Part shown: positions 1-64,000 of the stretch, piece by piece
Layout of the letters: each line of letters begins with the position of its first letter
Numbering within the stretch: position 1 is the stretch's first letter
Source: an uncultured Planctomycetota bacterium
GTDB taxonomy: Bacteria > Planctomycetota > Planctomycetia > Isosphaerales > Isosphaeraceae
Length of the DNA: 64,000 bases
Reading direction: 5' to 3'
Assembly: GCA_963845755.1 (NCBI GenBank)
Contig: CAWJTV010000005.1
Location: forward strand, 512,001 to 576,000
Notes under the pieces: model-generated
Seen by the model: only the letters and a program-made list of their open reading frames with translations
Told to the model about the DNA's origin: nothing
The model's database searches: none
Made by a program: the position numbers and the translations under genes

Positions 1-1330
1 TTCACGAACTGCTTCAAACCCGCCCGCACCGCGGGCTCGTCCGTCGTCGCCACCGCCCGGCGCATTCGCGCCAGCAGTTGCACCATCCGCCGTCGCACCT
101 TCTTCGCCGGCAGCCCCTCCTCGTTCTTGAGGATCCGGGCGGCGCGCTTGACCCATTGGTACGACTCGCGCACCGCCGGGAACAGCGCGGCCGTCTCCTC
201 CAGCCCGCGCCGCAGCAATTGCCTCAGCCGTTTCAAACCCCCGGGCAGGTCGCCCGCCTTGGCGACGACATCGTCCAAGCTGGCGGCAATCCGGCTCAAT
301 CGATCCTGCCGCTTCAGCCCGGAGGCCGAAAGCGGTGGCAGTCCGTCGTCGGTCAAGGCCCCGCGCACCGCGGCGCAGTAGTCCCGCACCACCTCCGCCT
401 CCGCGTCCTCCGCGTCGTCCTCCAGCTCCTTCTCCGCCTGGCGCTCGATCTTCCGGATGCCCCGCACCCGCTTCTTCAACTCCTTCTTGGCGTGGCGATC
501 CGCCTCGTAGATCGGCTTGGCCGCCTCGCGGAAGTAGTGGAAATGGCAGAGCTGATGGGGGACACCTTTGAGGGCGATAGCCACGGCGTTGCGGATGCTC
601 TCCTGACCGTCGGAGACCACGCCGGTGATCGGCACCGGCAGGACCTTCCGCACCTGGTCGATCAGGCCGGCCAGGTCCTGGGCGGTGGACGACAGCAGGC
701 TCTTGGCCAGGAGGATCTCGCCGGAGAGGCAGTCGCGCAGCACCCAGAGGACCTCGTGGCCGACATCCGGCTGCAGGCCGTCGATGGCCAGGATGACGCG
801 GCCCTGCGGGCGCAACAGCGGACCGAGTCGCTGGGGATCGGCCGTGGCCAGGGACCGCAGCTCGTCGTAGCGGTCCAACAGGTTGGTGACGGTGCGTTCG
901 GCCAGGATGAGCCCGCGGTGCGTGAGCTCGCGGTGGATCTCGGGGATGCTGCGGTGCTCGGCATAGCGGAGCCGGCCGACCAGCGCCATGACGTCGAGTC
1001 CGAACTCATGATAAGGCAAGGCGAAGTGGGGCTCGGCCTCGGGCCGATAGGGGCGGAGGAAGCGGGGGCAGGTGGGATTGGGGCAGCGTCGGATGGTCAG
1101 GGTCAGTCGGAAGACGCCGTCGAGAGTACTGATGGTGCGATAGTTATTGTAGTCGGCATAGGTCCGGTGCTGGCATTCGGGGCAGTCAAGAAGGACCGGC
1201 GTCAGGGTCAGGGCCCGGTCCGGTTGCGGGCGTGGTCGTTGTCGTCGTTTGCGCATGGGTGGATTCCTCCCGGGGTTCGATCTCCTCTTTCTACGCTCCC
1301 GGAGGGCTTTCCAGCCACTTTTGCCAGCCT
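1..1330 (-). mobile_element. ISNCY-like insertion sequence (partial) inserted into the IS630 element
   Basis: IS630 similarity stops at about 1332. It is followed (minus strand) by TAGGCTGGCAAAAG and, about 75 bp later, the transposase start. Confidence 0.7.
3..1256 (-). CDS. DDE transposase (ISNCY-like, planctomycete type), runs off the window start
   Basis: Manual translation from ATG at 1256: MRKRRQRPRPQPDRTRALTLTPVLLDCPECQH...RRCPNPTC...ILAIDGLQPDVGHEVLWVLRDCLSG...VVSDGQESI...HQLCHFHYFREAA. Zn-ribbon plus DDE motifs. Not in the ORF track because there is no stop in the window. Confidence 0.85.
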   Translation of the reverse strand, partial: MRKRRQRPRPQPDRALTLTPVLLDCPECQHRTYADYNNYRTISTLDGVFRLTLTIRRCPNPTCPRFLRPYRPEAEPHFALPYHEFGLDVMALVGRLRYAEHRSIPEIHRELTHRGLILAERTVTNLLDRYDELRSLATADPQRLGPLLRPQGRVILAIDGLQPDVGHEVLWVLRDCLSGEILLAKSLLSSTAQDLAGLIDQVRKVLPVPITGVVSDGQESIRNAVAIALKGVPHQLCHFHYFREAAKPIYEADRHAKKELKKRVRGIRKIERQAEKELEDDAEDAEAEVVRDYCAAVRGALTDDGLPPLSASGLKRQDRLSRIAASLDDVVAKAGDLPGGLKRLRQLLRRGLEETAALFPAVRESYQWVKRAARILKNEEGLPAKKVRRRMVQLLARMRRAVATTDEPAVRAGLKQFV

Positions 1331-1331
1331 A

Positions 1332-1849
1332 GTTTTTTTTAGCGTACGCCGCACGGTTTCGTAACTCACGGACTCGACGATCCCCAACTCCACGACCTTG
1401 CGCGCGAGCAGGCGCAATGTCCAGTTGGCATAGCCCGGGGGAGGCGATCCCAGTCGCGTGGCAATGATCCGAGCTTCCTGCTCCCCGCTGAGCAACTTCT
1501 CGACCGGTGGTGTCTCACGCTTACTGCGGTCCAGCGCTTCGCCAAAGCCTCGCTCCACGAGACGCTGACGGATGTTCTCCACGCTCTTGGTTCGGCATCC
1601 GAATGCCTCGGCGATCCGCTGGTCGGTCCAGTTTGGGCCGTCCGCGTCCGCCTTGAGCAAGATCTGGGCACGCCGTACCTTCTCGCTTGTCCCCTTCAAC
1701 TTCTTGATCACGGCCGCCAACTCGGTCCGTTCCTGATCCGTCAGCCGAACGATATACTTTTTGTTCACGGGGAACCTCCTTTGTCCCCGACATCATCTTC
1801 TTTTTGGGGAAAGCCCCCAACCCTAACTTTTAGCTGTGACAGAGCACTA
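1332..1849 (-). mobile_element. IS630-family element, 5' part (ORF-A HTH, GTG start at 1768), interrupted
   Basis: MNKKYIVRLTDQER...RRAQILLKAD...WTLRLLARKVVELGIVESVSYETVRRTLKK is a typical IS630 N-terminal HTH region. It ends at an A8 run (1333-1340). The probable end is TAGTGCTCTGTCAC near 1849. Confidence 0.85.
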
Positions 1850-1855
1850 GGACCT

Positions 1856-3219
1856 CAGGGCTTACGCACCAGCCTGGGATGACTGGGTGCTCTGGGGATG
1901 AGCAGCTCGACTCTGTTGTGTAGTCCGGCTGGCTGGGGATCGGGCGTCTCTTGTACCATCGATCTCCAGGACCCGTTAACACCTTCAGGGACGTCCACAC
2001 CATGACCGCCATCCCCGAGCCGCTCTCCACTCCCCCGGCCCACGACCCGGCCTCGATCCTCGAGCATTTCGCTGACCTCCCCGACCCGCGCCGCGAGCAG
2101 GGGCGAATCCATCGACTCGATGAGATCGTCTTCATGGCCACCTGCGCCATGTTCTGCGGCGCCGAGACCTGGGAGCAGATCGCCGGCTACGCCCACTCCA
2201 AGATCGACTGGCTCCAGACCATCCTCACCTTGCCCGGCGGCATCCCCTCGCACGATACCTTCCGCCGCGTCTTCTGCCTGCTCGACCCGCTCGCCTTCCA
2301 GAGATGCTTCTACGCCTGGATGACGGCGCTGATGGAGCGGCGCGGATTGATCCCGCTCGCCGCGGATCCGCCCGCATTGAGACCGATCGCCATCGACGGC
2401 AAGGCCCAACGCGGCGCGGCGCGGCGCACCGTCGGTCGCTCGGCCTTGCACGTGGTCAGCGCCTGGGCCGTCGAGAATCGTTTGACCCTGGGGCAAGTGG
2501 CCACCGACGCCAAATCCAACGAGATTACGGCCATCCCCGAGTTGTTGGCGCTGTTGGACCTGAAGGGGGCCGTGGTGACCATCGACGCCATGGGCTGCCA
2601 GAAGGACATCGCCGCCGACATCATCGAAGGGGAGGGCCAGTATGTGCTGGCGGTCAAGGAGAATCAGCCGCATCTCTACCAGGACATCGAGCGGGCATTC
2701 GAGGAGGTCTTGGAACGTGGCGAGCCCGATGTGGACTTCACCGAGTGTCAGACCGAAGGGGTCCGTAGCGGTCGCCAGGAGACCCGCAGTTGCTGCGTGA
2801 TCACCGAGCCGAAGGGCATCCGGGACGCGGGCCTGTGGGCCGGGCTGACGGCGATCGTGATGGTGATCAGCCAGCGGATGGTCAACGGTGTCGTCGGGAG
2901 CGAGACCCGCTACTTCATCGGCAGCGCGGCCGGGACGGCGGAGGAGTATCTGGGGTGGGTGCGCGGCCATTGGGGGATCGAGAACTCGCTGCACTGGGTC
3001 TTGGACGTCTGTTTCCACGAGGATGACCAGAGGCACTGGGCCGGCAACAGTGCCGAGAACCTGGCATGGCTCCGCAAGCTGGCGCTCTGTCTGCTCAAGG
3101 CGGAGAAGAACAGTAAGGGCAAGAGTATCGCGACTCGCCGCCTGCTGGCGGGGTGGAAGAACGACTATCTATTGAGTGTACTGGCCCAAATCCCAGAGAA
3201 ATCTGGTGCGTAAGCCCTG
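1856..3219 (+). mobile_element. ISAs1-family insertion sequence
   Basis: Perfect 17-bp terminal inverted repeats CAGGGCTTACGCACCAG at 1856-1872 and 3203-3219. No target duplication visible. Confidence 0.93.
2002..3213 (+). CDS. ISAs1-family transposase
   Basis: Motifs LPDPR, GIPSHDTFRRVF, IAIDGK, KSNEITAIPELL, TIDAMGCQ, YVLAVKENQ, HWGIENSLHWVLDV. Confidence 0.95.
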   Translation: MTAIPEPLSTPPAHDPASILEHFADLPDPRREQGRIHRLDEIVFMATCAMFCGAETWEQIAGYAHSKIDWLQTILTLPGGIPSHDTFRRVFCLLDPLAFQRCFYAWMTALMERRGLIPLAADPPALRPIAIDGKAQRGAARRTVGRSALHVVSAWAVENRLTLGQVATDAKSNEITAIPELLALLDLKGAVVTIDAMGCQKDIAADIIEGEGQYVLAVKENQPHLYQDIERAFEEVLERGEPDVDFTECQTEGVRSGRQETRSCCVITEPKGIRDAGLWAGLTAIVMVISQRMVNGVVGSETRYFIGSAAGTAEEYLGWVRGHWGIENSLHWVLDVCFHEDDQRHWAGNSAENLAWLRKLALCLLKAEKNSKGKSIATRRLLAGWKNDYLLSVLAQIPEKSGA

Positions 3220-3248
3220 CATTCCACGACCGCCTCCTCCGGGTGACG

Positions 3249-3300
3249 TTGTGGCCGCATTCGGCTCGCGTGGCCAACGTTGTTACCAACTTGCTACCGA
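3249..3300 (-). repeat. att-like module A (arm portion only; tRNA-derived core absent, next to ISAs1)
   Basis: TTGTGGCCGCATtcGGCTcgCGTgGCCAAcgtTGTTaCCAAcTTGcTaCCgA aligns without gaps to the arm region of modules C and D. Confidence 0.65.
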
Positions 3301-3351
3301 AGCACTGAGTTGGGTGTCGTATCGCCAAACCTGCCAAACCGTCAGAGTTCA

Positions 3352-6300
3352 TTATGGGCTCCCCGGCGTCCAGACGCGGAGCGAATGCCCCATGAATGCC
3401 CCGGCCATCCTCCGCAGGTCATTGCAATAGAGAAGGCGACCCAGCGCGGCCTCGTCGCCTGAGCGCACTGCTTCAGCAAAATGTCGGGGAATGCGTTGAA
3501 TGTTGACATCGATGACCTGTTTCAGATCATGATTGTCGAACTTCATTAGGTGGGAGACGAAGACCTGCGACTTTGGGGCGGGCGACGCGTGGCGATTGAG
3601 AAGCCGCGTCGTCAAGCGAGGAACGGGGAACTCAGGCGAGTCGTAACCAGGGGCGGCGAAGAAGAGGGTTAACCACTTGTTGAGCACCTTGTTCGCGGGA
3701 AGCGACGCCATCGCGATGCCGTTCTCGGCGAGCGCGATCCCGATGACTTTCGGCCGGCTGGGCCCCCGTCGCGCGGGCCCAAGCTCAATGTTGACCAAGC
3801 CGGACGGCGCAGCCGCGCCGTAGACAGGTGATTGGACCTTCACGGTAAGAACGACGGAGGTCAGTCGCTTCTTCTTATTGAAGACGCCTTGAAGCTGGAG
3901 AGCGGTGAAGTTGACTGGGGCCGCAGTGATCGAGATCCCAGCGGATGTCGCCGAGGCCGAAGCGAGGTCGCCGTCACCGCTGTACTTGGCCACGATCGGG
4001 TAGAAGCCCGTGGTGGGGAATGCCGAGGTCGTCAGCGTGGCCTGGCCCGAGGCATCGACGGGAACAGTCGCCAGCGCTTGTTTGAGATTAGTGAAGGAGA
4101 AGAAACTGACGGTACCGCCGGGGATGGTGCCGGCGCCGGCGCCGGTCAGGGTCGCGACAACGGTGACGGACTGCCCGAAGATGATCGACGTGGTCGAGAG
4201 GTTGAGCGAGAGGGACGAAACGGCAGGACTTACGGTCAGCTTTGCTGCCGATGTGGTAACGGTGCCCGTGGGATTCGTGAAGACAACGCGGTATTCGTAA
4301 TCATTCTGGTCAAGGGTCGCCGCGAAACTCAGAGTGCGCGAGGTTGCGCCCGGTATGTCGCTGAACACAGTCCCACCGTCCGAGCTCAACTGCCACTGCG
4401 CATTCGGGGCAGGCTCGCCACTCGCCGAGGCCGCGAAAGTCACGACCTGACCGGAAGCGATCGCCAGATCGACGGGCCCGGAGGGGACGCCGGGAGCCAC
4501 AGGCGGCCCCAGATAACCGTCGGATTGGATATTCACGGCGCCCAGCGGTTGATAGGTCGCGTTCGCCTCGAGAACGGCTGCTCCAGAAATATCCAGCGAG
4601 CCCGTCTTGGCGATATCGAGCGTACCCACGACGTCCAGCGCGGCCCCCGCTTCGACCATGGCGGCACCATCGTCGTCGAGCAAACCCCCAACAGCCACGC
4701 CAGCAGCGCTGAAAACGTCCAGGACTCCGCCAGGTTCGATCGCAACTCGTCCGAGTGTGTCGAGGGAACTACCCAGGTCCTCGGTGACTTGTCCGAAGAC
4801 ATCCAATGTTGCGCCGGGTGCCACGGTGATCGTATCCTGATCGAACCAGTCGCCGGCTCTCTGCACGGTGACTGAACCCATGTCGTTTAGGCTACCGCCC
4901 GGGCCGCTGTCGGCACTTGTCCCTCCTCCACTCGGATTGCTGAATAATTGCTTGAGGATGCTGTACCATCCCATGCCTTGAGCGGTGACTCCTTCGGCCA
5001 GGTATTTGTCATAATACAGACCAGACACGTAGCTGCCGCCGACAGCGCCCAGCAGCGCCGCGATGGGTGCCGCGGCAAATCCTGCCCCCAAATTGACGAC
5101 AGACGATGAGGCTGCGATGCCGGCGAGGATTCCTGCAGTCGCGGTCCCTTCAACGGTTGTGAATGCATCTCGTTCGAGTGTGTTATATGCTTGTGCGAAC
5201 GCCTGTTGATCATTATTCTGATAAGCAGTGTACAGAATGGAAAGGTCGGCCTCGAACTTGATACTCATTGCGATATATCCGACATTCTGCAGTGATGAGG
5301 CCATCGCCTTGGCAGCCTGAGCTACGGCAATCTCCGCCGGAAGACCTTTTTCCACGACTTCGGCGATTGTTCGGGTCCTCTCCATCACGAGGTTGGCAAC
5401 TTCGATAACTTGCTTTGCTGTTTCTTGCGCTGCCGTTCCAGCAGGCGTGGTCGGCGTGACTGGAATCGATCCCAAATTGCCGGCGTCGGTCCCTTCGCCC
5501 ACCGGCGTCCCGCCGTTGTATCCGCTGCCACCGACAGTGAAGGCTCCGCCGTTGGCAACGGTCACGTTGCCCAGGTTGTCCAGGACTCCGTTCTGACCTT
5601 CCGTTGCACTACCACCGCTATCAATACTAAACGTCGCACCTTCACCCACATCCGCCAAACCCGACAGCTCAAAAAGGCCGTCGCCATTCACTGTGCATGT
5701 ACCGTAGTCGGCAAGAGAGGCGTCATTACTCACCGTCAAGGTTCCATTCACAGACAAGGCGGCGTTAGATCCCACAAGCAGGAGGCCTTGGCTCACAGTC
5801 AATTCGGAGGTACCCACAGCGCTCGCTTGGCTTATATTCGAGGTACCCGTATCTCCCAGATTCATCTGGCCAAATTCATCGAATGAGCCCTCATCGCTGA
5901 CCGTGAGTCTGCCTTCTATATCCAGTGAAGCAGACGTACCGACGATCAGCCGACCCTCGACAGCCAGCGAGGCGTTCTCGGTGACGCTCATATTGCCTTC
6001 GTCGTCGAGAGTGCCAGTCGCGTCGATCGTGATCGCACCCTCATCATTCATAGTGGCGCCTGTCCCGACTGTTAACGTGGCTCCCGACGACACGGTAACC
6101 AGTCCCGTCACCGTGGCCGAGTCGTCGAGTTGAACGGAACCCTGCTGGACTGTCAGATTGTTCGTGCCGAGCGAGCTTGAAGCGGAAAAGTCGTAATTGT
6201 CGCTGGTCGTAATTGAGTTAAGAGTGACCCCGAGATCGTCTTCGCTCTTGAGCTGCTCTGCACCGCTGGGAAAGTTCAGGTCGGCTCCTGCCCCAGGTGC

Positions 6301-7236
6301 TACACCGCTGTCCCAGTTGTCGCCGTCGCTCCACAAATCGTCTGGGCCAGCACCGGTCCACGTAATGCTACCGGGAACGGTGGTCAGGGAAACGTCTAGC
6401 TCGTAGCTGCCCGAAATCGTCGGATTCAAGTAATCGACAGTGAAAAAATTCTCATTGCCGAGCGTGCCGGAGGCATCGAATGTCGTTTGAAGCTGAAACT
6501 CCTGGCCGATGTAACATGTAAATTCGGTATCGGCCGCGGCGTGATGATAGATCGAGGCCGGGTTCGACGATGCGGGGTCCGACGAAGCGCTCAGAGGAGT
6601 GAGTGATTCGGAAGCTGTCTTATAAGTGTAGCTCGTATCCAGCGAGAAAATAACGTCCCCGACGTCGTCAGCGCCCCAGTTTCCGTAGGCGAAACTCGTC
6701 CCCTCGACGTTGAGATATTCAGAGAGGCTGATGCTGACCTCCTCACCGACGAACTCGTTCATGCCAGGCGAGGGCATGATCTCGAAAGTGATGGGATTGT
6801 TCGCACCAGACGCCATCGTGCCTCCGGAAACCGAGATGGGTTGAGGGTATCCCCCCTCGATATCGGCGTTGACGCTGGACGAAATATCAGCGGTCACTCC
6901 GGATGAAAGGTCGTTGTCCAATGCCGACTCGAGACTGGCGTCGTCGTCATAATACTGACCGTTCAAAGGGATGTAATAATCGTCGAGGTTGTCTTCATGG
7001 CTCTCAGCCGCATAGGGGCTTGGGTTTGCGCTCGTTGCGAGAGTACTCTGGACATCGCCCATGAACGAAATCTGACCGCCGACACCGCTCGTCGGATCTA
7101 CGATCTGCAGGGTCGCCATCAGCGATCGTTGTTCGAGTGGCTCGAAACTCGGGTATTTGCGCGGCCCGCGCTTGGGCCGCCTTCGAGCTCTGCAAGCCTC
7201 AGAAGATCGCTTCGCGTCGATATGTTGACTTTTCAT
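3352..7236 (-). CDS. Large secreted/surface protein: planctomycete LExR signal, beta-helix passenger-like repeats, inserted helical domain, Ig-like domains
   Basis: FEPLEQRSLMA motif, TWTGAGPDDLWSDGDNW, G/T/V-rich beta repeats, C-terminal Ig and bacterial Ig-like (group 3) style folds. Start at ATG 7236 is inferred. Confidence 0.8.
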   Translation of the reverse strand: MKSQHIDAKRSSEACRARRRPKRGPRKYPSFEPLEQRSLMATLQIVDPTSGVGGQISFMGDVQSTLATSANPSPYAAESHEDNLDDYYIPLNGQYYDDDASLESALDNDLSSGVTADISSSVNADIEGGYPQPISVSGGTMASGANNPITFEIMPSPGMNEFVGEEVSISLSEYLNVEGTSFAYGNWGADDVGDVIFSLDTSYTYKTASESLTPLSASSDPASSNPASIYHHAAADTEFTCYIGQEFQLQTTFDASGTLGNENFFTVDYLNPTISGSYELDVSLTTVPGSITWTGAGPDDLWSDGDNWDSGVAPGAGADLNFPSGAEQLKSEDDLGVTLNSITTSDNYDFSASSSLGTNNLTVQQGSVQLDDSATVTGLVTVSSGATLTVGTGATMNDEGAITIDATGTLDDEGNMSVTENASLAVEGRLIVGTSASLDIEGRLTVSDEGSFDEFGQMNLGDTGTSNISQASAVGTSELTVSQGLLLVGSNAALSVNGTLTVSNDASLADYGTCTVNGDGLFELSGLADVGEGATFSIDSGGSATEGQNGVLDNLGNVTVANGGAFTVGGSGYNGGTPVGEGTDAGNLGSIPVTPTTPAGTAAQETAKQVIEVANLVMERTRTIAEVVEKGLPAEIAVAQAAKAMASSLQNVGYIAMSIKFEADLSILYTAYQNNDQQAFAQAYNTLERDAFTTVEGTATAGILAGIAASSSVVNLGAGFAAAPIAALLGAVGGSYVSGLYYDKYLAEGVTAQGMGWYSILKQLFSNPSGGGTSADSGPGGSLNDMGSVTVQRAGDWFDQDTITVAPGATLDVFGQVTEDLGSSLDTLGRVAIEPGGVLDVFSAAGVAVGGLLDDDGAAMVEAGAALDVVGTLDIAKTGSLDISGAAVLEANATYQPLGAVNIQSDGYLGPPVAPGVPSGPVDLAIASGQVVTFAASASGEPAPNAQWQLSSDGGTVFSDIPGATSRTLSFAATLDQNDYEYRVVFTNPTGTVTTSAAKLTVSPAVSSLSLNLSTTSIIFGQSVTVVATLTGAGAGTIPGGTVSFFSFTNLKQALATVPVDASGQATLTTSAFPTTGFYPIVAKYSGDGDLASASATSAGISITAAPVNFTALQLQGVFNKKKRLTSVVLTVKVQSPVYGAAAPSGLVNIELGPARRGPSRPKVIGIALAENGIAMASLPANKVLNKWLTLFFAAPGYDSPEFPVPRLTTRLLNRHASPAPKSQVFVSHLMKFDNHDLKQVIDVNIQRIPRHFAEAVRSGDEAALGRLLYCNDLRRMAGAFMGHSLRVWTPGSP

Positions 7237-7329
7237 CGCATTCGTTCCCACGTGCCAGTGCTTGATGGGCGTCACGGACGATGTCGCGCGTGCTTGCCTG
7301 TCGGCCGTGCATCGATGCGGTTTCCCCAG

Positions 7330-7531
7330 CTCCTCGACCATCTTGATTGCGGCGCAGACAGGAGCGGAGTTGATCGGCGACCGCGGAGTGCTCGGCAGCT
7401 AAACGATCAAGGTCGATCGGACGCCCCACCTCTACCGCCCCCAGGTAAGACTCCAACGCGCCAGCAAGCTCCGAGTCCGCCGATTCGTCGTCTTCGACTC
7501 GGCTTGAGACCTAGGCCCAATTGGTCGTCAT
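7330..7531 (-). pseudogene. N-terminal remnant of a planctomycete Ser/Thr kinase
   Basis: ESYLGAVEVGRPIDLDRLAAEHSAVADQLRSCL resembles the N-terminus of kinases encoded directly after planctomycete ECF sigmas. No kinase domain follows. Confidence 0.6.
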
Positions 7532-8124
7532 GGCTCTTCCCCCAGCAACTGGGTAAGCCGCTTTACCGCTCGTGCCCACAACGTTCGGACCGCGCCGACC
7601 GAACGACCCATGTCCGTGGCGATCGTCTGGAACGGGACATGCTCTAGCATACGCCGGATCAACGCCTCGCGATAGTCGTCAGGCAAATGATCGAGCGCAT
7701 CCGCCAAGAGCACGGACTGCTCGCGCCGGCTTGCCTGCTCGCTGGGGAGCTGATCGACGAAGCCAGTGCCTGCTGAATCGTGAGGCTGGAGCGATCGAGG
7801 AGTCGTTCCAGTGACTCCTGGCGCTGGTGGTCGTCGCGCCTGGCGGCGGTGGTGCTTGACCTGGTTGGCCAGACTCCAAACCAGAATCCGCCTCAGCCAG
7901 GCCACCAGCTCGGGCTCGCTTCGGCCTGCGAATTCCGTGAATTCGCGGTGTGCCTTCAAGAACGTTTCCTGAACCAGGTCCGACGGCTCAAGCTTGACCT
8001 GCAGCGCGCCACTGATGAGCGAACGGGCCACCAGCCTCAAGTAGTTGCGGTATAGCTCAAGAAGCTCTCCGCGTGCCGACGCGTCTCCCCTGCGGGCCTT
8101 CTCAAGCAGCCGTTCGGGTATCAT
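7528..8124 (-). CDS. ECF sigma-70 factor, Planctomycetaceae-type (apparent pair of compensating frameshifts mid-gene)
   Basis: LLEKARRGDASARGELLELYRNYLRLVAR...SDLVQETFLKAHREF...WLRRIL...LPDDYREALIRR...IATDMGRSVGAVRTLWARA. Confidence 0.88.
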   Translation of the reverse strand: MIPERLLEKARRGDASARGELLELYRNYLRLVARSLISGALQVKLEPSDLVQETFLKAHREFTEFAGRSEPELVAWLRRILVWSLANQVKHHRRQARRPPAPGVTGTTPRSLQPHDSAGTGFVDQLPSEQASRREQSVLLADALDHLPDDYREALIRRMLEHVPFQTIATDMGRSVGAVRTLWARAVKRLTQLLGEEP

Positions 8125-8167
8125 GTCGTCACGCACGACGGAACCCCCCAGTAGGCGATCAAGTGGT

Positions 8168-8345
8168 TGGCAGACGAACTGGATTTTGAGTCCGGTACGT
8201 CTGCCATACTCGTGGTATTGGAAACACGTCGGAGCGACACTTAAAGCCAGTGGTTTAGATGCAGTTAGGATGCAATATTCACCCGCGTACCCTATAGCCG
8301 CATTGGGCTGATATTGCCAATCCTGTTGCCAAATTGTTGCCAAAT
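8168..8345 (-). repeat. att-like module B: tRNA-Leu(CAA) anticodon-arm core plus arm repeats
   Basis: GGATTTTGAGTCCGGtaCGTCTGCCA matches the D/anticodon region of the tRNA fragments. TTGCCAA occurs three times at about 8314-8343. Confidence 0.8.
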
Positions 8346-8523
8346 CGGCCTCGCTGGTAGGCTTCCCGCTTGGTTGGGATGGTCGGCCGAACGGGGCCGC
8401 ACCTATTCAGCCGCTTCATCGTGCGTCCTGTTATGATTCTGCTGCTGCGGGGCGATTGTATTTCCCAACCGCGAGGCAGAGTTACGTGGGAGCTGTCCGA
8501 TGCGTGGAAACATGTTTCACTAG

Positions 8524-8736
8524 ATGAACATAGAAGGTTACATAATAAGTATCCGCAATGAGATGGTCGATGAAATTAAGCGGTTGTCGGACGACGAAAT
8601 CCTTAGCGGATGGGCCGCAATAGCGGACCCTACTTGGTCGCGGGACGGTCCGCAATGGCGGACCGTACACGTTATGAATTGCCGCGCACAAAGTCCAGCG
8701 GCTACTCCCTCACGCTTCGACGCCGAAGCCGCGTGA
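8524..8736 (+). CDS. Small hypothetical protein
   Basis: 70-aa ORF with plausible composition; no recognisable motif. Confidence 0.35.
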   Translation: MNIEGYIISIRNEMVDEIKRLSDDEILSGWAAIADPTWSRDGPQWRTVHVMNCRAQSPAATPSRFDAEAA

Positions 8737-8802
8737 CGCTGTTCGGGAACACTTACCGGAGCTATCTTGCGCGTCCCTGTCTGAATCGGGCCACTCGCCG
8801 GT

Positions 8803-9546
8803 TCACTTCGGCTCGGCGAACGTGCCGGTCTCGACCTTATCCAGGACCTTGAACTCGGTGATCTCCATCTCCGAAGACGGCTCGCCGTTGGTTTTCACTT
8901 CGATCTTGGTCGCCTTCTTGATTCCGCCCATGTCCTTGTAGTCGAGGAACGTCGATTCCACGGAGAATTCCCGTCCGGCGGGGCCGGTCATCGTGGCGAC
9001 CTCCTTGACCGGGAGGCCGCTTTCCTTGTCGAAAAAGAGTATGAAATCCTTGCCGTCGGGCGCCGTGACTTTGAGGACGACGGCCGGTTTATCGCCGACC
9101 TTTTCCGCGCCGGCTGCCTCTAACTTGAAGCCTTTGTCCTTCAGAGGCATGAGGGTGACTGGGATGAGTTGCAGGTAGGCGCTTCGTTTCTCGTTGGCAA
9201 GGCTGCCAGCGTCGAGCTCGGTGGTTTCGTCTCTGCGCTTTCGCCAGCCTTTTTCGCCGTCGATGACCAGGATGCCGGTGAACTCAGGTAAGTTGATCTC
9301 GCGGCGAAAATGGTCGAGGCCGCTCGCCGTCACGTGGCTCTCCAAGTCGCGCTCCCCGCCGCCGGTGTGCAGTGTGACCTTGGCTTTCCAGGACTGCGCG
9401 GCGGCTTTCGTGAGCTTCTCCTCGCCGCCCAAAGCCCTGATGGCTTTGTCGAGGATAGACTTCGTGCCCTGGTCGTCGGCTCGGGCTGGGCCGAGTGCTG
9501 CGAATGAGAGGGCCGTCACGAGCAGGATGGTGGTGTGCCGCTTCAT
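8803..9546 (-). CDS. Secreted hypothetical protein (LolA-like beta fold suspected)
   Basis: Signal peptide ...ALGPARA, ILDKAIRALGGEEKL, LFFDKESGLPVK, FLDYKDMGGIK; coding-like codon usage. Confidence 0.8.
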   Translation of the reverse strand: MKRHTTILLVTALSFAALGPARADDQGTKSILDKAIRALGGEEKLTKAAAQSWKAKVTLHTGGGERDLESHVTASGLDHFRREINLPEFTGILVIDGEKGWRKRRDETTELDAGSLANEKRSAYLQLIPVTLMPLKDKGFKLEAAGAEKVGDKPAVVLKVTAPDGKDFILFFDKESGLPVKEVATMTGPAGREFSVESTFLDYKDMGGIKKATKIEVKTNGEPSSEMEITEFKVLDKVETGTFAEPK

Positions 9547-9550
9547 GGAA

Positions 9551-9739
9551 TCACCTCAATTTGTAACTGTAAGAAGAACCGATTGCTACCAAGAGGAATC
9601 CGATCTGCTTGAAGTTGTTGATGCACTGACAAGTGCGCGCCGCTTCGCGCGAATCGGAGACGGTGCGCACCAGCCACGTTATCGGTGCGCAGGCGAGCGC
9701 GACGACTGCAACGTAGGCCATGGAGCGACGCACGGTCAT
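9551..9739 (-). pseudogene. Truncated DUF1559-family protein
   Basis: TM segment followed by SREAARTCQCINNFKQIG, the start of the DUF1559 domain, then an early stop. Confidence 0.65.
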
Positions 9740-9947
9740 TCGAGCCCTCCCATCGCCCCTCTGGTGCTCAACCTCACGGCTTGGCAGGCGGAACCGCTCG
9801 TTCGGCCGTTCCAGGTCCCGGCATCGTCCAGCGCCCACCTGTCCGGCTCAACTATGGATCACCTGTTACAGATTCTGGAATCGCGCCGCGCCCGCAAAAC
9901 AGGGTCAACAATGATTCAGAATTGCCACTCTTGGCCCTCGATGCGGG

Positions 9948-10670
9948 TTAGTTCAGTAGATAATAGTCCAGACAGAAATACTTGTCGTAAGATTCGCTAC
10001 ACAGCTCCAGAAAACCGGAGAACGAAGGGGCTAATGCAGTGATCCGATGTTCCTCATGGAGAATCCACGCCGTTTGGTCATCGGCTTTGCGAAGCACCAT
10101 GTCGCCTCCCAACGTCGTGTGGAGAATCAACGCATCGAACCATTCTCTAATCATAGGTCTGAATTCCGGTTCAAAGTCGTCTTCTTCCCAGCCAAGCGCC
10201 CGGAACGATTGCCACTCTTCAGGCCGCTCGAAGTTGCCAGCGGATACCGGGCGCTCCCTCACCCCGTGAAAGTGGTTGTAGAACTCTCGGATCAGATCGA
10301 ATCCAGCGAGGTCCTGATTTGCCAGGCATTTCTCCAAGACCACCGGATGCAAGGGAGCTTCGATGTAGACCGTTCCATCACGATCTTCATCTTCATCCCG
10401 ACGATTGAGTCCCAAGTACCATTGCGTGCCGTCCTGGGCCAAGGCGAACGGGCGAAACTTCAGAAGAACGTCACGGAAACGCGCCACGCTGGGATAGCGG
10501 ATGCTAGCCCATTCCATCGAGAGGGTCCGGATGATCTCAGCAGCGTTCCGCCCGATCCAACGCTTCATCCACGGTGTGAGTCCTTCGGTGGATGGCAGAT
10601 CGGTGAATTTGCACGGCAGCGCATACTCATCCCACGCCCACTGTCCTGAAGGGTCGATCTGAACTCGCAT
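9948..10670 (-). CDS. Hypothetical protein, possible SMI1/KNR4 (SUKH)-like immunity protein
   Basis: IREFYNHFHG...HTTLGGDMVL...WILHEEHRITALAPSFSGFLE resembles a SUKH C-terminus. Confidence 0.6.
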   Translation of the reverse strand: MRVQIDPSGQWAWDEYALPCKFTDLPSTEGLTPWMKRWIGRNAAEIIRTLSMEWASIRYPSVARFRDVLLKFRPFALAQDGTQWYLGLNRRDEDEDRDGTVYIEAPLHPVVLEKCLANQDLAGFDLIREFYNHFHGVRERPVSAGNFERPEEWQSFRALGWEEDDFEPEFRPMIREWFDALILHTTLGGDMVLRKADDQTAWILHEEHRITALAPSFSGFLELCSESYDKYFCLDYYLLN

Positions 10671-10965
10671 CTGACCTGCTCCTTGTGACCTCCAAACTGA
10701 CCGACGTCCGCCGCGGGCACAATCAACCATGGAAAGAGTCGAGCAAAAGCCCCAGCATCGCCGAGTGGGCCGTGGCCACCCTACCACGATGGTCCCTTGG
10801 CCCTCCGTTTGACTCTGCCACTGATCGCCATCCGCCGAGCAACTGACAAGCCTCAATAATAGTTCAGCCGTACCACGTCTAGTCCACGCACCCGCACCCG
10901 TTTTGGTTCACGAATCGATCCACCAAGATAGCGACCTCGAGGCCAGCGGCGGGCCGCTACAGGTG

Positions 10966-11427
10966 TCAGGCGTTCAGCCTGGTAAGAGGGGCTCGGTATC
11001 GTTCGGCGACATCGCCGTAGATCGCGATATCTGGCTCGTACCGGTCGAAGTTCTCCAAAATTTTGATGATCCCTTCGCGGATGAGTTGCCCGACCGGGGC
11101 GACCTCGGCGGGCTCGTGATCCAGGCGGAACTCGATGACGCTGCAGAACGAACTGACTGCATCGGTGTCTTTGTCGGCCTGCTCGCTTAATAGATAATCG
11201 ATGGCGGCTGGTACGTAGAATCGAAAAGCGATGGGGCCCATCCACATCAAGTCTTCCTGGGATACCAGGAAGTTTTCGCGAAACAACGCCTCGGCTTGCT
11301 TCAACTCCTTGCCGAGGAAATGCTCGACTGCAGTTCGCTCATCGAGAGAGTCAAAGAGGTTGATCTCCGCCGCATTCGGCAGATGCGCGTCAGTCCGTAA
11401 CATGGATTGCTTTCGAGGCCGCCGCAT
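10966..11427 (-). CDS. Hypothetical protein (cassette gene)
   Basis: 153-aa acidic ORF, EDLMWMGPIAFRFYVPAAIDYLLS; RBS-like AGGGG upstream. Confidence 0.75.
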   Translation of the reverse strand: MRRPRKQSMLRTDAHLPNAAEINLFDSLDERTAVEHFLGKELKQAEALFRENFLVSQEDLMWMGPIAFRFYVPAAIDYLLSEQADKDTDAVSSFCSVIEFRLDHEPAEVAPVGQLIREGIIKILENFDRYEPDIAIYGDVAERYRAPLTRLNA

Positions 11428-11528
11428 TGATCACCCCTGACAAGTCTCATGGCTTGATCATCCGTTCCACCTTCACCCATCGTTCCACGCCGCGGTGTCC
11501 GCGCCAACTATAGTTCAGGCGTTGCAAA

Positions 11529-11759
11529 CTACGCGGCGGGCCTCGGTTTGCTCCACGCCAGATAAGTTCCGGCGCCGATAAGTAGGATGCCCCAGGCGGC
11601 GAGCCCGTTCACATCGTTGAACATCCTGCGGCCATCAGGATCGGCAACCGATGAGAGCAAGTACCAGAGGAGGACCAAGGCGCCACCGACGACCACCGAT
11701 ATGATGCCCGCGATCTTGTAGACCCACTGCATTGAGCCCTCCTGACGACTGTAGCCCAT
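11529..11759 (-). CDS. Small two-TM membrane protein (cassette gene)
   Basis: Two hydrophobic helices; alternative start at 11732 after AGGAGG. Confidence 0.7.
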   Translation of the reverse strand: MGYSRQEGSMQWVYKIAGIISVVVGGALVLLWYLLSSVADPDGRRMFNDVNGLAAWGILLIGAGTYLAWSKPRPAA

Positions 11760-11909
11760 TCCTTGTCATCCGGGGCAGTCGCATGGCCCGGACCTCCGCG
11801 ATGACAGACTCGCAAGCCTCGTTTCTGGACCGGCCGTCCCAGCTTTCTGCATCGTCCCGCGCCCGACTGTCCGCGTCAACTATAGATGAACGGATGCGTT
11901 CCCGGACGG

Positions 11910-12782
11910 TCATTTTGGCCCCAGCGAGTCGGGTGGGACGGAAAGCCAGCGAAGTGGTCCGCAGTAATCGTACCCGGCCCCGCTCCTTCGGACCGAGATC
12001 CGATACTGATGGTCTAATTCCACGCCCTCCTGGGAGGGGCTGTGGATCGCGAGTTGGAATGTCTCCATCGGCAGGCGGCCCTGGATCACCTTGTCGATCT
12101 TGAGGGTCACGACCCACCCTAGGCGTGGATCGAGTGTGGCGCCGCCCACGTTGTCGATCCTCGTGACGGTACCGAGGAAAACCGTCTCCTCCAGACTCTT
12201 GAAGGATGAATAAATAAATTCACTATGGAATTTAAACTCATAATGCCACCAAATATGGGCGACCGTCGGCGGCGGATTCGGGCCACTCAATGCATCATCC
12301 CGGACTTCGCGAGGAGTGCCGCGGAAGCCCCCCGACTCGCAGCCACGCATCTCCCAGACTGGCCCTTCCTCTGCTGGTATATCCTTGGCGCCCCAGGTTT
12401 TGGAGAAGAAGTCGAACTTGACGGGTGTCTCTAATCTCTTGCCATTGACGCTCGTGACAGAAAAGTACGGCGTATCATCCTTAGGCGGCTGGTTGGGGAG
12501 CCCACGAGGTCGAATCCACGAACCCTGGATCGTGACAAGTTCCCCCAGGGGATATCCGAGGCGACCGATGATCTGGACTCGCGTCCCGATGTCGGACGCG
12601 AGCACCTTCTGCACCGGGGGCTGGACTTCGATCGGTCCCGCGGGGGCTGCACCCGAGGAATCGCGGGGGAAGTTTTCGGCCCTCTTCCGCGAGGTCTTTT
12701 CCACTTGTCCCTCTGCCATCAATCCTGCGAGCATCAGGACCCCGATCGCCGCGCCGGCGAACGCCCAATTCTGTGCCTTCAT
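11910..12782 (-). CDS. Secreted hypothetical protein (cassette gene)
   Basis: N-terminal signal MKAQNWAFAGAAIGVLMLAG, GGAGG RBS, IIGRLGYPLGELVTIQG. Confidence 0.75.
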   Translation of the reverse strand: MKAQNWAFAGAAIGVLMLAGLMAEGQVEKTSRKRAENFPRDSSGAAPAGPIEVQPPVQKVLASDIGTRVQIIGRLGYPLGELVTIQGSWIRPRGLPNQPPKDDTPYFSVTSVNGKRLETPVKFDFFSKTWGAKDIPAEEGPVWEMRGCESGGFRGTPREVRDDALSGPNPPPTVAHIWWHYEFKFHSEFIYSSFKSLEETVFLGTVTRIDNVGGATLDPRLGWVVTLKIDKVIQGRLPMETFQLAIHSPSQEGVELDHQYRISVRRSGAGYDYCGPLRWLSVPPDSLGPK

Positions 12783-13036
12783 CACAGGCCCCTCCGTCCG
12801 AAACGGCTCAATCAGATGCTGTCTCCGGTCCACCCGTTGCAGATTCCCGCATCCTCCCGCGCCCTCCCGTCCGCGCCAACTATAGTTGACCGTGTCCACT
12901 TTCTGCCACCGTCCCGCGCCAACTATAACTCGCTCGTCACGTTCTTGATTGGGTGGGCAGGCCGGGTAATGGCCGGAGATTAAGGCCCAGCCCACACCAA
13001 CCAAGCCGATAAGGAGGGGAGAAAGGACGCCAAGGG

Positions 13037-13159
13037 GAGTGAAACAGGGTCGCAGCTAGTTTTGGGGGGTGAAACAGGGTCGCAGCTAGTTTTGTACTCG
13101 AAGATGGAGTTGGGAGTGAAACAGGGTCGCAGCTAGTTTTGTACTCGAAGATGGAGTTG
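13037..13159. repeat. Tandem repeat GTGAAACAGGGTCGCAGCTAGTTTTG x3
   Basis: Copies at 13039, 13069 and 13116. The last two share the same following sequence TACTCGAAGATGGAGTTG. Confidence 0.9.
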
Positions 13160-13368
13160 TGGCCAAGCGACCGAACGAGCAGCACCGATCGTTCGTCGGC
13201 GACGCATAGGTCATCTGCTCGGGCTGCGGATGCGCTGCTTTTAGGGCGTCACTCGCCCCCGACTCGACCAACGACAACCCCGCGAGCCAAAGCAACGAAT
13301 CACCGCAAGCGGATAGCACTGGGGACATTCTGTCCTTCCCCACCGATCGTCTGTTGCGCCGGAGATTC

Positions 13369-13465
13369 GAGGTGGCGGGAAACTAACCCGCGTCCTTATT
13401 AGACGCAAATATTTGCAAACAAATGACTTATAGCATAAAACGGAGGCGGCGGCAATTGCACCTGC
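13369..13465 (-). other. Two degenerate tmRNA(ssrA)-like 3'-end fragments (att scars)
   Basis: Reverse complements GGACGCGGGTTAGTTTCCCGCCACCTC (13369-13395) and GCAGGTGCAATTGCCGCCGCCTCCG (13441-13465) resemble the tmRNA T-arm/acceptor 3' end. Confidence 0.55.
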
Positions 13466-14210
13466 CGCCCCGGTTTATCGAGTCGTTCTTACCATCGCCT
13501 CTGTGGAGTCGCCGGTGTCAGATCTGTATTCGGTTACCCAGACACCACCTGTTCCTGCGAATCTTGCTCGCGTCGGTCCCACGATACGAATGGCGCTAGC
13601 TTGGGCCCAAGTCGTTTCTTGTAAAGGATTTGGACCTAAAGCGTGCGGATTTCTTGCAGGAAATATTATGATATATTAGTATCCCAATTAGATGACTAGA
13701 CGGGAAATATAGGGCGTGAAATGAAGTTGGTTCGCCTTTCACGATTGGTATCACACGACGGGCGAGTTTCAGGATTCCGCCGGGTCGCCTTGGGGAATCG
13801 CTCCCCCAAAGCGACCCGGCGACATCCGTTAGCGACTCCCCCGCCGCAGGTGGGGATGCTCGAGTGAGCACAAGCCGGTTTCACACACGGATCCAACGCC
13901 CCGCCACCGATGAGTACTCCCATGATGGCGTCGGTCCGCAACTCTCGGCCGGCGTCACCACTGACGATGCCTTGCGCAGTCGATCCGCTTGCATAAGGCG
14001 ATCCTCGCGGGCGGTTCCACAAAGAACCGGACCGCGAACGTCGAGACCACACATGCCGAGCCGCGGTGTGCGTGCTGGCGGTCGCTCGACTGGGCCGCCG
14101 TCGCATTTTGTCGCGTTGACACCGTCAGGAGTCTCGGCAAAGATCTCCGCCTCTGTAGCGGGCACACAAATCGATCCGGAGCCGGCATCGACAAGAGAAG
14201 GGGGACAACG

Positions 14211-15220
14211 ATGTCCAATGATCCGCGTCACAGGTCACGCCGTCGCAGGCAAATCCAGGTCGAGCTGCTCGAGAGCCGCGCGCTTCTGAGCGCGAGTTCG
14301 GTGTCCTCTGCGGAAAGGTCTCTGCTCATCACCCCATCGAGTGAGTATTGTGAACCAGCAAGAGAGTGCGTTCACGGTTACCCTGACTCTGGAGAAAGCG
14401 CAGGCCCAAGCGAAAGTGGTGGCCGCAGGGGGGTACACGGCTGCTGCGCTGGATGAGCCGGTGACCGTCGACTTCAGTGCGTCGCTCGAATCGACGAGCG
14501 GCGGGCCCACGACGGCGGCGAGTCCAATTTTCGCGCCCTTTAACGAGTCGGTCACATTCCCGGCCGGCGTATCGACCGAAACGGTCACTGTCCCGATCAT
14601 CTCGACTGCGGCCACGCCTGGCCCGGTGGTGATCTCGCTCTCGGCGACGACGACGTCCTCGTCTGTGCAAACCACATCGTGCCGATGATCTCCCAGGCTA
14701 CTTGCCGGCGGTACCCCCAGATTGGGTGGAGCTCTACAGCAGCCCGAACGCCGTCCCACCGACGATCACAAGCGTTCAACTGGTGACACAGGGCAAGCTC
14801 GCGTCGGCCGTCGTGCTCGGCTTCAGCAAACCGATGGTGCCGGCGACTGTGGAGAATATCCACAATTATCGGATCCTGTCGCGGCCCACTACGACCGACC
14901 ACAGCAGTTTTACATTTTCGGGCTTCGTCTGCAAGAGTCGGATAACCACAGAATACCAATCCTTTCCCATCGCGGCGGCGACCTACGATCCCTCGACCTC
15001 GACGGTCACGTTGACGCTGAAGCGGCCTGCCAAGGCGTCGAGACTGTACCAGATTTCCAGCGCGTACCCACTCAGAGGACATAAGCTTACCGATCTGCAG
15101 GGTCAGCCGCTGAGTCCAGATTCGACCCCCGGCACGGGGACGTTTACTATCGGAGTTCGCGGGTTTAGTGCGGAGGCGACCTCATGGGCGCCGCGTTCGC
15201 TCAAGTCCACCTTGGGTTAG
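14211..15220 (+). CDS. Planctomycete secreted protein with Calx-beta-like domain, frameshifted
   Basis: VELLESRALLS signal motif; SVTFPAGVSTETVTVPII; continues across three frames (14341..14688, 14702..15220). Confidence 0.65.
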
Positions 15221-15342
15221 GTTCGCTTGTTTCTGAAAGATAGGATTTCGGACAAAAAGTGGGTGGGGCGATTGTCGCCGGCATCGAGCGTTCGCTCTAG
15301 CTCCGACGATCCACCCCCGCCATCGGAGTGAATTGGCTCACT

Positions 15343-15566
15343 CCGGATTTTGAGTCCGGTACGTCTGCCGTAGCCGTGGCATTGGAAACAGGTTGCGGTG
15401 ATGCTTAAAGTCTGTCAATCCAAGGCTCGCACGTCGCCACCTTGGGTGTTTTCGCATTGTGGCCGCATGGGGCTGACGTTGCCAATACTGTTCCCAATTT
15501 GTTCCCAACTCGCGCCCGAATAGAGGCCGTTACAGGCTTGATCATGGGTGATGGGCTGACGCGGGC
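15343..15566 (-). repeat. att-like module C: tRNA-Leu(CAA) anticodon-arm core plus arm region
   Basis: CCGGATTTTGAGTCCGGtaCGTCTGCC followed by about 200 bp nearly identical to 19665-19858, including TGTTCCCAATTTGTTCCCAA. Confidence 0.88.
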
Positions 15567-15722
15567 AGTGGCCGATGTCGGATCAAGCGTGTAAACCCCG
15601 TCCCCGGTGATCCGTGGGCGATGCCGGAACGGCCTTCCGAGCGAGAGGCACAAAACCGCGTGGAGGAGCGGCCCTCGGTCGTGCCAGCCGGGGGTTTCTC
15701 GTTGGCCTCGGCTTTCGGCGTC

Positions 15723-15744
15723 GGTTCAAATCCAGTCGCCCCGA
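15723..15744 (+). other. tRNA-Pro-like 3'-end fragment (att scar)
   Basis: GGTTCAAATCCAGTCGCCCCGA matches a tRNA-Pro T-loop/acceptor 3' strand; no 5' half upstream. Confidence 0.65.
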
Positions 15745-15759
15745 CTATTTTTCGAATCG

Positions 15760-15792
15760 AGCCCTTCGGCGAGAACGTCGAAGGGCTTTCTT
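15760..15792 (+). terminator. Hairpin after the tRNA-Pro-like fragment, possible intrinsic terminator
   Basis: AGCCCTTCG...CGAAGGGCT followed by TTCTT. Confidence 0.5.
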
Positions 15793-16177
15793 ACTGCGAA
15801 GACGAGATTTGCGACGTAAAAATTGAGTTCAATGATCATAGCGGGAAGCTCTGCGGTTCCGGATGAGTTGATGCAAGTTCTTTCGCATCAATATGATCAT
15901 TTGTTCAAATTCTGTCACTCGTTTCGGCGGTCAATTTACAAGCCGCTCAACTCCATTTACACGTCGAGGAGGCTGCGGCAGACATGCGGAGAATGGACGC
16001 TGGCATACATGCGGAACGAGGAGTTAGAGATGTTGGGGTGCGACGTCTTTAAGATTCGATGGAAAAAGACCGCGTCCTCGTGTAACGCGCCGGCGTTATT
16101 TCTTGCGGGCTTGGTTCGTCCGCTGCAATCGGCCGTTCACCGAACCGTGGCACACACACTCCAACGGGGCTGGTTCC

Positions 16178-17171
16178 ATGACACGTTCAGACGCGATCAT
16201 CAGGCGGCAACTCCTCAAGGCCGGGCTCATCGTCGCCGGGGTGCCGTTCTGTCCCGAAGCCCTGTTCGACCGGCGCGCCGCCGCGGACGACGAGAAGCCG
16301 GCGGAGACGCCCCGATCGGGCGGCGCGAGATCGTCAAGGGGCTCGACGGCATGAGCCGGGTCGCCGACAAGGGGAACACATTCGGCCTCGGGCACAACGC
16401 CGCCGCCGTCATCTCGTCCGCGTTCTTCTGCCGCGAGCAGAAGCTCGACGCCGACACGCAGAAGGAGATTCTGGCCTTTCTCGACGCCCGGCTGTTGAAG
16501 AACCCGATCTACGCGGCGGCCCGGCCGAAGGAGACCGCCGACCCGAAGCTCGTCGAGGGGCTGCTCGAAGACCTCGACGCCGGCATCGCCACGCTGCGTG
16601 GGAAAGGCCACAACATCATCTTCGCGGTCACCTGCCTCAAGGCCCTCCGCGAAGTGCCCGAGGCCGCGACGCCCGAGCGGATCGGCGGCCTGCGGAAGAT
16701 GGTCCAGAGCTTCGGGAAGACGAAGGGCGCGGCCGCGAAGGATCCCGATCCGCTCGTGGGCCTCGACGACGAGCAGAAGTTCATCCACTTCATTTTCGAG
16801 GAGTTCCTGAAGGCGACGGGCGACGGGTTCGACGGGCACGTGGTGACGATCGGTCACGCCCTGGTCGAGCTGCACCGCATGGGGCACAAGGAACTGGCCC
16901 GCAAGGGTGTCCCGGCCTACTGGCAGTGGGTCCGGGGGGCACGCGCGGGGAACGAGGGCGAGGGCGAAGCCGCGCCGCCCCGCCCCAGGCACCGACCCCG
17001 CTCACCCGCGAGTACTGGGCCGCTCAGGCGAAGCGCCGCGTCGGCGAGATCGTCAGCAGCCACATGGTCAAGTACCCGTACAGCTTCTACGCCCTGGCCA
17101 AGGACGTGAAGGACGAGGACCTGAAGAAGCGGATTCTGGCGAAGGTGTACCGCTTGACCGCGACTAACTGA
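16178..17171 (+). CDS. Probable Tat-exported hypothetical protein, frameshifted
   Basis: IRRQLLKAG twin-Arg signal; His motifs GHNAAA, GHNIIFA, GHVVTIGHAL, SHMVKY; pieces in three frames. Confidence 0.65.
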
Positions 17172-17235
17172 CCTCGGAAGCTCATCGTCCTTTCGCCGCG
17201 TCCCCGCGCGAGCAGTCGACCGGTGAATGCCGCGA

Positions 17236-19005
17236 CTAATCGGTGTAGTATTTGTTTTCGTCGGGGAACTCTTCGCCCGCGAGAATCTCGTCCTTTTGCG
17301 CCAGGAATCGTTCCAGCGGCGGACGTTGCGTGAGCCCAATGGCCCGCTGGCAAGCGTGGGCGAGCGCAAGCAGGGTGCTTTCGTCGTAAACGCGGCCAAT
17401 CATCATTTGCGGTTTTGGCAACGGGAAACCGTCCTTCGCTTCGAACTTCTTCGGGAACACGATCATCGGATGCCCCGTCAAATTGCCGTACCAATCCCAT
17501 CGGTCATCCGGAGCGACGCCCGTAATCCATTCGTCACACAGAAAGACATCGACGGCCTGCATCATTTTGTCATGTCGCTGCATGATGATGGCCCGCAGCC
17601 GATTGAGCTTCAGATAGTCGACAGCCGTTTGAAAATGGCCAAGCAAAAACCACTGAGGCCAACCTTTCACGCCCTTGGGCTCTCCACGACGCGTGAGGTC
17701 TTCGAACGCGGCGGCCGACTCGCTGGCAACAAGCCCTGCCGAGAGCTCATTCTTCGCCAGTCCGTAGTCCTTTTTCAAATTGGGCGGTTCGACGGGGACG
17801 AGTTTCACGCCCAGTTCGCGCAGGACTCGAAAATCATCGCTTTGCTCATCTTCGCCCCCTTTTGCGACGTACCCCACTCGAATCGTGGAAAGCTCCCGCG
17901 ACGAAGGCCAGACGTACGGCCGGTCGACAGATGCCGCGTCGCGCGGATCGGCGCCGTGAATCGCGGCGAGAACCAAACCGCAGTCGTCAGCGTTGCGGCA
18001 GATTGGCCCGATCTTGTCGAGCGACCAACAGAGTTGCATGCAGCCATATCGGCTGACGCGTCCATACGTCGGTCTCAGTCCCACGGCACCGCAGACGATG
18101 GAAGGGCCGATGAGGCTGAACGTGGTTTCGGTGCCGATGGAAAAGCCGACGAGTCCGGCGGCGGCGGCCACTGCCGACCCAGACGACGAACCCGCTGCAT
18201 CTTGGCGGGGATTCCAGGGATTCCGGGTTATGCCGCGATACCACAAAACCGATCCGCCGGCCAATGTATTGGTGGCCAATTTCGCTACGAGCACCGCACC
18301 GGCATTTTCAAGCCGTTCGGCGACGGCCGCTTTCACGTCGATCACGCGGTCGCGATATTGCCCCACGCCCCATGTCGTGGGATAGCCGGGATAGGAAAGG
18401 ATGTCCTTGATGCCCCAGGGGATTCCGTGAAGCGGTCCTCGATCGTTTTTGGCCCGCAGATCCTGATCGGCGCGCTCCGCTTGTTTCAGTGCCAGCTCGT
18501 CCATGTAGGTCACGACACATTTGAGCAGCGGGTCGTAGCGCCGGAGCCGTTCCAGATACAACTTCGTCAATTCCACCGACGAAATCTGTCGATTGCGCAA
18601 CAGTTTCCCGAGCTGCCGAATGGAACTGAACGCCAGATCCTCGTCGGAGTCAGGCCGTGAAACCGGATCAGGGGCCGGTGCCGGCGATGTCATGACCTCG
18701 TAACCGCGCGGATCAGGAAGTGACGCGGGACTGGCGAACGGAACGAACCGGAGCCCCGGAAGCAGCGAATTGTCGACCTCGATCGCTCGAACATGTTCCA
18801 AGTCCTCTGGCGCCCACTTGAAGGCCTTGACGACCGCTTCCCGCTGCGGCTCGGTGAGCTTGATGCCCGCCACCCATTCTGCGTCCGCAACCATTTGTGG
18901 CGAAACAGGTCCGCCTCCCGCCGTCGCCGCCAACGCCCGTTGAAAAACGGCCGTTCCTATCCCGGCCGTCCCAAGAACCGCCAGCGCACTTCGCCGACTG
19001 AGCAT
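17236..19005 (-). CDS. Amidase signature (GatA-like) family protein, Tat signal
   Basis: SRRSAL; GPLHGIPWGIKD, GSSSGSAVA, IGTET, GLRPTYGRVSRYG. Confidence 0.93.
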   Translation of the reverse strand: MLSRRSALAVLGTAGIGTAVFQRALAATAGGGPVSPQMVADAEWVAGIKLTEPQREAVVKAFKWAPEDLEHVRAIEVDNSLLPGLRFVPFASPASLPDPRGYEVMTSPAPAPDPVSRPDSDEDLAFSSIRQLGKLLRNRQISSVELTKLYLERLRRYDPLLKCVVTYMDELALKQAERADQDLRAKNDRGPLHGIPWGIKDILSYPGYPTTWGVGQYRDRVIDVKAAVAERLENAGAVLVAKLATNTLAGGSVLWYRGITRNPWNPRQDAAGSSSGSAVAAAAGLVGFSIGTETTFSLIGPSIVCGAVGLRPTYGRVSRYGCMQLCWSLDKIGPICRNADDCGLVLAAIHGADPRDAASVDRPYVWPSSRELSTIRVGYVAKGGEDEQSDDFRVLRELGVKLVPVEPPNLKKDYGLAKNELSAGLVASESAAAFEDLTRRGEPKGVKGWPQWFLLGHFQTAVDYLKLNRLRAIIMQRHDKMMQAVDVFLCDEWITGVAPDDRWDWYGNLTGHPMIVFPKKFEAKDGFPLPKPQMMIGRVYDESTLLALAHACQRAIGLTQRPPLERFLAQKDEILAGEEFPDENKYYTD

Positions 19006-19318
19006 GATTCAACTCCCTCGAGTGTTTGACGACGACCGGACCGGAGTCGCGTCGGCCCCACGCCAGCCGCCAGTCTATCTTAACTCCGAGTCGCCAAACG
19101 CAACCTCTTTGGCTGCGTGACCACAATTTTTCCCGGAAATAGGAGCGACCGCCAGGCGAGCTCCAAGGTCGGAGAAGGATGGCCGAAGTGATGGCAAGGC
19201 ATCAACCAACCACGTCAAGTGCAGGATGCGAAACTGCATCGGTCGCGTCAACTGAATGCGTCGAACGGCACGCAGGCGTCAAAAATACATATTACAGGTC
19301 GCAGACGTTCATTCCGTC

Positions 19319-19408
19319 ATTCCGGGGACACCATACCGATCTCCGGCATAGCATCATTCCGGGACACCATACCGATCTCCGGCATAGCATGAATTCGGGC
19401 GACACCAT
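19319..19408. repeat. ~36-bp tandem repeat (TTCCGGGGACACCATAC family), about 2.5 copies
   Basis: ATTCCGGG(G)ACACCATACCGATCTCCGGCATAGCAT x2 plus a partial copy. Confidence 0.85.
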
Positions 19409-19595
19409 GCCTGCCACCAGCCGTCAACTGGCCAAGTGGCCCATGCGCTGGCCAAGACTCGAATAGTGGGGCGTCCCCATGACCGAGGTACAGCTCAAGA
19501 AGCACGGCCGCAACGCAGGGAGTCGTCAACATCAGCACCAGGCGGTAACGTTCCTGACGCACAGACGAAGACTGCGATGTGCCTCAAGCCGCTAA

Positions 19596-19858
19596 TACCG
19601 AAGGTGGGACTTGAACCCACACCCTCTTGCGAGGACCGGATTTTGAGTCCGGCGCGTCTGCCATCGCCGTCGCATTGGAAACAGGTTGCGGTGGTGCTTA
19701 AAGTCTGCGAATCCAAGGCTCGCACGTCGCCACCTTGGTGTTTTCGCATTGTGGCCGCATGGGGCTGACGTTGCCAATACTGTTCCCAATTTGTTCCCAA
19801 CTCGCGTCCGAATGGAGGCCCGTACAGGCTTGTTCGTGGGTGATGGGCTGACGGGGCG
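19596..19858 (-). repeat. att-like module D: 69-nt 3' fragment of tRNA-Leu(CAA) (19596-19664) plus arm region
   Basis: Reverse complement ATGGCAGACGCGCCGGACTCAAAATCCGGTCCTCGCAAGAGGGTGTGGGTTCAAGTCCCACCTTCGGTA; the 5' acceptor and D-stem strands are missing. Confidence 0.92.
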
Positions 19859-19912
19859 GTTTCCTCGCGGCCCTCGTCGTCGGAATCGTGGGTAACTTCG
19901 TCTTCTCGCTTA

Positions 19913-22900
19913 TTATTCGGATACCGTCATGAGCGAATGGGAGAGGCCGATCTCGGCGATGAAGGCGAAGTCGTTGAAGTCGGTCATCGTGTCATAGGCG
20001 CCGCTTGCGGTGAAGCCGAGGAGGAGGCGATCGTTGCGGTCGGGGAGAGAGGAATGCAGGCGGTTGGCGTAGGCGATGTCGTCGCGAAACCAGCAGACGC
20101 CGGGGGCGGAGCGGCTGTCGAAGTCGCCGGGCGCGTAGTACCTGCGATGGAGCCAGCCGTACCGGGGGCCGTTGCGCACGTTGATCGAGACCGTCTGTTC
20201 GGCCCACGGGGTATCGACGGCCTGGACACGGTCTCGACTCAGAGTACCGTCCGCCCGCGAAAAGGTAGATTCGCCCCGTGGCATCGAGCCCGTGTTCGGG
20301 TCGCCAGAGCAGGGCCAATCGGCGGCGGGCGAACGAGGCCGTCGACCACGTTCCGACCCGATCTCGAGGAACCGCGCGCGGCCGCCGCCCTCGGAGACGT
20401 AATGGTGAACGCTCACCCGGGGATGGCGTGGGTCGGGCCCGCCGATCGACGCGACCCAGACGGTCGGGAGTCCGCCGCGATTGGGGCCGGCGGCCGCGGC
20501 GACGGGTACGACACTGTCGATCGGCAGCTCGAGCTCCGGGCCCGTCTCGAGCCCGGTCGCCGTGGGCGCGAGTCGGCGGACGCCGACGGGCCGGCCCGGC
20601 CCGCGCCACAGAAAGAGGGCCAGGCCATCGCCAAGGGCGGAAAGTGAGGGGTCCGCCCCATCGCTTTGCTCGATCGGCACTGCCTCTCCGACTCGCGGGG
20701 TCGCGTCTGCCGCTGTCCGAGCGTCACCCGCCGCAGGCGAACCCCGGCCGCCGTGGGGTAAGCGACCCAGATCGCGCTGCGCCAAAGGAGACGGCAGTCG
20801 GGTCGCCGATGACGCCGTTCGCCTCAACCACCGTCTCGGCTGACCACCGCTTACCGTCGCGGTCGCGGTCGTCACCCAGCCACGCTTGGACGACGAGTGC
20901 ACCTGGACGTTCGGGGCCGAGGCTCGCGGCAGCGGCGGGGGCGTCCGGGGCAGGGCGGGGCGAATTGCCACGCACGCTGCCGGAGAAGAGCAGCAGTCGC
21001 TCCGCTGGCCCGTCGCCCACGGTCGCCAGCGCGGGCGCCGACTCGCTCGCTCCGACCTCGTATCTACGGCGACCGATATCGGTGAAATGGCTGTAATTGA
21101 TGTCAGCGACCACACCCTCCTCCCCGAAGATTCCGTTCCAGTTCCAGTCGACCAGGGTCGATCCGCCCGCAGGCCGCAACTGGTAGAAGTACGGGTCGTT
21201 GGCCAGAAACCGAACCCGCTCGATCGGCACCGGCAGGCGCTCCGAGAGTCGTCGCTCGTCAGAGCAAGATCGACCCCAGCGCTCCGCTCGAAAGCTGCTT
21301 CAACTCGGCCCGACCGTTGAGTTTATCTTGGTAGGTATAGCTCATCAGGCTGGGATAGATCGGACAATTGTGCGGCTGATAGCCGTCGTGGTTGAGGCCA
21401 AGCTCGTGGCCGAACTCGTGCGTCATGACGTCCATGAATCACGTCGTTGGTCGTGAAGCTACCGACGGCGCTCATCATCATCGCGGTGCCGAATCCCTGG
21501 TCGGCGGATCGACGCAAAACATCGTGTGCACGACGCCCCGGTGGGCTCCGTGTGGGGATCAATCGTTGAAGATCGCCGTCGGACGTCGTCAACTCGGCTA
21601 TGAGGCGTCGGCTCACGGTAGATCACGTGCAGAGCGATCCCGCGGCTGCCGTCCGGGTTTGGCACATGCGCCTGGGCGAAGGCGCGAACCGTAATATCGA
21701 CCTCGGCCTTGAGCCGATCGAAGTTGATCGAATCGATCCGCTCGACCTCGACGATCACGTCGCGGCGCCCGACCCGGCAGCCGATGGACTTCAGATCAAG
21801 GCCACCCGGCCGCACGCGGCCAGTCTTCCAGTCATCGAGCAGGCCGTCGCCGGACGAGGAAATATAGCCCTTGTGCTCGTCACCCTCAAGCGAGGAGAAG
21901 TGGATCAGCGTATCGTGGGCGAGGAACGGGTCGGTCCATCGCGAATAGTGACTTGACCACCAAGGGGGCTCGGGGGCGACCCAGCCGGCGAACGGCGGGC
22001 CCGACTCTCGCTGACGGAGCAGGTCGTCGCGGCCGTTGCCGTCGAAGTCGCCGACGATCCAGCGGCGGTCGCCGCTTCATCTCCGCGGGCGTTGGGAGGG
22101 TCGCCACCTCGAAGGCACGCGACGGATCGCCCCCGGGAAGCAGACGACGGCCGATGAGCACGTCGCAGGTCGCCCCGCCGCGAAACCGGCCGACCATGAC
22201 CCGTTCGGCTGGCGCCGCGGTCAGGAGCCGGGTTGCCGGGTCGAGGCGGGGGCGTCGGCCAGCCGAGAACGTCAGGCCTGCCCGGAAGACTATGTTCGCG
22301 CCGTCCTTCCAGACAAGCTCGGCCCGACCGCCGGCGACAAAGTGGCCGGCGGCTAGCTGGGCAACCTTCGGCGGCAAGGTCCCTTCGATCTCCTCGCACT
22401 GGAACCTGGGCGACGAGGCTCCGGCCGTTTCGTTGCGCAGGAGCAGCAGCCTTCCGGAATCGTCTACAACGACGGCATCAGTCCAGGCCGTCGCCGTCGA
22501 ATTCGCCCGCCACCAGGCGAATCGGCAGACGCGGCCTCATGCCGGGCGCGATCGTCGCGGCGAGGTCGTCTCGCTCGTAGGCCGCATCTCCCCGACGCGT
22601 GCCCCAGGCGATGCGCACCGAGCCGTCGGCGAAGACCGCAAGCACATCCTCGCCCGCGCCCTTTGTGAACCGTCCGGCGATCGCCGCCATGCCGTCGCGG
22701 CCGAATCCCTTGCGGGCCGCCACCTGCGGGGTCGGCTTGCCAAGGATCGACGTGCGATAGACCCAGAGCGATGCGTCCCCCCTGGGATCGAAGGCAACCA
22801 AATCGGCCCGCCCATCGCCGTCAACGTCGGCCACGAGCGAGTTTACTGGCCTGGCCGCCCAGTCGGTCAGCCAGTACTGGCCACGGCTCAGGGCATACCC

Positions 22901-22993
22901 CTCGCTTGCGCAGGCCGAAGCGGCGGCAAGCCATGCCGTAACGATCCCAGAGAATCCTCCGACGCCCAGTCGTAACGCGCTTCGCCCCATCAT
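19913..22993 (-). CDS. Large secreted protein with FG-GAP/VCBS repeats and a metzincin-like metalloprotease motif; multiple frameshifts
   Basis: ADVDGDGRADLV and GEFDGDGLD repeats; manual translation at about 21380-21435 gives HEFGHELGLNHDG, then YPSLMSY (Met-turn); pieces span several ORFs. Confidence 0.7.
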
Positions 22994-23205
22994 CGTGGGA
23001 CCTCCTCGGTGGCGACCCGTCGGTAATGTCGCAACAGACGAGTATGAAGTCAAGGTGGGAGAGCTAACGCTACGAAGCGGGGCCGACATCGACGCGAAAG
23101 CGACGTTTTATGGCTTGTTGATCGTGACGCCTCTCGAGATGCTCGCACACACGGGAGGGAACCTCTGCTCATGCCGATTTCTGATCGAGTTCCGGGGACA
23201 GAGTG

Positions 23206-23436
23206 GAATGCCATTAAGTTAAGCGTAAAGACAGATTCTAATTGCACTTAGGATCGATCTCCCCGGGCCCCAATCATAAATAGTTTAGATATGTTAATTC
23301 GATTATCAGAGCGAAAACACCCTGGATCCAAGCCGTATGGAACGAGCCAGATATCAACATGCCGACCAAATCGCCGAAAACATGCTCGACGCAAGCCATT
23401 TGGAGATCAGGAGTTAAACTTAACTTAATGCCATTC
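23206..23436. mobile_element. 231-bp non-autonomous MITE with IS4-like ends
   Basis: 18-bp TIR GAATG(C/G)CATTAAGTTAAG with 1 mismatch; 11-bp target duplication GGGACAGAGTG at 23195-23205 and 23437-23447. Confidence 0.88.
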
Positions 23437-23446
23437 GGGACAGAGT

Positions 23447-23527
23447 GAGTTCCGGGGACACCATACGTATCTCCGACGTTGGAGTTCCGGGGACACCATA
23501 CGTATCTCCGACGTTGGAGTTCCGGGG
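23447..23527. repeat. 35-bp tandem repeat (GAGTTCCGGGGACACCATAC family)
   Basis: GAGTTCCGGGGACACCATACGTATCTCCGACGTTG x2 plus a partial copy. Confidence 0.88.
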
Positions 23528-23740
23528 CATCACCCCCTGTCTCCCGACTTTGCCTGCCGGAACGGTCACGAGCACGGCGGGGGCCGGCTTCAGCGGCATC
23601 CCGAACACAGAATGTCACTCGAGGGTCGCTGTGCCGCGCGGTGCGGGTCGTCATCTTCGAGACCGGCCGGGTGCTGGCGTTCGTGATGTTCGAAGCCGGG
23701 CGGGCGATTAACGACGGTGCGATTCACCCCGAGTTGTTAA

Positions 23741-23810
23741 TACCGAACGTGGGACACGAACCCACACCCTCTTGCGAGGGCCGGATTTTGAGTCCGGCGC
23801 GTCTGCCATT
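23741..23810 (-). repeat. att-like module E: 70-nt 3' fragment of tRNA-Leu(CAA)
   Basis: Near-identical to 19596-19664, with a few T-arm substitutions. Confidence 0.9.
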
Positions 23811-23970
23811 GGCCTGTGCTTGCAATGTGTCGCGCGGGTGAAGGCGTGGCTTCGCGAGGTGCTTGACGAGGCGAAAGGCTCGAAATAGTGAGGAGAGTGA
23901 GGGCGGAACGGGCCAGCGAGGCACTTTCCCAGGATGAAGACGCGGTGGTGGATGATCGCCGCGTTAAGGA

Positions 23971-25458
23971 CAATACCGTTGAAATAGCGCAAGCCACAGC
24001 CTCCTGTTACTTTGGGTTTACTCACGACCCAAGCAACACGGAGGCCATGACTCGCATGCCGCACGGACATTGCACGCTGCCGCCCGATGCGTCGGGCCGG
24101 ATCTTGGATCGCTTGGCGGGACTGGAACAGATTATCTCGCCCGAGGCCGTTCGCCAAGTCCTCGCGGCCACCGGTAAAACCAATCAACGACGTTGCACAC
24201 TGACCCACGAGATTGTTTGCTGGGTGGTCCTGGCCATGGGGCTGTTGACCGACTTGCCGATCCGCCAAGTCTTCAAGCATGCACGCCGGCTCCGAGTCGG
24301 CGAGGAGAGTCCCCATCGATCCAGCCTGTGTGTGGCCCGGCAACGCCTGGGCATCGCGCCGGTCCGCCACCTGTTCGAGCACGTCGTTCATCCTCTGGCC
24401 CGGCCCGATACGCCCGGAGCCTTCTACCGCGGGTTCCGCCTGGTCGGCATCGATGGGACCGTCTACGATGTCCCCGACTCGGAGGCCAACGCCGTGGCCT
24501 TCGCGCGCCCTCGGCCGGGCCGCGCGGCGACGGCGCGTTCCCCCAAGTCCGCAAGCTGAGCCTGGTCGAATTGGGGACCCACATCGAACTGGCCTTCGTG
24601 GTCCGGTCGATCGCCCACGGCGAACCGTCGATGGTCGGCGGCTTGCTCCGCCATCTGACTCCGGAGATGCTCCTGTTGGAGGATCGCGGGTTTTTCAGCT
24701 ATGACCACTGGAAAACGGCGATGTTGCGGGGCGTCCAGCTGTTGGCACGCGTGAAAAGCGGCTTGATCCTCAAGTCGATCCAAAACCTGGCGGATGGCTC
24801 GTATCTGGCCAAGATTTATCGGGGTTGCTACGACCGTCAGATCGATCGGGATGGGATCGTCGTCCGGGTGATCCGCTATACACTGGACGACCCGCAACGA
24901 GTCGGACACGGTGAAATTCATGTGCTGATCACGAATCTCCTTGACGCGGAGCTTTATCCTGCTGAAGAATTGATTATTCTTTATCACGAGAGATGGGAAC
25001 AGGAGTTGGTCTATGATGAGCAAAAGACCCATCATGATCCGCGGCGGGCGACCAAGCCGGCACAGATGCGAAGCGAGACCCCGGCGGGGGTGATCCAGGA
25101 GATCTATGCGCTGTCGCTGGGTCATTTCGTGATCCGAGCCTTGATGGTTGCGGCCGCCGGGACCGTGGGGCTGGACCCGGATCGGCTGTCGTTTCTGGGG
25201 TGCTTCCAGATCCTCAAGTGCCGGTTGCCAGAATGCAACAGCTCGACCCCCGAGGCGTTCGAGGAGTGGTACCAGGGATTATTGTGGGAGATGCAGGGGG
25301 AGCGCACCGATGACGAAATGCGGAGGAACCGGATCAATCCGCGAGTGATCAAGCGTAAAATGTCCAAGTGGAAAAAGAAACGATCCAAACATCGACACAT
25401 TCCGCCCTTGAAGAAAACCTTTGCAGAGACAGTGGTTATGCTTCCTTAAACGGTATTG
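23971..25458 (+). mobile_element. IS4-family insertion sequence
   Basis: TIR CAATACCGTT / AACGGTATTG; perfect 10-bp target duplication GCGTTAAGGA at 23961-23970 and 25459-25468. Confidence 0.95.
24047..25449 (+). CDS. IS4-family transposase (frameshift near 24510)
   Basis: ARQRLGIAP, FRLVGIDGT, AFPQVR, LLLEDRGF, LYHERWEQELVYDEQK. Confidence 0.9.
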
Positions 25459-25476
25459 GCGTTAAGGACGGGCGGC

Positions 25477-26799
25477 CTACCCGAACACACTCTTTAGTGC
25501 CTCGGCCTGGACGCTCGGATACAAATGCCGATAACGCTTCCGTTGCTGCTCGGTGCTGTGACCGACCCACTCGTCGATGAGACGCTGGTCGATGCCCTTC
25601 GAGGCGCAGGCGGAGATGAACGAGTGCCGGAAATTGTGCCAGCCTCGCACTACCGACCATTCCGATCCAGTCAGCGCGCGCTTCAAGTGGTCGCCGGCCT
25701 CATCTTCAGTCAGCGGCAGGATGCCTGGCCGCGTTCGCTCCGTGACGCCGACCAGCCTTTCCTTCACGGTGCCGGGCCGGCCGTTCCACAGATGGCCGGT
25801 CGTGCGGCTGCGCTTCTTGCTTCGTTCGACATGCTCGGCCTGGGCGAACAGGTACGCGCCGCCTGGGTGGATCTTCAGCCAGTCGGTCAGGATCGCCGCC
25901 AGCGTGCTCGATAGCGGCATGCGGCGCGTCGTCCTGCGGCCATGCGCCCGCTTCTTTTCCTGGATGCTGACGACGCCCGCCGCGAAGTCCACGTCGCCGA
26001 TCCGCATCCTCAGCAGCTCGCCCTTGCGCGCACCGGTGTGAGCTGCCGTCGCCACAAGCGGATAGATCCACGGATAGCCGGCCCGCTCCTTGACGTGGGC
26101 CAGCAGCCTCTCCACCTCGGGCAGCGTCAGGTAGAGCGCTTCCCACAATTCGGCGGCCTTCTTCGGCGGCAGGCCGGGAAGTTGCCGTTCAATCTCGGCG
26201 CGCGTCTGGAACAGCGGCTTCTCGTCTGATTTCGGGTAGCGCAGGCCGTCGTAGGGATAACGGCCCGATACGATCTTCATCCGCACCCCCCAGTTCCAGG
26301 CGGTGCGGAGCGTGACGATCTCCTTTTCGATCGTCAACGGATTCAGCGTGCCGCGCCTCCCCTTGGCTTTGGCCCGCTTATCCACATAGCCCTGCAAATC
26401 GGCCAGGGACAGTTTGCGAACTGGAAACCCCTCTCCGAGCAACCGGCCCAGGTGCCGGAAGTGCCGCCGGATGCCCCGCAACGTGTGATGCTCGAGGGTG
26501 CCGTTGCCATGCGTTTCCAGGTAGCGGTCTCGGAGGTCGGCCAGCGTCGGTTCGCCGTGAACGGCGGGCGTACCCTGTGCGGCGGGTATGAGGCCATCGT
26601 GCCGGACGAAGGCTACGACATCGACCCCTTGCTGGAGCGTGAGCAGGCCCTGCGATAACCGCATGAGCAGGTAATCGACTTGATCCGCTTTGGCCTTCGC
26701 CTCGGCCTCGGTGACGCGGCCGATGGTGAAAACCCGCTGTTTCCGTTGGTACGCGAAGAAGATTCGGTAGCTGCCGTTCCTGTTCTGTAGCGACGCCAT
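25477..26799 (-). CDS. Tyrosine recombinase / phage integrase
   Basis: N-terminal arm-binding-like MASLQNRNGSYRIFF; catalytic TGARKGE, HNFRH, VGH, RYRHLY; starts about 105 bp from the tRNA 3' end. Confidence 0.93.
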   Translation of the reverse strand: MASLQNRNGSYRIFFAYQRKQRVFTIGRVTEAEAKAKADQVDYLLMRLSQGLLTLQQGVDVVAFVRHDGLIPAAQGTPAVHGEPTLADLRDRYLETHGNGTLEHHTLRGIRRHFRHLGRLLGEGFPVRKLSLADLQGYVDKRAKAKGRRGTLNPLTIEKEIVTLRTAWNWGVRMKIVSGRYPYDGLRYPKSDEKPLFQTRAEIERQLPGLPPKKAAELWEALYLTLPEVERLLAHVKERAGYPWIYPLVATAAHTGARKGELLRMRIGDVDFAAGVVSIQEKKRAHGRRTTRRMPLSSTLAAILTDWLKIHPGGAYLFAQAEHVERSKKRSRTTGHLWNGRPGTVKERLVGVTERTRPGILPLTEDEAGDHLKRALTGSEWSVVRGWHNFRHSFISACASKGIDQRLIDEWVGHSTEQQRKRYRHLYPSVQAEALKSVFG

Positions 26800-26846
26800 C
26801 TGGCTTGCCTTTCGGTCAATGCCACCCCAATGCGATGGGGTAGGTC

Positions 26847-26876
26847 TTACCAATTCCTTACCAAAGCTATTGGTAA
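26847..26876. promoter_or_regulatory. Putative integrase arm-type binding repeats
   Basis: TTACCAA at 26847 and 26858 (11-bp period) plus inverted TTGGTAA at 26870. Confidence 0.55.
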
Positions 26877-26904
26877 TCCTATCCTGGAATCGCCATAAGT
26901 CCAA

Positions 26905-26989
26905 TACCGGCGGTGGGATTCGAACCCACACGGGGGTTCCCCCCCAGAGGATTTTAAGTCCTCAGCGTCTGCCATTCCGCCACGCCGGC
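26905..26989 (-). tRNA. tRNA-Leu(UAA)
   Basis: GCCGGCGTGGCGGAATGGCAGACGCTGAGGACTTAAAATCCTC...GTGGGTTCGAATCCCACCGCCGGTA; full cloverleaf with long variable arm; CCA not encoded. Confidence 0.96.
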
Positions 26990-27407
26990 GAGCGTTGCAA
27001 AGCGAATGACCATGCGGCATTGCGAAGCACAAGCATACTGAGCCTTGCATGTCCGAAGCAATCGGTGGGGTCCAACTCCATCTCGCGTCTTTCGTCGATG
27101 CAAATCACCCTCCGATTCGGCGAAACCGGCAGGATCCTTCCCGTCTTGAGTCGTACGCCTCGCTAGCGATGATCGCTTCCGTGCTCATTCCTTGCATCTG
27201 TCAAAGCATCACGATGGGCCAATTTGGGGGACGAAGCCTTCGAACCGGAAACTGGGCTGGCCCCTCGAATCGAAGATCAATCGTCATTCAATCCGCCAAC
27301 GGGCGTATCCGCCGACTGGATTAGCCGCCGAATGGCACAGTACTTGCTCGACTTTAGGTCCTGAATGGGATCGGTTGTGTGATTCGTTCCCGATAAGGAC
27401 CACATCC

Positions 27408-27647
27408 ATGAGCATGAAGAAGAGAAGACAGAGCAAGACTCACACAGTCAGCGAAGCCCTGAGAGAAGCGATCAGCGAGCGCGGATTGACGGCTTACGCC
27501 GCGGCGAAGCAGTCTGGCGTATCGGTCGATGCGATCCAGCGGTTCCTGAACGCACAGCGCGGCTTGACGCTATCGACCGTCGATAAACTTGCCGATTCAC
27601 TCGGTTTGACCCTTTGCCCGAGCGATCCGCCGTCGAACAGCCATTGA
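27408..27647 (+). CDS. Small XRE/Cro-like HTH protein
   Basis: LREAISERGLTAYAAAKQSGVSVDAIQRFLNAQRGLTLSTVDKLADSLGL. Confidence 0.8.
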   Translation: MSMKKRRQSKTHTVSEALREAISERGLTAYAAAKQSGVSVDAIQRFLNAQRGLTLSTVDKLADSLGLTLCPSDPPSNSH

Positions 27648-27695
27648 AGTGAATATCCTCCGCCTCGTGAGTCTCCCCATCGTCGGGAACACGCA

Positions 27696-29213
27696 ATGCA
27701 AGATGCGACCGAATTGCTCAATGTCTGGATGGAAACGGTCAGGGATTATGCGATCTTCCTGGTCGATCCCACCGGCTGCATCGCCACCTGGAATGTCGGT
27801 GCCGAACGCATCCTCGGTTTTCTGGAAGCCGAGGTCGTCGGGTTGCCGCTGGCGATCCTTTTCACGCCCGAAGATCGCAATCAGGGGACCCCCGAATGGG
27901 AGCTCCAAACCGCGAAGGACCACGGCCGAGCCTCTGACGACCGCTGGCATGTCCGTAAGGACGGATCGCGTTTCTGGTGCAGTGGGATGCTCATGGCGGT
28001 CCGCGACGGTCAAGGCTCGGTCCGCAGCTACGTAAAGGTGATGCGGGACCTCACCGAACGAAAGATGAACGAAGATGAACTCCGGGCTCGGGCCGAGGCC
28101 TTGTTGGAGGCGGACCGCCGGAAGAACGAGTTTCTGGCCATGCTCTCCCACGAACTCCGAAATCCCCTGGCCCCGATCCTCATGTCTCTTCACCTTCTCA
28201 AGAGGCAGGACTCGATCGATGACCCAATCCTGCAAGAGTCTCGAGCGATGATCGAGCGCCAGGTCTTGAATTTGAAGCGGCTAATTGACGATTTGCTGGA
28301 CGTCTCGCGGATGGCACTGAACAAGATCGAGCTTCAGTGTAAGACGATGGATCTCACGACGATCGCCGCGCGGGCCGCAGAGGACGTTCGGCCGATCATG
28401 CAGGAGCGCGGCCATGAGCTGACTGTGTCGTCAGAGTCGGGCCAGGTTTGGATTCTTGGCGACTCTGTCCGGCTCGAACAGGTGATCGAGAGCCTCCTGA
28501 CCAACGCGGCCAAGTTCACCGACCCGGGCGGACATATCTGGCTTACGATCGGACGTGAAGGCAATCAAGCTGCGATAAGTGTGCGCGACACGGGCATCGG
28601 AATCGGCGCGGAGATGCTGGATCGCGCCTTCGAGCTATTCGCCCAAGCCGAGCAGGGCCTGGCCCGAACTCGAGGCGGCCTCGGCATCGGTCTTACCCTG
28701 GCGCGGAACGTCGTCACGCTTCACGGTGGCACGATCGAGGCGAGGAGCGAGGGGCTTGGGAAGGGAAGCGAGTTTCTGGTGAGGCTACCCCTCGACTTGT
28801 CCAACGAGCGAACTCTTGCTGATCCCGCGTGTCCTGCTACGGACGGATTTGTCACGGTCTCGAGAGGCGAGAGTCGTCGCGTCTTGATCGTCGACGACAA
28901 CCAAGATGCGGCGCGGAGTATCGAACACTTCTTGCGGAACTGGGGCTACGAAGTCCAGGTGACTCACGACGGGGCCACGGCCCTGGAGATGGTCCGTCAC
29001 TACCAGCCGCACGTGGCGCTCCTGGACATCGGCTTGCCGAATCTGGACGGATATGACGTCGCCCGGCATCTCAGCCACGAAAAATCTGTCTCGCTCATCG
29101 CCCTGACTGCATACATCCCGGACCCGGGCACTCGCTCGCTCTTCGACCGCCATCTCGTCAAGCCGGTTCAGCCGGAGGAGTTGCTCAAGGTTCTCGGTGA
29201 ACTGGCTCGGTAA
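27696..29213 (+). CDS. PAS-domain hybrid sensor histidine kinase/response regulator
   Basis: PAS (DYAIFLVD...WNVGAERI), H-box LSHELRNPL, N/G boxes, receiver VLIVDDN...LLDIGLP. Confidence 0.95.
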   Translation: MQDATELLNVWMETVRDYAIFLVDPTGCIATWNVGAERILGFLEAEVVGLPLAILFTPEDRNQGTPEWELQTAKDHGRASDDRWHVRKDGSRFWCSGMLMAVRDGQGSVRSYVKVMRDLTERKMNEDELRARAEALLEADRRKNEFLAMLSHELRNPLAPILMSLHLLKRQDSIDDPILQESRAMIERQVLNLKRLIDDLLDVSRMALNKIELQCKTMDLTTIAARAAEDVRPIMQERGHELTVSSESGQVWILGDSVRLEQVIESLLTNAAKFTDPGGHIWLTIGREGNQAAISVRDTGIGIGAEMLDRAFELFAQAEQGLARTRGGLGIGLTLARNVVTLHGGTIEARSEGLGKGSEFLVRLPLDLSNERTLADPACPATDGFVTVSRGESRRVLIVDDNQDAARSIEHFLRNWGYEVQVTHDGATALEMVRHYQPHVALLDIGLPNLDGYDVARHLSHEKSVSLIALTAYIPDPGTRSLFDRHLVKPVQPEELLKVLGELAR

Positions 29214-29330
29214 CCGAATTCATCCTGTTCGTTACGCGGGTCGTTGCCTGATCGACGAGGACCCCACCTTCGCAGTTCTCAAGATTAAGCCGGCAATGCG
29301 GGCCGCGATGCCTTATACTCTCCTGAAGGA

Positions 29331-30203
29331 ATGATGCGTCCCAATCGCGCGGAGGGGTGGGCCGATTGGCCTACCAAAGTTGTGATCCAGGTTGTCGGAC
29401 TGAGGAAGTCCTTCCTCGACTATCAGCGCGGATGGATCAACGCGGTCACGGATCTCTCGTTCGAGTGTCAGCCGGGAGCGGTTTTCGGACTACTCGGACC
29501 CAATGGCGCGGGGAAGACCACGACGCTACGGATCCTCAGCACAGTTCTGAAACCGACGGGCGGCCGCGCGGTCGTGGCCGGCCACGATGTGGTAACCGAT
29601 CCCCAGGCGGTCCGATCGAACATCGGTTACATGTCCGCGAGCACTGGGATTTATGATCGCATGACCGCCTGGGAGCTGGTGGAGTATTTCGGCCGCCTCT
29701 ATGGAATGCCGCGCGACCGGCTGGCCGAGAGGATGGAGACGATCTTCGGCTGGCTGAAAATGAACGACTTTCGGGACGTGCTCGGCTCGAAGATGTCCAC
29801 GGGGATGAAGCAGAAGGTCTCGATCGCCCGGACGATCGTCCATGATCCCCCAGTTCTGATTTTCGACGAGCCGACGTCGGGGCTTGATGTCCTCGTAGCT
29901 CGGGCGGTCCTTCAGAAGATTCTCGAATTGCGTGATCTGGGCAAGACGATCGTCTTTTCGACACACGCAATGCATGAGGTCCAGAAGCTCTGCGCCCGTG
30001 TGGGCATCATCTACAGGGGCCGGCTCCAGGCCGAAGGTCCTCCCGACGAGTTGTTGCAACGATTTGACCAGCCGGATCTGGAGGAGCTATTCTTTTACCT
30101 GGTCGAGCGCGCCGAAGCCGACGTTGACGAGAAGATTCCGTGGACAGGAGACCTCGACTTGCGCCCGAAGGACGATTACCAACGGTCCGCTCGCCTTGAC
30201 TAA
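29331..30203 (+). CDS. ABC transporter ATP-binding protein (NatA-like)
   Basis: [27 protein letters not shown]. Confidence 0.92.
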
Positions 30204-30207
30204 TCCG

Positions 30208-32399
30208 ATGGCGGGATCTCTCATGCACTGGTCGAATGTCGCCGTGATCTTCCGCCGAGAGGTACTGGACCAGATCCGCGACCGCCGTACGTTGTTCATG
30301 ATCTTCGTACTGCCCATCCTCCTCTACCCCATTCTCGGGATCGGCGTCATCTTCTTCGCCTCGGCGCTCGAGGACAAGCCAAGGGTCGTTGTGGTCGTGG
30401 GCGCGGAGCACCTGCCAAAGGTCCCTCACCTACTGAATCCGCAACGCGACGGTTTCTCTGCCGATCTCTTCGAGACGCCAGGGGATGCGGAACGGCTAGT
30501 CGTCCAGGTCCAGCCGGCGTCGGGCCCGTGGGGTGACCCCGCTCGGCGCGAAGAGGAGATCCGACAGGGCAACGCGTCCGCAGTTCTGGTCATCCCTCCC
30601 GATTTGCCTGAACAGCTCCGGCGCGAACATGACGTGGATATTCCGATCAAGTACAAGAGCGTGGCTGAGCCCAGCCAGATCACCTACTACAGGGTCAAAG
30701 ACCTCCTGGATCGGTGGAAGCATCGCATCGTCGAAGCGCGGCTGTTGCGCGATCAGAAGACAGAGAGTTACGCCGAACCCATCCGGGTCAAGGCCGAAGA
30801 TGTGGCCACGGCCCGAGAAGTGAGTGGCGTCGTCTGGGGCCGGCTGTTCCCTTTTCTGCTGGTTATGATGTCGCTCACCGGGGCGTTCTATCCGGCGATC
30901 GACCTCTGTGCCGGTGAGAAGGAACGAGGGACGATGGAGACCCTACTCATCAGCCCCGCGAGCCGTTCCGAGATCGTCCTGGGTAAGTTCCTCACGGTAC
31001 TCTTGGCCAGCGCAATGACCGCGCTCTTGAACCTGGTCACGATGGGCTTGACCGGATTGCGAATGGCCGGCTGGATTGGAGCGATCGGTGCCGTGCCTGG
31101 CAGGAAAGCCATTGCCTCGGGGCTCGCTCCGCCGACGTTTCAGGCCGCGTTCTGGATCATCCTGCTGCTGATTCCCCTGGCGGCATTCTTCAGCGCGGTG
31201 TCCCTATCGCTGGCGGTTCTGGCGCGGAGCATGAAGGAAGGGCAGTATTACATGACGCCCCTGTACCTCGTGTGCCTGCCCCTGGTCTTGCTGACGCTCA
31301 TGCCGGGTGTGGAACTGAACCTCTTCTACAGCCTGGTGCCAATCACGGGGGTCGCCTTGCTCCTCCGCGCCTTGATCCTCGGTCAGTACGACCTGGCTTT
31401 CCCCTATTTCCTGCCGGTCATGGTGCCAACTGTGGTTTACGCGGCCGTCGCGCTGCGATGGGCCATTGACCAGTTCCAGCGCGAGGACGTCCTGTTCCGC
31501 GAGGCCGAGCGATTCAGCCTTTCTCGCTGGCTCCGGCATCTGTACCGGGATCGCGAGCCCACTCCGACCAGTGGTGAAGCGATCTTGTCATTCGCCCTGA
31601 TCCTGACCGCTTCCTGGTTCCTGATGCAATACCTGGCGACGCGAGGAGAGCACCGACTCTGGCCAGCGTGGCGGCCGGGCAGTTCATGATCGCAATTCCG
31701 CCGCTCTTCATGGCGGTCCTCCTGACCGCCTCACCGCGGCAAACCTTGCGACTTTACTGGCCAAACGCCCGTTTTCTCCTGTTGGGACTGATCCTGCCGA
31801 TCACATTGAACCCACTGGTCAACGAGATGCAGCCGATCGTCGAACGGCTCTTCCCGATCTCGTCGACGATCAAAGCCGCGCTCGGACAGTTGATGGGCCA
31901 AACGCCGCGCCTCGGACTTGCCATCGTCGTCCTCGCGCTCATACCGGCGGTCTGCGAGGAGCTTGCATTTCGCGGGTTCATCCTGTCTGGTCTGGAACGA
32001 CAGCACCGGACCCGATCGGCCATCCTCCTTTCCGCCCTGATGTTCGGATTCCTCCACGTCTTGCTCAGCCTTTTCCAGCAATTGTTCAATGCGACGCTTC
32101 TTGGCATCATCCTGGGGCTACTGGCGGTACGGAGCCGGAGCATTTTACCGGGAATCCTCTTTCACTTAGTGAACAATACGATCGGCGTTGCGCGGGGCTA
32201 TTTGATCGTCAACTCGGCGGAGGGATCCGTCGCCAGTTGGATCTATCGCAAGCCGTCGGAAGGGCTCTATCATGGAGGGTGGATCGTGGCGGGCGCGCTT
32301 CTCTCGGCCGGACTTCTATATCTCCTGTACAAGTCGAAGTCGGCCCCTCCGGCCAACCTGCTAGAAGACGGTGCGCGCCCCGCCCACTCGGCGTACTGA
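30208..32399 (+). CDS. ABC permease (NatB-like) fused to a CPBP intramembrane protease; frameshift near 31650
   Basis: RDRRTL, AGEKERGTMETLL; C-terminal EELAFRG and H motifs in ORF 31668..32399. Confidence 0.85.
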
Positions 32400-32487
32400 C
32401 GAGGTCTCGGTACCCGACGCGTCGAAGATCTCTCCTGACGGACTCACGCCGCTCCGCCTCCAGTGCGATAGCTCGGGGAAACGCGCG

Positions 32488-33750
32488 ATGAGACGAGACA
32501 CGCTCACCATTCAGGCGCGATACGTCTTTCCGGTGGAGGGTTTGCCGATTGAGAATGGTTCCATGACGATTCAGGGGCCGCGGATCGGCTGGTTGGGCTC
32601 CGCGGACGAACGCGGGGGAGATATCGATCTGGGCAATGTGGCGATCATCCCTGGATTCGTCAATGCGCACACGCACCTCGAACTGTCCCCAATTGCGAGC
32701 AACGGAGCTCCGCAGGGAACGATCGATGAACTGGCCTGGCTGAGGCAGGTGATCCAGCAGCGCCGAGATCAGAGCGATGAGTCCCTCATCCAAAGGGCCT
32801 CGGAAAATGTGCGCGCGTCGATCGAGGCGGGCACGACCTTCGTTGCCGACACGACGACTGGTGGCCTGACCTGGGGGCCGGTCGCGGAGGCGCCGTTGCG
32901 TGCCGTGGTCTTCGCGGAGGTGATCGGACTGCAACGCAACCGGGGTCTCGTGACCGATGCCGAGGCCTGGAGATGGCTGGGTTCAATCCGGCCGGAGTCC
33001 CAGGTTGCCGCCTGTGCCCGGGTGGGTCTGAGTCCTCACGCACCCTACAGCACCTCCGGCTGGCTCTATTACAAAGCGGCAAGCAGCCGGCTCCCCCTGT
33101 CAACCCACCTCGCCGAGATGCCCGAGGAACTGCGTCTGCTGGAGTATCGCGACGGTCCGTTACGGCATTTCCTCGAAGAGATCGGAGCCTGGGACGACGA
33201 ATGGGAGCCGATTGGCCCGCGACCGGCGGACTATGTCCGACGGGGCGAGCTGCGTAAGGCCGACTGGCTTATCGCACATGGGACTTACCTCGAGCCAGAC
33301 GACTTCTGGCAACTTCGGCCCGAGGCTGCGCCCGAGGGCCACCGCGTGGCGATTGCCTACTGCCCCAGGACCCATGCCCGCTTCGGCCATACCGCGCATC
33401 CTTATCGCTCGATGCTGGAAAGAGGAGCCATCGTCTGCCTGGGCACCGACAGCCTGGCGTCCAGCGATAGCCTGAGCATCCTCGACGAGCTTCGCTTCCT
33501 TCACAGACGCGACGAGTCACTTTCCGGCCCCCTGCTCCTCACCATGGCCACGCTCTTCGGCGCCTGGGCTCTCCGCGCCGATACCACGACCGGCAGCCTC
33601 AAGACCGGCAAGTCGGCCGATCTCGCCATCGTGGCCCTTCCGGATCGCGACGATGCCGATCCCTTCAAGCTTCTGCTGGAGTCCGATCTTCCTGTCATCA
33701 GCACCGTTTTCGAAGGGGATTTTGTCGCCGGGCGATGGTCAGGAACGTGA
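32488..33750 (+). CDS. Amidohydrolase family (possible aminodeoxyfutalosine deaminase)
   Basis: PGFVNAHTHLELS, SPHAPYS, THLAE, LGTDSLAS. Confidence 0.85.
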   Translation: MRRDTLTIQARYVFPVEGLPIENGSMTIQGPRIGWLGSADERGGDIDLGNVAIIPGFVNAHTHLELSPIASNGAPQGTIDELAWLRQVIQQRRDQSDESLIQRASENVRASIEAGTTFVADTTTGGLTWGPVAEAPLRAVVFAEVIGLQRNRGLVTDAEAWRWLGSIRPESQVAACARVGLSPHAPYSTSGWLYYKAASSRLPLSTHLAEMPEELRLLEYRDGPLRHFLEEIGAWDDEWEPIGPRPADYVRRGELRKADWLIAHGTYLEPDDFWQLRPEAAPEGHRVAIAYCPRTHARFGHTAHPYRSMLERGAIVCLGTDSLASSDSLSILDELRFLHRRDESLSGPLLLTMATLFGAWALRADTTTGSLKTGKSADLAIVALPDRDDADPFKLLLESDLPVISTVFEGDFVAGRWSGT

Positions 33751-33793
33751 TTCCGCATGCGGCATGGACGAAGTCTCGGTCGCCGAAGTTGGA

Positions 33794-34987
33794 TCAATCC
33801 GGCTTCGGGGAGGTCGAGGAAACCTCTGGTACAATCGGCACCTTCGTGGCGAGAACGTCGGGTACGGACGTAGATCGAGCCGCGGCGACAGGCGGGTCAA
33901 TCACAGTCCGAGATGTTCCATCCACGTCTTCCCGGAGCCAGAGAAAGAGGAAGGCTGTCGCCGTCCAGAAGAAGCTATAAATCCAAGTCTGAACGATGAA
34001 CCTGACCACGACGAGCCAGAAATTGTGGACCGCGACAGTGGCCGGTACGCCCTCCAGACGGCGTTGCCGAAACAGTGATTCGATCAACACGGGATCTCCC
34101 GTCAGCGAGAGATTCCATTGAGTCAGGCGGAGCACGCCCCCAGCCAGCAGGTCCATGGCGAGCAGCCCCAGGAGCCCGACCACCAAGGCCAGGGTCGCTC
34201 CGACGAGATACATACCCAATTTCTGATTCAAATAGCTGTATGTGCGGCTGAGCGCGTCGAGCGCATCGTCGGCGCCGGCGGCCATCGCGGCGTGGAGCAA
34301 CGGCCAACCCGCAACGAGGCCGGCGAGCAGGAGCGTCATGATGAGCCCAAACGCCAGGGGGATAACGAGCCCGACACCAGCGACCATGGCTCCTGACGGC
34401 AGCCGGTATAGCAGGCCAAATACCATACCAATAGGTGTACAAAATATCAGAGCAAACAGGGGGAGGAAGGGAGCGAGGATCAAGGCACTCCCGGATCGCA
34501 GCGCGAATCCGATTCCCTCGCCGATTCGGGGCTGTCGCATCTGAGCTTCCTGAATCACGGCAAGGCGTGCGATCGCTCCCCCGCACATCCCCCAGACCGC
34601 GAATAGCCAGAATAGGGCGAGAAGTGCGTGCACCATCGTCCCCCATCCGCTCGCGGGGTCGAGGAGTGCTTGAAGTGGGGTCGTCAGAATGCGGATAGGT
34701 TCGAGGATTCGGCGCGTGAGCATGGTGCCCCAGTCGGCTAACCATGTCGGTCCGTCATCGGGAGCGATCGGTCTCACGGGCGGTTCCAAGAGGGACGGCG
34801 TGACGGCAGACGATGCGGGCAGTGCGACGTCTAACACGGACCATCCGGCGTGGAGGAGAATCAATCCGAGGGCCGCGATTGCCAGCTTCCTCGGGTCGAA
34901 TGCCATGCGGGTCGCAGCGAGCAGTCGCAGCTCACCGAAGCGGTGATAGGGGAAACGCTGGCCGATCATCGTGGAATCCTCGATCAC
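33794..34987 (-). CDS. Hypothetical multi-pass membrane protein
   Basis: Several TM helices; DALSRTYSYL; LREDVDG. Confidence 0.8.
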   Translation of the reverse strand: MIEDSTMIGQRFPYHRFGELRLLAATRMAFDPRKLAIAALGLILLHAGWSVLDVALPASSAVTPSLLEPPVRPIAPDDGPTWLADWGTMLTRRILEPIRILTTPLQALLDPASGWGTMVHALLALFWLFAVWGMCGGAIARLAVIQEAQMRQPRIGEGIGFALRSGSALILAPFLPLFALIFCTPIGMVFGLLYRLPSGAMVAGVGLVIPLAFGLIMTLLLAGLVAGWPLLHAAMAAGADDALDALSRTYSYLNQKLGMYLVGATLALVVGLLGLLAMDLLAGGVLRLTQWNLSLTGDPVLIESLFRQRRLEGVPATVAVHNFWLVVVRFIVQTWIYSFFWTATAFLFLWLREDVDGTSRTVIDPPVAAARSTSVPDVLATKVPIVPEVSSTSPKPD

Positions 34988-35073
34988 CGGCTCCTCTCGC
35001 GATCTCGACGATCCGTGGGGCGAGCGACGCCTGCCGGCTGCGAGCGTCGGTAGTCAAGCGTCGGCTCATTGGC

Positions 35074-36060
35074 TCAGGGCACGACACAGGTCAGAACCAC
35101 GCTCTCGTTGCGCGGAACGATCTCGCAAGGTCCTACAACCGCAGGCAACAGCAGAGTCTGGCCGAATTCGAGCCGGACATGCTGTCCGCTTTGGACCAGG
35201 TCGGAGCTCCCTTGCAGTCCGATGAGAATCGTGAATCGGTCGTGGCTCCCGATCATGGTGGGCCGCGCAAGGTTCAATCTCACGAGGTCGAAGTAGGGCG
35301 ATCGGGCCAGATGCTCCCGTGTTCCGACGCCAGCGATCACGTCTTTCTCGGGAGCGATCGGATCGACCGGTCCGCGATGAAAGTCGATCGACTCCATGGC
35401 CTCGCGAATGTGGAGTTGTCTGGGATTGCCGTCGGGCCCAACCCGATTCCAATCGTAGATGCGAAATGTGGCATCCGACATTTGCTGAATCTCTGCCAGG
35501 AGCACCCCGGACCCAATCGCGTGAACCGTCCCGGCCTCGATCAGAATCGAGTCGCCAGGCCGGGCCTCGAATCGGTGGAGCAGCGGCTCGACGTTACTCG
35601 ATCGGATTGCGGCCTCGAGATCGCTGGGGGTGACACCGGCCTTCAAACCGGCATAGATCCAACTTCCCGGCTTTGAGGCCAGGATCACCCAGGCTTCGGT
35701 CTTGCCGTGGTCACCGGCCAGGCGACGACCCTTCTCGTCGTCCGGGTGGACCTGGACTGACAGGTCTTGATTCGCGTCGATGAACTTGACGAGGAGCGGG
35801 AACTGGTCGAGCGGTCCGACGGCGGCGCCCAGCAGTTCGCTCGACCGGCTCTGGACCAGTTCGCGCAGCGTGGTTCCGGCGAGCGGTCCTTCGGCGACCA
35901 CGCTGACTTGCTCGTGGTAATCCGAGACCTCCCAACTCTCCGCGTAATCCGACGCCTCGCCGATTGATTTGTGCAGGACCGTCCCGAGTCGGCGTCCTCC
36001 CCAGATGAGTTCGCGGAGGATCGGCTCGAAACGCAGGGGATACAGCGGAATCGTGGGCAT
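35074..36060 (-). CDS. manA: Mannose-6-phosphate isomerase, type I
   Basis: WGGRRL, FPLLVKFIDA, LSVQVHPDD, GKTEAW, AGTVHAIG, EIQQMSD. Confidence 0.93.
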   Translation of the reverse strand: MPTIPLYPLRFEPILRELIWGGRRLGTVLHKSIGEASDYAESWEVSDYHEQVSVVAEGPLAGTTLRELVQSRSSELLGAAVGPLDQFPLLVKFIDANQDLSVQVHPDDEKGRRLAGDHGKTEAWVILASKPGSWIYAGLKAGVTPSDLEAAIRSSNVEPLLHRFEARPGDSILIEAGTVHAIGSGVLLAEIQQMSDATFRIYDWNRVGPDGNPRQLHIREAMESIDFHRGPVDPIAPEKDVIAGVGTREHLARSPYFDLVRLNLARPTMIGSHDRFTILIGLQGSSDLVQSGQHVRLEFGQTLLLPAVVGPCEIVPRNESVVLTCVVP

Positions 36061-36802
36061 GTTGCGTTGAGGATGCTACCTGATTGATGGGGGCGATTCG
36101 ACTTCAAGGTCAGGAGGACGCCCTATTTGTAACTCTCGGAAGGCCAGGATGTCCACAGCGCGGATAAGTAACCGCGTTCAAGTAGAACCGTGACTGCGAA
36201 AAAGCCGATCACAATCATCGAGTCTGGGTCGCCTCACGATGGCGAGTTGATCGATCCAACCTCTGCCTCAACAATGACTTGTCGAGAGATCGCCTCGCAG
36301 AATCCTATCCTGGTCACAAGACCGAGAATCCGCGACGATGAGCCAGGAATCCGTTGCCAATTCTGCAGAACCGCGTAGTTTCGATATTGCAGTGTGCTGG
36401 CGTGACGAGTGACTTCATCCGGACCGCGCGTGATATAATGTCAACCGGGAAGCCATGGACGTGGAGAACCTTGGGGAATGCCAGCCGACAACGTGATTCT
36501 TGAGGCGGTGAAACAAGACTTGCTCGAGCACGACCGGACGCGTTCAGTCGATCCGAACATCGTCCAATTCGATGGAATCTCGAGCACCATGAGACCGAGG
36601 AAAGCATCGCCAACCAGCTGGTCGCAGCCGGAGTGCCATACCAGGACACCACTCTCGCATTCTAATCCTAGATCAAACGAGAGTTCACCGACTTCGCCCT
36701 GGAATAGGTGCGAAATCCTCCTCTCAGACCGTTAGGCCCGGGGACTTTGTTGCGTTGATCGTTCCGCCGACATCCTCGTCACGACGACAGCAAGAGGCAG
36801 CC

Positions 36803-39529
36803 ATGGCCCGACGTCTCGACCGAAGCCTCTCGCACGGCGTGGGCGGCGAACTCCCGGTGTCCGAGCGACGACTGGAGAATGGGCTGAAGGCCCTGGTCTT
36901 GCCGCGTCGCGGTGCGCCCGTTGTGGTCTCGGATCTCTACTATCCCGTGGGCTCGTACGATGAGCCTCCCGGGTTGACGGGATTGTCCCACTTCGTCGAG
37001 CACATGCTCTTCAAAGGGACCGAACAGTTCCCCAAGGGTCAGATCGACCGCGTCGTCTCGTCGGCCGCGGGCCAGTGCAATGCGGAGACGGGCGAGGACA
37101 GCACCCATTACTGGTTTGCGTTCCCGTCGGATCGTTGGGAGCTGGCGCTGACGATCGAGGCGGACCGGATGTGTGGAATGCGGTTTGATCCGGCCGAGGT
37201 TGATCTCGAACGCCGGGTGATCGGCGAGGAGCGTGCCCGCGAACTCAATTCTCCCCAGGGGCGGCTCGACCAGAACCACCTGGCCCTCGCCTACCTGAGG
37301 CATCCCTATCGCAACCCGATCCTGGGTTGGCCGGATGACATTGCGCGAATTGGCGTCGAGGATTTGATCCAGTTCTACCGGGAGCACTATCGGCCCAACG
37401 GAGCGGTGCTTGTCGTGGTCGGCGACGTCGATCCCGACCGCGCACTGGACCGGATCGCCGTCGCATTTGAACGGATCCCCGCGGGCGATGTGCCCGCGTC
37501 GCGTCCGACGATCGTCGAACCACGGCAATCGGGGCGGCGCGACTTCATGATGGCCGAGACGGATGGAGTGGCTCGAGGACTCTTCGGCTGGCGAACCGTG
37601 TCGCGTGGGCACGCCGACGTCCCGGCTCTTGAGGTCCTGGCCGATTTGCTCTGCTTCGGGCGACGGTCGCGGCTCTGGCAGTCGTTGGTCGAGAAAGACG
37701 GCCCAGCGACCTGGGTGGAGGCCTCCCACGCGGCGGCACAACGCGCCGGGCAACTCTTCATCCAGCTTGAGGCGGACTCCGGTATCGACCCGTCCGACAT
37801 CGAGAAACGTGTCCGCGACGAGCTGGTTCGCCTCGCCGATCCCGGTCCTTCGCCCGAGGAGCTGGCGCGGTCGCAACAACGCCTTGAGGCGGCGTGGCGA
37901 TGGGAACGAGAGGACCTTGCAGCACTTGCCTCTGGTTTGGGCAACGCGGCGCTCTGGGGTAACTGGCAGATGTGGCCCGCCGAACATCGCGCGGCGATGG
38001 CGGTCGGCTCCGACGAGATCCGCCGCGCCGCCGCGAGGTACCTGAATGACGAGGCTCTCACCGTCGGATGGTCATTGCCCCGCGTCGTCGTCGAGCCGGC
38101 GGCTCTTGTGGAGGGGCCCGTACCACTCGCCCCGGCGGCAGTCCTGGGCGACGTTCCGGCGAGGGGAAAACGGATGACGAGCCAGCCGACCATCGGGCCA
38201 GACCGTCCGATCGCGTCTTCGGCACGAGCCCTGTCGGTCCCGGGCGGGATCTCGCGCCTCGCGGATTACCGGCCGCGCCGGGTCGTGCTGGATAATGGAC
38301 TGAAACTGGTCTTCGAAAGGCGGCCGGGGTCGGGAGTCGTCGCGCTGGAGCTGTATGTCAACGCGGGGAGCGTTCGCGAGGCCAAGCCGGGCCTCGCCGC
38401 GCTCACTGGGCGGCTGCTGGAAGAAGGAACTGCGACTCGGTCGGCCGAGAAGGTTGCCGAATCCATCGAGGATGCCGGAGCTTCGCTCGAAGTGGGCTCG
38501 ACGGGAGGTTCGGTCCGGGCTCGCGCCGAAGACCTGGCACTGGGTCTGGAGATCCTGGCTGACGTGACGATCCATCCGGCGTTTCCCCCGGAAGCGATCC
38601 GAAGGGTTGCACGTCGGATCGGTGCTGAGCTTTGCGGCGACCTGGATGATCCAGCATTCCGAGCTGATCTGAGCTTCCGCGGCCTGGTCTACGGCGCGCA
38701 CCCCTTGAGCCGGGACGCGCGTGCCGGGAACCGCGAGCTGGCCCGTTTGACCCGACAGGATGTCGTCGACCACCACCGGCGCTATTTCGCGCCGGAAGGG
38801 ACGATCCTCATCGCCACGGGAGATTTCGACCCTCGGCGTTTGATACGGCTGGTTGCGGCTCGGTTCGGCGGCTGGCCCGCTCGTGGCCGCGGGCTACCTC
38901 CGCTGCCGTCGGTGCCCCGACCCGGCCGCCCGCGCGTCCGCCGCATCCAGCAGCCGGGGGATCAGGTTCATATCCTCCTCGGCCACCTTGGCGTCACCCG
39001 CAACCATCCGGACTACGACGCGCTCGTCATTCTCGACCATATCTTCGGGAGTGGCCCGGGTTTCAGCGACCGACTCGGCCGGATCGTCCGCGACGAGCTG
39101 GGGCTGGTTTATGCGATCGGCGGTGGCATGACCGACTCGGCCGACATCCTCCCGGGACTCTTCCGCGTGTATGCCGGTACCACGCCCGAGGAGGCCGATC
39201 GAGTCGTCGCCACGATCACGGACCAGATCCGCGCCATGCGCTCAGGAGCCTTCTCTGATGATGAGGTCGATCGCGTTCGTCGATACCTCACCGGCGCCTG
39301 GGTCTTCGACTTCCAGACCGTCGAGCAGCGAGCCGAGCGCCTGCTCGAGTTGGAGCGCTTCGGGCTCCCGCTCGATGATCCCAAGGACTGGCCGGATCGG
39401 ATCGCGGCGATCACCCCCTCCCAGGTCCGGAAAGCCGCGAGGAAACACCTTCGTCCCGAAGCCCTCTGCCGCGTCGAGCTTGGACCACTCCGTCAGCGTG
39501 GCCATCGCACCCAGGCCGAATGTGCTTGA
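36803..39529 (+). CDS. M16 (pitrilysin) family zinc peptidase
   Basis: Inverted zincin HFVEHMLFKGT; two M16 halves. Confidence 0.93.
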   Translation: MARRLDRSLSHGVGGELPVSERRLENGLKALVLPRRGAPVVVSDLYYPVGSYDEPPGLTGLSHFVEHMLFKGTEQFPKGQIDRVVSSAAGQCNAETGEDSTHYWFAFPSDRWELALTIEADRMCGMRFDPAEVDLERRVIGEERARELNSPQGRLDQNHLALAYLRHPYRNPILGWPDDIARIGVEDLIQFYREHYRPNGAVLVVVGDVDPDRALDRIAVAFERIPAGDVPASRPTIVEPRQSGRRDFMMAETDGVARGLFGWRTVSRGHADVPALEVLADLLCFGRRSRLWQSLVEKDGPATWVEASHAAAQRAGQLFIQLEADSGIDPSDIEKRVRDELVRLADPGPSPEELARSQQRLEAAWRWEREDLAALASGLGNAALWGNWQMWPAEHRAAMAVGSDEIRRAAARYLNDEALTVGWSLPRVVVEPAALVEGPVPLAPAAVLGDVPARGKRMTSQPTIGPDRPIASSARALSVPGGISRLADYRPRRVVLDNGLKLVFERRPGSGVVALELYVNAGSVREAKPGLAALTGRLLEEGTATRSAEKVAESIEDAGASLEVGSTGGSVRARAEDLALGLEILADVTIHPAFPPEAIRRVARRIGAELCGDLDDPAFRADLSFRGLVYGAHPLSRDARAGNRELARLTRQDVVDHHRRYFAPEGTILIATGDFDPRRLIRLVAARFGGWPARGRGLPPLPSVPRPGRPRVRRIQQPGDQVHILLGHLGVTRNHPDYDALVILDHIFGSGPGFSDRLGRIVRDELGLVYAIGGGMTDSADILPGLFRVYAGTTPEEADRVVATITDQIRAMRSGAFSDDEVDRVRRYLTGAWVFDFQTVEQRAERLLELERFGLPLDDPKDWPDRIAAITPSQVRKAARKHLRPEALCRVELGPLRQRGHRTQAECA

Positions 39530-39549
39530 GGGCACGTCCGCCGCCTATT

Positions 39550-39850
39550 ATGAGCGAAGTTGCAATACAAGGGTCGAAGGACGATCGAGCATAAGGTCCA
39601 CCTCGTCGAATTCGACGTCTCGCTGGGTGGCCGTCGGCTCCCGATTCACCGGCCCCCTGCCCCGTGGTGACTATCATGCATTGGCCGCGCGCGACGCGGC
39701 GCCCCGATTGCGACGTCCATGCCTGGACGATCCGCGATCCTTCGCCACGGATCCTCATCCCACGCTTGCCCCCGGATCCCAACGTCATCCTTGACCTTAG
39801 CCCTGTCTTCGCTGCACCCTTCGAGAAAGGGCGATACACCCGCTCGATTA
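39550..39850 (+). pseudogene. Degenerate DUF4058-like C-terminal fragment
   Basis: PDCDVHAWTIRDP...IPRLPPDPNVILDLSPVF...GRYTRSI; cut off by the downstream repeat element. Confidence 0.5.
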
Positions 39851-40390
39851 AGAGTCTGTTCCCAAAGCCCCAGAGGGGCGACCGGACGTAGCCAGGGGCG
39901 TGAGCCCCTGGACGATCGACCGCGATCCCCTCAACCGTCGTTCGAGCCCCGGAGGGGCGACAGACGTCCTCAGGGCCACAGGGTGTCTGTCGCCCCTCCG
40001 GGGCTTCCCGGTTCGGAGGAACTCGCCTCGTCCAGGGGCTCACGCCCTCGTTGTTCTACACAAGTCATAGATCCATAGGGAACAATGGGTTCCGTCAAGT
40101 TGCCGTGGCCAAATCGATCATTTTATACTAATAATGTTATATGTGCACTAGATAATTTATCGGTTTTTCGCGGGAAATCTCAATATCGGCGAAATCCTGA
40201 TAAAAATATGCGTCGCAGGTGTATATACTGTACATGTAGTGTACACTGCCCGCGCGTGGCCCTGTTTCCCATTGCAACTCATTACTTCAAAATGGGTTAC
40301 GACTTGTGTAGATGACCAGGGCTCACGCCCCTGGCTACGTGCTTCCGCCCCCATCCGGGGGCTCAGGAGGGGACTTAGGGAACAGACTCT
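39851..40390. repeat. REP-containing MITE-like element, interrupted by a 268-bp insert
   Basis: Ends AGAGTCTGTTCCC / GGGAACAGACTCT; internal palindromes GTAGCCAGGGGCGTGAGCCCCTGG and GCCCCGGAGGGGCGAC; homologous to 45360-45617. Confidence 0.88.
40048..40315. mobile_element. AT-rich 268-bp non-coding insert with subterminal inverted repeats
   Basis: TCTACACAAGTC (40055-40066) / GACTTGTGTAGA (40301-40312); flanked by duplicated CCAGG(G)GCTCACGCCC; absent from the sister copy. Confidence 0.75.
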
Positions 40391-40683
40391 AACAACTCTG
40401 CTCCGATGACCATCGTGCGGAAGTCCGCAGACCGCGTCGGCGCCGAACGGGTTGCGCGAAGGGCGCGAAGTTGAGTCGGGAAGCTCTGGCAACGATCGAG
40501 CCGCCTGTGGTAAGCTCGGATGACAGGAACGCTCCCGCCTGATCGGCCGTCCCCGCGAGGCCGACACGCGGTGCCGCCAGAAAGGGTTCCGGCCTCGGGA
40601 CTGGCCGTTGCAACCCGCGTCTCCTCCCCAACCCGCCGTTCTCGGCGATTTCCATCCTGGCCCCAATCGGATGGTCCCTTTCC

Positions 40684-41706
40684 ATGAATAGCGAACAAGA
40701 TCTCTTCACGGAAGAGCAGTCCATGGTCACGATGAGCTTCGGCGAGCACATCGAGGAGCTCCGCCTCCGCCTGATCCTGGCCCTGCTTGGATTACTGGCC
40801 GGCGTTGTGGTGGTTTTCATCCCGCCGCTCGACATCGCCTCGCATGTGATGAGGAGCATGGAAGCCCCAGCCAAGGCGGCGCTGGATGCGTTCTACAAGC
40901 AGGAGTACGAAAAGAAGCGAGAGAAGGCGGAACTCGAGAAGACCGTGACTCAGCCGATCCTGGCGGAGATCCCCGCGGATTCGTTCGTCGCCGAACTCAA
41001 GAAGATTGCACCGGATCTCAAGCTGCCGGAGTCCGGTGTGCTAACAGGGCAGACAATGAGTCTGCCGCTGACCTTCTTCACATCGGGCTTCATCTCGGCG
41101 ACGCGAGACGCAGTCGTCCAGATCGATCAAAGCCTCGTCTCGCTGGCACCGCTAGAGACGCTCACCATCTTCTTCATGGTTGCGCTCGTGAGCGGACTGA
41201 TCCTCGCAAGTCCTTGGGTCTTCTACCAGGGGTGGGCCTTTGTCGCCGCCGGGCTCTATCGCCACGAGCGGCGTTATGTCACGAAGTACTTGCCGTTCTC
41301 ACTCGGCCTGTTCCTGGCTGGGGTCTTCCTCTGCTTCTTCTTCGTTCTGCCGATCACCTTGACGTTTCTCCTCCAGTTCAACGTCTACCTCGGGGTCGCC
41401 CCGACGCTCCGCCTGAGCGAGTGGATGGGCTTCGCGACGCTCCTTCCCCTGATCTTTGGCCTGGCGTTTCAGACTCCATTAATCATGCTGCTTCTGGAGC
41501 GAATCAACATCTTCACGGTCGAGGACTATAGATCGAAGCGGAAGATGGCGATCATGGTCATCGCGGTCGCCGCCGCGGTCCTCACGCCGGGACAGGACCC
41601 GTTCAGCATGATGCTTCTGGCCGGTCCGATGATCCTGCTGTACGAACTGGGTATTCTCATGATCAGTGGCTGGAAACGAGAAGGATTGCCGGGCGTGAAG
41701 AGTTGA
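40684..41706 (+). CDS. tatC: Twin-arginine translocase subunit TatC
   Basis: MSFGEHIEELRLRL, WAFVAAGLYRHERR, FGLAFQTP, LTPGQDPFSM, LLYELG. Confidence 0.95.
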   Translation: MNSEQDLFTEEQSMVTMSFGEHIEELRLRLILALLGLLAGVVVVFIPPLDIASHVMRSMEAPAKAALDAFYKQEYEKKREKAELEKTVTQPILAEIPADSFVAELKKIAPDLKLPESGVLTGQTMSLPLTFFTSGFISATRDAVVQIDQSLVSLAPLETLTIFFMVALVSGLILASPWVFYQGWAFVAAGLYRHERRYVTKYLPFSLGLFLAGVFLCFFFVLPITLTFLLQFNVYLGVAPTLRLSEWMGFATLLPLIFGLAFQTPLIMLLLERINIFTVEDYRSKRKMAIMVIAVAAAVLTPGQDPFSMMLLAGPMILLYELGILMISGWKREGLPGVKS

Positions 41707-41806
41707 GAGGTCATTCGACGCGTGTGCTCAGGATCGGTTGGTGTTGACGGCCGGAGGGTGCTCAACGAGCACGGGGTGTGTGCTGGAATCCCCCGACTCC
41801 CAAACC

Positions 41807-43348
41807 ATGAATCGCAGGGGCAAGGTCTACCTCGTCGGCGCCGGACCGGGCGATCCCGGATTGCTAACCCGGCGCGGCGCGGCGGTCCTTGCGCGCGGAT
41901 GTTGTGGTATATGACCATCTCGCCAGTGCACGGCTGCTCGATCTCGCTCCGCGAGAGGCCCTGCGGATCTGCGCCGGCAAGTCGGTCGGTCACTGCACAA
42001 TGACGCAGGACCGGATCCACGATTTGTTGATCGAGCACGCGAAGGCGGGCGACTCCGTAGTTCGTCTCAAGGGAGGCGATCCACTGATCTTTGGGCGTGG
42101 GGCCGAAGAGGCTTCGAGCTCTCCGGGCCGCGGGCATCCCGTTCGAAATCGTTCCGGGTGTGACGGCGGGGGTCGGTGCCACCGCCTTTGCCGGGATCCC
42201 CGTGACACATCGTGACTGCGCTTCGGCAGTGGCCTTCGTCACGGGTCATACCGACCCGGAATCGGCAGAGCCGGGCGCCGGCCTCGACTGGCCGGCCCTC
42301 GCCCATTTCCCGGGCACGCTCGTGGTCTACATGGGTGTGACACACCTCTCGTCGATTTGCCGCACGCTCATCCGGGAGGGAAAGCCCGCCGAGACGCCGG
42401 CCGCGGTCATCGAGTCCGGGACCCTGTCCGCACAACGTACACACGTGGCCACGCTGGCGACCATCGGCGGAGGCCGCGCGCGACGCAGGCGTTCAGCCCC
42501 CGGCGCTTCTGGTCGTTGGTCCAGTCGTCGCCCTCAGAGACCGGCTCGATTGGTACGAAAGTCTGCCGCTCTTCGGCCAGAGAATAATTATCACGCGGCC
42601 CGCGGACGAGGCCAGTCATGCCGCGGCCATCCTGGAGGCACTCGGTGCGGAGGCCATCCTGGCACCGACCGTGGAAATCCGCCCGATCGCCGATCCCGCG
42701 CCGCTCGATCGTGCGATCGAGGAATTGCGCGACTACGAGTGGTTGGTCTTCACTTCCTCGAACGGCGTCCGATTTTTCATGGAGCGCCTGGAAGGATCGG
42801 GCCGGGACATGCGGGCTCTCGGCCACCTCCAGATCGCCGCCATCGGACCGGTCACGGCGGAGACGCTGGGCGAATTCCACCTCCGTGCCGACCTCGTCCC
42901 GGAATCGTACCGATCGGAGTCTCTGGCCGCGGCACTCCTGCAGAAGGCCAAGGGACGCAAAGTCCTCCTCGCCCGAGCCGACCGCGGTCGAACTCTGCTG
43001 AAGGACGAACTCCAGCAGGTGGCCGAAGTCGCTCAGGTGGCCGTTTACCATCATGCCGATGTCGAGTCGTTGCCGGATGATCTCGTCGGCCGAATCGTTT
43101 CGGGTACCGTCGATTGGATCACGATAACCAGTTCCGCCATCGTGATGCAGCTCCACGCGCTACTGCCGCCTGCTGCACGACAGCGGGTTGGCCGCGACGT
43201 TCGCCTTGCGAGCCTCAGCCCGGTCACTTCGGAGACAGCCTCCCGCCTCGGCTGGGACGTCGCCGTCGAAGCCAGGGAATATACCTGGGAGGGCTTGGTC
43301 CACTCGCTCGTGGAGCGGGTCACGGCCGATCGTCAACGGTCTCGATGA
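41807..43348 (+). CDS. cobA: Uroporphyrinogen-III C-methyltransferase/synthase fusion (CobA-HemD), frameshifted
   Basis: GKVYLVGAGPGDPGLLT, VVRLKGGDPLIFGRGAEE, IVPGVTA, IPVTHR; HemD part WLVFTSSNGV, AAIGPVTA. Confidence 0.9.
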
Positions 43349-43593
43349 TCAAGGACCTCACCGGTCGATCTCCGACGGTGAGGTCCCGTCGAACCCCCGG
43401 GCGCTGTCGTCTCACGCAACTCCAACACGGTCTCGATGCCCTGCCATAACAGGAACGCCGCTGCCAGGATGAAGAGTACATCCATCGCGATGTAGCGACC
43501 GAAGATCCCCGCGGCCAGGTCGAGCCCGAATATGAGCAGAACCAATCCGGCGACCCCGATCGCCGAGTAGGTGATGATCTTGTCAATCTCCAT
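43333..43593 (-). CDS. Small two-TM membrane protein
   Basis: MEIDKIITYSAIGVAGLVLLIFGLDLAAGIFG...; hydrophobic hairpin. Confidence 0.7.
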   Translation of the reverse strand: MEIDKIITYSAIGVAGLVLLIFGLDLAAGIFGRYIAMDVLFILAAAFLLWQGIETVLELRETTAPGGSTGPHRRRSTGEVLDHRDR

Positions 43594-43705
43594 GTGATGG
43601 AGCTCCGCTGATTGTGACAAAGGACGTAACAAGTCCAATTTACCACAAAGCTGTGACTCTGGGAGTAAGGAATCGGCCCGACTGCTCAAGTCGCGCGGCC
43701 GGCTA

Positions 43706-44200
43706 TTACGACGGTCGAATCGGAATCGTTCGAGGCTTGACGGCCGTTTGTTTCGGGAGCCGGATTTTCAAGACTCCATGGCTCGCTTCGGCTTCGGCGC
43801 GTTCCAGATCGACTTGATTCGGGAGCGTGATCTGGCGAGAGAAGAGGCCGAAGACGCGTTCACGGACCGGGAACACGGCTTCCGGCAGTTCCGCTTCCTC
43901 TTTGACTCCGCGAAGCGTGAGAGTATTGCCTGTGACGGCCAGGTCGATCGACGCGGGATCGACGCCCGGTACTTCGGCGTGGATGAAGATCGCATCGGGT
44001 GTCTCGAACACGTCGACCGTCGGAATCCAGGCCGTCGGCTCCAGATCGGTTGCCGGTGACGCGGCGCTGCGGAATCCGGGCGGTTGCAAATAATCCTCCA
44101 GCAGGCGGTTCAATTCCTGCTGGAGGACTTGAAACGCATTGGTCGCCTCACGACGCCATTGACTCGGTCGAGACACGTTCGGGCTCCGTAGAAGGTCCAC
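43706..44200 (-). CDS. Hsp20/alpha-crystallin small heat-shock protein
   Basis: PTVDVFET, AEVPGV, FSRQITLP, HGVLKIRLPK. Confidence 0.92.
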   Translation of the reverse strand: MDLLRSPNVSRPSQWRREATNAFQVLQQELNRLLEDYLQPPGFRSAASPATDLEPTAWIPTVDVFETPDAIFIHAEVPGVDPASIDLAVTGNTLTLRGVKEEAELPEAVFPVRERVFGLFSRQITLPNQVDLERAEAEASHGVLKIRLPKQTAVKPRTIPIRPS

Positions 44201-44261
44201 CGTGGGAGCGTGGCTCCATACACCAATCCGGGAATCTCCCGGTGGGTGCGACAGGGTAGAT

Positions 44262-44687
44262 TTACGACTTGATCTCGATTCGGCGCGTACGGGTTCCTTC
44301 AGACTTGGGGAGGACTAGCCGCAGGACTCCGTTCTTGAGTTCCGCGACGATCCGGTCTTTGTCAACCTCGTCGCTGAGAATAAAGGAGCGCCGGTAATCA
44401 CCTAGACAGTATTCCTCGTGTAACAGCCGCGCCCCTGAGGGCGCCGGGGAATCGATCCGCGCCTGGAGACTCAGGACGTTGTCCTCCAACTGGATCGTCA
44501 GGTTTTGCTCGTTGGCACCGGGCAAGTCGGCCTCGAGGATCAGACCGTCCGGCCCTTCGTGAATGTCGATCGGCGGTGTAAAGGATCGGAGCACCTGGGG
44601 AATATCCTCGCGGGCCTGGCTCGGCGAGACCTCCTCGGGCGGAGGCGACCCCACGCGTACTCGGATCGTCGGATTTTCCGCGCTCAT
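44262..44687 (-). CDS. Hsp20/alpha-crystallin small heat-shock protein
   Basis: PPIDIHE, ADLPG, YRRSFIL, NGVLRLVLPK. Confidence 0.92.
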   Translation of the reverse strand: MSAENPTIRVRVGSPPPEEVSPSQAREDIPQVLRSFTPPIDIHEGPDGLILEADLPGANEQNLTIQLEDNVLSLQARIDSPAPSGARLLHEEYCLGDYRRSFILSDEVDKDRIVAELKNGVLRLVLPKSEGTRTRRIEIKS

Positions 44688-44856
44688 GGATCTTCTTGGC
44701 TCCCGACCTAAGTTAGGGAATCGGCTATCCCGAATCTCGCCGGGAATCGACTCATGGCACTCGCATCGAGGCGATACCGCGGCTGGCGAACCGGCGGACT
44801 CCAAGAACGGCCGAACGAGGGTCGTCGAGGAACCGGCTTGTGAGCCACCTCTGCCG

Positions 44857-45306
44857 TCAGACCGCCTCGGAGACACCGATGACCGCGATGTGACGGGGCT
44901 TGGCTCCCTCCGCCTTGGGGAGGTTGACCGTGAGAATTCCATTGGTGAAGGAGGCCGAAACCTGGCCGTTTTCCACTCGGTCCGGCAATGTGACAGTCCG
45001 GGACCAACGGCCCATGGGGCGCTCCTGTCGTCGGTAATTGTCGTCTCGGACTCCTTCGGCCCGTCTCCGCTCGCCCCGCATCGTCAGCGTCTCGCCCGTG
45101 ATGGTCAGCTCGATGTCACCGGGCGCGATCCCCGGCAACTGTGCCGAGAGAATATAGTGATCGCCCGCATCATAGAGGTTGAGGGGTGGATAGACCTCTG
45201 CGCGACGCGTGGCCTGAAAAGGATCCAGTGATTCGAGAAGACGGCCGACCTCACGTTGCAATTCGCGAAATGGATCCCAACGTCTCTGCCAGTGCAGCCC
45301 ACCCAT
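44857..45306 (-). CDS. Hsp20/alpha-crystallin small heat-shock protein
   Basis: WDPFREL, YPPLNLYD, WSRTVTLP, NGILTVNLPK. Confidence 0.92.
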   Translation of the reverse strand: MGGLHWQRRWDPFRELQREVGRLLESLDPFQATRRAEVYPPLNLYDAGDHYILSAQLPGIAPGDIELTITGETLTMRGERRRAEGVRDDNYRRQERPMGRWSRTVTLPDRVENGQVSASFTNGILTVNLPKAEGAKPRHIAVIGVSEAV

Positions 45307-45359
45307 GGTATTCCCTCGCCTGCCCTGTCTCAGCTCCGACCGGAACCACCAGACCACTC

Positions 45360-45617
45360 AGAGTCGTTTCCACAGAGCCCCGGAGGGGCGACCGGCCGTA
45401 GCCAGGGGCGTGAGCCCCTGGACGATCGACCGCGACCCCCTCGACCGTCGTTCGAGCCCCGGAGGGGCGACAGAAGTCCTCAGGGCCACAGGGTTTCTGT
45501 CGCCCCTCCGGGGCTTCCCGGATCGGAGGAACTCCCCTCGTCCAGGGGCTCACGCCCCTGGCTACGTGCTTCCTCCCCCTTCCGGGGGCTCAGGAGGGGA
45601 CTTAGGGAACAGATTCT
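45360..45617. repeat. REP-containing MITE-like element (uninterrupted sister of 39851-40390)
   Basis: High identity along its length; right end GGGAACAGATTCT. Confidence 0.88.
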
Positions 45618-46244
45618 AAGATCGATCCGAAGACTTTCTGTTCACCTTCACTAAGCAGCCTTCGTACCATCTCTGGGTGCGGAATGATAATTCCTGCGAT
45701 CTCAACGTAATTCTAGAATTGATAAAGAACTGTGACAAGCCAGTTGGAAGGAGGCCTGTCTGCGGCAGTCGCCAGGTGATACGAGAACCCGCCAAAATGG
45801 CAGATTTCAGACTTGGGATTGTCACTGAGTCGGATAGGCTGCCGAACTGGCAGCTAGAATTGAGATGGACGCGGAACGATCTGATGCAGCGGGACCGATT
45901 ACCACGAGACGGTCAGTTCTCGGAACTCGGCCGCACTCTGGGAACCAGGCTCGATCGTCAGCCGATCGGACGAAGGTTCGGAAAACGGCTCATCGGACAC
46001 GGGTTGTCCGTCAACTTCCACGATCACGTTGCGATGATCCCGATGAAGATGGACTCGGCGCCAGGAATTACCAACAATCGATCCACGTGGTGGGGTTCGC
46101 CGGGGAAGATGCTGCCTTCTTCAAAAGGTAGCCGGCGATACGGATTTGCTCCAGGTCGTTCGCCGTGGAAAGCACCTCAACATCGAGATCGAATGATGAA
46201 GGCAGGGCCAAGGGCATCTCGTAGGCGACCGACCGACCGTTCGG

Positions 46245-47456
46245 TCAACCGGGCAGCGGCTTCGCTACGAAGTATTTGACATGAAATCGGCGTGAGACCG
46301 GAATTGGTCGCGTATTCGAGGGCGAACCAACGGCTTCGACGTTCGGCCAGCGGATGACCAGGCAGGCCGCGAGCACCGATGCTCCGACTACCGCGAGGTT
46401 CAAGGCCCATGACCAGAAGCGGGGCGTACGGGTCTCGATCGGGAACGGACAATGGAGCAACATCAGGATTCGCTGGAACAGAGCGGACGGCACGACCGCT
46501 ATTTCACTGGAAGTCGAGGTCGGAGCCGACTCGCTGGTACCGGCCGGGCCCTCGAGCGAGCCGTTAGCCGCCATGAGTAGTAGCGATGAGGCGTATTCCG
46601 ACGATGCCCCGTATTCCCTGGCTGCGGACTGGTCCGCGAGAAACTCCTGATCGATCATAAGCTGCGATCGGAGCCACCAGGTGTGCGGAAGGAAGAACCA
46701 AACGGTCTGAGCCAGGTTGGCCACAGCATTGAACCCGTAGTCGTACCTTTCGACGTGAGCCAGCTCGTGGAGAAGGCTCAGTCGCAACGACTCCAGATCG
46801 CCGGACGGGAGATCCAATGAGAACGGGATCAGAATGGTCGGGTGGATCAAACCGACCACGACCGGGCGATGGACACGCGTTGACACGCGTAACGCCGACC
46901 GTCTCCAGAGATGCGAGCCGAGTGTGACGAGTTGTTCATGGAGTAGGCGAGAGGCCGTTGAGGGCGGATGCGACCGTCGAATCAGCCACTGAACGCCTCC
47001 GAAACCCAGGAGGAGCCAGGCAAAGCCAGCACTCATCCCGGCCAGAACGAGCACGACCACGAAATGTGCGACCCACCTCCAGTACCATGACCTCGGGCGC
47101 AGCCGCATGGCTCGAAATGTCGGGATCGGACCCGAGCCCGGAGAAGCCGAAACTGCTGACGGTTGAGGAGGTTCGTCAGACGAGGCAGACGGGAAAAAGG
47201 GGCGGGGAATCAACTCGGAGGAGAGAACAACCTTCACCAGGTTGAGTCGAGGTAACGAATTCAGACGGGTCAGGGGGATGATCGCCAGCGATGCTAGCAG
47301 CGCCACCCGTGCGATGAGGATTCGTCGCGCGGGTTGGCGACACGCCAGCATCGCCAGCACGACCACACTGAAGAAAAGACTAGCCGACAAGGCGGCATCG
47401 AAGGTTTCCGTCTCCACCCACTCCCAAGCGCTCATGGTCGAGTCCGCTCCGGTCAC
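46245..47456 (-). CDS. M56-family (BlaR1/MecR1-like) metallopeptidase; C-terminus may extend further via a frameshift
   Basis: PVVVGLIHPTILIP, LLHELAHVER, QEFLADQ; directly downstream of the BlaI-like gene. Confidence 0.88.
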   Translation of the reverse strand: MTGADSTMSAWEWVETETFDAALSASLFFSVVVLAMLACRQPARRILIARVALLASLAIIPLTRLNSLPRLNLVKVVLSSELIPRPFFPSASSDEPPQPSAVSASPGSGPIPTFRAMRLRPRSWYWRWVAHFVVVLVLAGMSAGFAWLLLGFGGVQWLIRRSHPPSTASRLLHEQLVTLGSHLWRRSALRVSTRVHRPVVVGLIHPTILIPFSLDLPSGDLESLRLSLLHELAHVERYDYGFNAVANLAQTVWFFLPHTWWLRSQLMIDQEFLADQSAAREYGASSEYASSLLLMAANGSLEGPAGTSESAPTSTSSEIAVVPSALFQRILMLLHCPFPIETRTPRFWSWALNLAVVGASVLAACLVIRWPNVEAVGSPSNTRPIPVSRRFHVKYFVAKPLPG

Positions 47457-47478
47457 TCACGCCGGGAGAAAGGTGACA

Positions 47479-47910
47479 TCACGTTTCCTCGACTGCACAC
47501 AGCTCGCTGACCTCCGTTCCGAGGCTCGACTGACGCTGCGCTTCGTCAATCATAACGCGCAGCCGGTCCAATTCCTCGGCGGTCGGAGACTTTGAGCCTA
47601 GCAGAGCGACCATGACGCGGTCCAGAGCCCCGTCGAAGACTCGATCCACAAATCGGCGTGTCAACTCGCCGATCGTGCGTTCCGACGACTTCTTGGGGAT
47701 GTAGACGAACGTACGGCCTTCGACGACGTGTCGAACCAGTCCTTTCTTATCTTCCATGATGTTGAGTAGAGTCTGCACGGTGCTGTAAGCGACCGGACCC
47801 GCTGTCCGGTTCAAGTCCTCCTGCACCTCGCGCACGCTGGCCCGCCCGCGAACCCACAAGACCTTCATGATCTCCAGCTCGCGATCGGTCACCATCTGAG
47901 TCTTCCGCAT
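47479..47910 (-). CDS. BlaI/MecI/CopY family repressor
   Basis: TDRELEIMKVLW, AYSTVQTLL, FVDRVFDG. Confidence 0.93.
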   Translation of the reverse strand: MRKTQMVTDRELEIMKVLWVRGRASVREVQEDLNRTAGPVAYSTVQTLLNIMEDKKGLVRHVVEGRTFVYIPKKSSERTIGELTRRFVDRVFDGALDRVMVALLGSKSPTAEELDRLRVMIDEAQRQSSLGTEVSELCAVEET

Positions 47911-48278
47911 AGCCTCCTCCTCTGATAACGGGAAAAACGAGAATAATCAAACTCGTAACCTAACGAGCACCTTCACAATACGCAACCCGAAGCAACTCGG
48001 AATTCGGGCGACTCCATCGGGATGTACCGCCCGTGCCGGAGTGAGACATGAGGATGGTCGTGACGCCCGTTCTGATCGATCCGAGCACGGAAGTCATGGC
48101 TCGGCAAGGGATTCCGACAAGGACTCCGAAACGGCGAACGGTCGATCCACCGGCGAACCTCCTGACCGTGCGCGTGTCATCTGTCGAGGAGGCGGCTGCA
48201 TTTGCTAGAATCCCAGGATGTCCTTACTTATCGCCCTTACGGAAGAAGGGATGGAATCCCCGAGGTTCTGAGCACGTT

Positions 48279-48400
48279 AGAGTCGGTCCCAGAAGGGCGA
48301 GCGGGGGGCGTCAGCCCCCTGTCCGGTGAGCGACGGACCTCCAAGACAGGGGGCTGACGCCCCCCGCTCGCCCGGACCGGCCCCTTCGGGGACAGACTCT
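48279..48400. repeat. Short REP/MITE-like palindromic element
   Basis: Ends AGAGTCGGTCCC / GGGACAGACTCT; long internal inverted repeat GGGCGAGCGGGGGGCGTCAGCCCCCTGTC / GACAGGGGGCTGACGCCCCCCGCTCGCCC. Confidence 0.85.
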
Positions 48401-48474
48401 GAGTGCAGAGGATGACCGAACGCCTGGGGCCGGACCCGTATCACCAGCCACGAAGGACCGCGGATCGAGGATCA

Positions 48475-50093
48475 ATGACACGCATCTTCATGTACGATAC
48501 CACGTTACGCGACGGCAGCCAGGGCGAGGGAGTCAATTTTTCGCTCCAGGATAAGCTATTGATCACGGCGCGGCTGGATGCGGTGGGATTCGACTACATC
48601 GAGGGAGGCTATCCCCTTTCCAACCCCAAGGACGCCGCCTATTTCCGCGCCGTTGGCGATCTCGATCTGACTCATGCCAAAGTGACGGCGTTCGGCATGA
48701 CCCGTCGCCGGGATATTGCCGCTGAGGACGACACGGGGATGAAGGCACTGGTCGAAGCCCGAACTCCGGCGATCACGATTGTTGGCAAGAGTTGGGACCT
48801 GCACGTCCACGAAGTTCTCGGCGTGTCGCTCGAGGAGAATCTTCGGATGATCGGCGACTCGGTAGCCTTCTGCGCCGCATCCGCGCCCGAGGTCATCTAC
48901 GATGCGGAACATTTCTTCGACGGGTTCAAGCGTAATCCGGATTATACCCTGCGAACCATCCAGTCGGCCGCGGATGCCGGCGCGGCCTGGATCGTTCTCT
49001 GCGACACCAACGGAGGGGCATTGCCGGAGGAGGTAGCCGCCGCCATCGATCAGGTCGTTCGCGAAGTGAAGGTCCCCCTGGGTATCCACACACACAACGA
49101 TGGTGACCTCGCCGTCGCTAACGCCCTGATGGCGGTCCGCCATGGTGCGCGACAGGTCCAGGGGACGATCAACGGCCTGGGCGAACGTTGCGGCAACGTC
49201 AACCTTTGCAGTGTGGCGGCCAACCTGGCATTGAAATACCCTGGATCCTCGGTCCTGCTTCCCGGTCAACTCGCGCATCTAACCGAGGTCTCGCGCTACG
49301 TCTACGAGACGGCCAATATGAACTTCCGGCCGGGCCAGCCGTTCGTCGGCGCCAGTGCCTTCGCCCATAAAGGAGGTATGCACGTCCACGGGATCCGCAA
49401 GAACGCGATCAGTTACGAGCATATCGACCCGGCGACCGTCGGCAATGAGCGCCGGGTGCTCGTCAGCGAGTTGTCGGGGAAGTCGAATATCGCCGAGAAA
49501 CTCAGCGAGCACGGGCTAGAGCAGGACGATGCCTTGCTCGCGCAGGTCCTGGACTCGGTGCAGGACCTGGAGAATGAAGGCTACCAGTTCGAGGCCGCCG
49601 AGGCGTCGTTCGTCCTCCTGGTCGAGCGGCTGGCGGGCCGGCACCGCACGGGTTTCGAGGTGCTCGGCTACCATGTGAGCGTCAGCGGCGATTTCGGCGC
49701 GAAGTCTCGACCTCGACCGAGGCCACCATCAAGCTCCGGGTCAACGATACGATCGAGCACACGGTGAGCGAAGGCGACGGCCCGGTCAATGCCCTGGACG
49801 GCGCCTTGCGGAAGGCGCTGGAAGGGCATTTCCCCCGCCTCAAGGAGATGCACCTCGTCGATTACAAGGTCCGCGTCATCAATGAGCGAGCCGGTACCGC
49901 GGCGAGGGTCCGGGTCGTCATTGAAAGCAAGGACAACGATGACGTCTGGGGGACCGTAGGTGTGTCCGAGAACGTCATCGAAGCCAGTTGGCGGGCACTC
50001 GCAGACGCATTCGAATATAAGCTTTCGAAAGATGGACGCGCCGCGCCCGCGGTTTCGCGGACGAGGGGCGAGCGGCCCGTTGCGATCCGGTAA
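48475..50093 (+). CDS. cimA: Citramalate synthase (frameshift near 49710)
   Basis: [78 protein letters not shown]. Confidence 0.92.
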
Positions 50094-50164
50094 TCTCGGG
50101 AACCTGGTCCCGTTGAGTGCCGAGACTCTTCTCGCCGCTCGCCACCATGACCAAGGAGACTGCC

Positions 50165-50665
50165 ATGGTACAGAACAACGACCCTGGAACTCTGGCCCAG
50201 ATCACGTCCGAGGAGTTCGCTCGCTATTTCCGCCATCTGGCCGGGCGCGCCGAACGCGCCGTGCTGGCCGTCCCGGAAGATAGGCTCTGGACCAAGCCAT
50301 TCGCGTTCGGCAACAGCATCGGCCACCTGGTGCTGCATCTCACCGGTAACTTGAACCATTATATCGGGGCGATCGTCGCTGGTACCGGCTATGTCCGGCA
50401 CCGCGAACACGAGTTTACAGACACCGAGAAACACCCTCGCGACCAGCTCCTGGCGAACTTCCGGAAGGCCGTGGATCAGGTCGTGCAGACCCTCGAATTC
50501 CAGGATGAGGCGGGATTCGCCACTCCGGTCTCCGAGCAGATGCCGATCCAGACCCGGTTCGGCTTGTTTCTGGTGTGTGCGGCTCACCTGAATAATCATA
50601 TCGGCCAGATGAGTTACCTGGTCCAGGCCCTCCAGTCCTCGACCCAGGAGCCGCCGGTCTGGTGA
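50165..50665 (+). CDS. DinB/DUF1572 family protein
   Basis: NSIGHLVLHLTGN, RHREHEF, HLNNHIGQ. Confidence 0.85.
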   Translation: MVQNNDPGTLAQITSEEFARYFRHLAGRAERAVLAVPEDRLWTKPFAFGNSIGHLVLHLTGNLNHYIGAIVAGTGYVRHREHEFTDTEKHPRDQLLANFRKAVDQVVQTLEFQDEAGFATPVSEQMPIQTRFGLFLVCAAHLNNHIGQMSYLVQALQSSTQEPPVW

Positions 50666-50876
50666 CCTCCTCGGCTGAATCAATCCCGGGCTCGATCCCT
50701 TGCCCCTGCGAACCGGGACAAAGGCCCGGAGTGTCCTTCCGGTGTGCCGTGACGGACCGCTATAGTGATGATGAACGGACGCTCTGGACCGATCACGGCG
50801 ATCGGATGTTCGGCGACCTGAGCGGTATGCAGCCGGCGTGTCCTCTGCAAGTAGACCCTACTCACAGAATCCGAGC

Positions 50877-53678
50877 ATGACTCTTAACGACCTCCCCAAG
50901 CAATACGATCCCCAGGATGCCCAGCGGCGCTATTACGATCTCTGGGTCAATAGTCGCTATTTCCACGCCGATGCCGATCCGTCCGGCGCGAAGCCACCTT
51001 ACTGCATCGTGATCCCGCCGCCGAATGTGACCGGGGCACTGCACCTGGGCCACGCGTTGAACAATACATTGCAAGATGTGCTCATCCGTTGGCGTCGGAT
51101 GCAGGGTTACGACGTGCTCTGGATGCCCGGCACCGATCATGCGGGCATCGCCACCCAGGCCGTGGTGGAGCGTCGTCTGTTCGAGGAGGAGAAGAAGACC
51201 CGGCATGATCTGGGACGGGAGGCCCTCGTAAAGCGGATCTGGGCCTGGAAGGACGAGTACGAGGCCCGCATCCTCAGCCAACTCCGGCTGATGGGCTGCT
51301 CGTGCGACTGGGAGCGGACGAGGTTCACGCTCGATGAGGTCTGCTCGCGCGCCGTGCGCAGGACGTTCTTCAACCTGTTCCGCGCCGGCAAAATCTTCCG
51401 CGGCAAGCGGCTGGTCAACTGGGACGCTCAACTCCGCACCGCCGTGGCCGACGACGAGATCTATTCGGAGGACGTCCAGGGCCATCTCTGGACCATCAAG
51501 TACCCGATCGCCGATTCGACGACCGGCGAGGTCCTGCACATCGCCACGACCCGGCCCGAGACGATGCTGGGCGATACGGCCGTCGCGGTCCATCCCGACG
51601 ACTCGCGCTACCAGCACCTCATCGGTAAGGCTGCCGAGCTGCCCTTGACGGGCCGCCAGATCCCCATCATCGCCGATGGCATCCTGGTTGACCCGTCGTT
51701 CGGCACGGGCGTCGTCAAGGTCACGCCGGCGCACGACCCGAACGATTACGCCGCCGGAGTCCGCAACGCCCTGCCGATGATCAACCTGCTCAACGCCGAT
51801 GGCACGTACAACGAGAATGCCGGCAAGTACACGGGTCTCGACCGGATCGTTGTGCGCAAACGCGTCGTCGAGGATCTCAAGGAACAGGGCCTGCTCGAGC
51901 GGATCGATGCGCACCTGGTGCCGCTCAAGCATTCGGATCGCAGCAAGACCCCGATCGAGCCGTACCTGTCGGATCAGTGGTTCGTCCGGATGGCGGACGA
52001 TCCGGACGGCTCGCCCGGTTTCGCCCAGCAGGCGATGGACGCCGTGACCTCTGGCCGGATCAAGATCCATCCGGAGCGATACGCCAAGAGCTACCTCGAC
52101 TGGCTCGCCGAGAAGCGCGACTGGTGCATCAGCCGACAACTCTGGTGGGGGCATCGGATTCCGATCTGGCATTGTGCCAGTTGCACCGAGGACGATCTGA
52201 AGCTCGCATTCGTCGGACGCTCGGACGTGACCTGGAAGCCCGGCGAGTCTGGAGGCTGGCTCATCTGTAGCGAGTCGGAACTGGCCGGCAACGAGTTAGG
52301 ACCGGGCCATCGCCTGGAACAGGATCCCGACGTTCTCGACACCTGGTTCAGCTCGGCTTTGTGGCCGCATTCGACGCTCGGCTGGCCGGAGGAGACTCCG
52401 GAGCTGTCGAAGTTCTACCCGACCAGCGTCCTCTCGACGGCCCGCGACATCATCACGCTCTGGGTGGCACGGATGGTGATCTTCGGTCTCTTCAATCGCA
52501 AGGATGTGCCGTTCCACGACGTCTACATCCATCCGGTGATCCAGGACGGTAAGGGCAAGCGGATGTCGAAGTCGGCCGGTAACGGCGTTGATCCGGTCAA
52601 CATCATCGAGATTCACGGTGCCGATGCGCTCCGATACACGCTGGCCGCCGGTGCCACGGAGACTCAGGACTTGCGGATTCCGGTCGAGAAACTGAAGCTC
52701 TCCGACGGCCGTACGATCAACACCTCGGAGCGATTCGAGCAGGGGCGGAACTTCGCAAACAAGTTCTGGAACGCCGCCCGGTTCGCCCTGATGAACCTGG
52801 AAGGCTATGAGGCCGCCGAGATCGCATTAGAGACATTGCCGGTCGAGGACCGTTGGATCCTCGACGGCCTGGACCAGACAATCGCTGGTGTCACATCGGA
52901 CCTGGAGCAGTTTCAATTTGCCGAGGCAGCGCGACGGCTCCGGGACTTCACCTGGGGTGGTTTCTGCGATTGGTACGTCGAGTTCGTGAAGGCTCGGCTC
53001 CGCGATCCTTCGGCCCGTCCGACGGCACAGCGCGTGTTGGCCGCGCTCCTGGATGCACTTTGCCGGTTGCTCCACCCCATCATGCCCTTCGTGACCGAGC
53101 AGGTCTGGCAGGGCCTGGCCAGTCTGGCTCCAGTTCGCGGACTCCCCGCGCCGAGGATCGCCGAAGAGAGCGTTTGCGTGGCCGCCTGGCCGAATCCGCT
53201 GGGCTGGTCGGATGCGACGGCGCGGCAGACTGTCGAGCAATGGTGCGAGGCGATCAAGGCGATCCGCAACCTGCGCGCCGAGCGGAACGTCCCGAAGGAA
53301 GCCAAGATTGCCCCGGTCCTCGTCGCGAAGGGGACCGTGGCCGATTGGCTAAGACAGGGCGAGCCCTACCTGCGGAGCCTGCCGCCGGCCGAATCGGTAT
53401 CGATCGTGGAATCGGTCGAGCGCCCAGCGGAGTGCGCGGTGGCCGTGCTGCCCGAGGTCGAGATCATCCTGCCGCTCACGGGCCTGATCGATAGGGAGGC
53501 AGAGTTAGCCAAGATACGAAAGAACCTGTCCGACCTTGAACGCCAGATCGGCGGTCATCGCGCGAAGCTGGGCAATGAATCGTTCGTGGCGCGGGCTCCC
53601 GCCGAGGTCGTCGAGCAGGCGCGCGCCAAACTCGCCGAGCTCGAGGCGCAGCGCGAGGCGGTCCTGAAACTCCTTTAG
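50877..53678 (+). CDS. valS: Valine--tRNA ligase
   Basis: PPPNVTGALHLGH, GTDHAGIATQ, DWCISRQLWWGH, RMSKS, C-terminal coiled coil. Confidence 0.98.
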   Translation: MTLNDLPKQYDPQDAQRRYYDLWVNSRYFHADADPSGAKPPYCIVIPPPNVTGALHLGHALNNTLQDVLIRWRRMQGYDVLWMPGTDHAGIATQAVVERRLFEEEKKTRHDLGREALVKRIWAWKDEYEARILSQLRLMGCSCDWERTRFTLDEVCSRAVRRTFFNLFRAGKIFRGKRLVNWDAQLRTAVADDEIYSEDVQGHLWTIKYPIADSTTGEVLHIATTRPETMLGDTAVAVHPDDSRYQHLIGKAAELPLTGRQIPIIADGILVDPSFGTGVVKVTPAHDPNDYAAGVRNALPMINLLNADGTYNENAGKYTGLDRIVVRKRVVEDLKEQGLLERIDAHLVPLKHSDRSKTPIEPYLSDQWFVRMADDPDGSPGFAQQAMDAVTSGRIKIHPERYAKSYLDWLAEKRDWCISRQLWWGHRIPIWHCASCTEDDLKLAFVGRSDVTWKPGESGGWLICSESELAGNELGPGHRLEQDPDVLDTWFSSALWPHSTLGWPEETPELSKFYPTSVLSTARDIITLWVARMVIFGLFNRKDVPFHDVYIHPVIQDGKGKRMSKSAGNGVDPVNIIEIHGADALRYTLAAGATETQDLRIPVEKLKLSDGRTINTSERFEQGRNFANKFWNAARFALMNLEGYEAAEIALETLPVEDRWILDGLDQTIAGVTSDLEQFQFAEAARRLRDFTWGGFCDWYVEFVKARLRDPSARPTAQRVLAALLDALCRLLHPIMPFVTEQVWQGLASLAPVRGLPAPRIAEESVCVAAWPNPLGWSDATARQTVEQWCEAIKAIRNLRAERNVPKEAKIAPVLVAKGTVADWLRQGEPYLRSLPPAESVSIVESVERPAECAVAVLPEVEIILPLTGLIDREAELAKIRKNLSDLERQIGGHRAKLGNESFVARAPAEVVEQARAKLAELEAQREAVLKLL

Positions 53679-53785
53679 TTTTGTCCGTTGTCCGTGGTCC
53701 GTCGTCCGTGGTACGTTGTCGATCGGGCATCGGCCGTGAATCCGGGCGAACTGACCTATTGCTTATTGACCGAGGTGAGATTGCC

Positions 53786-54182
53786 GTGGCTGTTCAGATG
53801 GACCTCACGCGGATCATCATCAACGAGACCAGCGACTCGCACATCATCTTCCTCAAGGAAGTGGATGGGGATCGGATGTTCCCGATCGTGATCGGATTCT
53901 TCGAGGCGTCGAGTATCGAGCGGCGAGTCAAGAACCAGTCAACCCAACGCCCGTTGACCCACGACCTGCTGGCCAGCACGATCGACCTGCTGGGGGGCGA
54001 TTTACAGGACATCTATATCAACGAACTGCGCGAGCATACCTATTACGCCAAGCTCAGAATTCGGCATGAGGGCGAGCTCGTCGAGGTCGAACTCCCGACC
54101 CAGCGACGCCATTGCGCTGGCCGTGACCGTCGATGTGCCAATCTACGTGGCCGATGATATCCTGGAGGAGGTCGGCCAGTAA
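53786..54182 (+). CDS. Bifunctional nuclease (DUF151) family, frameshift near 54090
   Basis: [17 protein letters not shown], then RPSDAIALA in the shifted frame. Confidence 0.85.
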
Positions 54183-54272
54183 CGGATCTTCGGTTCTCGA
54201 TTTGGGATCACACACGCGGGTCACCGTCGTCGGTTATCCGGAATCTCGAATCTCGAATCCGGAGTCCCACGA

Positions 54273-54360
54273 GGAGGGGTGCCAGAGTGGTTGATCGGGA
54301 CGGTCTTGAAAACCGTTGACAGGTTCCGCCTGTCCGTGGGTTCGAATCCCACCCCCTCCG
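54273..54360 (+). tRNA. tRNA-Ser(UGA)
   Basis: GGAGGGGTGCCAGAGTGG...ACGGTCTTGAAAACCGT...GTGGGTTCGAATCCCACCCCCTCCG; long variable arm. Confidence 0.96.
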
Positions 54361-55239
54361 CTGACAAGGTCCGACTGATCGCGACAGCAAGCGTCAAACC
54401 CATCATTATCCGGGGTTCCCTCTCCATCGACTTGCAAAAATCTGATCTTACAATCATATCAGAATTAAATTGAATGTAACTTGGAAGCGCGGTGCCCATG
54501 GCCGACCGATCCAGCATGACGCAATCGAAGCCGGCCAGTTGGCGGCTTCCAACTCGGCACGCCGGCCCAACTCCTCCGTCACCCGGCAGTCAGGGCATCC
54601 CTTAAGTGCCCGTTCGACGCCACCAGTATCGGCATTTCCGATGAGAGCTAGCAACCACGAGTGAATCAGTGCACCTGAAGGTTTACTCGCTGCCCGAGAG
54701 CGACAACGCATGCGTGCTCCGAATCGCACTTTGAGCTCCGTTCTCAACTCCTGAATCTTCAGGACGAAGAATTCCTTGCCAGGCTGATCCCCGGCCCCGG
54801 TCGTCATATCCGGATTTGTCGAGCGGACCATCTACGTTGTGCCCGAGGGCCGACCCTGGCACCTCCGGAGGGTACTCATCGGCCCAGGTCAGTCAGACGG
54901 CCCGCGACTTGCTGAGTTCGAGCAGGGGCTAGAGTCGTTACTCCTTCGAGGCCTGAATTTACGTTTATTAACTTACACGGTATCCAAGGAGGCTTGACGG
55001 GCGCAGTAGAATAGTTCGGTTTCGCTTGACCTACCTGTTGGAGCACGTGTCAAAACCGAGATTCCACCTTATCTCGGCTCCTTGCACGTCTTCGAGTTTG
55101 GCAGGACCGGTCTTCGACGCGGTCCGGCGAAGATCCAGTCCCAGAGATCCCGCTCTTCTGTGCTCGCTGGCACGCTCTCCCACCGGCGATCCTCAGGGCT
55201 CATGATGATGGGCCGAAGACTTCCTCGGGAGCCATCCGG

Positions 55240-55653
55240 ATGCATATGCACTTACACCTTGCACGAAGGTTGATGACGTTGGGGTTGGTCATGCTGATCT
55301 TGGCCCCATTTATCCTCTATTTCGAAGCCCCGGCTGCAACACGAACCTCGGCAGATCTGCCCTCCGTCGCAGGCCGAGTGAACTACCACGGTCATCCAGT
55401 CACCGATATGTATATTTGTTTGGACTCAGGCCATGCACACTGCGCACTCGGCTGGATTAAACCCGATGGATCGTTCGATATCGACGAGGTGAACTCTAAC
55501 AGGCCCGGCGCCTTGTGCGGCCATTATCACGCGCATATTTCGTCGCAAATGAACGGACCGTCCCTCCCCGCCCGTTATCAAGACTCTCAGACCTCGGGCC
55601 TGGAGATGGACGTCGAATTGGATTGGAATTACTTCGACATCGACCTGCCTTAG
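55240..55653 (+). CDS. Hypothetical membrane-anchored protein (carboxypeptidase regulatory-like fold suspected)
   Basis: VAGRVNYHGHPV, DGSF, LPARYQDSQTSGLEMDV..NYFDIDL, a common planctomycete pattern. Confidence 0.7.
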   Translation: MHMHLHLARRLMTLGLVMLILAPFILYFEAPAATRTSADLPSVAGRVNYHGHPVTDMYICLDSGHAHCALGWIKPDGSFDIDEVNSNRPGALCGHYHAHISSQMNGPSLPARYQDSQTSGLEMDVELDWNYFDIDLP

Positions 55654-55962
55654 AGCGCTTTACGGTTGCGTTGCGCACCTCTCCGGCGAGAGCGATCGAG
55701 CCCCGCCCGAAGGCTGGGGGACGTCCGCCGGCGGCCTGAAGGGCCGCAGGAACCCAGCCTGGGGTGAAACCCCAGGTCTCGTGTGCCCCGCGCCCTTCTT
55801 GTGCACCCTGAAGGGGTGCCGGAGGAATCTCCTGCGGCCCTTCAGGCCGCCCGCGACGTGGTAGCCGTGGACCCCGGGTTTCACCCGGGGCTGGGCTGCC
55901 GCGGCCCTTCAGGCCTCCGGAGATCGGCTGTTCTTGGGCGCAACCCATCTGTTAAGCGCTCG
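55652..55962. repeat. REP-containing MITE-like element (second family)
   Basis: Ends AGAGCGCTTTAC / GTTAAGCGCTC; internal GGCCTGAAGGGCCGC / GCGGCCCTTCAGGCC and CCCAGCCTGGGGTGAAACCCCAGG palindromes. Confidence 0.8.
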
Positions 55963-56141
55963 AGGGGCCTCTCGATCAAGTCAATAGTTGAGAATCAAAG
56001 ACGGCGGCGATGACAGAGCGCGACATGTGCGCTCCCAGAAGGCGGGGTTCCGACCAGCAAGAGCCCCTTTGCGGATATACCCACATCCCCGGCCGATCGC
56101 CGCCAGTCCCGAATTCCGGTACGAGCCGTGCGAGGAGCCGT

Positions 56142-57251
56142 CTAGCCGGCCATCGCCTCAACGGGTGCCGCCACCGGCGCCTGGTCGAGATACTGATAGA
56201 AGACATTCCGCTGCCGAGGAATGTAGCCACTCTCGCGAATCGCCCGACGGATCTCCTCCAGCGAGAGGTGATATACGGTCCCGGCCGAGGAAACGACGTT
56301 CTCTTCGATCATGAGGCTCCCCATGTCGTTGGCCCCGAAGTGGAGCGCGATCTGACCGATCTTGGGACCTTGGGTGACCCAGGACGATTGGATGTTCGGC
56401 ACGTTATCCAGGTAGAGCCGGGAGATGGCCTGCGTCTTGAGGTATTCGAACGCCCCGGCTGGTGGCGTGCCGGCCATGTCGGTGTGCTCCGGCTGGAACG
56501 TCCAGGAGATGAAGGCCGTCAATCCGCCGGTCTCATCCTGCAACTGCCGGACGCGCTCGAAATGCTCCACTCGCTCCTCGATCGTCTCGATGTGGCCGAA
56601 CATCATGGTGGCCGTTGACCGGCCGCCCAGGTCATGCCAGACTCGATGAACGTCCAGCCAGTTGTCGGTCATCACCTTGCCCCGCGTGATCGCCTTGCGG
56701 ACGCGATCGACCAGGATCTCGGCTCCGCCCCCCGGCAGGCTGCCGAGCCCCGCCGCCTTCAGTCGCTCCAGCACGGTCCGGAGGGGTAACTTTTCCACCT
56801 TGGTGAAGTGATAGATCTCCGGCGCACTGAAGCCATGCACGTTGACGCCAGGAAAGTGGTCTTTGATGTTGACCAGCAGTTCCTCGTACCACTCCAGTTT
56901 CAGGTGCGGATGCAGGCCGCCTTGCATCAGGATCTGATCGCCACCGAGATCCACCGTCTCGCGGATCTTTTGCAGCAGAACGTCGCGGTCGAGGACGTAA
57001 GCGTCGCTGTCGCCCACCCGACGGTAGAAGGTGCAGAAGTCGCAGACCGCCGCACACACGTTCGTGTAGTTGATATTCCGGTCGATGTTGTAGGTCCGGA
57101 ACGGCTCGGGATGGAGGCGACGACAGACCGCATCGGCCGCGCGGCCGAGCTCGAGCAGCGAGGCCGAACGGAACAGCTCGACTCCGTCCTCGAATCCTAG
57201 CCGGTCGCCATCAACGGCGCGGTGCAAGATCGCGGCCACGGTAGAAGACAA
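56142..57251 (-). CDS. mqnC: Cyclic dehypoxanthinyl futalosine synthase (radical SAM)
   Basis: TYNIDRNINYTNVCAAVCDFCTF, LMQGG, LPGGGAEIL, ATMMFGHIE, NIQSSWVTQG, MIEENVV. Confidence 0.93.
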   Translation of the reverse strand: MSSTVAAILHRAVDGDRLGFEDGVELFRSASLLELGRAADAVCRRLHPEPFRTYNIDRNINYTNVCAAVCDFCTFYRRVGDSDAYVLDRDVLLQKIRETVDLGGDQILMQGGLHPHLKLEWYEELLVNIKDHFPGVNVHGFSAPEIYHFTKVEKLPLRTVLERLKAAGLGSLPGGGAEILVDRVRKAITRGKVMTDNWLDVHRVWHDLGGRSTATMMFGHIETIEERVEHFERVRQLQDETGGLTAFISWTFQPEHTDMAGTPPAGAFEYLKTQAISRLYLDNVPNIQSSWVTQGPKIGQIALHFGANDMGSLMIEENVVSSAGTVYHLSLEEIRRAIRESGYIPRQRNVFYQYLDQAPVAAPVEAMAG

Positions 57252-58038
57252 GGTTCACTCCTTCCGGCGCCAGGCCGTGCCGTGCCGCCTGTCGGGCGAA
57301 ACAGGTCAGGCCGGCGATCTCCGGCTCGCCGAGGTCGTAGGACAAGACGCGAGTGAGATAATCGTAACACGTCGTGAAATCGAGTCCTAGACGGGGACCA
57401 TGGATCTCGGCGAGGTCGGAAGCATGGGCCAGGCCGGCAGACCGGCTGCGCGCCAGGGCTTCGGGCAGGTCGCCCAGGTCAACTCCCCCGCGCGCCACCC
57501 AGAGGGCGAACACGAACGGAAGCCCGGTCATCTCCCGCCAGGCGGCGGCCAGATCAACGACGTCGTGGAACGGCTGGTGCGGGACCTTCATGGCCCGGTC
57601 GCCGATCAGCAGAACGGCGTCGGCCGTGCTTTCGAGTACCGAGACGCCCAGTGGCAATTGCTCGATCTGCGCGGGCCTGATTCCATGCCGCCATTCGAGC
57701 CAGATCCGCGCCAGCGCCTGGCTGGTCCGAGACCCGGCGTCCAGCGCCAGCCGTTGAACTTGGTCCCAGGGCACCCTTGTAAACAGCTTCACGCTCCGCA
57801 CCGGGCCGTTCGCCGCGATGGCGAAATCGGGAACGATCTCATAGCCACGGTCCACACCGCGTAGATATTCGATAGAGGGGATCAACGCGACGTCCAACGA
57901 GCCTTCGGCTAATTGCTCGGCCAGTCTGCTGGGCACATCCATCGACAGGACGATCTCAGGCGCATGGTCGCAAAGCTCATAATAGAGCGGCTTTGCGTTG
58001 AGGTAACTCACGGCACCGATCCGGATAGGAGGGTTCAT
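57211..58038 (-). CDS. mqnA: Chorismate dehydratase (futalosine pathway)
   Basis: RIGAVSYLNAKPL, GPVRSV, SRTS, LLIGDRA, TGLPFVFALW. Confidence 0.93.
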   Translation of the reverse strand: MNPPIRIGAVSYLNAKPLYYELCDHAPEIVLSMDVPSRLAEQLAEGSLDVALIPSIEYLRGVDRGYEIVPDFAIAANGPVRSVKLFTRVPWDQVQRLALDAGSRTSQALARIWLEWRHGIRPAQIEQLPLGVSVLESTADAVLLIGDRAMKVPHQPFHDVVDLAAAWREMTGLPFVFALWVARGGVDLGDLPEALARSRSAGLAHASDLAEIHGPRLGLDFTTCYDYLTRVLSYDLGEPEIAGLTCFARQAARHGLAPEGVNLVFYRGRDLAPRR

Positions 58039-58133
58039 GGTCTGGAGCCTCCTCTCTTGTAGGTGGGGGGGATTCCCGCCTGAGTCACGTTCCGCCTTCG
58101 GTTTGTCTCGACCTTTCAGAATCCTTTGAAATT

Positions 58134-59414
58134 TTAGGCGCCGCGCTGGAAATCGCAAGCCCGCTTCTGTGAGGCCCACTTCGCGAGTTCGGCCGCCGCC
58201 TGGCCGAAGACCTCAGCCCAATCGTCCAGCCGGGACTGGCGGAACAGTCGGATGGTTGGATACCACGGACTATCCTCGCGATCGATCAGCCAACGCCAAT
58301 CACTTCGCGCCGACAGCATTCCCCAGGCTGGCCGGCCCAAGGCACCCGCGAGGTGGAGGACCGAGGTGTCCACGCTGATCGTCAGATCGAGCTGTTCGAT
58401 GGCCGAGGCCGTATCGGCGAAGTCGCCCAGACTCTCGCTCAGGTCGGCCACGATACCGCTCCGACCTGCGAGTTGGTGAACCTCGCCGGCGCGGGGACCG
58501 ACCTGGAGGCTGTAAAATGCGACGTCGGAGACATCCAGTAGTGGCGCGAAGTCGAGCAGGCGGCACGATCGGTGCCGATCGTTGAGGTGGGTCGGGCTGC
58601 CGGACCAGGCGAGTCCCACCTTCAGGCGCGGGTTCGGGATCGGCCCGGGTCGCAGATCGAGCGATCGATGGTCTGGTTGCAAGTAAGGAACTCGCGCCGG
58701 GACGGTCTCCAGGGTCGTGCCCAGGACGCGCGGCAAACTCATCAGCGGGAGATAGGCGTGGAACTCGGAGACCTGCACGTTCCCAGGTCCGCGCAGTTCG
58801 GCCACACCGGGGAGCGATCGGAAGAGCGAGAACAGATTCTCGGGACAGAAAAAGATGAGGCGATCGCAACGCTCGGCCGCGATGGGGAGATAACGGACGA
58901 ACTGTACCGCGTCCCCTGCGCCCTGCTCGCTGTGGACCAGCAGGGTCCCGTTCAGTCGTCGGCCATCCCACAGCGGATGCGGGACCCGGAACGGCGTGAA
59001 CCGGCTGGTCTGCCAACGCCATTCACACTCCGAGAACCCTTCGCGGAACCGACCGAGACGGAGCAATAGCATTCCCAGGTTGAAGTGGGCGTCGGGGAAC
59101 TGGTTGTTCAATGTGATCGCTTTGCGATAATGCGTCTCGGCCGCGTCGCGGAGTCCCAGTCGTTCCTCGAGGATTGCCAGGTTGTTATAGGCACCAGCCA
59201 TCCGGCCGTCGCGCGACAGGACATCGATGAACTCAACCCAGGCCAGCTCGGACAGCTCCAGGTCGCGATAGACCACGCCCAGGTTGTAACGGGCCTGGAC
59301 CGAGCCGGGAACCAGTCTCAGGGCTTGCTCGAAGTGCCCCCGTGCCCGTTCCAACTCCCCCTTCTCATAGCTCTCGTTACCCGCGGCAAGTTGGTCCGCG
59401 AAAGCGTCCGGCAT
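58134..59414 (-). CDS. TPR-containing glycosyltransferase family 9-like protein
   Basis: N-terminal TPRs; EQGAGDAVQFVRY, VGLAWSG, DLTISVDTSVLHLAGALG, DSPWYP. Confidence 0.9.
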   Translation of the reverse strand: MPDAFADQLAAGNESYEKGELERARGHFEQALRLVPGSVQARYNLGVVYRDLELSELAWVEFIDVLSRDGRMAGAYNNLAILEERLGLRDAAETHYRKAITLNNQFPDAHFNLGMLLLRLGRFREGFSECEWRWQTSRFTPFRVPHPLWDGRRLNGTLLVHSEQGAGDAVQFVRYLPIAAERCDRLIFFCPENLFSLFRSLPGVAELRGPGNVQVSEFHAYLPLMSLPRVLGTTLETVPARVPYLQPDHRSLDLRPGPIPNPRLKVGLAWSGSPTHLNDRHRSCRLLDFAPLLDVSDVAFYSLQVGPRAGEVHQLAGRSGIVADLSESLGDFADTASAIEQLDLTISVDTSVLHLAGALGRPAWGMLSARSDWRWLIDREDSPWYPTIRLFRQSRLDDWAEVFGQAAAELAKWASQKRACDFQRGA

Positions 59415-60694
59415 CAGCCTGTCCCCAGGGAGGCCGCGAGATGACCCGCCTTGACAACACCACCTTGCATCACCGCGATGAAGCGCGAACGATCCTCCAG
59501 TAATTCGATGTTCGCGAGCACGTCGCCGTTGACGACCAGGATGTCGGCGAATTTGCCCGCCTCGACCGTACCGAATTCGTGATCGCGTCCCATGATCTCG
59601 GCGCCGGTCTTGGTCGCGCAGACGATCGTCTCCATCGGAGTGAACCCCACCGAGCGGACGAAGAACGTCAGCTCCTTGGCATAATCGCCGTGCGGGTTCC
59701 AGGCGAAACCGTAATCGCCGCCCATTCCGAGCCGCCCGCCGGCCTTGAGGATCATCCGGCGCTCTTCGGCGCCCCCTTCGAGCGTTTCCTTATGACCATT
59801 GACCACCGTCTGCGACATCCCGAAGCTTGGTCCCTTCACGATGCTGGCATGCTCGAACTGGAGGGCTGGCACGACGGGCGTGTTCCGTTCCAGAAGCATG
59901 TCGAGCGCCTCCGCGTCCATGAAGGTGCCGTGCTCCAGCGTGTCGAAGCCGGAGCGGATGGCGTTCTTGATCCCCTGATTCGCGCGGCAATGACCGGTCA
60001 CCTTGCGATGATAGTTGTGCGCCTCGGCAACCACGGCCGTCATCTCTTCGAGCGTCATGCAGAGCGTGTGATGGTCGGCCGTATCGGGTGCAGCGGCGTC
60101 GCCGGTCGGATAGGTCTTGATCCATTCGACTCCGTCCTTGACCAACTTACGCACGGCCTTTCGGCCCTCGTCCGGCCCATTGATGAGCAGGATCAAGCCC
60201 TCCATGCCGAGTTTGAGATGCTCGGGATTCCAGTCCATCAATCCCCCGGCGCCACAGATCTCCCGACCACTTGCGGCCAACCGCGGGCCGGGGATCAGGT
60301 CCTCCTCGATCGCCTTCTTCAGCCAGACGTCGATGTTGTGCAAGCTGCCGCCACTGCGGGCGGCCGTGTAGCCGCATTCGAGGGCCAGCCTCGCGTTGCA
60401 CGCGGCCAGGATCGTCACGTATTCGACGGGATACTTGATGTCCAGATCGGCAAGTTCGGCGACGTTGAAATACGTCGGATGGAAATGCGCCTCGACCAGT
60501 CCCGGAAGGATCGTCCCGCCGCGTGCGTCGATCCGGCGTACGTCGGGCGGGACTTCCGGGACGCCTCGCGCCGGCCCTGAGTAGGCGATCCTTCCGTCCT
60601 TCACCAGCACGGCCGCGTCCGCAACGACCGGCCCGCCCGTCCCATCCACGAGCCGGCCATTAGCGATCAGCGTCACCCCCTGATCGGACTTCAT
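59414..60694 (-). CDS. Amidohydrolase family protein (prolidase-like group)
   Basis: PGLVEAHFH, WIK, TLEHG, MGGDYG, GKFADILVVNGD. Confidence 0.9.
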   Translation of the reverse strand: MKSDQGVTLIANGRLVDGTGGPVVADAAVLVKDGRIAYSGPARGVPEVPPDVRRIDARGGTILPGLVEAHFHPTYFNVAELADLDIKYPVEYVTILAACNARLALECGYTAARSGGSLHNIDVWLKKAIEEDLIPGPRLAASGREICGAGGLMDWNPEHLKLGMEGLILLINGPDEGRKAVRKLVKDGVEWIKTYPTGDAAAPDTADHHTLCMTLEEMTAVVAEAHNYHRKVTGHCRANQGIKNAIRSGFDTLEHGTFMDAEALDMLLERNTPVVPALQFEHASIVKGPSFGMSQTVVNGHKETLEGGAEERRMILKAGGRLGMGGDYGFAWNPHGDYAKELTFFVRSVGFTPMETIVCATKTGAEIMGRDHEFGTVEAGKFADILVVNGDVLANIELLEDRSRFIAVMQGGVVKAGHLAASLGTG

Positions 60695-61651
60695 GCTGGA
60701 AGCCTCCTCATCCCCGTGGTTGACGACGCGGCCGATCCGCCCTAACCTGCCTTGCAGGATGCAGTTTGACTCTAGAAGTCCCCATGTCGGCTGTCAAGAA
60801 CCGCGGCGATCGAGGGAAACGGTGAACAAGGCGGAACCCCTACGAGCGACCATGCAAGCCAAGCCGCTGATGGAGATGGCGGCAACAGCGTTGACGCTCG
60901 CGATCGCGCACCATGTCGTTCCGCTCGGCAAACTCGAGGTGTCCCGGTTCGGCGAACGTACGGATTACCGTTCGAGCCGGTTCTCATGTATGCTGGAATT
61001 GAGCGGGACCGAGTCCCGGGATGAATTGGGACGCCGCTATCGACAAAGAATCGCGCAAGCCTTGAGCAATCCGATCGGCTGGGATTCGTACGTTATGGTC
61101 TGTGAGTTCTCGTCCCAGGGTCACCGGATACGCTTTTGTTTCACCGATTGCAGGAACCGGCCGATGACGAAACGCCAAGTTCGAGCGCATTAACCGTTGT
61201 GTCGCGGATCCCCCAGGGCGACGCGAAGAGCCCCGCTAAACCACAGGCCAAAAATTATTTTGGATTTTTTATCTGCTGCTGGGGCTGAAAGTTGGGGCGG
61301 CTCTCAGCCGAAATCCCCGCTAGGTGCATTAAAGCTTTTCCAAAGTTGCGGCATCCTGAGAGTATGGCCCACGTGCGATCACTCTCGAGACGGGCGCCTG
61401 GACCGCGCCGCCCGGTTCAGGTCGTCGTCGCAACCGGATATCAGCCAAAGAGATCGGGGAGGGCGACCTGGGAAAAAGATGTCCCATTGTGCCACTTCAT
61501 GACACCCACATCGGTCAGTGAGCGGCTCGTGCGGATGTCGAACGTATGTTCTCGGCCTGCTTCAAGCACCTACATCAGGCCGTCGTTCACTCGTTGGCCT
61601 GAATCAGGCTTAGGTTCTCGCGACAAAGCACAATCGCTACCAGGATGAACA

Positions 61652-64000
61652 ATGATGATGAACTTTTCCCTGCAAGGCAAACCTACCCGCAAGCCGTCTA
61701 CGATCCTCCTGTGTGCGTTCCTGATCATTCTGATGGCCTGGACGAGGCTTGGATTCGCACAATCCCTGGAGGGTGCGCGTCAGTCCATTCCAGCGGAGAA
61801 GACGGCACAACAAGCGACCGATCAGCTCTTCGCACGCGACAACCTCATCGCCTGGTGCATCGTCCCGTTCGACAGCAAGAAGCGTGCCCCCGAAGCTGCG
61901 CGCAGCGATGCTGGAGCGGCTGGGGTTCAAGCACTTCGCCTACGATTGGCGGGCCGAACATATCCCGACGTTCGACGCCGAGATCGAGGCGTTGAAGAAG
62001 CATCATGTCTCGCTCGATGCCTTCTGGGTCGCGCCGGGCGAGCTGAACCGCGAGTCCCGGATCATCCTCGACGTGCTGAAGCGACATGGGGCCAAGGCTG
62101 AGCTGTGGGTGCTCCTCGATTTCGGTGGCGATCGTGCGACGGGCGCCGAGCAGGAACGACGGATCGATGCCGCCGTGGCCAAGCTTCGTCCTCTGGCTGA
62201 GGAGGCCGGCAAGATCGGCTGCTCGCTGGCGCTGTATAACCACGGCGGCTGGTTTGGCGAGCCAGAGAACCAGATCGCAATCATCGAGCGGCTCAAGGGC
62301 AAGGGCGTCGCGAACGTCGGGATGGTCTACAACCTTCACCACGGTCACGAGCACCTCGGCCGATTCCCCGAGCTACTCGTGAAGATGAAGCCCTATCTCA
62401 AGGCGGTGAACCTCAATGGAATGGATCCCGGCGGCGATCGCGTTGGACGGAAGATCCTCCCGCTCGGGCAAGGTGAGCGGGACCTCGAGCTTCTGCGGAT
62501 CATCCGCGATAGCGGCTACCGCGGGCCGATCGGCATCCTTGGCCACACTATGGACGACGCCGAGGAACGGCTGAGCGATAACCTCGATGGCCTGGACTGG
62601 CTGTTGCCCCAGCTCGAAGGCAAGGCTCCTGGCCCTCGTCCCAGGCCTGCGCACGCCTGTCCCTCCTCGTCCGGCCGCGAGCGGCTCGACGACGAGTTCG
62701 AGTGCAAACCCGGTCGCGGCACTGATCCAGGACGCCCAGAAGTCCGGTGACCCCCAGCACGGAGCCGCGGTCTTCGCCTCGCCGAAGTTCGCATGCCTCT
62801 CCTGCCACCGCGTCGGCGATCAGGGCGGCTCGGTCGGCCCCGACCTGACGACCGCCGGGGCCTGCATCAAGCCCGAGGAGCTCGTGGAATCGGTCCTGTT
62901 GCCCCGCAAACAGGTCAAGGAGGGATACGTGGCCATCTCGGTGGCGACCATCGACGGCAAGGTCCGCCAGGGTTACGAGCAATCCCAATCCGAGAAAGAG
63001 CTCACGCTCCGCGATCCGGCGACAGGCGACGTGATCCGGATCGATCGCACCGACATCGAAGCCGTCCGCAACGAAGGCTCGCTGATGCCCGAGCGCCTCA
63101 CCGACGCGATGACACCCGCCGAGCGCCGCGACCTCGTCCGCTTCCTGCTGGACCTCGGGCGTCCGGGGCTGGGAACCGCCGGCCACCTGCTCCGCCATTC
63201 TCACGTTCCGGCCGAGTTCACGTTCGATCGCGCCCCGATGCACCCGACGCAATGGCCGAACTGGCAACATCCGGTCAACCGCGACCGCGTTTATGACTTC
63301 TACGCCAAGGAAGCCGAGTTTTTCTCGAGGCAGAGCACCGTCCCGGTCTTGTTACCCCAGTACCCCGGGCTGGATGGTGGAAAATTGGGACACTGGGGAA
63401 ATCAGAGCGATGACACCTGGGTCGATGGACGCTGGAACCAGACCGATCTGGGCAACCTGCTTTGCGGAGTATTCCGAGGCGCGGGGGTCGTGGTGCCCAA
63501 GGGCGTCTGTGTCCGGCTCGGCGATCGGGGCGAACTGGCCGCATGCTTCAATCCCCAGACCCTCTGCTATGAGGCCCTCTGGAGCGGCGGCTTCATTCGA
63601 TTCTCGCCCACACGACACGGGATACTCGACGGCCTCATCATGGACGGGACCGCCCTCTCTCGACCGGAAGGGAAGTCGCCGGGCAAACCGTTTACATATC
63701 ACGGATTTTATCGATCGGGGCGCCGGGTCATTTTCGCTTATCGCATCGGCGATGTCGAATGGCTCGACGCTCCCTGGGTCGAGGACGGTCGATTCACTCG
63801 GGTCGTCGCGCCGGCCGACAAGCACCCGCTCGCCCACATGACACGAGGCGGCGTTCCACGACGTTGGCCGCAGGTCTTGACGACCCGCGGCAGGGTCGGC
63901 CGCAATGGACCCTATGCGATCGATACGATCGATCCGCCGTTCGAGAATCCTTGGAAGGCGCTGCAATTCTTCGGGGACCACGACTTCCTCCCCGACGGCA
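61652..64000 (+). CDS. Large PVC-type protein: TIM-barrel (xylose isomerase-like) domain, heme-c domain and C-terminal domain; frameshifted, runs off the window
   Basis: LIAWCIVPFD, LYNHGGWFGEPEN, YNLHHGH; from about 62760 AVFASPKFACLSCH (CxxCH), VGPDLT, SLMP, VNRDRVYDFYAKEA. Confidence 0.8.

Follow-up and report, generated by a model that had tools for sequence, protein, structure and literature searches.

Introduction

Integrons are the textbook example of a dedicated gene-capture machine, and clusters of attC sites without an integrase are known as CALINs. On Acinetobacter plasmids, pdif sites have an 11-6-11 layout with inverted arms and alternate in orientation. Staphylococcal cassette chromosome (SCC) elements, which are moved by the Ccr large serine recombinases, are tens of kb long, carry many genes and use a single chromosomal site. 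To our knowledge, rAID-1 is the only other array type that can be named as having a layout comparable to the one described here. These recombinase-associated acquired interbacterial defence clusters occur in Bacteroidales and have an XerD-like tyrosine recombinase (bioRxiv 10.1101/471110).

Here we analyze an array of small genes in a 64,000-nt stretch of an uncultured planctomycete genome (contig CAWJTV010000005.1), hereafter the window. With moderate confidence, we assign the array to an undescribed family of site-specific cassette arrays found in very large genomes of the soil planctomycete type, for which we propose a large serine recombinase encoded on contig C48 of the same genome as the enzyme.

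Results

A composite repeat bounds the units of the window array

An earlier note on this DNA had listed seven 28-nt cores, and all of them are present in the window sequence (9841, 9898, 10846, 11497, 11869, 12869 and 12912). The repeat, described there as 57 bp long, is in fact a composite of ~90 nt that reads, in gene orientation, box A, B, a second box A (A2) and C; the 57 nt are retained as its internal period, measured between the two A boxes. Matches to the 17-nt motif GTCCGCGYCAACTATAG lie at 11497, 11869 and 12869 (3 observed versus 0.01 expected over 100 shuffles), a repeat search of the window recovers four copies of 72 nt with 65–100% identity at 9793, 11449, 11821 and 12821, and an nhmmer profile finds five window copies with E values from 1e-9 to 2e-13. 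The five co-oriented minus-strand ORFs claimed previously are all in the window ORF list, and the reported stop-to-core distances of 4, 13, 22 and 92 nt are confirmed (stops at 11529, 11910, 9948 and 10966). The resulting units are given in Table 1.

Table 1 Units of the window array and their ORFs, listed in gene orientation
Feature	Position	Strand	Description
Array start, gene-less remnant unit	12886..12946	-	Box A, then shortened box B; core hexamer 12923-12928
Unit 2	11883..12882	-	Leader B, A2, C (about 12821-12882); ORF; 3' box A ending at core 11880-11885
Unit 2 ORF	11910-12782	-	290 aa; apolar signal-like N-terminal run
Unit 3	11511..11882	-	Leader (about 11821-11882); ORF; 3' box A ending at core 11508-11513
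Unit 3 ORF	11529-11759	-	76 aa; two apolar runs
Unit 4	10860..11510	-	Leader (about 11449-11510); ORF; 3' box A ending at 10857-10862
Unit 4 ORF	10966-11427	-	153 aa; weak DUF6714 match, E 0.008, under the Pfam cut-off
Unit 5	9912..10859	-	Junction with unit 4 without box B: box A (match at 10880), directly C-like leader, ORF
Unit 5 ORF	9948-10682	-	About 244 aa; the gene labeled SUKH-like in the earlier note
Unit 6	9855..9911	-	Gene-less, 57 nt, flanked by core hexamers 9909-9914 and 9852-9857: divergent box B and box A
Unit 7 (last)	9551..9854	-	Leader (about 9793-9854); short ORF ending at 9551

At the array start, box-A weight-matrix matches lie at 12946 and 12903, and no copy of the head element described below is found near the window array. 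The sites at 9898 and 12912 belong to units that are truncated or have no gene, and site 10846 is a junction without box B. Unit 6, which has an nhmmer copy at 9918 (E 1e-9) and box-A matches at 9932 and 9875, is a gene-less 57-nt tandem of a kind found 4 times among 160 copies. The box-A weight-matrix search gives no 3' box A for unit 7, and we therefore place the end of the array there; the ORF of this unit likely starts at an internal ATG near 9739 (MTVRRSMAYVAVVALA...). A search of Rfam with window positions 8000–15000 returned zero matches at E up to 1. We note that a 47-nt tandem repeat at 13035–13158 is peculiar to the window locus and unrelated to the cassette repeat.

The gene labels proposed previously are only partly supported. 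Pfam and NCBIfam give no family for the unit 2 ORF, and the labels “secreted” and “two-TM” correspond to apolar runs that are present in the sequence, their support being runs judged by eye. The unit 5 ORF has zero Pfam or NCBIfam matches, and what is left of the SUKH-like assignment is a weak lead from the ESM Atlas, where it falls with SMI1_KNR4 and Syd clusters (0.91–0.93) at a recognition under the reliability line. For the unit 7 ORF, described as a truncated DUF1559, a DUF1559-like stretch is present, but the Pfam match covers 17 residues and its 22.6 bits lie under the cut-off of 23.3. The cassette genes have a lower GC content.

Co-oriented arrays recur across genera

A genome-wide profile scan, suggested earlier as a check, reveals matches that form co-oriented arrays between unrelated small genes. 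The source genome (14.3 Mb) contains 30 repeat copies in 13 regions on 11 contigs; four relatives hold 61 more copies in 21 loci and other genera 69 copies in 20 loci, counts that overstate independence because the relatives are kin and the loci were picked for holding repeats. Within the order, 23 of 121 genomes, from 13 of 53 genera, carry the repeat, with 76–92% identity, and all 23 of these genomes measure 8.8–16.5 Mb.

Copies are intergenic and co-oriented with the next ORF, whose start lies 60–140 nt past the core in 58/83 cases. Neighbors less than 3 kb apart form 91 same-strand pairs versus 6 opposite-strand pairs, at a median spacing of 757 nt. Units measure about 0.06–3 kb and carry one gene each. 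The downstream ORFs are mutually unrelated, and 58 of 77 have no Pfam family, the remainder being LRR, WD40, CarboxypepD_reg, TPR, BamE or Clp_N proteins.

The repeat might instead be an ordinary dispersed one (a MITE, a REP-like sequence or an IS end) that lies beside small genes incidentally. It is short, multi-copy and non-coding, and other MITE-like repeats are plentiful in these genomes. However, the strand bias of neighboring copies and their intergenic placement in the orientation of the following ORF argue against this explanation, as do unit junctions without terminal inverted repeats or target duplications and the sharing of whole gene-bearing units at repeat boundaries. Already disfavoured, it has a probability that we regard as next to negligible.

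Shared units break at the core

Units consisting of the leader, one ORF and the 3' box A are common to different loci, species and genera, with 83–97% identity. In fact, the entire unit 2 aligns with a unit of a congener (G001:C33:197503-198504) at 93% identity over 1002 nt, and the entire unit 4 with one from another genus (G077) at 96.8% over 665 nt, both flanks being unrelated in either case. We collected nine in-register pairs of units shared between different loci or genomes, whose 5' breakpoints lie at -8, -3, -12, 0, +3, 0, -67, -15 and 0 relative to the core. Eight of the nine thus lie between -15 and +3 nt from the CYATAG core; the repeat body (+20 to +90) contains none. Wherever a next core is present, the 3' ends lie no more than about 8 nt from it, with the exception of one pair that overruns it by about 50 nt.

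Junction alignments reveal unrelated sequence on both sides of the shared units. At junctions that differ in their downstream sequence, the preceding unit retains “...AT” and the following one starts with “AT...”; in these comparative data, the breakpoints map to the shared AT, which is compatible with crossover at a 2-nt central dinucleotide. Junctions are seen with zero, one or two B-A modules, and the position of the break is unchanged in those that lack box B. These results bear out the earlier description of a cassette-like array whose units move whole and break at the CTATAG core: the comparison for gain, loss or reordering exactly at the core is positive, in that shared units break there and their flanks differ. 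The cassettes are probably mobile, to judge from sequence comparison.

Direct traces of movement were also sought. Public data, which consist of short metagenome contigs, gave no excision joint, circle or single-unit empty site. One metagenomic “skip” joint from 9835 to 11497 was rejected, as it joins two repeat copies with 4 extra letters and most likely derives from a different member of the family. We found no case of orthologous arrays that keep their flanks but differ in cassettes, and the congener has no region syntenic to the window locus. Compared with this congener, the C28 array differs by a whole 11.7-kb island, while the C12 and C15 arrays give scattered matches only.

The location of the breakpoints bears on whether a dedicated recombinase is needed at all. 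The repeat could be a shared promoter and leader, with units shuffled by homologous recombination or gene conversion across the ~90-nt copies. The fixed distance from repeat to ORF start, the conservation of the repeat across genera and the lack of a consistently adjacent recombinase are all in line with this explanation, and copies about 80% alike might sustain some exchange. Homologous exchange, however, predicts breaks anywhere in the repeat, contrary to their clustering at the core and absence from the body, and junctions without box B share that breakpoint. A simple sigma-70 scan found no promoter-like site within the repeats, its two regional matches falling elsewhere, which counts against this explanation and likewise against the cassette reading preferred below. 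We consider this alternative quite improbable.

The site lacks an attC hairpin and inverted arms

The earlier note had held that the repeat is not an attC site, and our analysis agrees: the hairpin is absent, and classic attC sites occur in this genome as part of a true integron of their own. Fold energies of 30 copies, computed as DNA on both strands, equal those of shuffled sequences, and no common stem is present. Covariation suspected by eye, which would pair box A2 with box C in a stem, was rejected by permutation (-4.85 for own versus -4.82 ± 0.18 for swapped partners). The sole IntI above the cut-off (485 bits; cut-off 265) is a full integron integrase on contig C3 with its own classical array of attC sites of about 60 nt, separate from the cassette arrays, and no IntI was found near cassette arrays in 34 array regions or 20 further loci. 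One integron-like trait is present, namely co-oriented single-gene units that are exchanged whole at a fixed point of the repeat.

The proposed identity as a dif-like 11-6-11 simple site of a tyrosine recombinase did not hold, as the arms are not inverted repeats and the element is an asymmetric composite of ~90 nt. Dyad symmetry of the arms amounts to 3.57 of 11 matches in the 11-6-11 frame versus 2.90 ± 1.48 at control positions, and to 3.17 versus 2.93 in an 11-8-11 frame. Like pdif modules, the units are small gene modules bounded by short recombination sites and would be served by an enzyme in trans; unlike them, they have arms that are not inverted and sites that are all direct.

That no recombinase lies adjacent to the window array, as noted previously, was upheld. 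A search for a co-occurring tyrosine recombinase came out negative: 34 array regions spanning 641 kb yielded a single such ORF, and another 20 loci yielded none. The window integrase at 25477–26799, put forward as a possible actor, is a Phage_integrase protein of the usual kind and is not recurrently associated with arrays.

With both unit ends set just 3' of the same conserved box, an asymmetric site and no terminal inverted repeats, the units could also be non-autonomous single-strand transposons. An HUH (Y1/Y2) transposase or relaxase acting in trans would then cut each end on the 3' side of box A and insert 3' of another, giving direct tandems without terminal inverted repeats. The genome has Y1_Tnp genes (8 matches), and a Y1_Tnp gene closely follows the G001:C33 array. 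We nevertheless find this explanation very improbable, since no conserved hairpin accompanies the cleavage point on either strand and the fold energies are those of shuffles, Y1_Tnp occurs in 28/31 genomes of the family regardless of the repeat, Y2_Tnp was not found in the source genome, and no transposase recurs at arrays.

A head element opens many arrays and adjoins a large serine recombinase

A separate head element of ~230 nt stands at the start of many arrays; box-A-like sequences and a canonical A-C leader form part of it, and it continues into a typical cassette ORF. The source genome has 15 head copies, of which 9 have a co-oriented B-type repeat less than 4 kb downstream and 1 has one upstream, and the element is present in 8 of its 13 array regions. 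Among 34 true head copies, 28 have B-type repeats on their downstream side and 3 have them upstream at up to 5 kb.

At 10 loci in 7 genomes, the head is immediately preceded by the gene or a remnant of one lineage of large serine recombinase, the sole recombinase that recurs at arrays. The only intact copy, of 792 uninterrupted codons with Resolvase, Recombinase and Zn_ribbon_recom domains, is the one on contig C48 of the source genome; of the 10 copies linked to a head, 9 are either remnants or interrupted by stop codons. The C-terminal half of the C48 protein has close homologues (>=58% identity) in 8 of the 121 genomes, 7 of which bear the repeat; conversely, just 7 of 23 repeat-bearing genomes have such a homologue. 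At loci picked by the recombinase alone, the head lies directly downstream and co-oriented in 3/6. Close homologues in three genomes (G055, G071 and G072) are without head or array, one of these genomes also being without the repeat, and the wider recombinase family is multi-copy and mostly distant from repeats.

Two properties of the site count against a serine recombinase. For large serine integrases, a palindromic AT crossover alone would not fix orientation, and yet the arrays are co-oriented. Large serine recombinases also normally join unlike sites (attP and attB), whereas all cassette junctions share one left half.

The units may therefore be true cassettes that are handled by another enzyme, such as Xer or IntI in trans, with the serine recombinase belonging to a separate mobile element that inserts at, or decays beside, array heads. 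The decayed state of most head-linked copies, the distribution of the wider family, the three homologues without heads or arrays and the many repeat-bearing genomes without a close homologue all fit this alternative, and the genome encodes, besides the full integron integrase, many other tyrosine recombinases. A parasite of box-A junctions should, however, land anywhere, whereas the head is found at array starts and itself bears box A and an A-C leader running into a typical cassette ORF. Furthermore, the site has neither Xer-type inverted arms nor an attC hairpin, and tyrosine recombinases are missing from the array neighborhoods. We judge this alternative rather unlikely.

Discussion

In the reading that we prefer, a site-specific cassette system served by the C48 serine recombinase, both cleavage and joining of units would take place where box A ends on its 3' side, on the AT of the CYATAG core. 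Cutting at this point would allow whole units to be excised, perhaps as circles, inserted, and swapped among arrays, species and genera, and units would accumulate head to tail in a single orientation. The leader would move with its own gene and probably provides its expression signals. The C48 recombinase, from its single intact copy, may act in trans as the cassette recombinase, and the head element may take the role of the integron attI.

More tentatively, the system could be a serine-recombinase counterpart of the integron, that is, an independently evolved capture platform with (I) hairpin-free asymmetric sites, (II) self-expressed cassettes, (III) a head site 3' of the recombinase gene, and (IV) an enzyme with a C-terminal extension of ~400 residues. 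Its cassettes would circulate among soil planctomycetes across genera, and the small proteins that they encode, secreted or anchored in the membrane and some of LRR or WD40 type, may serve defence or immunity.

Integrons and CALINs resemble this system in their co-oriented arrays of mostly small and unknown single-gene units, repeated site, precise crossover and unit-wise horizontal sharing, and also in that many arrays have no functional integrase and some cassettes no gene. In contrast to integrons, the cassette repeats here have no attC hairpin and the arrays no tyrosine recombinase; the recombinase is co-oriented with the array, whereas that of integrons is divergent, and units carry a long conserved 5' leader, whereas integron cassettes are promoterless. 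SCC elements share a large serine recombinase acting in trans, tandem integration, direct-repeat flanks and composite arrays, but here units of one gene and about 0.06–3 kb occupy many arrays per genome.

The likeness to rAID-1 includes a 5' recombinase gene whose stop codon is followed at once by a conserved motif of its own kind, co-directional downstream genes with a repeated intergenic motif (up to tens of genes), mildly skewed GC in both systems, and close recombinase homologues confined to the array context (bioRxiv 10.1101/471110). rAID-1 differs in its tyrosine recombinase, where a large serine recombinase is associated here, and in its recognisable immunity genes, against 58/77 cassette ORFs without family and one weak SMI1_KNR4/Syd lead here. 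Most arrays here are without a recombinase, and phylum and habitat differ.

A third such system, if true, would show that cassette platforms have evolved repeatedly, distinctive features of the present one being hairpin-free sites, leader-carrying cassettes and a possible serine recombinase. It spans at least 13 genera with 9–16 Mb genomes, is common in soil metagenomes, and offers in its cassettes a rich source of uncharacterized small proteins, secreted or membrane-bound; study of the arrays would help explain gene gain in giant genomes. The system could also yield a new pair of site-specific recombinase and site for genome engineering, and the hypothesis is directly testable with one enzyme and two short sites.

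No RNA runs were found among the public runs that share words with the window array. Twenty soil or peat metagenome runs (11 studies) each contain 6–18% of the window-array words, small shares that show separate occurrence of array parts and assign no habitat. Metagenome contigs carry single units at 95–100% identity, or the B core alone, and diverge at the cores; one soil metagenome contig crosses the junction of units 3 and 4 with zero differences.

Architecture of the repeat and of the window array

Alignment of the 30 copies in the genome holding the window (G000), and then of 88 copies including relatives, reveals a composite repeat of about 90 nt. Read in the direction of the genes, it opens with box A1 (about 20 nt, with the ending ...GGGTGAaCCATAG), the 3' tail of the preceding unit. 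Then come box B (about 37 nt, best conserved over GGGCGCGGGACGATG), box A2, in which box A recurs with the ending CCAGAG, and box C, with the ending ...AGACTTGCCAG. A start codon follows about 10-50 nt downstream of box C. The 57 nt that an earlier note had taken as the repeat length holds as the A-to-A period, not for the full element. The usual junction between units carries one B-A module, gene-less tandems are junctions with two (4 among 160 copies), and in a third type there is none, box A being fused directly to a C-like leader; the window contains one such case. From its position, the segment preceding each ORF may function as a leader. A simple scan of the repeat for a promoter was negative.

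The window array comprises seven head-to-tail units, five with a single ORF each and two gene-less (see table). The seven cores that the earlier note had placed there are all present in the window sequence where it put them, and its stop-to-core distances of 4, 13, 22 and 92 nt agree with the ORF coordinates. A 17-nt core motif matches three times in the window versus 0.01 expected. Just upstream of the array start, a 47-nt unit stands three times in tandem; it occurs at a single locus in the genome and is absent from the searched loci of relatives.

Fold energies of 30 copies equal those of shuffled sequences on both strands, a suspected stem between A2 and C was not supported by a permutation test, and Rfam gave zero matches to the repeat. 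The earlier reading that the repeat is not attC is borne out by these energies and by the true attC sites of the same genome (about 60 nt), which bear no resemblance to it. These sites belong to a genuine integron, whose complete IntI scores 485 bits with TIGR02249 (cut-off 265) and whose attC array, divergent from the integrase gene, has at least nine sites of the classical GCCTAAC ... GTTAGGC type. The proposed dif-like 11-6-11 layout, on the other hand, is not upheld: over 156 copies, inverted arms match at 3.57 of 11 positions, control positions giving 2.90 +/- 1.48, and the site is essentially asymmetric.

Coordinates of features in the window and at other loci (C, contig; L, locus)
Feature	Location	Strand	Description
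Array	window 9551-12946	minus
ORF-bearing unit		minus	290 aa, signal-like N-terminus
ORF-bearing unit		minus	76 aa, two apolar runs
ORF-bearing unit	window 10860-11510	minus	153 aa
ORF-bearing unit		minus	about 244 aa
ORF-bearing unit		minus	short DUF1559-like fragment
Gene-less unit	window 9855-9911	minus
Gene-less unit	window 12886-12946	minus
Junction without B-A module	window 10857-10862
Example of an A|B junction	window 11850-11910
Block shared with congener	window 11882-12883
47-nt tandem	window 13035-13158
Integron integrase	G000 C3:161245-162186
Integron attC sites	G000 L009:11219-19304
Island	G000 L013:5353-17080 (contig C28)
Position lacking the island	G001:C3:280733-280825
MITE-like element	L013:8168-8295
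Second MITE-like element	L014:7917-8065
Uninterrupted recombinase	C48, open frame 17411-19787		Resolvase, Recombinase, Zn_ribbon_recom domains; long C-terminal extension
GC-rich inverted repeat	G000 C48, about 16830-16990
Head element	G000 C48, about 19790-19960
Tyrosine recombinase	G000 C41:17539-18672 (L011)		Phage_integrase and SAM-like N-terminal domain
Signal-anchor proteins	L039:8875-9153, L044:8591-8965, L040:8916-9368

Units are shared as wholes between genomes

When the array and its surroundings (17 kb) are used as query against the congener G001, one long high-identity match emerges (93% over 1002 nt), the remaining matches being mostly 66-73% identical with a few short high-identity exceptions. 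This block ends inside the core hexamers (CYATAG) of two consecutive repeats, and its flanks are unrelated on both sides. As a yardstick, at other loci the syntenic flanks of G000 and G001 share 74-89% identity. Similarly, the window's 153-aa unit has a counterpart in a different genus (genome G077), at 96.8% identity across 665 nt and again with unrelated flanks.

In an all-against-all comparison of 160 units we find nine in-register pairs common to different loci or genomes (83-97% identity, 334-1329 nt), with 5' breakpoints, counted from the core, at -8, -3, -12, 0, +3, 0, -67, -15 and 0. Homologous recombination between the 90-nt repeats would spread breakpoints across the repeat; this spread is not seen, none of the nine pairs breaking within the repeat body. 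The exchange exactly at the core that the earlier note had proposed for comparison across relatives is what the shared whole units, with their unrelated flanks and breakpoints mostly at the core, reveal. At junctions with differing downstream sequence, the upstream unit retains "...AT" and the downstream unit opens with "AT...". Because upstream units end in AT and downstream units begin in AT, we place the exchange point at this shared dinucleotide.

These comparisons, the central result of the analysis, suggest that units are mobile as wholes. Circles, empty sites and strain-level turnover were not seen in metagenome contigs and in locus comparisons between G000 and G001. The sharing of whole units and the co-oriented, repeat-bounded units across genomes support the cassette-like character of the array, and judged from sequence the arrays probably represent a site-specific cassette system.

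We note an 11.7-kb island in G000, absent from the congener. Its insertion point directly follows a conserved gene's stop codon, and it holds the contig C28 array together with genes on both strands. Inside a cassette of this array is an element of about 125 nt that looks like a MITE, with about 30 copies (82-94% identity) scattered over G001. A second such MITE-like element was found at another locus.

Distribution of the arrays

G000 (14.27 Mb, 64.4% GC, 49 contigs) carries 30 repeat copies spread over 13 regions on 11 contigs. DUF1559 matches, the size of the genome and a protein-atlas row that names Planctomycetota point to this phylum. Of 41 relatives, 8 contain the repeat (E <= 0.01); G000, G001, G008, G012 and G015 each show several strong matches. 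Across the order, 23 of 121 genomes, representing 13 of 53 genera, carry it (E <= 1e-9, 76-92% identity), counts that are not independent across relatives; every repeat-bearing genome measures 8.8-16.5 Mb. Seven candidates per genome were scored in this search, so that per-genome copy numbers are lower bounds. Genome G073 holds 17 copies on a single strand within one 20-kb stretch. Neighbours no more than 3 kb apart form 91 same-strand versus 6 opposite-strand pairs (160 copies), with a median spacing of 757 nt.

In 20 soil or peat metagenome runs from 11 studies, the window array is represented by 6-18% of its sampled words per run, and no run contains it whole. Contigs from four runs carry single units at 95-100% identity or the 36-nt B core alone, diverging at cores.

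A head element links some arrays to a large serine recombinase, the candidate enzyme

The only recombinase recurring at arrays is one lineage of large serine recombinase, with a single uninterrupted copy. Directly 3' of its stop codon lies a conserved head element (H) of about 230 nt, which runs from a box-A-like sequence through a spacer unlike box B to a canonical A-C leader, continuing into a cassette ORF whose N-terminus is of the typical kind. H is also repeated: G000 has 15 copies, and the relatives' loci have 19 true ones. Of the 13 array regions of G000, 8 contain an H. A co-oriented B-type repeat lies within 4 kb downstream of 9 of the 15 copies and upstream of one. Because the relatives' loci were picked for holding repeats, direction alone is informative there: repeats follow H in all, and additionally precede it in two.

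At 10 loci in seven genomes (G000, G073, G070, G067 and G096 once each, G068 twice, G001 three times), H is immediately preceded by the recombinase gene or a 3' remnant of it. G096 has a further copy, about 900 nt ahead of a co-oriented array that lacks H. At loci picked by the recombinase alone, H directly follows in 3 of 6. Of 121 genomes, 8 encode close homologues of the C-terminal half (at least 58% identity), and 7 of these 8 are repeat-bearing. Against the assignment stand the decay of 9 of the 10 H-linked copies, close homologues in G055, G071 and G072 without H or array, the lack of a close homologue in most repeat-bearing genomes among the 121 searched, and the window's own array, which has no H. 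We name this serine recombinase only tentatively as the best candidate for the cassette enzyme; for the combined reading, a site-specific cassette system driven by a serine recombinase, the balance tips slightly in favour.

On the question raised in the earlier note of a co-occurring tyrosine recombinase, the 34 array regions of five genomes (641 kb) contain one such ORF and a further 20 loci contain none. The ORF is divergent from the C41 array, at a distance of about 6 kb, and is the sole such case in 54 array loci. Y1_Tnp is near-universal across the family; a search of G000 for Y2_Tnp found none.

Other G000 members of the serine recombinase family are 35-55% identical and distant from repeats. 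This wider family numbers more than 12 copies, several split over frames and none near a repeat (contigs C6, C9, C11, C13, C19, C20, C21, C22, C25, C26 and C40); these copies are probably mobile elements of their own. On contig C48, a long GC-rich inverted repeat immediately precedes the left end of the block common to the two intact recombinase loci, G000 C48 and G096.

Integron CALINs are arrays without a working recombinase, and many arrays here likewise lack one. A preprint on the rAID-1 clusters of Bacteroidales (bioRxiv 10.1101/471110) describes a recombinase gene whose stop codon is followed by a special motif, together with co-directional genes that a repeated intergenic motif separates. 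The layout described is point-for-point the same as here, whereas the rAID-1 enzyme is an XerD-like tyrosine recombinase and our candidate a large serine recombinase. A full-text literature search outside subscription journals found no published description of the present cassette system.

Cassette ORFs

First ORFs have a median length of 157 aa (55 of 83 at most 200 aa), begin 60-140 nt past the core in 58 of 83, and have a slightly low GC content (median 61.9% versus 64.4% for the genome). No Pfam family (E <= 0.001) was assigned to 58 of 77; the rest match LRR, WD40 or beta-propeller, CarboxypepD_reg, TPR, BamE or Clp_N. An apolar run lies within the first 80 residues in 40 of 83, and 14 of 83 carry a strict N-terminal motif of the MRLPRVRFTVRRMM-IAVA type before unrelated C-terminal parts. 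Unrelated small cassette proteins at many loci have in common an N-terminal signal-anchor of the MR-LPR-VRFT-VRRMM type followed by an apolar helix, similar to, yet distinct from, the prepilin-type N-terminus of DUF1559 proteins.
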